Shown piece by piece: positions 1 to 39,594 of a DNA stretch of 39,594 nucleotides (positions are counted from its first letter, which is position 1; the number at the start of each line of letters is the position of its first letter). Source of the DNA: a virus (Duplodnaviria; Caudoviricetes); the IMG/VR virus record IMGVR_UViG_3300036803_000063, positions 1 through 39,594 of that record. One strand, 5' to 3'. Below the pieces are notes generated by a model. It had not been told where the DNA came from. It was given only the letters and a program-made list of their open reading frames with translations, and did not search any database. Both the position numbers and the translations under genes were made by a program.

Positions 1-2
1 CG

Positions 3-203
3 ACCATCGAATGGTTGTCCGGTTTGGGCGCGGTCCAAGAGGCAGCGGCGGTGGCCCGGATTTTCCGGGTCGACCCGGTCAGTTTGCTCGCTGACGACGG
101 CGACGAGTGGCCGATGCTGGTGCGGGTTGCGGCGGCCCGCTACGTGGTGCGTTGCGAGGAAGCGGCAGCGAAGCGGGCTCGATCCGATACCGACGGTCGG
201 TGA
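3..203 (+). CDS. Tail assembly chaperone, C-terminal part (5'-truncated by the window edge)
   Basis: Frame is open from the window start (TIEWLSGLGAVQEAAAVARIFRVDPVSLL...) and lies immediately before the tape measure gene; assignment is positional. Confidence 0.55.
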   Translation, partial: TIEWLSGLGAVQEAAAVARIFRVDPVSLLADDGDEWPMLVRVAAARYVVRCEEAAAKRARSDTDGR

Positions 204-205
204 GC

Positions 206-243
206 GTGTCGTGCCCGTTCGCGCCCGCTCCCGCTGACACGAT
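206..243 (+). promoter_or_regulatory. Late-type promoter copy (GTGTCGT ... TGA-CACGAT)
   Basis: Same motif and spacing as the copies at 4721, 8734, 11611, 15481 and 25622; CGCTGACAnnATCACCCC is shared with 11636-11653. Confidence 0.55.
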
Positions 244-276
244 CACCCCTGGCTCGATGGGCGAGGAGGTGGTGCG

Positions 277-2784
277 GTGGCCGAGGAAGAAGCACATCTA
301 AAGATCACCGCGTCCGACGAGTCGCTCGCCCGCGCCTTGGAGAGTACTGACGCGCACCTGAAAGAGACGCAGCACGAGCTCGGCGAGATGGGGCGTGCCG
401 GGCTCAGGGCGGGTGAAGAACTTAAGACCGGCATGGACCAGGGGCAGTCGGGCACTCAGCGTGCCCGTAACGCCCTGGGGCAGTTCATCCCCGTGGCGCA
501 CGCCGCCGGTAGCGCCGCCAGCGGTGCGGGCGCCAAAGCCGCCGCCGGGGCCGTCGGTTTCACCGCGCTGGCCGCCGCGACCAATAACGCCACGAAGGCC
601 AGTAAGAAGGGCGCCGACGACACCTCGATTGACAAGCTGGCCGGCAAGCTGGGCAAGCTGAGCAAAACTCTCGGCGGCATCAAGCCGATAACCATGCTGT
701 TCAAGTGGGGCACGATCCTCGCTGGTGGTCAGGCGATCGTGGGCATGCTCACGTCGCTGGCCGCTGGCGGCGTGATGGCGGTGGCCCGGCTGGCGCCGAT
801 GGTCGGGGTGCTGGGCGCGCTAGGTCCGGCACTGTTCCTCGGCGCCGGCATGATGGCCATCTTCAAGATCTCCGGTATGGACGTCGGGGCGATCCTGCGC
901 CCGTTGACCAATGACATTCGCGCGATGCGCTATGAGATCACTCAGGCCATGGTGCCCGGTCTCCAGGCATTCAACAGGGAGATACACGACCGGTTAATGC
1001 CGACCTTGAAGACGGGTCTAGTCGGCATGGCCGGATCGTTTGCTACGGCCGCGAAGAACTTCGGCGCAATGATCACCAATGCGCGCACGGTGGGGCAGAT
1101 AGGGACCATCTTCCGAGTCATCAATCCCATTGTCGCGATGCTGGGCAACATTCTCGGGCGAGTGTTCAATGTCTTTATCAATCTCGCCTTCTCCGCGTTG
1201 CCGATGTTCCGGTCCATGGCCGACGGTGCCGACCGACTGACGACTAAGTTCCAAGCCTGGTCGAATAAGATGACCGACTCTGGCCGGGCCACGGCATTCA
1301 TGAACCGGGCATGGGAGCAGGCCAAAAGCGCCGGGCACACCCTGTGGAACACCCTCGTTGCGCTCTATAACATTTTCACCATCGCCGGTCAGGCCGCTCG
1401 TGTCGGGTTCGGTGGCGGACTGGCTTCGGCGTCACAGCGGTTCAGGGACTGGACGCAGTCCGCTAAAGGCGCCGATTCGATCAGGAAGTTCTTCGATGAC
1501 GCGATCCCCGTCCTGAGGGAGACCGGCCGGATCCTGGCCTACCTCGCCGAGGGGTTCGCGCACTTCGGGAACAGCCCGCAGACCGCGAAGCTGCTGGAGC
1601 AGATCCGCACCCAGCTGCTGCCCGCGCTGGGCAACTTGATCAACAACTTTTCGGGGCAGGGCGGACTCGGTCCGGCGTTGGTCAGTGCGATCAGCGGGAT
1701 CGCCCAGGCACTCAGCCAAATCCCCCTGGGTGGCCTGACGCTCATCTTGCAGGCGGTCGCCGCACTGGCCGGGTCCATCGCGTGGCTGGTCGCCAACGTG
1801 CCCGGCCTGGGCCCCGCCATCGGCATCTTCCTGACCCTGTGGACCGTCGCCGGCACCGGACTGAAGGCCGCCGAGATGGGCGTCAAGGCGTTCAATTGGA
1901 TCAGCAAGGCCGCCGGTGACTCGAAGGATCTCTCGATCGCCCAGAAGGCTCTCGGTGCCGTGCTCAAGGGCGTCGGACCGGTACTGCGCACGGTCGGCGA
2001 AGGCATCCTGTTCATCGGCCGGGCGATCGCTGCGGCGTTCATGGCAAACCCGTTCATCGCGATCCTGGTCCTATTCGTCGGCGCACTGGTGTTCATGTGG
2101 TTCAAGTTCGACTGGTTCCGCAACGGGATCATGACCGGCCTCAAGCAGATAGGCGACTTCTTCGTCTGGATCTGGGACGGCATCAAATGGGCCGTCAGTG
2201 GCGTGTGGGATTTCATTAAATGGGTTTACAACGGGATCGCGAAGGGTTGGAACGCCATCCCTGACATCAAGATCCCTGATGTAATCCCCGTTATCGGCGG
2301 TACCTCATTCGGCCTGCCGAAGCTCCCGCTGCTGGCGAAGGGTGGAGTTGTCGAGTACGGCATGGCGATCGTAGGCGAGCAGGGCCCGGAAGCCCTGGTG
2401 GCCGGCGGGAAACTGCTCGGCATGGTCGGTACGAGCGGGCCGGAGCTGCGCACGGACCTGCCGCGTGGCAGCTACGTCGTACCCAGCCCGGGCACCATCG
2501 CCAGCGGCATGTTCCATTCGCTGCCTGACTCCGTGGTGAACGCGGTGGCCGAGGTGCCCGGCTACGGGGAACTGCTGAACCGTCCCTCGGCGGCGCCGGG
2601 CGCCCCGCAGGTCGATGTGCGGGTCGACACCGGCGGCGCGGAAGTAGTCGAGGCCGTAGACCGGCTGACAGCCGCCCTGACGCGTCGGCCGCCGCCCGGT
2701 GGGGATGACAAAGCGGAGAAGCTGCTGGCCGCTGTGCTGCGCGATCGGCGCCAGGAAACCATCACGAACCGCTACCGGTACTAG
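277..2784 (+). CDS. Tail tape measure protein (835 aa)
   Basis: Long Ala/Gly-rich helical ORF, Trp/Phe-periodic region (WFKFDWFRNGI...WDGIKWAVSGVWDFIKW), C-terminal LAKGG...VGEQGPE motif, GAGGAGG RBS. Confidence 0.92.
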   Translation: MAEEEAHLKITASDESLARALESTDAHLKETQHELGEMGRAGLRAGEELKTGMDQGQSGTQRARNALGQFIPVAHAAGSAASGAGAKAAAGAVGFTALAAATNNATKASKKGADDTSIDKLAGKLGKLSKTLGGIKPITMLFKWGTILAGGQAIVGMLTSLAAGGVMAVARLAPMVGVLGALGPALFLGAGMMAIFKISGMDVGAILRPLTNDIRAMRYEITQAMVPGLQAFNREIHDRLMPTLKTGLVGMAGSFATAAKNFGAMITNARTVGQIGTIFRVINPIVAMLGNILGRVFNVFINLAFSALPMFRSMADGADRLTTKFQAWSNKMTDSGRATAFMNRAWEQAKSAGHTLWNTLVALYNIFTIAGQAARVGFGGGLASASQRFRDWTQSAKGADSIRKFFDDAIPVLRETGRILAYLAEGFAHFGNSPQTAKLLEQIRTQLLPALGNLINNFSGQGGLGPALVSAISGIAQALSQIPLGGLTLILQAVAALAGSIAWLVANVPGLGPAIGIFLTLWTVAGTGLKAAEMGVKAFNWISKAAGDSKDLSIAQKALGAVLKGVGPVLRTVGEGILFIGRAIAAAFMANPFIAILVLFVGALVFMWFKFDWFRNGIMTGLKQIGDFFVWIWDGIKWAVSGVWDFIKWVYNGIAKGWNAIPDIKIPDVIPVIGGTSFGLPKLPLLAKGGVVEYGMAIVGEQGPEALVAGGKLLGMVGTSGPELRTDLPRGSYVVPSPGTIASGMFHSLPDSVVNAVAEVPGYGELLNRPSAAPGAPQVDVRVDTGGAEVVEAVDRLTAALTRRPPPGGDDKAEKLLAAVLRDRRQETITNRYRY

Positions 2785-2795
2785 GAGGTGAGCAC

Positions 2796-3488
2796 GTGGC
2801 ACTGACCGTGATCCGTGACCCGGTGAGCGGGGTCAGCTACACCGCCGTGCCCGGCCTCAAGGCGTACCTGGTCACCGAGTCCGGCGGAGCATCGTTTTCC
2901 TTCCAGTTCGCCCCGCCAGTCATCGAGTACGCACTGCTGGAAGACAACTACGTAGAAGTGGAACGGGTCGGGCTGCGACCGCTGCTAGTCCGCAAGGGCG
3001 CGAAGCTCAACACGATCAAGTTCACCGCCCAGATCGCCAGCAAAACCAATTTCTTCGAGGAGCAACAGGGCTACCTCGACACCCTGGTTGCGGTGGCGCG
3101 CTCCCGCGAGCGGGTGATGATGCGCTACAGCGTCTATGAGGCCGGGCTATGGCGTATCACGACGCTGGCGGTGTCCTCGGTCGTGCGCGACCCGGTGACC
3201 AACGGGATCCTGCAAGCCACGGCGGACCTCACGCTGACTATGGCCAGTGATCCGGCCGGCGGGGTCGGGCCGGTGTCGGCCCCAGTGAATCCGCAGCCTG
3301 CGCCAGCGGCAGCGGCGACGACAGCGCCGCGTACCTATACGGTTGCCCAGGGTGACTCCCTATGGTCGATTGCTAACCGATTCTACGGTCGCGGGGATCG
3401 CTGGCCAGTCATCTTCGACGCCAATCGAGACAAGATCACCACGCCGTGGCTGATCAATCCGGGGACGGTCCTCACCATCCCCCCGTAA
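2796..3488 (+). CDS. Tail tube initiator / baseplate protein with C-terminal LysM domain
   Basis: YTVAQGDSLWSIANRFYGRGDRWPVIFDAN...LINPGTVLTIP is a LysM domain; follows the tape measure as in contractile tails; GGAGGTG RBS. Confidence 0.88.
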   Translation: MALTVIRDPVSGVSYTAVPGLKAYLVTESGGASFSFQFAPPVIEYALLEDNYVEVERVGLRPLLVRKGAKLNTIKFTAQIASKTNFFEEQQGYLDTLVAVARSRERVMMRYSVYEAGLWRITTLAVSSVVRDPVTNGILQATADLTLTMASDPAGGVGPVSAPVNPQPAPAAAATTAPRTYTVAQGDSLWSIANRFYGRGDRWPVIFDANRDKITTPWLINPGTVLTIPP

Positions 3489-3495
3489 AGAGGAG

Positions 3496-3939
3496 TCAGC
3501 TATGCCGTGGATCAACGCCCTGATCATGATTGTGATCGGCGTCGTGCTCATCGCCCTGGACACTCTGTTTCCCTATCCGCTGTCCACCATCGCCTACGTG
3601 GTCGGCATCCTGCTCGCCGTTATCGGGCTCATCTTCCTGATTCTGGGCCTCGTGCGCGGCGGCCCTGGCACGCGTGTCTAGCACGTAGTTCAGCTCAGAG
3701 ACGTAGTCGGTTACGTCGCCCAGGCGGCCGTAGGCGGCGAGCTCGTGCAGCTGGGCGTCGTGCAGTCGCACCCAGACCCCCTCGTGCAGGATGCACGACC
3801 AGCACCAGGGGGTGAGCTCGCCCCGCTCGACCAACTCCAGGGTGCCGCAGGTCACGAGCACCTGATCTCCGCAGTTGTGGCACTCCCGCAATACCGAGTC
3901 GATACCACCGTTGCCCTGGGCGATGGTCGAGCACAGCAT
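3496..3939 (-). CDS. Hypothetical CxxC...CxxC protein (start uncertain)
   Basis: MLCSTIAQ...ECHNCGDQV...WCWSCILHE, with G/C-rich third codon positions; its last ~60 codons run antisense through 3502-3681. Confidence 0.4.
   Translation of the reverse strand: MLCSTIAQGNGGIDSVLRECHNCGDQVLVTCGTLELVERGELTPWCWSCILHEGVWVRLHDAQLHELAAYGRLGDVTDYVSELNYVLDTRARAAAHEAQNQEDEPDNGEQDADHVGDGGQRIGKQSVQGDEHDADHNHDQGVDPRHS
3502..3681 (+). CDS. Small 2-TM membrane protein (59 aa, not in ORF track)
   Basis: AGGAG 6 nt before ATG; MPWINALIMIVIGVVLIALDTLFPYPLSTIAYVVGILLAVIGLIFLILGLVRGGPGTRV. Confidence 0.75.
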   Translation: MPWINALIMIVIGVVLIALDTLFPYPLSTIAYVVGILLAVIGLIFLILGLVRGGPGTRV

Positions 3940-3963
3940 CGGGAGTCCGGCGGGACTTTCTTC

Positions 3964-4029
3964 GGGCCGGACGCGCCGCCTTAGGATTCGGAGAGTCGAT
4001 GTCGGGGGGTCCGGCGGCGCGTCCGGCCC
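3964..4029. repeat. Perfect 17-bp inverted repeat with 32-bp spacer (hairpin, possible terminator)
   Basis: GGGCCGGACGCGCCGCC (3964-3980) is the reverse complement of GGCGGCGCGTCCGGCCC (4013-4029). Confidence 0.85.
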
Positions 4030-4562
4030 CACGGTTTGAGCACTGACAGCACCGTCGCTGTTGTCAGTGCCAGTACGCCGCCGATGCGCGCCGCCGGGCT
4101 TGCCACGTGCGCCAGTATCAGGGCTAAGCCGATCGTCGTAAGCACGGCTGCGATCGCCGTCTTTCCGAGTAGCCACCAGTGCTGGGTTAGACCCCAGGGG
4201 GTGCCGGCCGCGAGCCAGAGCCCACTGGATAAGACCAGGCCAACCACCGGAACGAGTATCCACGGGATGAGTGTGCCAGCCTCTCCGTCGAGGATTCTAG
4301 AGTCGCCGGCCAACCCCCCATGCTGGCCGGCGACGTCGAATAAGACCAGGGTGAACAGCATCCCGGTCCAGATGGATGAGCTCACGGCGTGCACCGCGAG
4401 CAGGACCGCGCGAGCCCGGCGCGACAAGCGCCGAGGACGGTTAATTCGGGCGACCGCGCTGTCGGGGGATGTCGACGGAGAAGTAGAAGGTGGGCGTGCA
4501 CCAGGTGCAGGGTTGACAAGGCTCAAATTTATCAACTGCCACGGGGGCGTCGATACAGCCAT
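3981..4562 (-). CDS. DUF2269-like integral membrane protein (true start probably further downstream)
   Basis: LSRRARAVLLAVHAVSSSIW, LSSGLWLAAGTPWGLTQHWWLLGK and LSVLKPWGR resemble actinobacterial DUF2269 proteins; about 4 TM segments. Confidence 0.7.
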   Translation of the reverse strand: MAVSTPPWQLINLSLVNPAPGARPPSTSPSTSPDSAVARINRPRRLSRRARAVLLAVHAVSSSIWTGMLFTLVLFDVAGQHGGLAGDSRILDGEAGTLIPWILVPVVGLVLSSGLWLAAGTPWGLTQHWWLLGKTAIAAVLTTIGLALILAHVASPAARIGGVLALTTATVLSVLKPWGRTRRRTPRHRLSES

Positions 4563-4683
4563 GGATGCCGTCGAGCGTGGCTCGCCGCAGGGCGGTCACC
4601 TCGCTTATAGCACATCGGTCGTGTGTCTCCTCACGAGTGGTCATGCTTCGATGCGACCACACACATAGTGGCCGGTCAATCAC
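4441..4683 (-). CDS. Possible small Cys-rich hypothetical protein
   Basis: AGGAG ~12 nt upstream; CQPCTWC cluster; overlaps the doubtful N-terminal extension of the DUF2269-like ORF. Confidence 0.3.
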   Translation of the reverse strand: MIDRPLCVWSHRSMTTREETHDRCAISEVTALRRATLDGIHGCIDAPVAVDKFEPCQPCTWCTPTFYFSVDIPRQRGRPN

Positions 4684-4720
4684 TCACTGGTGGCTCTCCT
4701 GGGTGCTGTCAGTAATCGGT

Positions 4721-4757
4721 GTGTCGCACCTGTAGACGCGGCTGCGCTGGCTAGGTT
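4721..4757 (+). promoter_or_regulatory. Late-type leaderless promoter (GTGTCGC-N24-TAGGTT-N6-GTG)
   Basis: No RBS before the 4764 start; -10-like hexamer ends 6 nt before the start; upstream box at the conserved spacing. Confidence 0.6.
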
Positions 4758-4763
4758 GACGCG

Positions 4764-6635
4764 GTGGCAGCCGGGCAGGTTCACCTCACCGGGCCACAGG
4801 TGGCTCAACTCGTCGTCGAGGCGAACTTCCCGCCGCAGGACCGCGTAACAATGGTCGCGATCGCTAAAGCCGAATCAAGCTGGACCGTAGACGCGATCAA
4901 CACCGCCAACAGCAATGGCACGGTGGACCGTGGCCTATTTCAGATCAACTCTGTTCATTCCCAGTACAACGCCCAACAGCTGCTGACCGACCCCCGTTAC
5001 AACACGACGGCCGCTAAGGCGATCTACGACGGGCAAGGGCTCAAGGCGTGGTCGACCTACAACGCCGGTCAGCACGTCCCCTACATGCAGGAGTCCGCCC
5101 AGGCAGTCGCCAACGCTGGTGGACTCGTCGGCCTGCCGCCCGTGCCTGGCTCCGACCCGGCCAGTCAGACACAGGTCTACGGGCCGCTGGCCAGCGAGGA
5201 AGTGCGAGCGGGCAAGGGCGTGGCCCTGGATTTCAACTCTCCCACGGCGGACGGATCCCTCGGGGTCATCTATGTCCTCGGTACCCAGATCAGCAACAAC
5301 GTCGGGCCACTAATAATCGAGGAACCGAAGTTCACCGCCGGCATGACCGTAATCCCGCACATGTCGTTCTCGGTCATGGATTTCAACTACAACATGAGCA
5401 ACCTACAGTTGTTCGATTCCGGCAACCGAGTCACCTGGCGCGACGCCGACATGCGCACCGACACCGTTACTTTCGCCCCCGGCACCCACGGACAGGGGGA
5501 GGCCGAAGTCGTTGCCGAAGACGGCATCGTGCACGCGCTACGACTTCTCCGGGGGCCGAACGTCGTCAACAACATCGACGCCGTCACCTACGTGTTCCAA
5601 GAGCTGTCCACCGCCGGCTACGACCCCACGAAGTACCTGCTCGGCGAGGCCGTGCCCACCCAGTCATCCATCAGTCGCGACGTGTGGGATCCATCGATGG
5701 GCGCCGTCACCGAAGCCGAGTACCCCAGCGCCTGGACGACGATCAACCGCCTGGCAAAAGAACTGGGCAAGTGGTGCTGTATCTCCGGGCGCCGGCTCAT
5801 CTTCGGGTCCGCCCGCTTCTGCATGGCCTGGGCTGCCGCCAGCCCGGTCTACCTCGGCTGGGACCGCGCCCCGGCCGAGGAGGCAATGATGGACATGCCG
5901 ACCACCACCCGCACGACCATCGCCGAACGGCAGATGATCCTCCAGGTCAAATGCCGTGTCCCGCACGCGCGGGCGAACCTGTTCCGCCCCGGCGTGCCCG
6001 TCAACGTCTACGGCGTCGTCGGCACCGTCTACGGGCCTAACAAGACCCCAGCGACGCGCGCCAACCCGCTGCTGATGATGGTCACCGACATCGAGCACGT
6101 GCTCGCCACCGACACCGACGGCGCTGATGTCACCCTCGTCGAACCCGTCGACCCCTACCCGCACCCGCCGGGATCGACGCTGAACCCCAACGATCCGAAG
6201 GCGCCGCTGGCCGGCGCACTCGGTATCTCCGGCGGTGGCGCCGACGGACAAGTTGAGTCATTCGTGCGCAATGCGCTGTCTCAGACCGGCAAGGCCTATG
6301 TCTACGGGGCGCAGCCGTCGGCCACGGACCCGAACCCGAACAGCTTCGACTGCTCAGCACTGGTGCAGTGGGCGGCCACCCGTGCGGGTATCGCGGGGGT
6401 GCCCCGAACGTCACAGGCGCAGCACGCGTGGTGTGACCAGATCTCGGCGACCACGGCGATCGCCACTCGTGGCGCGCTGCTGTTCCCGTCGACCTTGACG
6501 CACGTGGCGATCTCGTTGGGCAACGGGAAGACCATCGAGGCTTCGACCGAGGGGGTTCCGGTCGGTCAGCTCAACGCCAACACCAGCCGTTTCCAGCTCG
6601 GCGGCCGGCTCAAGGGCGCATTGGGGTACCCGTAA
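4764..6635 (+). CDS. Baseplate hub fused to N-terminal lytic transglycosylase and C-terminal NlpC/P60 peptidase
   Basis: AIAKAESS...DRGLFQINSVH...GLKAWSTY (SLT); GKAYVYGA...FDCSALVQWA...HVAISLGNGKTIEAS (NlpC/P60 Cys-His); central hub identity inferred from position. Confidence 0.85.
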   Translation: MAAGQVHLTGPQVAQLVVEANFPPQDRVTMVAIAKAESSWTVDAINTANSNGTVDRGLFQINSVHSQYNAQQLLTDPRYNTTAAKAIYDGQGLKAWSTYNAGQHVPYMQESAQAVANAGGLVGLPPVPGSDPASQTQVYGPLASEEVRAGKGVALDFNSPTADGSLGVIYVLGTQISNNVGPLIIEEPKFTAGMTVIPHMSFSVMDFNYNMSNLQLFDSGNRVTWRDADMRTDTVTFAPGTHGQGEAEVVAEDGIVHALRLLRGPNVVNNIDAVTYVFQELSTAGYDPTKYLLGEAVPTQSSISRDVWDPSMGAVTEAEYPSAWTTINRLAKELGKWCCISGRRLIFGSARFCMAWAAASPVYLGWDRAPAEEAMMDMPTTTRTTIAERQMILQVKCRVPHARANLFRPGVPVNVYGVVGTVYGPNKTPATRANPLLMMVTDIEHVLATDTDGADVTLVEPVDPYPHPPGSTLNPNDPKAPLAGALGISGGGADGQVESFVRNALSQTGKAYVYGAQPSATDPNPNSFDCSALVQWAATRAGIAGVPRTSQAQHAWCDQISATTAIATRGALLFPSTLTHVAISLGNGKTIEASTEGVPVGQLNANTSRFQLGGRLKGALGYP

Positions 6636-7636
6636 TGGTCGCGACGGTTGGCGGCAACTACGGGACGCTGCACCGCGCCATCGTGCGTTCGGTGACCGCG
6701 ACCGGGGTCACCGTGGAGATCCCGCTGCTGGCCCCGAACGCCAGTTGGGGTCCGATCCCCACCGCCGTACCGAACCTGGCGGTCGGCGAAGCCGTGATCT
6801 GCGCCCAGATCTCCACCTCCCGAGACACCCTGGTCGTGCTCGGCCGGGTGCCTGGTCGCGCCCCTGCGGTGGGCGAGATACCGACTTTGTCGGCCACGAT
6901 CGCCGCCTTGCAAGCCACCGACGCCGCCGCCGCGACGTCGGCCGCCGCGCTGACCGCCCGGGTAACCGCCGCTGAAGGCAACATCACCGCCAACGGTACG
7001 GCGATCGCGACGAACACCGCTGCGATCGCTGCACACGGGACGCGGCTGACCACCGACGAATCCAACATCACCACCAACACGACCGGGCTGGCCACGGCTA
7101 ACACAGCGATCACCGCCAACGGCACGGCGATCACCGCGCATGGCGTGCGGTTGACCGCACTGGAGGATCTGACGGCGGTCGGCAAGTCCCGCGCGGTGTA
7201 TCAAAAGAATGACCAATCACAGAATAATGCCAACGGCGGCACCACCTATACCAACTCCACCGATCTTGTATTGCCAGTGGTCGCCAACGGCGTTTACCTC
7301 ATGGAGTCGCAGCTCATTTACGACACCACCACCGTCCCCCAGATCAAGATCAAGTTTTTGTTGCCGACGGGCTCGCCAGCCCTGCGGATCGCCCCGTGGT
7401 TCTCCGGCGATCCGGCCGGCAACGCCGCGATCTGGCACGACGTCTTCGACGGAGTCGAGTTCTTCCCGGGTGCCAAGAGTTCCAGCGGCGGGTTCATGAG
7501 CTGCCGCCCCGGCGTGATGTTCACCGTCGGCACCACCGCCGGCAATCTCAACGTCCAGTTCGCCCAGAACACCGCCGACGTGACCAGTGCGGTGCTGAAA
7601 GTCGCCTCCTGGATGCGTCTGACCCGCATGCTGTGA
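6635..7636 (+). CDS. Baseplate spike / central fibre: gpV-like N-domain, coiled coil, beta-rich head
   Basis: N-terminal RAIVRSV...VEIPLL...LAVGEAVICA...LVVLG pattern; heptads ITANGTA/IATNTAA/IAAHGTR; follows the hub with a TAATG overlap. Confidence 0.7.
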   Translation: MVATVGGNYGTLHRAIVRSVTATGVTVEIPLLAPNASWGPIPTAVPNLAVGEAVICAQISTSRDTLVVLGRVPGRAPAVGEIPTLSATIAALQATDAAAATSAAALTARVTAAEGNITANGTAIATNTAAIAAHGTRLTTDESNITTNTTGLATANTAITANGTAITAHGVRLTALEDLTAVGKSRAVYQKNDQSQNNANGGTTYTNSTDLVLPVVANGVYLMESQLIYDTTTVPQIKIKFLLPTGSPALRIAPWFSGDPAGNAAIWHDVFDGVEFFPGAKSSSGGFMSCRPGVMFTVGTTAGNLNVQFAQNTADVTSAVLKVASWMRLTRML

Positions 7637-7657
7637 CGGGGGCGATACGGTGATCGC

Positions 7658-8731
7658 ATGACGCCACGGCTGATCCACGTGCAAGGATCCGTCCCCGCCC
7701 GCACCCCCGCGATAGCCATGGAACTGCTAGCCGACAAGCTCGGCTCCCGGATGAGTGGATTCCCCCACGGCGAGATCAAACGGCCCAACTGGGTGATCGA
7801 GATCGTCGAGGGGCGAACCGAAGACCCGGATCTGATTACCGTGCGCCATTCCCGGATGCACGAGCCGATCCCCCTGCGCCCGTTCCTGCACCCACCGCGC
7901 TACATACCCCGCCCCGGCGTGCGACTCACCGGCGACATGCTGGCACTGCCCTACGCCGCCGAAGCGATCGCCACCCATCCGATCTACCGGAAGTTGGTCG
8001 AGCAGTACAACCTGCCCGCAGACCTGTCACCGCAGTACGGCATCCCCGACCCGCTGAATCTTTCCGCGTTCTCCTGGCTCAACCCACTACGCCACTATCC
8101 CGCCGAAGCCGACGCCGCGCTGCGGGAGGTCAACAACATTTGGGCGATCACCGACGGGCGCGTGCTCTACCAGCTGGAGATCCCTCTCCAGACGTGCGCG
8201 GTAGCGTGGGCGCCGAAACGTCTACGCTCCCGGGTCGCCGAGTCGATGGCCCGGCGCATCAGCGAGTTCATCGCCCGCACCCCGCTTGGTTCCGCGTGGA
8301 CGGTGCACCTGTGCGTCGGAAACAAAAACGACATGCCACTCGTCGACCTGACCGACGTCGCGGCGCTGGTGGAGCTGCTCAATGCGCTGGGCGCCTACTG
8401 GCCGAGGACGCAGGCGCTGGTCGGCGCGAGCTTGCCGTTCGGCTCCAAGGTGCGCCCGGTGCCCTTGACGGCGAACTACTACACGGCGCTGTCCGACGTG
8501 TTCCTGCCGCCGAATGTGCAGCTGGCCGCCGGCCTGGTCCGGGGCGATGTGCCGCCGGACAGTCCCGGCTGGAGTGACTGGGTTGGCCAGCATCAGCGGG
8601 CGCTGAATCGCATTGAGCGGATCGCCGACCGGGGCCCGTGGAAGATCTCCACGCCGTGCGGGTGGAGTCGAGCGCCGGAGAACGCGGAGTCCACCGTGCG
8701 ATTGCTTCTCGCGCTGTCCGACGCCGCTTAG
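7658..8731 (+). CDS. Cobalamin-independent methionine synthase catalytic-domain-like (MetE/URO-D fold) enzyme
   Basis: N-terminal GSVP, PHGE..R.NW, QLEIP, VHLC (HxC) and C-terminal STPCG motifs; leaderless TACGGT-N6-ATG. Confidence 0.7.
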   Translation: MTPRLIHVQGSVPARTPAIAMELLADKLGSRMSGFPHGEIKRPNWVIEIVEGRTEDPDLITVRHSRMHEPIPLRPFLHPPRYIPRPGVRLTGDMLALPYAAEAIATHPIYRKLVEQYNLPADLSPQYGIPDPLNLSAFSWLNPLRHYPAEADAALREVNNIWAITDGRVLYQLEIPLQTCAVAWAPKRLRSRVAESMARRISEFIARTPLGSAWTVHLCVGNKNDMPLVDLTDVAALVELLNALGAYWPRTQALVGASLPFGSKVRPVPLTANYYTALSDVFLPPNVQLAAGLVRGDVPPDSPGWSDWVGQHQRALNRIERIADRGPWKISTPCGWSRAPENAESTVRLLLALSDAA

Positions 8732-8733
8732 GC

Positions 8734-8770
8734 GCGCCACAGCGGTGACCACGGCGGCGCGTGACACCAT
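8734..8770 (+). promoter_or_regulatory. Late-type leaderless promoter (GCGCCAC-N24-CACCAT-N6-GTG)
   Basis: Motif and spacing shared with the other copies; no RBS before 8777. Confidence 0.55.
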
Positions 8771-8776
8771 GCCGCC

Positions 8777-9091
8777 GTGGCGCAAGTCTGGGATTTTCCG
8801 TTCGGCCTAGGTCCTGGCGGCAGCGTGGCTACCGTCGAGCAGGGCTCCGATCGCGACTTCGAGAACCTGATCGCCGTGGCCCTCTATACGCGGCCCGGCG
8901 AGCGCATCCAGGCCCCCACTTTCGGCATCGCCGACCCCGCCTTCAGTGGCTGGGAGGAGCCCGCGCTACGCCGTCACATACTGGATTTCGGTCCCCCGGT
9001 AGACATCTCCACAGTGATCGTGTCCCGCACCAGTGACGGTCTCGGCGACCGGGAACAGGTCACCGTGACCTGGAAACGGCCCGAATCGTGA
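8777..9091 (+). CDS. gp25/gpW-like baseplate wedge (sheath initiator) protein
   Basis: LYTRPGERIQAPTFG motif, ~100 aa, directly before the J-like gene. Confidence 0.85.
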   Translation: MAQVWDFPFGLGPGGSVATVEQGSDRDFENLIAVALYTRPGERIQAPTFGIADPAFSGWEEPALRRHILDFGPPVDISTVIVSRTSDGLGDREQVTVTWKRPES

Positions 9092-10239
9092 GCGCACCCC
9101 TCAACCGTCCCCCGGTAGACCTCGGCGCGTACGTCGACCTGCGCATCTTCGACGTCCCCTCGCAGGACCTCGTCGACGCGATGATCACTATGTATGAGAT
9201 CGGCAACCCCGGCTGGATCGCGCGCGAAGGCAACACCGAGCTCGTGCTCATGGAGTCGATCGCACTCGGTGTGGCCGAGAACGTGGCCACGATCAACCGC
9301 CTACCCGGCGCCGTCGTCGAAGCCGTCCTCCAGCTCGCCGGAGTATTTAAGGACTTCGGCGCGCCGGCCACCGCCACCGCCACCATCGCGGTGGCCGACG
9401 GCCTGGGCTACACCATTCCCACAGGCACCCGGTTCTATCTACCGCTGGCCAACGGCACGGTGGTCTTCCTATCCCAGGCGCCCGACGTGCAGATCGCCTC
9501 GGGCATGCTCACCGCGACAGTCAATCTGATCAGTCAGATCAACACCGCCGCCGCCAACGGCGTCATGGCACCGGCCCGCCTCGTGCTCGCCGACCAGCTG
9601 AACATGGTGCAGACCGTGGTGCTCGCCAGCACCGTCGCCGGGGGGCGCGACCCCGAAACCGACGCCGCGTGGCGCGATCGGGGAGTCGCGGCTTTCAAGC
9701 GGCTCTCGTCCACCCTGGTCGTACCCACCCAGTTCAACGCCGCAGTCGATGAAGACCCCCGCATCGGCCGGGTGATGACCATCGACCTGTGGGACGGGTC
9801 AGGGTCGACACCGGGCACCGTCCCCGGACACATCACCTCCGCCGTACTGGACCCGACGGGCCTGGGACTGAGCACGCCGGTCCTGACCGACATCCAGGCC
9901 ACCATCCAGGCTCAGGCGGCTGCCATGCTGGTCGTGCACGTCATCAACGCCACCCTGGATACGATCAACGTTGTCGCCACTATCCGCACCGCGCCCGGCT
10001 ACACCCCGGCCACCGTGGCAGCTGCTGTGGTGGCCGCTGTCCGCAACTACGTCAACCCTCTGACGTGGGCCGCCGGGGGCACGATGCGGCACAACGAGTT
10101 CGTGAGCCTCATCGATCAGGTACCCGGCGTGGACTGGGTGGGCACGGTGACCCTGAACACCTCCAGCGGGGACGTCGCAGCGAGCACGCCTAAAGCCTTG
10201 CCGCAGGCTGGCACGGTGACCGTGACCGAGGCGCCATGA
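9088..10239 (+). CDS. Baseplate J-like wedge protein
   Basis: YTIPTGTRF, GGRDPETDAAWRDR and PGHITSAV motifs; C-terminal IDQVPGVDWV. Confidence 0.9.
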   Translation: MSAPLNRPPVDLGAYVDLRIFDVPSQDLVDAMITMYEIGNPGWIAREGNTELVLMESIALGVAENVATINRLPGAVVEAVLQLAGVFKDFGAPATATATIAVADGLGYTIPTGTRFYLPLANGTVVFLSQAPDVQIASGMLTATVNLISQINTAAANGVMAPARLVLADQLNMVQTVVLASTVAGGRDPETDAAWRDRGVAAFKRLSSTLVVPTQFNAAVDEDPRIGRVMTIDLWDGSGSTPGTVPGHITSAVLDPTGLGLSTPVLTDIQATIQAQAAAMLVVHVINATLDTINVVATIRTAPGYTPATVAAAVVAAVRNYVNPLTWAAGGTMRHNEFVSLIDQVPGVDWVGTVTLNTSSGDVAASTPKALPQAGTVTVTEAP

Positions 10240-11438
10240 CCGGCACCGCGATCCCCACCCTGCCGGCACCGCCGACCGTGAACCCTTTCGCTACACGCGT
10301 CTTCGCCCGCCTCCCGACGGCATACCAAGTGTTCGACGCGACCAGCGGATACCTCTTCCTGCTCTACATCGACGCAGTGACCTCGAAACTGGGCGACATC
10401 CAAATCGCCATCGACCGGATCCGGGGCAAGCGCCCCATCGGCCCGGCCGCCCCCCTGCCGGCGACGCTGCACCCCTCGCAGCTGGCCGACTACCTGGACA
10501 ACCGCACCAATACGATCTCCGCCCTAGGGGATCCCCTGGTCGCCGACGCCGCATGGTTGCCGTGGCTCGTGCAGCTGGTCGGGGGAACCCTGGACCCGGC
10601 CGCGAGCGTGGCCGAACAGCGCGACACCATCCGCTACGCCACCTCCGGGTGGCAGGCCGGCAACGTCGCCAGCATCGAATACGCGGCTAGGACCGCGCTG
10701 ATCGGGTCCCAGTACGCCAAAGTCATGCCGCACGTGCTCGCCGACGGCTCACCGGGCGGTCCGTGGGATGTCACGATCCTCACCCGCAGTTCGGAGACAC
10801 CCGATCCGTCGGCAGTGCTGGGCGCGGTCCTGCGCAAAGGTGTGAAGCCGGCCGGAGTGGTCCTGCACTACCGGGCCTTCGGCGCCAGTTGGAACATGCT
10901 GGAGAGCGCGCGCCCCACCTGGAGCCTGTGGGAGTCCGACAGTCTGGGGCCGGTCAGCTGGAATCGACTGGCGGAAACGGGCCTGTCTTATGCCAGCGTT
11001 CCGGGCAACCTTGTGCCCAACGCCAGCTATGAAGCTGACACCTCAACCTGGACGGCCGGGACGAACACGACGAAATCGTGGCTGGTCAACGGGGTCGACG
11101 GGTTGGGGCAGTGCATCCTCACCGCGACGGCGGCCGGACAGGTCAAGCTCACCTCGGCGACGTTCGCGGTAACCGCCCTACTGGACTACCGCAGCGCGTG
11201 CTCCCTGAAGGCGACCAACGCGCGCACGGGACGGCTGATCCGTACCTGGTCGACCGGGGCTACGGCGACCAGCCCGGACTTCACCTTGCCGGCGGGACTG
11301 TGGAAGCGGGTGCCGTCGTTCGTGGCCACCGCGCCGACCGGGGCGACCACGGCATCGGTCGCTGTGCAGATCGACGGCATGGGCGCGGGTGAAACGATCG
11401 CCGTAGATGCGTGGGACGCCCGGCAGTACCACGGGTAG
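10236..11438 (+). CDS. Baseplate I-like protein with C-terminal carbohydrate-binding-like module
   Basis: LPTAYQVFD, DPLVADAAWLPWLVQLVG and VKPAGV (P2 gpI-like), then NLVPNASYEADTSTW...APTGATTASV (CBM4/9-like). Confidence 0.82.
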   Translation: MTGTAIPTLPAPPTVNPFATRVFARLPTAYQVFDATSGYLFLLYIDAVTSKLGDIQIAIDRIRGKRPIGPAAPLPATLHPSQLADYLDNRTNTISALGDPLVADAAWLPWLVQLVGGTLDPAASVAEQRDTIRYATSGWQAGNVASIEYAARTALIGSQYAKVMPHVLADGSPGGPWDVTILTRSSETPDPSAVLGAVLRKGVKPAGVVLHYRAFGASWNMLESARPTWSLWESDSLGPVSWNRLAETGLSYASVPGNLVPNASYEADTSTWTAGTNTTKSWLVNGVDGLGQCILTATAAGQVKLTSATFAVTALLDYRSACSLKATNARTGRLIRTWSTGATATSPDFTLPAGLWKRVPSFVATAPTGATTASVAVQIDGMGAGETIAVDAWDARQYHG

Positions 11439-11464
11439 GGCCACGTCCCCGCTATGATGTGGAA

Positions 11465-11601
11465 GGTCACCGGGAGTCAAGGCCGCCGTCCCGCATGTGG
11501 CTCCATCAAGCTTCACCCGGTGTGGTTAAGGTTCGTTCGGCTGGGCACACGGTGCGGGCCTTCCTTCCCGGCTGTCATGAACGTTCCTGCTCCCGGTGAC
11601 C
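11465..11601 (+). ncRNA. Candidate ~137-nt structured small RNA
   Basis: TATGAT at 11453-11458; perfect 12-bp closing stem GGTCACCGGGAG (11465-76) / CTCCCGGTGACC (11590-601); nested inner stems; lies in a 215-bp gap without a credible ORF. Confidence 0.55.
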
Positions 11602-11610
11602 ACTTCTCGC

Positions 11611-11647
11611 GTGTCGCTGCCGCCGTGACGCGCGGCGCTGACAACAT
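11611..11647 (+). promoter_or_regulatory. Late-type leaderless promoter (GTGTCGC-N24-CAACAT-N6-GTG)
   Basis: Motif and spacing shared with the other copies; no RBS before 11654. Confidence 0.6.
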
Positions 11648-11653
11648 CACCCC

Positions 11654-13399
11654 GTGACCGACACCCGCACCGCCCGCATGGGCGTCGAACAGTGGAGCAG
11701 CGGGGACGACTCACCGTCGAGGGACGGATTCAACACCTCTTTCGCGAACATCGAGGCCCGCACCGCGATCGACCAGCGCACGGCTGGACCGGCCCTGCCC
11801 ACTGGCACTCCCACGCTGGTCGCCGCCGAGTACTTCCAGCGCACTCTGGATCTCGGTGGCGGTGCCACCGCCTACGCCCTGTACCGCACCGATGCCGGCG
11901 CCACCTGGCACGCGCAGTCGTGGATCCCCGAGACACTGCGGATCCGGCCACCCGACACAACCCCCCTGGTCACTGCCGACGCGCTGCGCATCGAGCACGC
12001 CAGCGTCGCCACTGCCGGGCTAGTCACTTCCTGGGACGGCACAGCGAAGCTACGCAACGCGCTACTACTCGGTAACTCCGCCGAGCCCACGGTGGGCCGG
12101 CTGTCGGTCGGCGGCCTGGACGCCATGCCCGCCAACGTGCGGGCCCGGATCACCACCAACGGCGCCGAACGCGGCCTGGAGATCCGGGCCGGCGCCGACG
12201 GCCTGACCACCGAGCTACTGCGGCTGATGGACGCGAGCGCGTCGATCGTGCTCACCGTTTCCGGTGCGGGCGCCCTGACCTCCACCCAGGGCGCGGCATT
12301 CGGTGGCATCACGCCGGGCGCGGCGACCCTCACGGTGGCCCCGCAGTCCGCCGGAGCACTGTCGACCGGTCTGCTGGCCTACGGGCAGGAGTCTGCGCCG
12401 ACCCGGCCACAGGTCACCGTTAACCGCTTCCAGCCGGGCAGCTCCGACACCTCCTCGATCTTCTCCATAACGCCGAACCTGATCACCCTGGGGAAGGTGG
12501 CGGGCACCGACTGGGGCCAGCTGGATATGGGCGCGGTACTCGCCCGCCTGGTCACCGGGCGTCTCGCCTGGTTCCCGACGATCGCCTCCATCGCAGGCGG
12601 CGCACCGTTTCAGGCGTATCCCGGGCTGACCGGCTTCGCCGGTATCGACGCCACCAATGGCGTGAGCTCCACCATCGGCACCCAGTTCAATAACTACGGC
12701 TCGGCGACGCGGGACGCTGTCACGGCGGCTTCCTACCCGTCGGGGGTGAGCACGTGGACCGGGAACCTCTGGCGCGGTTATCAGGCGGAGGTCATCTCCG
12801 GTGCCCCCAGCGTCGCCGAGGTTTACCGAGTCAACCCGTTCGGGCAGATCCAGTCCAACGCCCCGTGGCGCGGCAGCGGCAGTAAGCCGACACATCTGCG
12901 CGACGCTCGCCAGTCCATCGTGCACCAGTGCAAGCGGATCTGGGTGGTGCCGGGGGACTACCCGGACGGCCAGTTCATCGGCAGTAACAGCAGCTTCACC
13001 TACAACTGGCCGACTATGACCGTGCGCTCGTCGTCGATCACACAGCTCGAAGTGGTCATGCGCATGGAAGCGCTGTTCTTTAAGCAGAATAGCGGAGCAA
13101 ATCCGGACCGTCAGGTCATGCAGGTTCGCTGGTACTACTCGATTGGTGGCGGTGCCTACACTCTGGCCGATTCCGACTATCAAGAGGCTGCTTCGACGGT
13201 CGTTGACAGTCCGTGGCCACAGGCCCCCGGTGTTCAGAACACCTGGACGGTAGCTGTTCCGGTCACCGCCGCCGCCGGTACGACATTCCGCATGCGGATG
13301 GTCGTATCGCTCTATGCCTATGCTTCCGACGCCCGCTTGCGTCGCGCGGACCTCTCGGTCCGCGAATCAATCATCGAAACCTACTCACCCTCGGAGTGA
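11654..13399 (+). CDS. Tail fibre / receptor-binding protein (581 aa)
   Basis: N-terminal baseplate-attachment-like TARMGVEQWSSGDDSPSRDGFNTSFANIE; Gly/Thr/Ser beta-rich body; follows the wedge genes. Confidence 0.8.
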   Translation: MTDTRTARMGVEQWSSGDDSPSRDGFNTSFANIEARTAIDQRTAGPALPTGTPTLVAAEYFQRTLDLGGGATAYALYRTDAGATWHAQSWIPETLRIRPPDTTPLVTADALRIEHASVATAGLVTSWDGTAKLRNALLLGNSAEPTVGRLSVGGLDAMPANVRARITTNGAERGLEIRAGADGLTTELLRLMDASASIVLTVSGAGALTSTQGAAFGGITPGAATLTVAPQSAGALSTGLLAYGQESAPTRPQVTVNRFQPGSSDTSSIFSITPNLITLGKVAGTDWGQLDMGAVLARLVTGRLAWFPTIASIAGGAPFQAYPGLTGFAGIDATNGVSSTIGTQFNNYGSATRDAVTAASYPSGVSTWTGNLWRGYQAEVISGAPSVAEVYRVNPFGQIQSNAPWRGSGSKPTHLRDARQSIVHQCKRIWVVPGDYPDGQFIGSNSSFTYNWPTMTVRSSSITQLEVVMRMEALFFKQNSGANPDRQVMQVRWYYSIGGGAYTLADSDYQEAASTVVDSPWPQAPGVQNTWTVAVPVTAAAGTTFRMRMVVSLYAYASDARLRRADLSVRESIIETYSPSE

Positions 13400-13401
13400 C
13401 C

Positions 13402-13659
13402 ATGGACTACACCCTACTGTCGCCGGACATCTTCGCTCAATTGCGCACCCAGCGGATGCTGGATTTAGAAGCCGACCACTTCCGGGTAGAGCTGCGGCGG
13501 CGTGAGGCCCTCGACCCGGCCGAGGTAGACGCGTTGGTCGCCCAGCAAGCTGAGATCGAGCGTCGATACAGCGTCCACCAGGAAACACCGGTCGCGAACA
13601 CGACCGAGGCGGCATCGCACTCCACGGCGGCGACGGATCACCCGACTACGGAGGGTTAA
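13402..13659 (+). CDS. Small helical protein after the fibre (possible fibre chaperone, 85 aa)
   Basis: GGAG RBS and ATG at 13402 (MDYTLLSPD...); the ORF-track extension to 13213 overlaps the fibre gene. Confidence 0.65.
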   Translation: MDYTLLSPDIFAQLRTQRMLDLEADHFRVELRRREALDPAEVDALVAQQAEIERRYSVHQETPVANTTEAASHSTAATDHPTTEG

Positions 13660-13853
13660 TGATTTCCCCGACACTGGCCAACGTTATCGTCGTTGTGGTC
13701 ACCATTGTGTGGGTGATTAGTTTCGCCGTGTCGATTTTCTCTCCGATCTATAAGCCCGATCCGCAGATCAACGTTATCTTTATGGGTATAGTCGGCGGCA
13801 GTCTTGCGCTCAAAGCAAAGCGCAAAGAGGATCCGCCGGTAGGTAAGCAGTGA
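13659..13853 (+). CDS. 2-TM membrane protein (lysis-associated?)
   Basis: Two hydrophobic segments, basic C-terminal tail, GGAGG RBS, TAATG coupling. Confidence 0.75.
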   Translation: MISPTLANVIVVVVTIVWVISFAVSIFSPIYKPDPQINVIFMGIVGGSLALKAKRKEDPPVGKQ

Positions 13854-14437
13854 CTCCAGCCTACGTCATCAGCTCAATCATCTGGTCGGCTATCGGCTTC
13901 GGTGTGGGGATCAAGTTCGGGCGACTACAGAGCCGGGTAACAGAGATCGAGAGGCAAGTCGTGACCATCGAAAACGCCGCCGCTCCTACGGCAGGGGAGC
14001 CCGCCTCTGAACCCCATCATCGACACATCCCCGTACCACACTGGGACCCGCAACGGATCGTCGGTCTCGTCATCGTGATCATGGCTGCTATCTCCATGGC
14101 CGTGTCTTTCTACGCCGCCCACCAGCAGAACCGGGCCACCACCTGCCAGGCGACCTATTTCAAGCAGTACCGGCAGTCGCTGCTGGCTCGTGACGACGCC
14201 GCAAAGGTCGCCCGCGCGAACGTCCGTACGTCCGTGCTTGCCGAGAAAGACCTGTGGACGGCGTTCCTGAAGAACGCACCCACTCGCGCGGGCGAGCAAC
14301 CCAGTCCCGACCAGCGGGCCGCCGACATCGCTGCGCTGAACAACTACTTTGCCGGTGTCGATGCCTACGTGGCGTCACTAGATGCCGCCAGTGCGTCGGC
14401 CACCCGCTTCCCCTTGCCCACCGAAACCTGCCCGTAG
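13850..14437 (+). CDS. Membrane protein, 2 TM plus helical ectodomain with two Cys
   Basis: GTGA overlap; hydrophobic segments YVISSIIWSAIGFGVGI and IVGLVIVIMAAISMAVSFYA. Confidence 0.75.
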   Translation: MTPAYVISSIIWSAIGFGVGIKFGRLQSRVTEIERQVVTIENAAAPTAGEPASEPHHRHIPVPHWDPQRIVGLVIVIMAAISMAVSFYAAHQQNRATTCQATYFKQYRQSLLARDDAAKVARANVRTSVLAEKDLWTAFLKNAPTRAGEQPSPDQRAADIAALNNYFAGVDAYVASLDAASASATRFPLPTETCP

Positions 14438-14469
14438 GAGATCGACTTGCTTGACACCCCAGGGCCGCC

Positions 14470-15111
14470 ATGATGACCCGCATGCGCCGTGCCCGCCGTC
14501 ACCTCCCATGTGTCAACGACCGTACCGCGATGATCGCCGCCCTGGTGCTCATTTTCGGCGCGGGAACCGTCACCGTGCTCGGCCTAACCAATGATCGGGA
14601 TGCGGCGCGGGTGGTCACCTCCCAGCGCGACACCGTGGTCATCCAACGCGACGCGGCGGTAAGCCGATCCTTAAGCCTGGCCGAACAGGTGCGCCAGGCG
14701 TGCTCGGCCGGCGGCACCACGGCGACCGAACTGGCATCAGCGTGCGAGTCGGCCAACCAGGTGGTCGCCACACCCATCCCAGGACCACGAGGCATCCCGG
14801 GCACCCCGGGCTCTGTCGGACCGAGAGGCCCCGCAGGGCCGGCAGGACCGCCCGGCCTCAATGGCAAGGACGGAGCTCCAGGGGTCAACGGCACTCCGGG
14901 CAAGCCGGGGACTGACGGCAGAGACGGGGCGCCGCCAGCCGGATGGGTGGTGTCCAACGCCGACGGATCGGCTATTGCGTGCACGCGGGTGGCGAACTTC
15001 CATCCGACCGCGCCCCGCTACATCTGTGGCGATCCGGCCGCCGCACCCCGTCCGAAGACCAGGACAGCTCCGGCACCGACCACGAGTGCGGCACCGACTC
15101 CGGGAGGTTGA
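14470..15111 (+). CDS. Membrane-anchored collagen-like protein (start may be 14482)
   Basis: One TM segment, helical region with a Cys pair, 17 consecutive Gly-X-Y triplets, second Cys pair, Pro/Thr-rich tail. Confidence 0.8.
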
Positions 15112-15113
15112 TC

Positions 15114-15476
15114 ATGATCACCGGCGGATGCCTACCTCTGATCTGTAGCCCGACCAGCCCCGGTCACCCATTCGGCAGCTGGTACCTGGCGATCGCCGAC
15201 ATCACCCGACTGCTGTGCATCTTCGGGGCGTTCACTCTGGTCGCCAAGATCGGTGTCGCATGGCGTCGATCAATGCCGCACCAGGGGCAGCGAGACCGCT
15301 ACCTGGCGCTAGGACTGCTCGCCATGGTCATCACCGGCACAGAGCTGGAGAACATCGGCAACTACCCCAGCTATCGCCTGATCCTGTCATTGATAGCCCT
15401 GGCCTTCGCACTGCGCGGCTTGATCCGCTCCCAGAGTGAACGCCCGGCGACTCAGGTAGGAACCGACCCGGTCTGA
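15114..15476 (+). CDS. 3-TM membrane protein, holin-like (120 aa)
   Basis: GGGAGG RBS before ATG 15114; three hydrophobic segments. Confidence 0.7.
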   Translation: MITGGCLPLICSPTSPGHPFGSWYLAIADITRLLCIFGAFTLVAKIGVAWRRSMPHQGQRDRYLALGLLAMVITGTELENIGNYPSYRLILSLIALAFALRGLIRSQSERPATQVGTDPV

Positions 15477-15480
15477 CGGC

Positions 15481-15518
15481 GCGTCGCACGGGTGCCGAGG
15501 CGACGTCTGGCCGATGAT
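15481..15518 (+). promoter_or_regulatory. Late-type promoter (GCGTCGC-N25-GATGAT-N7-GTG 15526)
   Basis: Motif and spacing similar to the other copies. Confidence 0.45.
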
Positions 15519-15525
15519 GACCCGC

Positions 15526-16098
15526 GTGCGGGCAACCACTGATCCACCACCGATGCAGGACTGGTCCGCTGAACGGCTCCAAGCTGCTCAGTTCGCGGTG
15601 GAGCTGTACCGGGGCGAGTTCGTCAAGCGTGGCGACAACGATGCCCTGATCGAGACGGCAGGGGTGATTTTCCGCTTCCTGACTGGCGCGGTCATGGCGT
15701 ACTTCGAGTTCGGCACCGTGCTCGAACAGGCCACCAAATATCCAACAGATGATCAATTCGGAGGATCAATGTCTCAGCTGAAGGACACCCAGCAGGTCGA
15801 CATCACCGTCAAGGCCCGCGACGCTAAGGGCTTCGAGGTCGGCGACGACCCCACCACCACCGCCGACGACATCCAGTGGAGCTCGGCCGACACGACCATC
15901 GCCACCGTCAATGTTGGCGCCGACAACCGCACCGCCACCGTCGTAGCCGGCAACGTGGGCTCCACCGTGGTCACAGCCACCCTAGGTCCCATCGTGGTCA
16001 CCCAGGCCGTCGACGTCATCGCCGGTGACGCGGTCGCCATGGAGATCAGTGTCGGAACCCCTACCGACCAGGCGCCAGCGGCGCCAGCGGGCCCGTAG
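15526..16098 (+). CDS. Helical N-domain plus Ig-like (Big_2-type) domain, long form (ORF track start 15514)
   Basis: IQWSSADTTIATVNV...ATVVAGNVGSTVVTATLG is a Big_2-like signature; frame is open from 15514. Confidence 0.7.
   Translation: MRATTDPPPMQDWSAERLQAAQFAVELYRGEFVKRGDNDALIETAGVIFRFLTGAVMAYFEFGTVLEQATKYPTDDQFGGSMSQLKDTQQVDITVKARDAKGFEVGDDPTTTADDIQWSSADTTIATVNVGADNRTATVVAGNVGSTVVTATLGPIVVTQAVDVIAGDAVAMEISVGTPTDQAPAAPAGP
15769..16098 (+). CDS. Nested in-frame Ig-like protein, short form (109 aa, MSQLKDTQQ...)
   Basis: GGAGGA at 15760-15765 just before an in-frame ATG at the domain boundary. Confidence 0.65.
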   Translation: MSQLKDTQQVDITVKARDAKGFEVGDDPTTTADDIQWSSADTTIATVNVGADNRTATVVAGNVGSTVVTATLGPIVVTQAVDVIAGDAVAMEISVGTPTDQAPAAPAGP

Positions 16099-16107
16099 TT
16101 CCCGACT

Positions 16108-16148
16108 CGCCGCGCCCGGGGGTTCCCGCCGGACCCTCGGGCGCGGCG
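16108..16148 (+). terminator. GC-rich hairpin, probable intrinsic terminator or mRNA stabiliser
   Basis: CGCCGCGCCCGGGGGTTC pairs with GGACCCTCGGGCGCGGCG (~18 bp including G-U), 10 nt after the stop; no U-tract. Confidence 0.7.
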
Positions 16149-16166
16149 TCCCACCTGGGGGTAACG

Positions 16167-16265
16167 ATGAAGAAAATCCTAGAGGCGATCGGCCTGGCAA
16201 AGCTGATCAAATGGCTGCGCCGTAAAGACGACAACCCGCCACCGCCGGAGGACGTACGCAGTTGA
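16167..16265 (+). CDS. 32-aa cationic amphipathic peptide (not in ORF track)
   Basis: MKKILEAIGLAKLIKWLRRKDDNPPPPEDVRS; GGGGG upstream; its stop overlaps the endolysin start (TTGA). Confidence 0.6.
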   Translation: MKKILEAIGLAKLIKWLRRKDDNPPPPEDVRS

Positions 16266-17179
16266 GAGGTCTCGATTACGCTGGAGGTATCCCGCCCGCC
16301 GCAGCTATCAGCGCGGCGGGCTACCGGTTTGTCGTGCGCTACCTCACCCCCGGCGGACCCGCACTACCTGGCAAGCTGCTCACCCGCGCCGAGTACGCCA
16401 GTCTCATCGCGGCCGGTGTCGCGGTCACCGTCAACTGGGAGACCAGCGCCATCCGAATGAAGGGCGGCCACGACGCTGGAGTGGCCGACGCCCGTGACGC
16501 CGACGCGGCAGCTCGCAAGATCGGACACCCCAGCAGCAAGCCCATCTACTTCTCGGCCGACTGGGATACCACCCCAGCCGACCAGATCGCTATCGACGCC
16601 TACCTGCGTGGCGCCGCCGAAGTACTAGGCCCCGACCGGGTCGGCGTCTACGGCAGCTACTACGTCGTCAAGCGATGCCTGGACAACGGAACCGCGCGTT
16701 GGGCGTGGCAAACCCTGGCCTGGTCCGGCGGACAGACCGACCCCCGCGCGCACATCTTCCAGCGCATCGGCACCGTGTTCATCGCCGGTGTCCCGTGCGA
16801 CATCAACGAGTCCAACGCTGACTATTTCGGCCAGCACGTCTACGCCCCTCCGGCCGCGTTAGGAGTCCTCGACATGCCAGCGGGTGAATGGGTTACCACT
16901 CCGACGCCGTCGAAACACAAAGTCACTTTCCCGGTCGGGCCGAAGGTGTCCAGTCTCGTCGACAAGGGCTGGCTGGGCATCGACCCCGACCAGGTAGCGA
17001 ACCTGAGCGTCACCGCCCGAGGCGGCGGCGCCGTGCTCGCCGCCTGGAATGAGACGGCCCCGGCTGACCGGCGCTGGTGGAAGGAACTGCCCGACGGCAC
17101 CGAGACGTGCACCGTGTTCATCTCCACCCCGCTGGTCGGTGTCGCGGGCTGGTGTCTTGAGCTTAAGGCCCGCGCATGA
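16262..17179 (+). CDS. Endolysin: DUF1906 (Rv2525c-like, GH25-related) glycoside hydrolase plus C-terminal domain
   Basis: GLDYA, GYRFVVRYL, KLLTRAEY, PIYFSADWD, VGVYG, WQTLAWSGG and CDIN motifs; GGAGG RBS; next to the holin. Confidence 0.9.
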   Translation: MRGLDYAGGIPPAAAISAAGYRFVVRYLTPGGPALPGKLLTRAEYASLIAAGVAVTVNWETSAIRMKGGHDAGVADARDADAAARKIGHPSSKPIYFSADWDTTPADQIAIDAYLRGAAEVLGPDRVGVYGSYYVVKRCLDNGTARWAWQTLAWSGGQTDPRAHIFQRIGTVFIAGVPCDINESNADYFGQHVYAPPAALGVLDMPAGEWVTTPTPSKHKVTFPVGPKVSSLVDKGWLGIDPDQVANLSVTARGGGAVLAAWNETAPADRRWWKELPDGTETCTVFISTPLVGVAGWCLELKARA

Positions 17180-17547
17180 GGTGGTTCGGTCGCGAGCCGG
17201 CGCAGTGGATCGGCCTACTCACTGGAATCGCGCTGCTCGCCGCACCACTACTGCCCTTGACCGACCTTCAGCATGGCGCGGTCAACGCCGCCCTGGTCGC
17301 CCTGGCCGGGTTCGCGACCGCCCTAGCGGTCTCTGGCGAGAAAGCCGCCCCCCTGGTCGCCGGCTTGATCAAAGCCGTGCTCGCTGTCGGGCTGGCATGG
17401 CACTTCGCGTTCTCTGCCGGTGCGCAGGCCGGAGTGATGGTTTTCGTCGAAGCTGCTGTGGCGTTCTACCTGCGTACTCAGGTGATCGCACCGGTAACCC
17501 CGGCGCCGGTGCCCGTGTTGGCCCACGGGGCGCACGAGGCGCCATGA
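17176..17547 (+). CDS. Holin (about 4 TM)
   Basis: MRWFGREPA start and C-terminal LRTQV-x-x-P, as seen in actinophage holins; ATGA-coupled to the lysin. Confidence 0.8.
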   Translation: MRWFGREPAQWIGLLTGIALLAAPLLPLTDLQHGAVNAALVALAGFATALAVSGEKAAPLVAGLIKAVLAVGLAWHFAFSAGAQAGVMVFVEAAVAFYLRTQVIAPVTPAPVPVLAHGAHEAP

Positions 17548-17903
17548 GCAATGTCCTCACTATCGACCAGGGCACTAACGAGATCGTGCAAATCACGCAC
17601 CTGGTTGGCGACGCGAAGCAGCCCCTCCCGATCGACGGCTGGGCGGTGCACGCCACAGCCCGCGCCGACTACGTACGGGGACCGATCATCGCTGAATGGC
17701 GCACCAATCCCACGGGCAGTGACGGTCTGGCCACGGCGTCCGGCCGCACGGTAGCCCTGAAGATCACCCCGGCGATGTCGGCGACCTGGACAGCGCGGCG
17801 CATCGTGCTCCAAGTCAAGATCACTGAACCGGGCGTGGATGGCCGAGTGGCCCGCCCCGGCGACCTGATACTGCTCATGACCCCCGACGCCGTCTCAACC
17901 TAG
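17544..17903 (+). CDS. Beta-sandwich adaptor-like virion protein (LtfC/BppU-N-like, 119 aa)
   Basis: ATGA overlap; LTIDQG...PLPIDGWAVHATAR...VALKITPAMSA pattern. Confidence 0.6.
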   Translation: MSNVLTIDQGTNEIVQITHLVGDAKQPLPIDGWAVHATARADYVRGPIIAEWRTNPTGSDGLATASGRTVALKITPAMSATWTARRIVLQVKITEPGVDGRVARPGDLILLMTPDAVST

Positions 17904-17911
17904 GAGTACAC

Positions 17912-18223
17912 ATGATCGACACCGCGCCGCGCCTGTACCGGGACTGGGTATGCGCCAAAGACTGCGGCAGTAATGCGCGCACATACGACGACAAACTGCC
18001 GCACCACCAGTGCAAGCGAATGGCTGGCCTCATGGTGCCGCTGATCCTCGCCGGAACGAAGGCGAAGGTCGAGCGCATTGAGCGCGGCGACTATGTCGGC
18101 ACCGACCTCGTGCAGCGCGACGCCGACGGCAAGGTGTGGATGTCGACGGTGGTCACCCGCGACGACGGGCAGGACTGCACCGCGTACGCCCCGTGCGCGA
18201 CAGCGACAGTGGAGAAAGGCTGA
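17912..18223 (+). CDS. Small Cys/His protein of the fibre module
   Basis: AGGAG RBS; CAKDC...HQC; C-terminus AYAPCATATV. Confidence 0.75.
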   Translation: MIDTAPRLYRDWVCAKDCGSNARTYDDKLPHHQCKRMAGLMVPLILAGTKAKVERIERGDYVGTDLVQRDADGKVWMSTVVTRDDGQDCTAYAPCATATVEKG

Positions 18224-18225
18224 CC

Positions 18226-18537
18226 ATGACCGAGCAGGAACGGCGGGAAGCGGTAGCGGCCGTACCCGCTCAAGAAAGGCACGTTGCTGGCGCGCAGCAG
18301 CGGGTCGACGGGGCCGCAGAAAAGGTGGAGAGGTTCACCACCCACCTGGAGAACATCAAGGCTGATCTGGTGGCGGCGAAAGAGAATCTTGCCGCTGAGC
18401 AGGAGACGCTGAAACAGGTCAAGGCGACAGCTGATCAGGTACTCGCCGAAGGGCCGGTCACCATCGGGGGCGAAGAAGTGAAGGCATACGCGGGTGTCGC
18501 ATCGGCGGCGGCTCAGGGTAAGGGTGGCGGTAACTGA
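18226..18537 (+). CDS. Coiled-coil protein of the fibre module (103 aa)
   Basis: AAAGG RBS before ATG 18226; heptad helix; C-terminus AYAGVASAAAQG. Confidence 0.7.
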   Translation: MTEQERREAVAAVPAQERHVAGAQQRVDGAAEKVERFTTHLENIKADLVAAKENLAAEQETLKQVKATADQVLAEGPVTIGGEEVKAYAGVASAAAQGKGGGN

Positions 18538-19010
18538 TGGCATGGTCAGCGAGCAAGATTTTCCGGGCTTACCTGGCGGACGTCCTGGACAACACGACCG
18601 CGCTCGATCTAGGGTCGGATGCTTTCAAGGCCGCGCTGTACAACAACACCGGCACTCCCGACGAGAACGTTACTTCGGCAAACAGCGCCTACAACGTCGG
18701 TCAGTGGGTCACCGCTAATGAGGTGTCGCAGGCTGTCCAGTGGCCTGCCGGCGGTGTCGCACTCGGCAGCCCGGTCCTCAACTCGGGCACGTCTGACGTG
18801 GTGTTCTTCGACGCCAACGACACCGCGTCCGGCTCAGCCGCGACCCTGGCCAACATCTTCGGGACCCTGATCTACGACACCACCGTATCTACTCCCGTGG
18901 CCAGCCAGGGGATCTGTTTCAACTACTACGGCGGTGTCAACAGCGTCACCAACGGCACGTTCACATCGGTGTGGAACGCGCTGGGCTTGCTGCGCATCAC
19001 GATCACCTAG
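18537..19010 (+). CDS. Small phage fibre subunit (157 aa)
   Basis: LDLGSDAFKAALY...NEVS...PAGGVAL...FFDAND...LIYD...GTFTSVWNALGL is a pattern I recall from small phage structural proteins that precede long repeat proteins. Confidence 0.7.
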   Translation: MAWSASKIFRAYLADVLDNTTALDLGSDAFKAALYNNTGTPDENVTSANSAYNVGQWVTANEVSQAVQWPAGGVALGSPVLNSGTSDVVFFDANDTASGSAATLANIFGTLIYDTTVSTPVASQGICFNYYGGVNSVTNGTFTSVWNALGLLRITIT

Positions 19011-19037
19011 GAGGAAGTGCTCTAAAGTTAGGAGTCG

Positions 19038-22000
19038 ATGTCAATGGCCATTGCCATCGACTTCACAAACAGCCCAAACGCGGTACCGGTAGCCGGTCAG
19101 GGCTCCGCTACAACCACAGCATTCACCCCGCAGGCCGGCGAATTAGTCGTCATCGTTGTCAATACCGGATGGTCGGCCGGCGGCACAGTCACCACCTCGA
19201 TCAGCGACTCGGGATCCCACACCTGGACTAAGAGCGTTACCGTCGCGGGCGTCGGCAGTCTCGGTGGCACGTCCACCATCTATACCTGCTACTTCGCCAC
19301 CTCTCCCGGCTCCATCACCGTCACCGTCACCACCGCAGGATGGGGATCTGGCGGTGGCGGCCTACACATTGACCCGTTCACGCTGTCCGGGTGCGCAGCC
19401 AGCCAGACCGGCGCCGCCACCGCGACGAACAAAGCGACCACCGGCACATCGTCCACCGTGGCGATCACAACCACGACGACCGGCTCATTCGTCATGGGCG
19501 CGATCAGTGAACCAACCGGCACCCGAACTTTCACGCCGAACGCGATCAGTCAAGTCGACAACACGTTCAATGACACCACCGATGTTTGTGTAATGCTCTG
19601 TTGGGACGCTAAGTCCCTTACCGGCACCCCAGGGTCAACGACTTTCGGTGGCACATGGAACACGTCGTGCGCATGGAACATCTGCGCCCTAGAGATCCTG
19701 CCCTCGACGTCCACATCGGCGTCCCCGACAGCTGGCAACGCGGCGGCATCCGCTGCGGCGAAAGACTCAACACCCGGGATCGCGCCCGCGTCCGGTGCGG
19801 GCGCGGCGAGCGTCGCAGCCCAGGCGCCCAGCGTCAGCGTCTTTGCCAGCGCCGGATGCGCCACCGCCAGCGCGACCGCCCAGGGCGCCACCGGGCAGGT
19901 AGCGGGCGCGGCCGGGGCCGGGAGTGCCAGCGGCGCGGCTCAAAACGCCAGCGCCACCACGAGCTCCACCCCGACAGCGGCCACCGGCACCGCAACAGCA
20001 CCCATTCCTGCCGCGAGCATCGCCGCCCCAGCGGGCGCTGGTGGTGCCAACGCGGCAGGACGGAGTCCCGTCGGACAGGTTGCCCCCGTCGCCGGGACAG
20101 GCGCCGCCAGCGGCACAGCGCAAACCCCCGGTGGCACCGCCACAGGCGCCGCCCGGGCGGCCAGCGCCACAGCAGCCGCCCAAAATCCTGGTAGCACCGT
20201 CGCGAACACTCCCCCGGCGGCCAGCGCCACAGCAGCCGCCCAAAACCCCGGCGCGAGCATCACCGCGCCGGCCGGGGCCGGGGCCGCCAACGCCAGCGCG
20301 AAGACGGCCACCGGATCTGCAGGCCCTAACGCAGGCACGGCGACCGCCAGCGGGACGGCGAACCCGCCGAGCTCGGCGAGTACAGCGACCGCGAGTACAG
20401 CGACCGCCAGCGGGACGGCGAACCCGCCGGGCTCGGCGAGCGCGACGACTGCCAGTGCGGCGACCGCCAGCGGGACGGCGAATCAGCCGAGCTCCGGGGT
20501 CACCGTCGTCTCCGGTGCGGGCACTGCCACCGGAATCGCGCCGGGACCATTCGGGGTCACCGCTGTCATCGGACTAGCCGGAACCGCCACCGCAAGTGCA
20601 GCCGCCCAGAACACCGCTGCCGGGGTTACCAGTGTCTCCGGTGCCGCAACGGCGGCTGGCACCGCCCAGGGCGCCAATACCGTGCTGGTGGCCACTCCGG
20701 GCACCGCCAGCGCCAACGCCAGCGGGCTGAACGCCGCCGGAGTCACCGCCGTCATCGGTGCCGCTGGAGTAGCCGGCGCCAACGCGGCCACGCCGACACC
20801 CAGCACGCGGATTCTCGCCTCCACACCCGCTGCAACGGGTATCGCCAGTGCACCCACCGTTGTGCCCTCGGTTGCGACGATCGCTGGGGCCGGGACCGCC
20901 AGTGGCGCGGCCGTCAACGCGACCGGGGTCACCGCTGTCACCGGCGCCGCCGGAGTCGCGACAGCGACCGCCAGCGCACCCACTGCCATGCCGGCCGTCG
21001 CGGGGACATCAGGCGTAGGTACCGCCATCGGAACGGTGACCACACCCAGTGTCAGCGTCACCTCGACCGCAGGCACGGCGGCAGCTACCGCCACCGCGAG
21101 CACGCCGACCGCCACAGTCACCGTCGGGGCCGGGGTCGCCTCGGCCAGCGCGACAGGCAACGTCGCGGCCAGCAACATCGCACCCACGCCAGGGGTCGCT
21201 GCCGGCACTGGCATCGCGCCAACCCCCCTGGCGGGCACCGCTAATGTGGCGTTCGGTCAGGCCGGCGTCGCCTCGGCCAGCGCCACCGTACCCAGTCCCA
21301 GCGTCGCGATCACCAACGCTCCGGGGGTCGCACTAAGTGCGGCGGCAGCGGGCAACACCACCGCTGAGATCATTACCCACGCGGGGATCGCCAGTGCCAG
21401 CATCACCGCCCCATCGCCAGCCGTGCACTTGGCGGCCCAGGCGCAGGGCGCTACCGCGACCGGGACCGCACCGACACCCGGCGGTACCGGGATCGGTCAT
21501 GCCGGGATTGCCAGCGCGTCAGCTGCCGCTCTCCCGTCGAACGCTCACCTACTGGCCGTATCCGGCACTGGCGCGGCCGGTGCGACGGTGCCGGGCGCCA
21601 CGGGCGCGGTTGCCCCCCGTGCAGGCGTCGGTGCGGCCAGCGGAGCGGCGAAAAATGCGACCCCCATCGGGACCACCAGCGCCGGGATTGCCACGGCCAG
21701 CGCGGTCATATTCGATCCGACGCCCAGCGTGCGAGCTGTCCCGTCGGTCGCTGCGGCAACCGTCAGTGCCTCGGACTCCTCTGTCGACGTGGCCGCGCGC
21801 GCCCGGGTCGCCGCAGCCCTCGCCGCAGCCCTCGATGCAGTCGGTCGCCATAGTCTCGGCAAGACCGACGCCGGCAAGGTCACCGGCACGGTGGTCCTGA
21901 TCGCCGTGGCCGCCGCTACCGCCAGCGTCACCCAGACAACAGCGGGCAACGGCATACGGACGAAAACGGCGACGGGCAACGTTACGCGCGCCAAAACAGC

Positions 22001-22049
22001 GGCCGGCGACGTGACTGTGTCGCGGGCCGCTGTCGGGTCAGTCAGTTAG
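19038..22049 (+). CDS. Long fibre protein: ~225-aa beta domain plus ~35 20-aa Ala/Thr/Gly/Ser repeats
   Basis: AGGAG RBS (start 19038 or 19044); strict 20-residue periodicity. Confidence 0.8.
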   Translation: MSMAIAIDFTNSPNAVPVAGQGSATTTAFTPQAGELVVIVVNTGWSAGGTVTTSISDSGSHTWTKSVTVAGVGSLGGTSTIYTCYFATSPGSITVTVTTAGWGSGGGGLHIDPFTLSGCAASQTGAATATNKATTGTSSTVAITTTTTGSFVMGAISEPTGTRTFTPNAISQVDNTFNDTTDVCVMLCWDAKSLTGTPGSTTFGGTWNTSCAWNICALEILPSTSTSASPTAGNAAASAAAKDSTPGIAPASGAGAASVAAQAPSVSVFASAGCATASATAQGATGQVAGAAGAGSASGAAQNASATTSSTPTAATGTATAPIPAASIAAPAGAGGANAAGRSPVGQVAPVAGTGAASGTAQTPGGTATGAARAASATAAAQNPGSTVANTPPAASATAAAQNPGASITAPAGAGAANASAKTATGSAGPNAGTATASGTANPPSSASTATASTATASGTANPPGSASATTASAATASGTANQPSSGVTVVSGAGTATGIAPGPFGVTAVIGLAGTATASAAAQNTAAGVTSVSGAATAAGTAQGANTVLVATPGTASANASGLNAAGVTAVIGAAGVAGANAATPTPSTRILASTPAATGIASAPTVVPSVATIAGAGTASGAAVNATGVTAVTGAAGVATATASAPTAMPAVAGTSGVGTAIGTVTTPSVSVTSTAGTAAATATASTPTATVTVGAGVASASATGNVAASNIAPTPGVAAGTGIAPTPLAGTANVAFGQAGVASASATVPSPSVAITNAPGVALSAAAAGNTTAEIITHAGIASASITAPSPAVHLAAQAQGATATGTAPTPGGTGIGHAGIASASAAALPSNAHLLAVSGTGAAGATVPGATGAVAPRAGVGAASGAAKNATPIGTTSAGIATASAVIFDPTPSVRAVPSVAAATVSASDSSVDVAARARVAAALAAALDAVGRHSLGKTDAGKVTGTVVLIAVAAATASVTQTTAGNGIRTKTATGNVTRAKTAAGDVTVSRAAVGSVS
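19725..21855 (+). repeat. Degenerate 60-bp coding tandem repeat (~35 units)
   Basis: CGACCGCCAGCGGGACGGCGAA at 20341, 20401 and 20461; CCAGCGCCACAGCAGCCGCCCAAAA at 20161 and 20221. Confidence 0.85.
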
Positions 22050-22651
22050 ACGATGTCTGGTGTGACCTCGCCGGACATGTCGGCGCCCTCGTGCGTACGG
22101 ATCCACTCATCCCGGTGCGCGAGGATGTACGCGCGCACCGTTGGCCAGTGGTACAGCTTGCGCGGCGTCGGCGAACCGACCTCCATCAACGCGGCCGGCT
22201 CCGGGAAGCGCACGTCGGTCTTCCAACGGTGGAAGGTAGTCAGCGGGACTTCCGGGCCACCTGTTGCGGCCGTCACCCGACACAGGCCCCGCAGGGTGGC
22301 GAACTGCCCCCGCGCGGCCTCCTCCTCGGTATTGACGATCGGCAGGTCCTTGTACCGCTTACGGACCTCCCACGTCCTGCCCACCTGCTCGTGGTAGGCA
22401 CCCACTTGCTCGGCCGACCAGTAGGGCACGCCGTCGTAGTTCCACTTCGGCCGGGCTAGTGCCTGCATCCGGGAGGTGGGGCCGGTCGTGGCTGTCGACC
22501 ACATGGCGGCTTGTACGGTGGCCGCCTTTAGTCCCGTCATCTCCGCCACCCGACCGAGCGGCAACATCAAGGCGGTGAGCTCACTCACCTTGGTCGCTTC
22601 CCGCTGCCACAGCGGCACGTAGGTCTCGTCATTAGTAGCGGCCATGGTCAT
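22046..22651 (-). CDS. Putative DNA-binding protein with two AlpA/Xis-like winged-helix units
   Basis: LGRVAEMTGLKAATVQ...P...DGVPYWSAEQV and LTTFHRWKTDVRFPEP...RKLYHWPTVRAY. Confidence 0.6.
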   Translation of the reverse strand: MTMAATNDETYVPLWQREATKVSELTALMLPLGRVAEMTGLKAATVQAAMWSTATTGPTSRMQALARPKWNYDGVPYWSAEQVGAYHEQVGRTWEVRKRYKDLPIVNTEEEAARGQFATLRGLCRVTAATGGPEVPLTTFHRWKTDVRFPEPAALMEVGSPTPRKLYHWPTVRAYILAHRDEWIRTHEGADMSGEVTPDIV

Positions 22652-23043
22652 GACCCCGCCTCCTCGTGCAAACGCCTGCTCTCAAGCGCGGCTGAACACA
22701 GCGCCAGCCCCGCGTGCCAGGCCATGTCGGAATTGGTCAGGCCGGCGGCGATCGCCGCCCCGCCCCGGTGCACATTGACACTCACCGCCCCGGATCGCGC
22801 CGTAATCGACATCACGGCGCCCGGAGTCTCGGGCGTGTCTTGCTCTATTCGGTAGCGCGCGAACTGGGCCAACGACTCATCGTAGGTCGGTATCACCAGG
22901 GCGCCTGGATTACCGGCCTTGGTAACCGCATCGACCACGGCGCCGATGTCGATGACCGGCTCAGAGACGCCGCCGATGTCGATGCGCGGTGACGAGTCGA
23001 TCACCTCACGCGCGGCGATGATAGCTGCTGAACGATCAAACAA
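22648..23043 (-). CDS. Hypothetical protein (TTG start at 23043 preferred over 23070)
   Basis: AGGAG just upstream of an in-frame TTG; the GTG at 23070 lies inside the promoter motif; ATGA-coupled to the next gene. Confidence 0.65.
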   Translation of the reverse strand: MFDRSAAIIAAREVIDSSPRIDIGGVSEPVIDIGAVVDAVTKAGNPGALVIPTYDESLAQFARYRIEQDTPETPGAVMSITARSGAVSVNVHRGGAAIAAGLTNSDMAWHAGLALCSAALESRRLHEEAGS

Positions 23044-23060
23044 AGGGTCTCCTAAGGTCG

Positions 23061-23084
23061 AACGGAACACCAGCGATCATACCA
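23061..23084 (-). promoter_or_regulatory. Early-type promoter TGG-TATGAT-N6-TGTTCCGTT
   Basis: Repeated motif, see 29747, 33766, 38268 and 39551. Confidence 0.65.
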
Positions 23085-23156
23085 GAGGGTGATCGCGACG
23101 ACGGGGGCCCCGACCAGGAGTAACGTCGCCTCCCAGCCGGAACCCCCATCACCCTA

Positions 23157-23852
23157 CTACGCGGTAGCCAGTCGGCGAGCCGTTCGCGCGAGCGGTGACT
23201 TTTTGACGTCCCTCCGCCACGCCGGGTACTGCTCACCGAACACCTGTGACACCCGGCCCTCGACCATCTTCAGCATGTAGCCGCCCGAGGTCATCGTAAA
23301 CGGCGCCTTGCAACGGTTGAGGTAGTCGAAGTCGCGCTTAGCGGCCGGGTCGAACCACGCGGACGTGACGAAGTTGCTCACCGCCACCGGCTTGCCGTCA
23401 ACCAGAATCGAGTAAGAGTCATTCTCCACCGGATCACCGAGCTCCAGAGCGACCGCCCACGCGCCGTCGACATCCACCCAGCGGTTGCATGCCGCGTCCC
23501 CGAAGGTCTCCAGCACCTCATGCGACAGCGTCGCCGACACCGAGTACTGCCCGGACAGGGAACCTCCCCCGTTGTCCAGGATCACCCCGGCGAACACCCG
23601 GCCGTAGACGACACCGGTGTTCGGGTCTTCGGTGTGCCAACCCAGCACGCCGGGCTGGTCCGAAGTGTCGAAAATGCCGATCACCTGCGAGCCGGGAGGG
23701 GCCGAGTGCTCATCCGCTGCATAGACGACGGGGCGCGGCGCCAACCCGTGCGCGGGGGCAGCGTGCCACCACAGCTGACTGGCGCAGGCCCGGGTCATCA
23801 GCTGCACGTCTGCGTTACTGACACGCTTCGAGTGGTTCACAACCGTGATCAA
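23157..23852 (-). CDS. Zinc metallopeptidase-like protein (HExxE)
   Basis: LGWH, TLSHEVLETFGD, ELGDPVE and VSNFVTSAWF motifs; AGGAG RBS. Confidence 0.7.
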   Translation of the reverse strand: MITVVNHSKRVSNADVQLMTRACASQLWWHAAPAHGLAPRPVVYAADEHSAPPGSQVIGIFDTSDQPGVLGWHTEDPNTGVVYGRVFAGVILDNGGGSLSGQYSVSATLSHEVLETFGDAACNRWVDVDGAWAVALELGDPVENDSYSILVDGKPVAVSNFVTSAWFDPAAKRDFDYLNRCKAPFTMTSGGYMLKMVEGRVSQVFGEQYPAWRRDVKKSPLARTARRLATA

Positions 23853-23900
23853 AGTTCATCTCCTATCGCGAGGCTTGCTATAGCGAATACGGTGGCCACC

Positions 23901-24092
23901 ATGCCCCTTACGCAAGATGGCTACGTCGAAGGCGCGCCGCACGGGACGTTGGCGGGCCTCCTCCAATGGAAGTGCCAGTGCGTGTGCTGCACGGCGGCAG
24001 GCAAGGCCCGCACACTGAACAGTCAGATCCTGCCGGCTACGCCGAAATCACCCGCACTGGAGGCCGCGCCTTCACCCCCAGAGCCGGAATAA
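23901..24092 (+). CDS. Small HGT...CxCxxC zinc-binding protein (63 aa)
   Basis: PHGTLAGLLQWKCQCVCCTAA; TACGGT-N7-ATG leaderless layout; 3' end overlaps the terL 3' end. Confidence 0.5.
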   Translation: MPLTQDGYVEGAPHGTLAGLLQWKCQCVCCTAAGKARTLNSQILPATPKSPALEAAPSPPEPE

Positions 24093-25578
24093 GCCCCACA
24101 GCGGCCCACACCCCAGCGTCGAGCTCGTTCGGGCTCTCCAGGTCACCCGGTACCCAGGACGTGAAACCGTCCTCCAGACCAGGCAGGGCCCCCACGATGT
24201 GCGCCCGATGCTGCTCGAACACCCCGGCCACCGGCTCCGCCCGCACCCGCTTACCGTGACTCGCGTGCACGCTGGTGATGCGCGGCAGCTTCGAGTCGTT
24301 CTCTTTCGCCACCATCCGCAGCATGGTCGTGCACAGGTCCCCGCCTTGGTTCGTCTCCACGACCATCGCATCAGCCGCCCAGTCCTCGGCCGACTCGATC
24401 GCCCGCAACGCCCACGCGCGCGGCGACCCCCGCATCGTGTAATCCCCAAGAAAATACAGGTGCGGGCCTTCAACTTTTGCTTTAGCTCCCTGCCACCCGT
24501 GCATCGGCGCCCCACCCAAACCCACCGCAACGATGCCGCACGCGTCGGACGTGTCGTTGATCGTCACCGCCGGGTCGACACCGACCACTAGGCGCCGCAG
24601 GATCGGCACGAGCTCGCCGTCCATGACCCGCGTCGACTCGATCAAAGCCGCCGTGACGAGAGCGCCCTCGACCTCGTCGAGCATCTCGCCTTCGAGCTCC
24701 TGGCGCCCCGTGGTGGTGCCCGCGTAGCGGGTCTCCATCTCCCGCAGGAACGCCGCCGAGAGGTTCGCCGCGTTCTCGTAGGTGGACCCGCGCGTAGTGA
24801 CCACCGACGGATCCCCGCGCTTAGCCCGCTCCAGCAGCTCCCGCAACACCACCGCCGACCGGCGCGGTGTCGTGGTGACCACCATGCGGGGATGGCGCCC
24901 GATCCGCAGCGCCGGCAACAGCGCCTGATCCCACAGATCCTTCTGACCGGGCCCGAAGCTGGACAGCTCATCGAGCCACGCGCCCGAAAGGTTGTAGCCA
25001 CGCAACCGGTCCGGGGCGTCCGCGCTGGCCAGCACGATGCGCGACCCGTTGTGCAGGTGCAGTACGTAGTCGGCTTTGTTGTAGGTCCGCAGGTCTTCGC
25101 CCAGGGCCACGATCAGACCCGACGGCCCCTCGGTCGCGATCTTGCGTGCGTCACCGAACGTCGGGGCTACCACCGCGTAGTCCCCCCGGACGGTGGTAGC
25201 CCACTCGATCAGTACGTTGGAGCCGGTCCACGTCTTACCGAACCCGCGCCCCGCGACAATCACCCAGTACAACCATTTGTCACCAGGTGGCGGGATCTGT
25301 GACGGCCGGGCCAGATGGCGCCAGCGGCGCGGCGCGCGGGGTTCGATCTCCCGCAGCGCCGCCAGGCTCGGCGAAATCTCATCAGCCCAGCCGGGCAGTT
25401 GCTTGACGCCTAACGCGTCCCAGTCCACCCCTGCCCGCCGGCTGGGCGGAGCGAGCAGGTCAGCAGTGGTCGGCCGAGCCGGAATCGACTTTATGTACTC
25501 CAGCGCAGCAGCGAAGACAGCAGCGTCTGGTTCGGCGGCGCCCGCACGGGTGTAGGCGCCCCGGACGGGGCTCGGCAC
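24037..25578 (-). CDS. terL: Terminase large subunit
   Basis: Q motif (ARPSQ), Walker A AGRGFGKT, LRG..L...WLDE Walker B, TTTP motif III, GSTYEN, nuclease VGVDPA and VETNQGG. Confidence 0.93.
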   Translation of the reverse strand: MPSPVRGAYTRAGAAEPDAAVFAAALEYIKSIPARPTTADLLAPPSRRAGVDWDALGVKQLPGWADEISPSLAALREIEPRAPRRWRHLARPSQIPPPGDKWLYWVIVAGRGFGKTWTGSNVLIEWATTVRGDYAVVAPTFGDARKIATEGPSGLIVALGEDLRTYNKADYVLHLHNGSRIVLASADAPDRLRGYNLSGAWLDELSSFGPGQKDLWDQALLPALRIGRHPRMVVTTTPRRSAVVLRELLERAKRGDPSVVTTRGSTYENAANLSAAFLREMETRYAGTTTGRQELEGEMLDEVEGALVTAALIESTRVMDGELVPILRRLVVGVDPAVTINDTSDACGIVAVGLGGAPMHGWQGAKAKVEGPHLYFLGDYTMRGSPRAWALRAIESAEDWAADAMVVETNQGGDLCTTMLRMVAKENDSKLPRITSVHASHGKRVRAEPVAGVFEQHRAHIVGALPGLEDGFTSWVPGDLESPNELDAGVWAAVGLIPALGVKARPPVRVISA

Positions 25579-25584
25579 GTCGGC

Positions 25585-25622
25585 AGTATGCGGAGGGTCA
25601 GCAGTCTAGGAGCGTGTGACAC
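25585..25622 (-). promoter_or_regulatory. Late-type leaderless promoter of terL (GTGTCAC-N25-CATACT-N6-GTG)
   Basis: Same box and spacing as the + strand tail promoters. Confidence 0.55.
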
Positions 25623-25831
25623 GCGTCGAGGAGATGGAACAGGGCTAAGCCCATCGCCTCATCACCCACCCACTCCTGTAGACCGGACAGGGTGATGTCC
25701 AGATCACCCCGCGACATCGCCGCCTCATACAGCGCCCCGGCGGCCATTCCTACCGCCATGCGTCGTCGGGCAGTCCCGGGCAGTCCACGAGGTAGCGTCG
25801 AGCAACAATCAAGTTCATCACCATGAGTCAC
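25598..25831 (-). CDS. Hypothetical protein (77 aa)
   Basis: GAGG-N5-GTG near the VRR-NUC stop; fills the gap before terL. Confidence 0.5.
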   Translation of the reverse strand: MTHGDELDCCSTLPRGLPGTARRRMAVGMAAGALYEAAMSRGDLDITLSGLQEWVGDEAMGLALFHLLDACHTLLDC

Positions 25832-26249
25832 CAGCGCCTCGCCCGTCTCCTGGTTCCCGAAAATCATTACGCCACGCCGGGTCGCCGAGGTGATCAAGCA
25901 ATTGCCGGATGTGCTGATTACTACGTACCCATCCGGCTAACGCACCGGCGGACTGCCAGCGCCGGAGCTGCGCCAACTGGACCGGTGTCGGGACGTTGAC
26001 CTCATTCTTGAACTCGACGACCACCATTCGACCCTCGATGCAACCCATCACATCGGGGGTGCCTCTCGTACCGGAACCGGTCATATGCTTAACAATGAAG
26101 TAACCCAGCGTGTTGAGCAGTGCGACGCCGTTGTCTTTGATCGTGGCCTCGGTCACCGGGCGCGCAGCACGGCGCTTCGATGGCGGCGCGGGCCGCGCGG
26201 TGGCGTCGAGCTCGGCATCGACCGTCATGCCGGCCAGGAAGTCGCTCAT
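25818..26249 (-). CDS. VRR-NUC domain nuclease (Holliday junction resolvase-like)
   Basis: TE..I...GTPDVMGCIEGRMVVVEFK...PTPVQ...W..AGALAGWVRS. Confidence 0.88.
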   Translation of the reverse strand: MSDFLAGMTVDAELDATARPAPPSKRRAARPVTEATIKDNGVALLNTLGYFIVKHMTGSGTRGTPDVMGCIEGRMVVVEFKNEVNVPTPVQLAQLRRWQSAGALAGWVRSNQHIRQLLDHLGDPAWRNDFREPGDGRGAGDSW

Positions 26250-26371
26250 CGCGGCCTCCGATCAACACGGACCACCAGGGTGGGCAACGGGCAGAAGTAC
26301 AGATGGTTCGGGCCGACGTAACACCCGATCCACCAGTCGGCGACATCGATGTAGATCTTGATCTTTTTCAC
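26246..26371 (-). CDS. Small hypothetical protein (41 aa)
   Basis: AAGGGG RBS, GTG start (MKKIKIYIDVADWWIGCYV...), ATGA-coupled to VRR-NUC. Confidence 0.55.
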   Translation of the reverse strand: MKKIKIYIDVADWWIGCYVGPNHLYFCPLPTLVVRVDRRPR

Positions 26372-26382
26372 CGGCTTGCCCC

Positions 26383-26574
26383 TTATGACGTGCGAGAACC
26401 CCGACGGTTCCCACGGAGTGTGACGCGCGCGACCTCGCATGGGCGATCGGAACGGTCGATCCACCCGCGCTGATCGGACGCCAGCAGCAGCCCGCAGCGT
26501 TTACACCACACGAGACCCCCCGTGGTGCCCAGAGAGTCGGGCTCGTCGGGCACGTGCTCCAGTGGCGCGGTCAT
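26383..26574 (-). CDS. Small CxxC protein (63 aa)
   Basis: ATGA overlap with the helicase stop; WCKRCG. Confidence 0.55.
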   Translation of the reverse strand: MTAPLEHVPDEPDSLGTTGGLVWCKRCGLLLASDQRGWIDRSDRPCEVARVTLRGNRRGSRTS

Positions 26575-28277
26575 CGGACCATCAGCTCCGGCGGGATCAA
26601 CGCCGCGCGCGGCACCGACCGCTCCGAAGACCCCAGCACCACGCACGTCTGCTCGGCGCGGGTCATCCCCACGTAGAACTGCCGGCGGGAATTGTCCCGC
26701 GCCCGGCCACCCCGCAACCACTCCTGATAACCCGCGCCGGACACCGACGGCGACAGATACACGCACTGCGCACCCGCGCCTTTCACGCTATGGATGGTGC
26801 CGACCACCACCTTCGGCTCGTCGACCAGCGCCGCCGGACCGTGCGCCTTAGCCACCGCCGCCGGGTAGGTCAGCTTCTCCGGCATGCCCTTCAGCCCCCG
26901 TGCGCACTCCAGCAACCAACCCAGTTCCGGTTCCGTCGCCCGCATCAAAGCCTCATCACTGGCGAACAAGCCCTCAACTTGAGCGATGTCCAGCGTGCCC
27001 GACGGCAGCAGCTTCGCCGCCGTCTTCGCCCCCCGTACGAGACCAGCCTCTTTCACCGACACCAGATCAAGCCACGCCCGCACGTCATCGCCAGTCCACA
27101 GCCGTGACCGGTCACCGAGGAGACGCTCATCGAGCACGAGATAGCGGAACAGCCGCTCGGCCGGAGTCATCCCCGCCGCCGAAGACAGCGGGTTCCACCG
27201 GGATTCGGCCGGACGGTAGTGGTTGCCGAACGGCACGCCGATCTGCTTCAGATTCGTGATCAACTGACGGAGCATGTACTCACACGCCGCCAGCACAAGC
27301 ACCGTGCGCCCGCTGTGCGCGTCCCGTGCGATCGCCTCCGCCGTGGGTATCGCCTCGATCGGGTACGACACCGGGTAGATCTGCCCGGTGACGTCACGCG
27401 GCCGGTAGGGCTTGATCCGCCGATTGCCGCATGCCTCAATCCAGGACTGCGACACCGCGTGCACCGACGACGGGATCCGATAAGACTGGGCGAGAATGCG
27501 GTCGGTGATGTTGACCCCGTCGCCGCTGGTCAGGGCAAGGATCGGCGCGGGATCACCACCACGCCACGCGTTGATCGCCTGATCATCATCTAGGGCGAAG
27601 ATCGTCTCACCGGCCAGACCACCCCAGGCGAGCACGAGCGCCGTTTCCAGCGGGGTCATGTCCTGCGCTTCATCGCTGATGAGGACCTGCGGATTGCCAG
27701 GGGCGCGCTCACCATCCAGGGCCCGTTCCAACGCGATCAAGATCATGTCGGTGAAGTCGACCGCGCTCACCGACCGCTTCCAGCCCTCCCACGCCTGCGC
27801 AAAACGGCGCACCTCCGCTGGCATCTCACCGGCCGGTACTAGCTGCGATCGGGCCATGTCATAGAGGGACAACAGCTCATCACCACTACCTCCCCCCGCG
27901 CCGGAATCAGCGGTGTCCGGGTGTCCCCTGCGCCCGTCGGGGGTGAGGCGCCACTCGAAACCCACCCGCGCGTTCCACTCCCGCAGAATCTTCGGCTCCA
28001 GTGCCACATCCGGCGTACCGATCGCCCGGAAGGCCAACGAGTGCAGGGTGCCGACCTGCCGGTCCGGCAGGCCGAGACCCATGGCGGCCAGTGACTTCGC
28101 AGCGGTGACCGTGAACGAGGTAACGATCACCGAGTCGGGGCCGCGCTCGGCGACCAGCTCCCCGATAGTCCGCTTCAGACTCGTGCTCTTGCCTGTGCCT
28201 GGAGGGCCGTAACGGCGTTCGACCTCACCGCCGGCCAGCAAGTGCACCGTGCCGGCGGTGAGGTTGTCGGGCAGCAT
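26571..28277 (-). CDS. SF1 (UvrD/Rep-like) DNA helicase
   Basis: GPPGTGKS, SFTVTAA, TLHS, DEAQD, DDDQAI..WRG, QSYR, TIHSVKG and FYVGMTRA motifs. Confidence 0.92.
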   Translation of the reverse strand: MLPDNLTAGTVHLLAGGEVERRYGPPGTGKSTSLKRTIGELVAERGPDSVIVTSFTVTAAKSLAAMGLGLPDRQVGTLHSLAFRAIGTPDVALEPKILREWNARVGFEWRLTPDGRRGHPDTADSGAGGGSGDELLSLYDMARSQLVPAGEMPAEVRRFAQAWEGWKRSVSAVDFTDMILIALERALDGERAPGNPQVLISDEAQDMTPLETALVLAWGGLAGETIFALDDDQAINAWRGGDPAPILALTSGDGVNITDRILAQSYRIPSSVHAVSQSWIEACGNRRIKPYRPRDVTGQIYPVSYPIEAIPTAEAIARDAHSGRTVLVLAACEYMLRQLITNLKQIGVPFGNHYRPAESRWNPLSSAAGMTPAERLFRYLVLDERLLGDRSRLWTGDDVRAWLDLVSVKEAGLVRGAKTAAKLLPSGTLDIAQVEGLFASDEALMRATEPELGWLLECARGLKGMPEKLTYPAAVAKAHGPAALVDEPKVVVGTIHSVKGAGAQCVYLSPSVSGAGYQEWLRGGRARDNSRRQFYVGMTRAEQTCVVLGSSERSVPRAALIPPELMVR

Positions 28278-29723
28278 TTACAGCACCCCGGCCAGGGGGC
28301 CGAGGCACAGTTCCTTGCGTGCGCGGGTGACCGCCACGTAGGCGAGCATCGCAGCCGCCCGAGTGAACAGCGGCTCAGCCGAATCGTCGTCGGACTCGCG
28401 CGGCGCGAAATCCTGGGCGATCAACACCTTGTCCCACTCCCGGCCCTTCGCCTTGTGCCCCGTGGAGATGGTGACTTCCGCGTCGACCTCCTTAGTGCAC
28501 AGGCGGCGCTGAAGGGACAGGATCTGGTCGGTGCCGTAGGTCTCCACCAAAGTGACCAGCATCGCGAAGTCGCGCCCATCCGGATCGTGGTTGACGAAGT
28601 CAAGGAACTCGTCCCAGCTGCGGAACCCGGCAAGATCGGGGTGCTTCGGGCGCCGGCCCGCCTTCAGGTCGGCGGCGCCCTGGGCGAGCCGGGCAGCTTC
28701 CCCCACACCACCGACGACAGCGGTCGCCCGGCCGGCTTGCAGCTGGCGCAGCGCGGCGTCGATGACACCCATGTTCGTCCGGCACAGCACGGCGGTGGGC
28801 TCGAACATCTCGTCGACCACCCGGGAGTTGATCGAGTCCAGACCGGACAGACGCAGGTCGGCGTCGAGGTAGTCCAGCCACAGGTTGGCCTGCTCGGCGA
28901 TCTCAGGCCCGAACCGGAAGGACTGGGTTAGGCGCCGGGTCGGCCAGTGCGACCACTTCGCCATGGCATCGACCGCGCCGTTCCACTCATAGAGCGCCTG
29001 GCAACGGTCGCCTACCGCGCGACGTGCGGCGATCTGACCATTGACGACGGCGGCCATGGCGCCGTTAGCGTCCTGCGCCTCATCGAAGAAGATCGTGTCG
29101 AAACGCAGCGCCGGATTGGAGAGCTGCCACAGCTTCAGGTAGACGGCCGGGGTGAAGGTCAGCCGCCCGCGAACGTTGGTGAAGTCCTCCCACGCCCGAT
29201 CGGCCAGGCCGGCGACGTACTCACCCATGTGCGTGTTGTCTTCTTCGGACAGGCCCGGCATGCGAGGTACGTGGTAATTCGAAATGCGAGCACTGCCGCT
29301 GCCGCAGAAGCGGGTCAGGGCGGTGGCAACGAGCTCGGCGACGGTCTGGTACTCCAGTGGCTTAGCATCGGAGTCGGGACCGAACCGCAGGTCACAGATG
29401 TTCAGTACCTGAGCGAGCTCACGGATCTGGATACCACCCATGCGGCATTTGGCAACCCGGCTGCCGTAGCGGCGGATGGTGCCACCGTAGGCGAGGGAGT
29501 GCGCGGTGCGGGCCGTGACGTTGGGACCGAACGAGTCGGCAGCTTCGAGCTGGACGGACTTGTTGTAGGCGACGTAGAGGATCTTCTCTTTCGGTGCGTC
29601 GGCGGCGAGCAGGCGCAGAGTCGAGGTCTTGCCGGTACCCGCGCCGGCTTCGATGATGAGGTTGTGCTCGGTGCGGGCAGCGTCAACGATGGCGGCCTGT
29701 TCGGTGGTGGGCTGGAATGCCAC
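28278..29723 (-). CDS. Second SF1 (UvrD-like) helicase
   Basis: AGAGTGKT, AYN, TAHS, DEAQD, VGDRCQALY, LTQSFRFG, TGHKAKGREW and YVAVTRAR motifs; AAGGAG RBS. Confidence 0.92.
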   Translation of the reverse strand: MAFQPTTEQAAIVDAARTEHNLIIEAGAGTGKTSTLRLLAADAPKEKILYVAYNKSVQLEAADSFGPNVTARTAHSLAYGGTIRRYGSRVAKCRMGGIQIRELAQVLNICDLRFGPDSDAKPLEYQTVAELVATALTRFCGSGSARISNYHVPRMPGLSEEDNTHMGEYVAGLADRAWEDFTNVRGRLTFTPAVYLKLWQLSNPALRFDTIFFDEAQDANGAMAAVVNGQIAARRAVGDRCQALYEWNGAVDAMAKWSHWPTRRLTQSFRFGPEIAEQANLWLDYLDADLRLSGLDSINSRVVDEMFEPTAVLCRTNMGVIDAALRQLQAGRATAVVGGVGEAARLAQGAADLKAGRRPKHPDLAGFRSWDEFLDFVNHDPDGRDFAMLVTLVETYGTDQILSLQRRLCTKEVDAEVTISTGHKAKGREWDKVLIAQDFAPRESDDDSAEPLFTRAAAMLAYVAVTRARKELCLGPLAGVL

Positions 29724-29746
29724 GATGATCTCCTTGACTGGCGGTT

Positions 29747-29790
29747 ACCGGAACACCACAGACACTACCACGTGACACGGAGGGTGTCAC
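29747..29790 (-). promoter_or_regulatory. Early-type promoter GTGACA-N17-TAGTGT-N6-TGTTCCGGT with a palindrome over the -35
   Basis: SigA-like spacing; GTGACAC-N5-GTGTCAC inverted repeat at 29772-29790. Confidence 0.7.
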
Positions 29791-29885
29791 ATGCGAATCG
29801 CAGCCCACACCAACTCGACCAGGAACCACAGGCAGTAGACCGCCAGCAACAGCTTCAGCGCGACCAGCACGCGGGACACCATCAT
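29787..29885 (-). CDS. 32-aa single-TM peptide (not in ORF track)
   Basis: MMVSRVLVALKLLLAVYCLWFLVELVWAAIRM; ATGA-coupled; GAGG upstream. Confidence 0.55.
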   Translation of the reverse strand: MMVSRVLVALKLLLAVYCLWFLVELVWAAIRM

Positions 29886-30124
29886 CCGATCCTCACCCCC
29901 TCCAGGTAGCGCAGCATGGCTGACATCTCCGTAGCGTCCGGACGCTTCCAGAAAGAGCCGACCGCGACGTAGCGCACACCACGCGGCCTACCGCGTAGGT
30001 CGTGAAAATCGCGCGGCCAGATGATCCGGTGAACGCCCAAGCCGTTCTCCTGTGCCCAGACCACCGCCTCCCGGTAGGTCCCCGCGAGCACGATCACCCG
30101 CTCGCCCGGCGCCAGCTCAATCAC
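29882..30124 (-). CDS. Hypothetical protein (80 aa)
   Basis: GTGA overlap and GGAGG RBS; MIELAPGERVIVLAGTYREA... Confidence 0.65.
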   Translation of the reverse strand: MIELAPGERVIVLAGTYREAVVWAQENGLGVHRIIWPRDFHDLRGRPRGVRYVAVGSFWKRPDATEMSAMLRYLEGVRIG

Positions 30125-30423
30125 GGCAGCTCCACCTCCCGGAAGCTCGGATCGAAATCGGCCAACGTAGGCGATGGCCCGTAGGTCGCCACATCCCACA
30201 GCTGCCGGATGGTGCGCACCGCGTCGCGTCGCCAGTACCGCGACAACGGACGCTCGTGACGCTCCCCGGCGGTCCAGCAGTCCCCGCAACCGCAGCAAAA
30301 CACCGTCGGGTCATACCACTCGGCGAAACCGACCACCATCTCCTGACGGCGCTGCTCGAACGGGCAGTACTCGATCCGGCGCCGGTAGAACGTCGTCGGA
30401 CGGTTAATGTGCACGCTGGTCAT
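30121..30423 (-). CDS. Hypothetical Cys-rich protein
   Basis: ATGA coupling; CP...CCGCGD. Confidence 0.65.
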   Translation of the reverse strand: MTSVHINRPTTFYRRRIEYCPFEQRRQEMVVGFAEWYDPTVFCCGCGDCWTAGERHERPLSRYWRRDAVRTIRQLWDVATYGPSPTLADFDPSFREVELP

Positions 30424-30827
30424 GCTGCCTGCATCGCCATCCGGTACGCCTTAGCGTCCGCCACCACCGCCTCGACACACGGCACCGCCGCCGTGCCGTT
30501 ATCCCATTTCGTCAGGAAGGCGTCGTGCAAGCGGTCGAGCAGGGAGTCGGTCGCCGGCCGGTGCTCATAGAGCTCCTCGCCGAGCATGGTGTACGGGTAG
30601 CCGCCACACGCGACCTCCAGCCACCGACCGGCAGCTTCGCAATGCCGACAGGTTGTGAAACGATCCCACTGGCCGTCACACAGGCCGACCACCTCGACGT
30701 AGTTCTCGCCGGGCTCGATCCGGCGCCAACATTCCGTGCACACGTGCGGCTTGCGGGCCCGGCGTTCGTTGCGCCGGTGAACCGTCCACGGCTCGAAGTC
30801 GTCACTGAGCATGCACACCGGGGTCAC
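30420..30827 (-). CDS. Hypothetical zinc-finger protein
   Basis: RARKPHVCTECWRRIEPGENY...TCRHC. Confidence 0.7.
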   Translation of the reverse strand: MTPVCMLSDDFEPWTVHRRNERRARKPHVCTECWRRIEPGENYVEVVGLCDGQWDRFTTCRHCEAAGRWLEVACGGYPYTMLGEELYEHRPATDSLLDRLHDAFLTKWDNGTAAVPCVEAVVADAKAYRMAMQAA

Positions 30828-31116
30828 CTCCGTCGAGAACGACGCCCATCACGTACGGGCACTGGGCGTGAATCCGCTGATGCTCCGCGTTGGACCGGCA
30901 GCCCACGCCCAGTGCCGTGCAACGCGGGCAGATCGCCAGGTGCGTGCCATCGGGGGTGAACACGTCGGCGATGTGTCCCTCACCGTTCACCGATGCCTCG
31001 GGCTTCCACTCGTGTCCACCGAACATGTGGCTACAGGACGGGCACGGTGACCAGAACCGTCCCGTGGCGCCCGCATAGAGCCGGTGCAGCACACGGGGTA
31101 AGCGCAGCTCCATCAC
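30802..31116 (-). CDS. Hypothetical zinc-finger protein
   Basis: FWSPCPSCSHMFGGHEW...ICPRC. Confidence 0.65.
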   Translation of the reverse strand: MMELRLPRVLHRLYAGATGRFWSPCPSCSHMFGGHEWKPEASVNGEGHIADVFTPDGTHLAICPRCTALGVGCRSNAEHQRIHAQCPYVMGVVLDGGDPGVHAQ

Positions 31117-31316
31117 TCATCACCCGCCATCGCCGGGTCCGCCGGGGCGATCAGCGGGTCATCTACCGGGGCCGGCTGTGCCGGCGGGTCAGGCTCCGGC
31201 TCGACGACGGGTGCGGTCACCTGGATACCGCCGTCGGCCTGCTCGCTGAGCAGCCGCGCGAAGATCGGTGTCGACGCCATGACGTCTTCCTCGGTCGCCT
31301 CCTGTTGTTCAGTCAT
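31113..31316 (-). CDS. Small acidic, Pro-rich protein (67 aa)
   Basis: ATGA overlap with the DUF1643 stop; MTEQQEATEEDVMASTPIF... Confidence 0.55.
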   Translation of the reverse strand: MTEQQEATEEDVMASTPIFARLLSEQADGGIQVTAPVVEPEPDPPAQPAPVDDPLIAPADPAMAGDE

Positions 31317-31906
31317 CGTGCCGCCTTCCCAGTGAACGGCACCCGTGGAGTGCCATAGCGCAAATAGAGGGGGTGCTTCGGGGAGCCATCGTTGTTGGTG
31401 CCCAGACAATGCAAGATCCGTTCACCATTCGACAGTCGCACCGTGTTGTGCAGCATTTTCGTTACCTGCGCTGCCCGCTCAGTAGCGAACGGGTGCGAAC
31501 CCCAGGCACACACCGTTGAATCCGCACTGGCCGCGACCTGCCTCAAGTAACGATCGTTGAAAGTCCCGATCGGGTCACCGGGCGCGGTCCACTCATCACC
31601 CAGCGCGACCCGCCGCAGCTCGCTCGGATTGCGCGAACGCCAGGCAAACAGGTTCACCACCGCAATGGAGCCGAAACCCCAGTCTCGAGCCAGGATCATA
31701 CACTTATAGATCGTCGCGTCATTGATTGTCGCGTTGGCTGTTGAGGGGTTCAACATGACGTAGCAGCACGACGGCAGGGCGCCATGCCACTTGCGAGTCA
31801 GCCAGTACCGGTAGACACCAGGCGGAGGGATGTATGCGTCCGCCAACACCGGACCGAAACCGTTGACGACGATCTTAGACGGGTCGCAACTCAATTTAAG
31901 AGTCAT
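31313..31906 (-). CDS. DUF1643 family protein
   Basis: YRYWLTRKW...VMLNPSTA...D.TI...WGFG...VNLFAWRS..P...AWG...PKHPLY. Confidence 0.88.
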   Translation of the reverse strand: MTLKLSCDPSKIVVNGFGPVLADAYIPPPGVYRYWLTRKWHGALPSCCYVMLNPSTANATINDATIYKCMILARDWGFGSIAVVNLFAWRSRNPSELRRVALGDEWTAPGDPIGTFNDRYLRQVAASADSTVCAWGSHPFATERAAQVTKMLHNTVRLSNGERILHCLGTNNDGSPKHPLYLRYGTPRVPFTGKAAR

Positions 31907-32652
31907 GCCGCCCTCCCCTGCACCGGACAGCTGCGCCACACCGGGCAACTGGCGCACGCCGAGCCCGGCCGCGCCACGAACTCGGTATCGGCCTCCGCCT
32001 CACGGGACGTCGCGGCGACCGCGTCACCAGCGGCGCGCGCCTGCTCCGGTCGGATCGGGCAGATCACCGCGACCCCGGCGTTGATCGACGCGATCTCGAT
32101 CCACACTTCGGTCTCGCCGAAGATCCGTGCCGCGCATAGCGCGCCCAGGGCCAGCTGGCGATCGAACGGCAGATCCCGTGCCCTGGGTAGCTCCGAAGTG
32201 GACTTCCAGTCCCGCACGGTGAGCATCCCTCGGCGCCGGTAGAGCACGTCGACACGCATGCTGATCGGGACCCCGCGATGCTCGATCTGGAGGTCGCGCT
32301 CCACGCCGAGCACCTCGTCATCGGGGTACGGGCCGAGCCGGTCCAGGGCCGCGATCACCGTATCCACGGGCTCATCAGTGGGATCGTCTTCCACGCCCAG
32401 CCGCGCGACCTCCGCATCGATCGCATCCATGACCGCCGAGTCGCGGTAGGCCCGCAGTCTTTGACCGCCCAGCCCTCGCTGGTGACATTCGTCCTGCGCC
32501 GAGTAGCCGGCGGCCAACCCGGCGTGCAACAGAATCCCGCGCGCGTTGCCGCTGCCGACGTCGCGGGGCGTGTTCGCTACGCGAGTCAGGTAGTACTGCT
32601 GAGGGCACGCGAGATATGAGCGAGCAGCACTGATCGTCCACCGGCGGGTCAC
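31903..32652 (-). CDS. Cas4/RecB-like PD-(D/E)XK exonuclease with Fe-S cysteines
   Basis: SYLACPQQY, G..LH, E...RVD...DWKS, QL, C-terminal CASCPVWRSCP. Confidence 0.88.
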   Translation of the reverse strand: MTRRWTISAARSYLACPQQYYLTRVANTPRDVGSGNARGILLHAGLAAGYSAQDECHQRGLGGQRLRAYRDSAVMDAIDAEVARLGVEDDPTDEPVDTVIAALDRLGPYPDDEVLGVERDLQIEHRGVPISMRVDVLYRRRGMLTVRDWKSTSELPRARDLPFDRQLALGALCAARIFGETEVWIEIASINAGVAVICPIRPEQARAAGDAVAATSREAEADTEFVARPGSACASCPVWRSCPVQGRAA

Positions 32653-33005
32653 AGTGACACCGCCACAACCTCATCAGAGTCGAACCACTCGTGCACTTCA
32701 TCGACGCAATCAGGGCGATCGACGCGTGATCCTCGATGCGGCAAGGGATGACCGAGGTCGCGAACGCAGCGATAGCGTTGCGGTCGCAGAATCTCGTACC
32801 GACTTTGCGGATAAGCGTAGGGGTGCCGCTGCGCTTCACACAGCGCCGCGCCAAGGTTCGACCGCTCTCCATCCCGGCCGTCTTTTGGCCAGGTCAGACT
32901 GCAATCGTTGCAGTCAAAACCACCCTCTGGGTTGGCGTAGGTCGTTTCACCGCAGTACGAACAGGCCGGAGGGGTGAACTCTAGATCAGCGATCCGCACA
33001 GTCAT
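32649..33005 (-). CDS. Hypothetical zinc-ribbon protein
   Basis: CSYCGE...CNDCSLTW; C...GH...H. Confidence 0.65.
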   Translation of the reverse strand: MTVRIADLEFTPPACSYCGETTYANPEGGFDCNDCSLTWPKDGRDGERSNLGAALCEAQRHPYAYPQSRYEILRPQRYRCVRDLGHPLPHRGSRVDRPDCVDEVHEWFDSDEVVAVSL

Positions 33006-33211
33006 GGCGTGCCATCCAATCCGGGCAGCATCTTGTGTCCCGGTGGTGGCGTGCGCACCGGCGCCGCAGCGCGGCGCCGGAATTCCTCGGTCAACGCCGA
33101 CGCGGCCGCAAGCTGGGCCAGACTCGTTCGAGGCTTCTGTTGTAGCTGGCCTATGAGCTCGACCAGGATCTCCCGACGGGCCTGGGCGATCTCCTCGCGC
33201 GCGCGGGCCAT
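33002..33211 (-). CDS. Hypothetical protein (69 aa)
   Basis: Translationally coupled on both sides. Confidence 0.55.
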   Translation of the reverse strand: MARAREEIAQARREILVELIGQLQQKPRTSLAQLAAASALTEEFRRRAAAPVRTPPPGHKMLPGLDGTP

Positions 33212-33744
33212 CAGAGCTTCGCCGGATTATCAGCGGGCAGCGCCTCGCGCGCCGCGTAGTACTCCGACAGCGGGATGCGGGTCAGGTGCTCGCAAGGTGG
33301 ATGTTCGATGCCCCAGCTCAGCAAGTGACCGTCCGGGACGGTAAGTACGCCGGCCCGTGACCACCGAGAATGATCAACGTCGAGGATGGCCGGCATGACT
33401 CCGTGCGCCTCCAGCACGGTGGAGATCTTCGGACGCTTATTGAGTGTGACCATCTCTGTTCGCCATGGATCGCCCGTCTTGCCTCGATTAGTGGGCACCA
33501 GTTCATCGCGATTGCGACTACGAAACAGTCCCTTCGGCGGATCGCTGGCGGGATCGGCATCGAAGAAGCCGACGCACCTCAGATCACCGAAAACAGTGTG
33601 CTGCCACATCGAGTGCACCGGTGCGTGCGCATCTTCCCATGGACCGAGTACGTCGCGCTGGAAGTCCTCGCGGGCCTGATGGTAGGCGTGCAGAGCGGCA
33701 CTGAGAGCCTCACTGGCGCGGTAAGCGTACTTCTCTGAGGTCAT
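33211..33744 (-). CDS. Hypothetical protein (177 aa)
   Basis: GAGGAG RBS; downstream of an early-type promoter. Confidence 0.7.
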   Translation of the reverse strand: MTSEKYAYRASEALSAALHAYHQAREDFQRDVLGPWEDAHAPVHSMWQHTVFGDLRCVGFFDADPASDPPKGLFRSRNRDELVPTNRGKTGDPWRTEMVTLNKRPKISTVLEAHGVMPAILDVDHSRWSRAGVLTVPDGHLLSWGIEHPPCEHLTRIPLSEYYAAREALPADNPAKL

Positions 33745-33765
33745 GTCTCGTCTCCTCGAATCGAA

Positions 33766-33789
33766 ACCGGAACAGAGTCTAGGCTACCA
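33766..33789 (-). promoter_or_regulatory. Early-type promoter TGG-TAGCCT-N6-TGTTCCGGT
   Basis: Repeated motif with the same spacing. Confidence 0.65.
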
Positions 33790-34033
33790 CGGCCGCGCGG
33801 CGAGAATAAGCCCCCCGGTTACGCGGCACGGTGGCGGACTTGCGGACCACCGGCGCGCCGCCGCCGTCATCGAGCACGGCTAGGGCGGTGGCGATGCACT
33901 GCGGATGCACCGGCCCCGCCGTCGGGTGGTGCCACATCGTTGACGTACGACACGCCAGACAGCCACCCAACGGGCCAGGCATGAGCACCGCCAGCCACTC
34001 CGCCACCTCGATCGGACCCCTGATGTCGATCAT
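33779..34033 (-). CDS. Small CxxC...HxxC protein
   Basis: ATGA-coupled to the primase; CLAC...VHPQC. Confidence 0.6.
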   Translation of the reverse strand: MIDIRGPIEVAEWLAVLMPGPLGGCLACRTSTMWHHPTAGPVHPQCIATALAVLDDGGGAPVVRKSATVPRNRGAYSRRAAVVA

Positions 34034-36177
34034 GTTGGCCCCAGCATCCGTATCTCGGCCCGCTTATCCTGAGCGTCGCGATCCACCATCCGCGCGTGCA
34101 CGTGCGCAGCGAGATCATCAGCGGCCAGAATGTCGGCCGCCAGGCGCACCCAGGTCAGTTCGTCACACACCGTGCGATGCCCCTCGACCACGGCCATCGT
34201 GGTCGAAGGAATCTTGCAGCCCATCTCATCCAGGGTGTCCATCAGCTTCACCGCCGACTGCGGCGGGAACCCGGCCGCAGCGATCGCCGCCCGCACACTG
34301 TCCAGCGGCAACCACACCTCGATCTCGTCCGGCGAGTCACCCGTCACCCACGGATCCCGCGACGTCACCGCCGTCGCGAACAGCGCCGTGCCCTGACTGC
34401 GCCGCAGCAACCCCACGATGGCCCGACGGGTCATCTCCGCCGGTGTCCCCTCCAGCATCTTCCGGGCCACCTGATACAGCCTCGGCCGCCCTTCGGCCCG
34501 CCACGCCCGGCCAGGCGGCATGTCCACATGCAAGTGCAGGTCATTGAAAATCAGTTCGGTGACCTTGCCCCGCTCACTCCACTCCGACTTAGCCCGCCAC
34601 CGAGTAGAACCCACCGTGTTAGGCCGCCAACTGCCCCCAGAGACCACCGATGAGGCGTCGCGCAGCAACCACACCCGCACCTCGTCATGCTTCTCCAAAC
34701 GGCGCAACCCCACCGCCCACACCGACACCCCAGTAGGCAAACCCAGCTGCACCGCCAGCTGCGCACCGATCGCCATCTCCGTCGCATCCGGCGGGGCCGG
34801 CATCGGACCATCCACACCTTGACGGGGTGCCCGCGCGGCGTCAGCGTGCTCGGTCACCGGATCCGGCTCCGGCTCCACCCGAGTCAGGCGCGGGGGTTGC
34901 GGCTTCCTGGTGTCCTCAGTCACCACGTTCAGATCAGCGACCGGCGGAGCCGGATCGGGCTCACCCTCTACCTCAGGCTTAGAGTCCGGCTCGGCCGTCA
35001 TCGCCGCCACAGCGGCCCGGATCGTCTCGTGATGCGACACGACAGCCGCTTCGGCGGCCCGCAACCGCGCCGCCACCTTGCTGATCGACATCGCCAGGTA
35101 GCTCGTGCGCTTACCCGGATCGACCTTCTCCACCTTGCGACCGATCCGCAGCCGCCGCGACATCACCACCTGCGCCGCGCACTCCACACCCAGGTCATGA
35201 CGCAGCACGGCGGCGATCAGCGCCATGTCGATCGCCGAATCGTCATTCTCGTACTCGTCGTCAGCACGGCCAGAAAAAATCTTGTCCAGCACCTCATCGA
35301 AACCCGAGTCCAGGACCGACTCCAACCAGGCGGGCAGGAAGTCCTTCGAGGTCCGCACCTCAGCCCACAAAACGGGCAGGTCCACCCCGGTCAGGTCGCC
35401 GCCAGCGTCGCCCAGCGGAGAGCTGTAGGAGTCCAGCAGTGCCTGCGGGGCGAGAACAGCCTCGAAAGCCTCCAGCTCATAGCGGCGCGCGGCGTCAACC
35501 TCGATGACCCGCACCGGCAGGTTCTCGCCCTCAACCTTGCGGTTATAGGACCCCGGTGCCCGCATCAGCCGCGCCAGGTCACCCACCGGATCCAGATGCC
35601 AGCCACCCATCTGCCGGGCCTTGATCCGCAGGGTTGTCACGAACGCGTGTGCCAGGGTCGCCGCCCGCGCCCGATCGGCCTCGATCCGGGTTGCGTCGAT
35701 GATCGGCACGCCGTCGTCGTCGGCGTCGACCGCGCCGAAGATGAGCGGTTCGGACAGCCGCCAGAACGCCTGAATCCCGTGCCCGGTGTGCGTGACCACG
35801 GTCGGCGCCAACCCCAGGGAGTAGGCGATCCTCACCGCCGTCTCCACATCCGGGCAGTACGTTTTCTTGCTCTTGTGCGCGGGTGAGGCGATGTCGATGT
35901 CAGCCCACAGGAAGGCAATGCCGGCGGTGTCTTTCACGTCGAGCCGCTCAGCTTCAGCGGTGGCCCCTCTGGTGAGACCTACCCCGATGTAGACCCCCGT
36001 GACCGCGCCCTGGGCCGCGCGCAGGACCGCAGAGCACAGGGGATCAACCTTGGCAGGCGTCCACCGCGTCTGCGGTCCCGGCAACGAGGTGACCGTAAGG
36101 AAACACCCCGCCAGCAACTCGCCGTGATCGCCGAGCAGCGCCTCCGCGAAGGTGCGCGCCTGCTCGGCGTGACTCAC
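34030..36177 (-). CDS. Archaeo-eukaryotic-type (RepB'-like) primase / replication protein
   Basis: LWADIDI (DxD), VVTHTGHGIQAFWRL, DLARLMRAPGSYNRK; helical domain with D.SAID; unassigned C-terminal domain. Confidence 0.8.
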   Translation of the reverse strand: MSHAEQARTFAEALLGDHGELLAGCFLTVTSLPGPQTRWTPAKVDPLCSAVLRAAQGAVTGVYIGVGLTRGATAEAERLDVKDTAGIAFLWADIDIASPAHKSKKTYCPDVETAVRIAYSLGLAPTVVTHTGHGIQAFWRLSEPLIFGAVDADDDGVPIIDATRIEADRARAATLAHAFVTTLRIKARQMGGWHLDPVGDLARLMRAPGSYNRKVEGENLPVRVIEVDAARRYELEAFEAVLAPQALLDSYSSPLGDAGGDLTGVDLPVLWAEVRTSKDFLPAWLESVLDSGFDEVLDKIFSGRADDEYENDDSAIDMALIAAVLRHDLGVECAAQVVMSRRLRIGRKVEKVDPGKRTSYLAMSISKVAARLRAAEAAVVSHHETIRAAVAAMTAEPDSKPEVEGEPDPAPPVADLNVVTEDTRKPQPPRLTRVEPEPDPVTEHADAARAPRQGVDGPMPAPPDATEMAIGAQLAVQLGLPTGVSVWAVGLRRLEKHDEVRVWLLRDASSVVSGGSWRPNTVGSTRWRAKSEWSERGKVTELIFNDLHLHVDMPPGRAWRAEGRPRLYQVARKMLEGTPAEMTRRAIVGLLRRSQGTALFATAVTSRDPWVTGDSPDEIEVWLPLDSVRAAIAAAGFPPQSAVKLMDTLDEMGCKIPSTTMAVVEGHRTVCDELTWVRLAADILAADDLAAHVHARMVDRDAQDKRAEIRMLGPT

Positions 36178-37127
36178 GTCCCTTCCGGCTCTCCCGTGTG
36201 GTCGGCGAAGTCGCCGCCCAGGCCGTCGCCGTCGCCGAACCGCTCGGCGGACACGTTGTCACCTTCATCCTCGGACGGTCCGGCGGCGGCGGCCACGATC
36301 GCCTCCACCGTGAGGACCTTCGCGAACTCCTGGGCGTACTTGTATGACAGCGCGGCCGGCGAACCGTCCTCCGGCCCACCCAGGCGGGTCTTGCGGGCAC
36401 CTTCGAGCAGTCCCGTGATCGAGGGCACGATCTGGGAGTAGGTGTTGCCGTTGGATGTCGCTTCCTTCAGGCTGAAGGTCATCCGCACACCCGAGTAGTG
36501 CATCTGCAACTTCGCCGACAAACTGATCATGAAGGTGCGGACCAGCTTCAGCGACGTCGGCGGCACCGACAGCAGCGTCGGCAGCAGATCTCCCTCACGG
36601 AGTACGAACAGCAGCAACATCTGCTTACAGGCCTTGCCAGAGCCCTTGTGATGGCTCCCGAAGACGTTCATCGGGCACCCCTCGCAGGTCCGCTTAGGCT
36701 CTCCGTTGATCATCAGCGGGATGTTCTTACCGCGATTTTCGCCCAGCTCCCCGAACTCGCCGGTGGCGATCGGGAACTTGCCATCAGCGCTGGAGCACGT
36801 CGGCGGAGTGTGCGAGATGGCATCCGGGTTAGCCGGATCCACTGGCCAGTAGGCCCGCGCGTGCTGCCAGTGAATCAGCACCACGTCCTCCAGGGCGTGC
36901 ACCATCTCCGGGCGCCCAGGGCTCAGCGGGTCCGGGATCTCGAACGACAGCCGCCCGCCCGTCGGGGCCGACACCCGAGTCAGGTCGCTCGCGTTCAGTC
37001 CGGTACCGACGTTGTCCTGCAACACCTCCAGCAGACCATCCACGCCATCGATCAGCGCCGGATAGTTGTCGACGCTCACCACGTCCAGGCCCGCGCCACC
37101 GCGCGTCGCCACTGCCTTACCAGCCAT
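36174..37127 (-). CDS. Phage ssDNA-binding/annealing-like protein
   Basis: RAYW...PPTCSSADG...CEGCPMNVFGS...GKACK...LSVPPTSLK and an acidic C-terminal tail; located next to the primase. Confidence 0.65.
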   Translation of the reverse strand: MAGKAVATRGGAGLDVVSVDNYPALIDGVDGLLEVLQDNVGTGLNASDLTRVSAPTGGRLSFEIPDPLSPGRPEMVHALEDVVLIHWQHARAYWPVDPANPDAISHTPPTCSSADGKFPIATGEFGELGENRGKNIPLMINGEPKRTCEGCPMNVFGSHHKGSGKACKQMLLLFVLREGDLLPTLLSVPPTSLKLVRTFMISLSAKLQMHYSGVRMTFSLKEATSNGNTYSQIVPSITGLLEGARKTRLGGPEDGSPAALSYKYAQEFAKVLTVEAIVAAAAGPSEDEGDNVSAERFGDGDGLGGDFADHTGEPEGT

Positions 37128-37244
37128 GTCACCACTTCCCTCCGTAGCACCCCAGTGAGCCCTGTTGCCCAGCCGGGGGGATCACCACAACCACCCCATT
37201 CGGCGAGTCACGAGGCAATGACGCTAGCCCCGCGACCCGGTCTT

Positions 37245-38243
37245 TCAGCCCCCCGACGCGCCGACGCCCGCCGGATCCACAGCACCGTCGAGTACCGAGC
37301 TGGGAGTCCCCTTGATCCTTCGGCGCGCCCGGGTTTCCCGGCGCGTCGTGAACGTCACCGCGTACCGCTCAGTAGCTTCGATCACCTTCGCCAGGTGCGG
37401 CGGGATCGGCTTGTCCTCGCCCTCCAAGTCCCGCAGGAACGCCGAGAGCTGTTGTGAGTTGTACGACGGTGGGGTCACCAGATGCCCGAACCCATCAGCG
37501 GTCAGCGCGTCGGCGACCTGCTCACCGGTGACATCCTCAGAGACCTTGCGCGCCCACAAAGTGGGGCGCAGCGTGCCGATCCGGTCGCCGAACTGCTCAG
37601 TGTCCTTGCCGGCGTTGACGTACTGGTCGACGAGCTCGGCCTCCACCCGGTCCACCTCCACACCGAGCACCTTGTCGAGCCGGGCCAACTCCTTACGCTG
37701 GGCCTTCAGCGCGTCGAGATACTCACCCAACTTGCGGTCAATGCCACTAGACGTGGTGGACACCGGTGCGGTCGCCATCAACTCCTGCGCCTCGGACGCG
37801 CCCGCCCGAGCGGTGCTTAGGGCCGCCTGATCCATCTCTGCGATGAACTCCGGCACAGGATCGTAGGTCCCGTCATCCATGGCGCGCTGAACCGCGCGGC
37901 GGCGCTCCGTGTGCTCCCACTCCGCTTCAGTGATCTCGGAATCCATCCGCACCGCCATGACCTTGCCCCCGCAGCCAGCGACATGCTGAGCGTGAGGCGT
38001 AGCCATCGCCCACGTACAGATCCAGTCGCGGAAGTAGGCCGGGGCATTCGCCGCGAGGTCACCGACCTCGGCGCGGCAGTAGTCACTGAGGCGATTCAGG
38101 TTCGATGTCGGGTCGGGATCCCCGACCGCGTAGAGCCGGGCGGGAGTCGAAGTTGAGCCTGATGCCACCGGGCCTAGACCGCGCGCGGCGCGGTAGGTGT
38201 CATCGGTGGCCAACAGGTGCTTGTGGGTAGCGAAATCAGACAT
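37245..38243 (-). CDS. Replication-module protein with central coiled coil (function unknown)
   Basis: GGAGGGG RBS; coiled coil followed by YNSQQLSAFLRD...IPPHL, as in genes that precede this SSB type. Confidence 0.6.
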   Translation of the reverse strand: MSDFATHKHLLATDDTYRAARGLGPVASGSTSTPARLYAVGDPDPTSNLNRLSDYCRAEVGDLAANAPAYFRDWICTWAMATPHAQHVAGCGGKVMAVRMDSEITEAEWEHTERRRAVQRAMDDGTYDPVPEFIAEMDQAALSTARAGASEAQELMATAPVSTTSSGIDRKLGEYLDALKAQRKELARLDKVLGVEVDRVEAELVDQYVNAGKDTEQFGDRIGTLRPTLWARKVSEDVTGEQVADALTADGFGHLVTPPSYNSQQLSAFLRDLEGEDKPIPPHLAKVIEATERYAVTFTTRRETRARRRIKGTPSSVLDGAVDPAGVGASGG

Positions 38244-38267
38244 CGGGGAATCCCCTCCATGAGGTCG

Positions 38268-38291
38268 ACCGGAACAGTTCAGACTGTACCA
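38268..38291 (-). promoter_or_regulatory. Early-type promoter TGG-TACAGT-N6-TGTTCCGGT
   Basis: Repeated motif; a further TGTTCCGGT with an imperfect -10 lies at 38391-38411. Confidence 0.65.
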
Positions 38292-38408
38292 GTATCAGCC
38301 GTGGTGACGCAACGTGCGTCTAAGACGGCGCGCCGCTCACAGTGACGCGACGATAGGGCACACCCACGACAGCACCAACGACCACGGCGAACCGGAACAG
38401 TAACGTTG

Positions 38409-39263
38409 TTATCGGGTAGCTACCGACACTCTCGGTAACAGCGGCCACCCACCCTTAGCGGTGGCCCGGATCCGCTCAACATCAGCCGGCAGGCTCGCGA
38501 TCCGTTCGTCGGCCGCCTCCCGAGTCAGCTTCCCGGCCGCCACCTTCTCCTCGATCTTCGCCAGTGCCTTCGGCGTGGTGAAGTAGTCGGCCAGGCCGAG
38601 CTGCGACTCCTCGAACCACAAAATTTGAGCGGCGTGCAGCATCGCGGCATCACCCATAGCCAGCACCGCGCGAGCCTCCCGCTCACCCTTAGACGGCCCG
38701 TACCGACCCGGTGGCCAGCTCCGGCACGTCGCCAGCCGCCACGCCAGGTGACCGGCCGCCAGCGCATCAGCGAACGCGTCATGCGCCGCCGTCAACTCGA
38801 TCTTGTAATGCTGGCACTGAGTGGTCAGGGTGCGCTCACCGGGACGCCACTTGTCACAGCATTTATCGATCAGCAAGGTGTCGATGACCGGCCCCGCAAT
38901 GGCCAGCTCCGTGCCGAGCTCGCGACCGAGATTACGGTCCAAGACCGTCAGGTCGAAATGGACGTTATGCCCGACCAGCGGCACATCAGGGCGCCAGTCG
39001 GACAACACCTCCATCATGTCCTCAAGCACATCGGCGCGCGGCTGGCCATCGACCGTGGCCTCCTCCGTGGAGATCCCATGCACCGCCGTCGCGCCTGGCG
39101 GGATCGGGCGAGTCGGGCGACACAGCCACTTCCACTGTCGCCGCTTCTCGCCAGGCCGCACGTGAATGATCGCCGCCTGGATCAGGTGCGCGTCCTCCGG
39201 CTCCGGCGAGTCCGTCTCGGTGTCGAACAGCAGAAGTTCGCCACGGATCCAATGCTCACCCAT
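38409..39263 (-). CDS. DnaQ-like DEDDh 3'-5' exonuclease
   Basis: FDTET (ExoI), VHGIS, GHNVHFD (ExoII), AHDAFADA (ExoIII); TAATG-coupled start at 39263. Confidence 0.9.
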   Translation of the reverse strand: MGEHWIRGELLLFDTETDSPEPEDAHLIQAAIIHVRPGEKRRQWKWLCRPTRPIPPGATAVHGISTEEATVDGQPRADVLEDMMEVLSDWRPDVPLVGHNVHFDLTVLDRNLGRELGTELAIAGPVIDTLLIDKCCDKWRPGERTLTTQCQHYKIELTAAHDAFADALAAGHLAWRLATCRSWPPGRYGPSKGEREARAVLAMGDAAMLHAAQILWFEESQLGLADYFTTPKALAKIEEKVAAGKLTREAADERIASLPADVERIRATAKGGWPLLPRVSVATR

Positions 39264-39532
39264 TACGATCCCTCGGCCGTCGCAGGGCCAGTGCCACACA
39301 GCACCGAATGCCGCCGGTACAACGGCCCGTAGGTCGCGATCGTCTGTTCACGCTCGAAATGCGGCACTACCTGCGCAGTCAGCTCACCGCCGATATAGTC
39401 CAGCCGCACTCGTCCCGAAAGATCCGGCTCGGCATCCAGCGGAACCGCCTTGCGTTCCGTAATGGTTGTCGCCCAAATGGTTGGCGCCGCGCATCCAGGA
39501 CACACCGACCGGTCACCATCTTTGATCTCCAT
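39263..39532 (-). CDS. Small zinc-binding hypothetical protein
   Basis: CPGCAAPTIW...VPLDAEP...H...C; GGAGAGG RBS. Confidence 0.7.
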   Translation of the reverse strand: MEIKDGDRSVCPGCAAPTIWATTITERKAVPLDAEPDLSGRVRLDYIGGELTAQVVPHFEREQTIATYGPLYRRHSVLCGTGPATAEGS

Positions 39533-39550
39533 ACCTCTCCCATCCCCGAC

Positions 39551-39575
39551 AGCGGAACAATTCCCTATCCTATCA
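39551..39575 (-). promoter_or_regulatory. Early-type promoter TGA-TAGGAT-N7-TGTTCCGCT
   Basis: Variant of the repeated motif. Confidence 0.55.
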
Positions 39576-39594
39576 AGCCCTCGCCGGGTAAGCC

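Follow-up and report, generated by a model that had tools for sequence, protein, structure and literature searches.

Donor-strand filaments are familiar from the surfaces of bacteria and archaea. According to the passages cited here, the subunits of chaperone-usher pili are incomplete beta-sandwiches lacking the last strand, the donor strand is N-terminal and a chaperone is required (PMC10903470); in the Elr pilus, also described as chaperone-dependent with an N-terminal donor, a strand of the neighbour completes the sandwich (10.64898/2026.10.17.759780). Type V pili, represented by FimA and Mfa1 of P. gingivalis, are described as using a C-terminal donor strand, which enters the next subunit and displaces the N-terminal strand filling the groove. 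That strand is removed from the lipoprotein by a protease, and a separate, uncleaved anchor pilin ends the chain at its base (PMC13655056). For the TasA filaments of Bacillus subtilis, TapA is reported as a minor component with a complete Ig fold that donates the first strand (PMC10151520, PMC10903470). Among phages, a C-terminal extension of BppU is described to complete an Ig-like sheet of BppA in Tuc2009 (PMC4742702), and long flexible capsid fibres are reported for phages 7-7-1 and phiCbK, the structure of the 7-7-1 fibre being called unknown in that source (PMC12796354). In the full-text literature searched, which mostly leaves out subscription journals, no description of a phage-encoded or a two-start donor-strand filament was found.

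The window, by which the whole 39.6-kb stretch of DNA analysed is meant, is a phage contig of 66% G+C and constitutes the entire assembly. Its left part contains tail and baseplate genes, its right part genes that by eye are of the replication type. Upstream of the gene considered here are a collagen-like gene and some small proteins predicted to be membrane-bound; a 32-aa ORF, an endolysin gene and a holin gene lie downstream of it, so that in the window it takes a lysis cassette position. Phage-genome searches identified relatives in the Streptomyces phages Satis, Kradal, Quantum, EhyElimayoE and Frankenweenie, in the Nocardia phages NBR1, NOC3 and KYD2, and in Ralstonia phage RP13; composition and these named relatives point to an actinobacterial host. 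In a profile search the family comprises 382 clusters at E <= 1e-10, tandem arrays among them. The favoured reading, held with some reserve, is that this one gene has two starts and would yield short Ig subunits chaining to each other together with a long form capping the chain, probably tied to the virion. The parts of the gene are listed in Table 1. In the long form they are arranged as helical hairpin, strand-A copy, linker, Ig core and donor tail. P0001, whose numbering is used for residues in the covariation analysis, has no Cys.

Table 1. Features of the two-start gene and its flanks in the window
Feature	Position	Strand	Remarks
Upstream element, putative late leaderless-type promoter	15481..15487	+	pattern derived post hoc
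-10-like hexamer GATGAT	15513..15518	+	7 nt 5' of GTG 15526; kept in L002
Long form, 190 aa from likely leaderless GTG	15526..16098	+	
N-terminal helical hairpin	15565..15681	+	predicted helices 5-19 and 29-43 (AF2)
Internal copy of strand A	15688..15732	+	predicted strand 48-58, pLDDT about 94 (AF2)
Internal Shine-Dalgarno sequence GGAGGA	15760..15765	+	anti-SD pairing, GGA bias
Short form, 109 aa: Big_2-type Ig core without strand A, plus C-terminal donor strand	15769..16098	+	
Ig core, strands A' B C D E F G	15772..16020	+	predicted strands 2-84 (AF2)
C-terminal donor strand, corresponding to strand A of the next repeat	16030..16074	+	array register, covariation
Strong 3' RNA hairpin without U-tract	16108..16148	+	z -3.6

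The earlier note on this DNA had described an in-frame GGAGGA-ATG defining a 109-aa product inside an ORF of about 190 aa. This arrangement is present, with GGAGGA at 15760-15765 and ATG at 15769 separated by a spacer of 3 nt (tca); a spacer as short as this counts against the filament reading. Conservation of the internal ribosome binding site and Met in homologs, which had been suggested as a check, was borne out. Forty loci were compared; besides the one in the window, 30 were on viral contigs, 5 on metagenome contigs and 4 in annotated phages, contig duplicates having been removed. A start codon is located at most two codons before the conserved Gln of a Q-L-x-D motif at 39 of these 40 interrelated loci (~0.12 expected per locus), the 5 metagenome loci having been retrieved by patterns, one of which fixed residues before Gln. 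After thinning to 60% identity, it is found at 18 of 19 loci. ATG is used at 15, GTG at 23 and TTG at one of the 39 loci; in the lone exception (L049), Val is encoded by GTC and an ATG is present three codons upstream of Gln.

Codon usage around the internal start follows the same direction. Where Val stands at -1 relative to the conserved Gln, it is specified by GTG in 24 of 25 cases, compared to 37.7% in the gene body, and Leu at -1 is specified by TTG in both of two cases. Gly in the five upstream positions is encoded by GGA in 37 of 44 cases but in only 11 of 276 in the body. Pairing with an anti-SD motif has a median energy of -8.0 kcal/mol at the internal start, whereas the median is -3.7 kcal/mol when 350 other start codons in the same frame are taken; the window gene gave the best value tested (-9.5 kcal/mol), equalled by none of its eight other in-frame starts, although the internal start is top-ranked by this measure at only 11 of the 39 loci. 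The internal start is conserved and under selection. Judged from these sequence features, both starts are very probably used, and dual in-frame starts are familiar in phages, as in lambda S and T7 gene 4.

The two starts would also account for the annotation of the same gene as a protein of about 100 or about 180 aa. Among 141 aligned representatives (50% identity), 131 are annotated as the long and 10 as the short form, and 120 of the 131 passed a lenient residue-level test for the internal start. At one locus (L051) neither a long form nor a strand extension is evident. In RP13 a second, unannotated SD-ATG lies before ORF216 (L058:7913-7988) and adds 21 in-frame residues, resembling a bare beta-strand, to the annotated protein of 115 aa. 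The preponderance of long annotations and the long-form model, which is a complete domain, would be in line with a protein of which the long form alone matters, that is, an Ig decoration protein completed in cis, with an unused internal start and a tail that is vestigial or binds another protein. This is very improbable given the codon-level selection on the internal start, the conservation of the tail (of 142 sequences, 135 have its G and 126 its Q) and its covariation with the family's own strand B.

For the long form, several starts are conceivable. Within the ORF at 15514-16098, translation from GTG 15526 gives 190 aa, and that from ATG 15514 gives 194 aa, the latter being the call carried by databases; candidate starts other than GTG 15526 are 15514, 15517 and 15553. 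The earlier claim of an own late promoter and a 3' hairpin held for the hairpin, which reaches -45.4 kcal/mol (z -3.6) with none of 200 shuffles being as stable, whereas a sigma-70 scan revealed no promoter and a leaderless one is plausible. A pattern derived after inspection of three genes (GYGTCRY, 24-30 nt, xAxxxT, 5-8 nt, RTG) has six matches versus 1.6 expected, four of which are at gene starts, GTG 15526 among them. Its upstream element recurs with similar spacing before the gene starts at 4764, 11654 and 25578. In L002 both promoter-like elements are found ahead of the homolog with a distance of 25 nt between them, and hexamers similar to GATGAT are located before the long starts of NBR1, KYD2 and L026. 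Since the pattern falls on gene starts and the same two elements precede the L002 homolog, a leaderless late promoter at 15526 is plausible from sequence, and GTG 15526 is the likely leaderless start of the 190-aa form.

An identical 12-mer, present only twice in the window (14470-14484 and 15514-15528), begins the collagen-like gene and the two-start gene, and is probably a -10 element shared ahead of leaderless starts. The genes at 4764, 7658, 23070 and 25578 are without a Shine-Dalgarno sequence and have a -10-like hexamer 5-7 nt 5' of the start codon; leaderless initiation therefore looks common in the window phage. The terminase large subunit gene (24037-25578, - strand), which has the same promoter-like pattern as the two-start gene, is opposite in strand to the tail genes and lies among the replication-side genes. 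At the 3' end, the hairpin has no U-tract and was not among the terminator-like sites found; an intrinsic terminator with a U-tract was dropped as a candidate, as none was found. A downstream hairpin with z <= -2 occurs at 18 of 37 loci.

Structure predictions assigned the core to a Big_2-like beta-sandwich, the top Foldseek and VIA matches being SbsC, LigA/B and lambda gpV. A Pfam scan gave no match for the window protein; Big_2 (PF02368) was matched in 3 of 24 homologs (best E 6.1e-5), and in the Atlas one cluster carries Big_2 on 17% of its members. The best of eight PDB sequence matches were ordinary Ig arrays, and there was no close solved relative among them. In the AF2 model of the short form (pLDDT 88), predicted with the family alignment as input, the tail is unpaired and strand B is cut to five residues. 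The model of the long form (pLDDT 86) exhibits two long helices followed by a paired strand at 48-58; here, strand B has ten residues and the tail is without a partner. A strand A ahead of A' in the same chain is absent in the short form; only the long form has one, in the shape of the internal copy.

These models were compared with solved domains. The short model superimposes on SbsC with a VIA Z of 11.6 (rmsd 1.5 over 78 residues). Its matches start at residue 564 of SbsC, 170 of lambda gpV, 103 of LigA and 218 of SU10, and those of the long model, beginning at the internal strand, at 555, 161, 93 and 209, respectively. The short-model matches thus start 9-10 residues later in the solved domains, and the internal strand therefore appears to stand in for the missing strand A. 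It is well supported by the models that the short form is a Big_2-type Ig without strand A and with a free C-terminal tail, and supported that the long form completes the Ig in cis with its internal strand. The proposals that the short form is an incomplete Ig and that the long form supplies the first strand in cis agree with the predictions: in the short model strand A is missing and the tail is not packed in cis, and in the long model the paired strand matches strand A of solved Igs. Of the outcomes named beforehand as speaking against the idea, a tail packed in cis was not seen in the model and an unconserved internal start was not observed.

The internal strand and the C-terminal tail resemble each other, as the earlier note had noticed from a pair of 15-mers. 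The two stretches, 15688-15732 and 16030-16074, align without gaps and are identical in 6 of 15 residues and 25 of 45 bases. For a single protein the match is modest (p=0.015 against a fixed tail); an equally good pair of 15-mers occurs somewhere in 756 of 1000 shuffled proteins, and the repeat in one sequence was dropped as stand-alone evidence. A single-sequence match is significant in just 7 of 17 homologs, and the exact AV..GT..QA identities are partly luck. At the level of the family profile, the similarity is strong. Among 146 windows (mean -9.0, sd 5.5), the best match of the tail profile is exactly the internal strand with 16.0 bits, followed by 5.3 bits, and the duplicated strand is in this way recovered in homologs, as had been proposed for checking. 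The conserved pattern consists of an alternating hydrophobic strand, then G, and Q five residues on; of 131 long homologs, 102 have this G in the internal strand and 118 have the Q.

The tail was compared with tandem Ig arrays, nine of which are contained in the top 150 profile matches. In many of the array repeats the family profile starts at A', passes G and goes on to cover strand A of the repeat that follows, with no gap in the clearest cases; in other array repeats, including most in P0250 and P0252, it ends at G. The internal strand aligns with the first strand of the Ig domains of SbsC, lambda gpV and LigA. By its sequence register, the tail corresponds to the strand A that a tandem Big_2 array would place there as part of the following repeat.

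Covariation was analysed by a mean-field approach with 260 sequences (effective number 140) and with 142 representatives or clusters at 50% identity. The tail couples antiparallel to strand B (T92/Q93-D185, V95-P183, A101-A173) with a mean Z of 1.58; none of 12 row permutations exceeded 0.86. For the BC loop (103-107), coupling is strongest to V148, N147, Q186, D91 and A145 (mean Z 1.17, nulls <=0.05). From the strand topology, these partners sit at the opposite end of the ten-residue strand B, and on this topological basis the couplings are read as contacts between subunits. That opposite poles of the Ig domain covary, as head-to-tail chains predict, is supported by the alignments. Q72 of the internal strand couples to K105, as does the equivalent Q186. 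Coupling of the internal strand to strand B is weak; the predicted register ranks first with a Z of 0.77, but nulls reach up to 0.72. The nulls are lenient, because row permutation removes relatedness as well, and the stronger point is that the covariation matches a register fixed beforehand by structure.

The insertion of the tail into the next subunit, as originally suggested, is consistent with both sets of couplings, the choice between cis and trans being read from topology. Covariation of tail and strand B alone is silent on this choice and leaves room for a short form that is a complete monomer with the tail folded back into its own groove. Such folding is hardly credible: AF2 leaves the tail unpaired with the same family alignment, and for strand A to run in its native direction the tail would have to start at the pole opposite the end of strand G, with a linker of about three residues. 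Donation of the strand in trans is highly likely. As to the kind of assembly, the covariation is equally compatible with an open chain, a closed ring and a reciprocal dimer. Short subunits might swap tails into closed dimers or small rings, the long form entering a bounded heteromer, and no long filament would result; the tail-strand B and pole-to-pole couplings fit this too. It is nevertheless improbable, since the linker from G to A has the same length as in tandem arrays, a long form bound to a short one should still have a free tail, and a conserved self-completed form with one free tail would fit best at the end of an open chain. Tandem Big_2 arrays form extended rods, and an open chain rather than a ring is considered probable.

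For the favoured two-start filament, the following course of events is proposed. One late transcript likely starts at GTG 15526. Translation from this leaderless start would supply some long form, and a larger amount of short form would come from the internal SD start, the short form being likely abundant and the long form likely rarer. The short form would correspond to a Big_2 array repeat cut between A and A', beginning with A' and ending with the next strand A. In the models, its own groove is out of reach of its tail. Short subunits would join a chain by accepting its free tail in their empty strand-A groove, each tail running antiparallel to strand B of the next subunit, and the product would be a non-covalent tandem Big_2 stalk with an estimated rise of ~4 nm per subunit. 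The groove of the long form is filled by its own strand A, and therefore the long form would fit only at the open-groove end of a chain. There it may seed or stop growth; either way that end would be capped, and chain length would depend on the ratio of the two forms. Such length control by the ratio of starts remains tentative. The long form would probably also tie the chain to the virion.

How this attachment could be achieved was considered next to the variation of the N-terminal part. The helical domain, for which an anchoring function had been suggested, is present in most members but missing or replaced in RP13, L047, L049, L014 and L057, and a partner for it was not found. The extensions in L047 and L049 are short and include the strand, and L014 and L057 have different N-parts; the universal core is the strand plus the second start. 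As the helical domain is not universal, the term anchor describes an inferred role only, and the helical hairpin as a virion anchor is a guess, supported by the gene context and by the virion proteins that neighbour the fold. A membrane anchor was dropped, peak hydropathy over 19 residues being 1.55 and a value of 1.8 being reached by 2 of 131 homologs. Searches with the N-domain gave no named family (best Atlas score 0.76). Weak PHROG matches linked 4 of 24 members to phrog_993, and another, at E 0.004, pointed to an ADP-ribosyltransferase family; both assignments were set aside. A search for stand-alone N-parts gave two matches, both apparently long-form fragments on contigs under 700 bp.

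Variation is also found behind the tail, where 12 of 142 representatives have extensions of more than 40 residues. Satis gp30 (L022:8878-9699) and Frankenweenie gp35 (L023:2965-3780) continue for ~85 residues past the donor tail, and by eye this part looks like a second Ig/PKD-type domain. In L014:3127-3696 and in P0216, long Pro/Ala/Thr-rich extensions follow the tail.

The genomic position of the gene varies, which counts against the main reading. Neighbours were surveyed with PHROGs using 136 ORFs at 23 loci (129 nearest neighbours and 7 chosen by hand). Head genes are neighbours at 9, tail genes at 2 and lysis genes at 3 of the 23 loci, while at 9 no structural neighbour was recognised. 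In Satis and Frankenweenie the two-start gene immediately follows the major capsid gene, and in RP13 it is located among tRNAs. The homolog at L026:2277-4576 is surrounded by the head module but encoded on the other strand, at a distance of two genes from that for the major capsid protein, and resembles an inserted cassette.

A virion appendage held by the N-part appears rather likely on this basis. The donor-strand filament could also be real without being such an appendage, either as an intracellular polymer or one released by lysis, or with its free tail in the groove of another virion protein and the long form as the distal tip. The variable position including lysis cassettes and the tRNA region, the variable N-part and the frequent occurrence as a stand-alone cassette with its own hairpin would suit this alternative. 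It is regarded as unlikely, though it deserves attention, because the solved phage folds most similar to the models are those of virion proteins (lambda gpV, SU10, Douge, N4, T5 pb6), head-module neighbours form the largest recognised class, and no second acceptor-type Ig was found in the six frames of the window, from which head genes are absent.

Genes for assembly factors were looked for as well. Neither chaperone nor usher genes were detected by a Pfam scan of 18 other window proteins or by the PHROGs scan of the 136 neighbours, many of which had no match in this phage library. That no chaperone is evident to hold short subunits from early polymerisation counts against the filament reading. 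In the genome collection, none of 25 pattern matches was confirmed. Protein, filament or virion data on the gene were not found; the genome announcements of Satis and Frankenweenie mention neither head fibres nor proteomics nor this gene, and no structural paper on NBR1 or KYD2 was among those listed in the full-text literature.

Other genes of the window have features of their own. The 32-aa ORF between hairpin and endolysin gene (16167-16265) has a basic, amphipathic-looking N-terminus and overlaps the TTG start of the endolysin gene. The latter (16262-17179, PF08924) contains an in-frame AGGAG...ATG at codon 205 (16860-16876), right behind the catalytic domain, and is a possible second dual-start gene yielding its C-terminal domain by itself. 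The late region ends with a gene (19038-22049) whose product of 1003 aa is rich in Ala, Thr and Gly, contains numerous short repeats and gave no Pfam match.

Taken together, support is good for the dual start and for the incomplete Ig, an open filament is likely, and a virion role and length control are plausible. If correct, a candidate identity would be at hand for a class of thin phage fibres, translation would replace the protease or chaperone step of pili, and a self-assembling display rod of 100-residue units bringing its own cap would be available. A wider view, rather less likely than not, is that one-gene phage fibres without chaperone or protease are widespread as modular display filaments, with a circularly permuted Ig repeat chained through its C-terminal donor strand, a self-completed base subunit, a start ratio setting length, swappable N-anchors and extra C-terminal domains such as the second Ig-like one in Satis. 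The gene occurs in cultured phages, and the idea is therefore open to direct tests.

Comparison with the described systems revealed likeness in parts. The parallel to chaperone-usher pili drawn in the earlier note had the polarity reversed: unlike these and Elr pili, the short form lacks its first strand and has its donor at the C-terminus, and neither a chaperone nor an export signal is evident, the short form beginning directly at strand A' without a segment for a signal peptide. With TasA/TapA the gene would share a minor component, already complete in its Ig fold, as the source of the first donor strand. There, however, the donor is N-terminal and the proteins are secreted and encoded by separate genes, while here the donor is C-terminal and the cap is part of the same ORF; no sequence or fold match to TasA or TapA was among the matches listed. 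Likewise, no donor-strand Ig filament was among the structural matches listed for the short and long models. The joint of BppU and BppA in Tuc2009 is a single heteromeric one made by a beta-hairpin and involves neither a homopolymer nor a dual start. The fibres of 7-7-1 and phiCbK are a possible functional parallel only, both phages being absent from the matches of the phage-genome searches.

The fold is the same as in the lambda gpV C-domain, LigA, SbsC and the SU10 surface protein (VIA Z 9.6-11.6 with the short model), and so is the repeat register. In Big_2 and phage Ig arrays, the repeats are complete and covalently strung, whereas a single, circularly permuted repeat with non-covalent chaining is proposed here. 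As in type V pili, the donor is C-terminal, judged by covariation and array register, and through its long and short forms the gene would arrive by translation at the two states found there, an uncleaved end subunit and a subunit without its N-terminal strand. In contrast to type V pilins, the first strand would be omitted by a second translation start in one gene and not by a protease, there is no lipoprotein Cys but a conserved start signal between strand and core, and the subunit is a single Big_2 Ig of ~85 residues plus tail instead of a two-domain fold. The two-start gene would work most like type V pili, yet belongs to no known pilus family.
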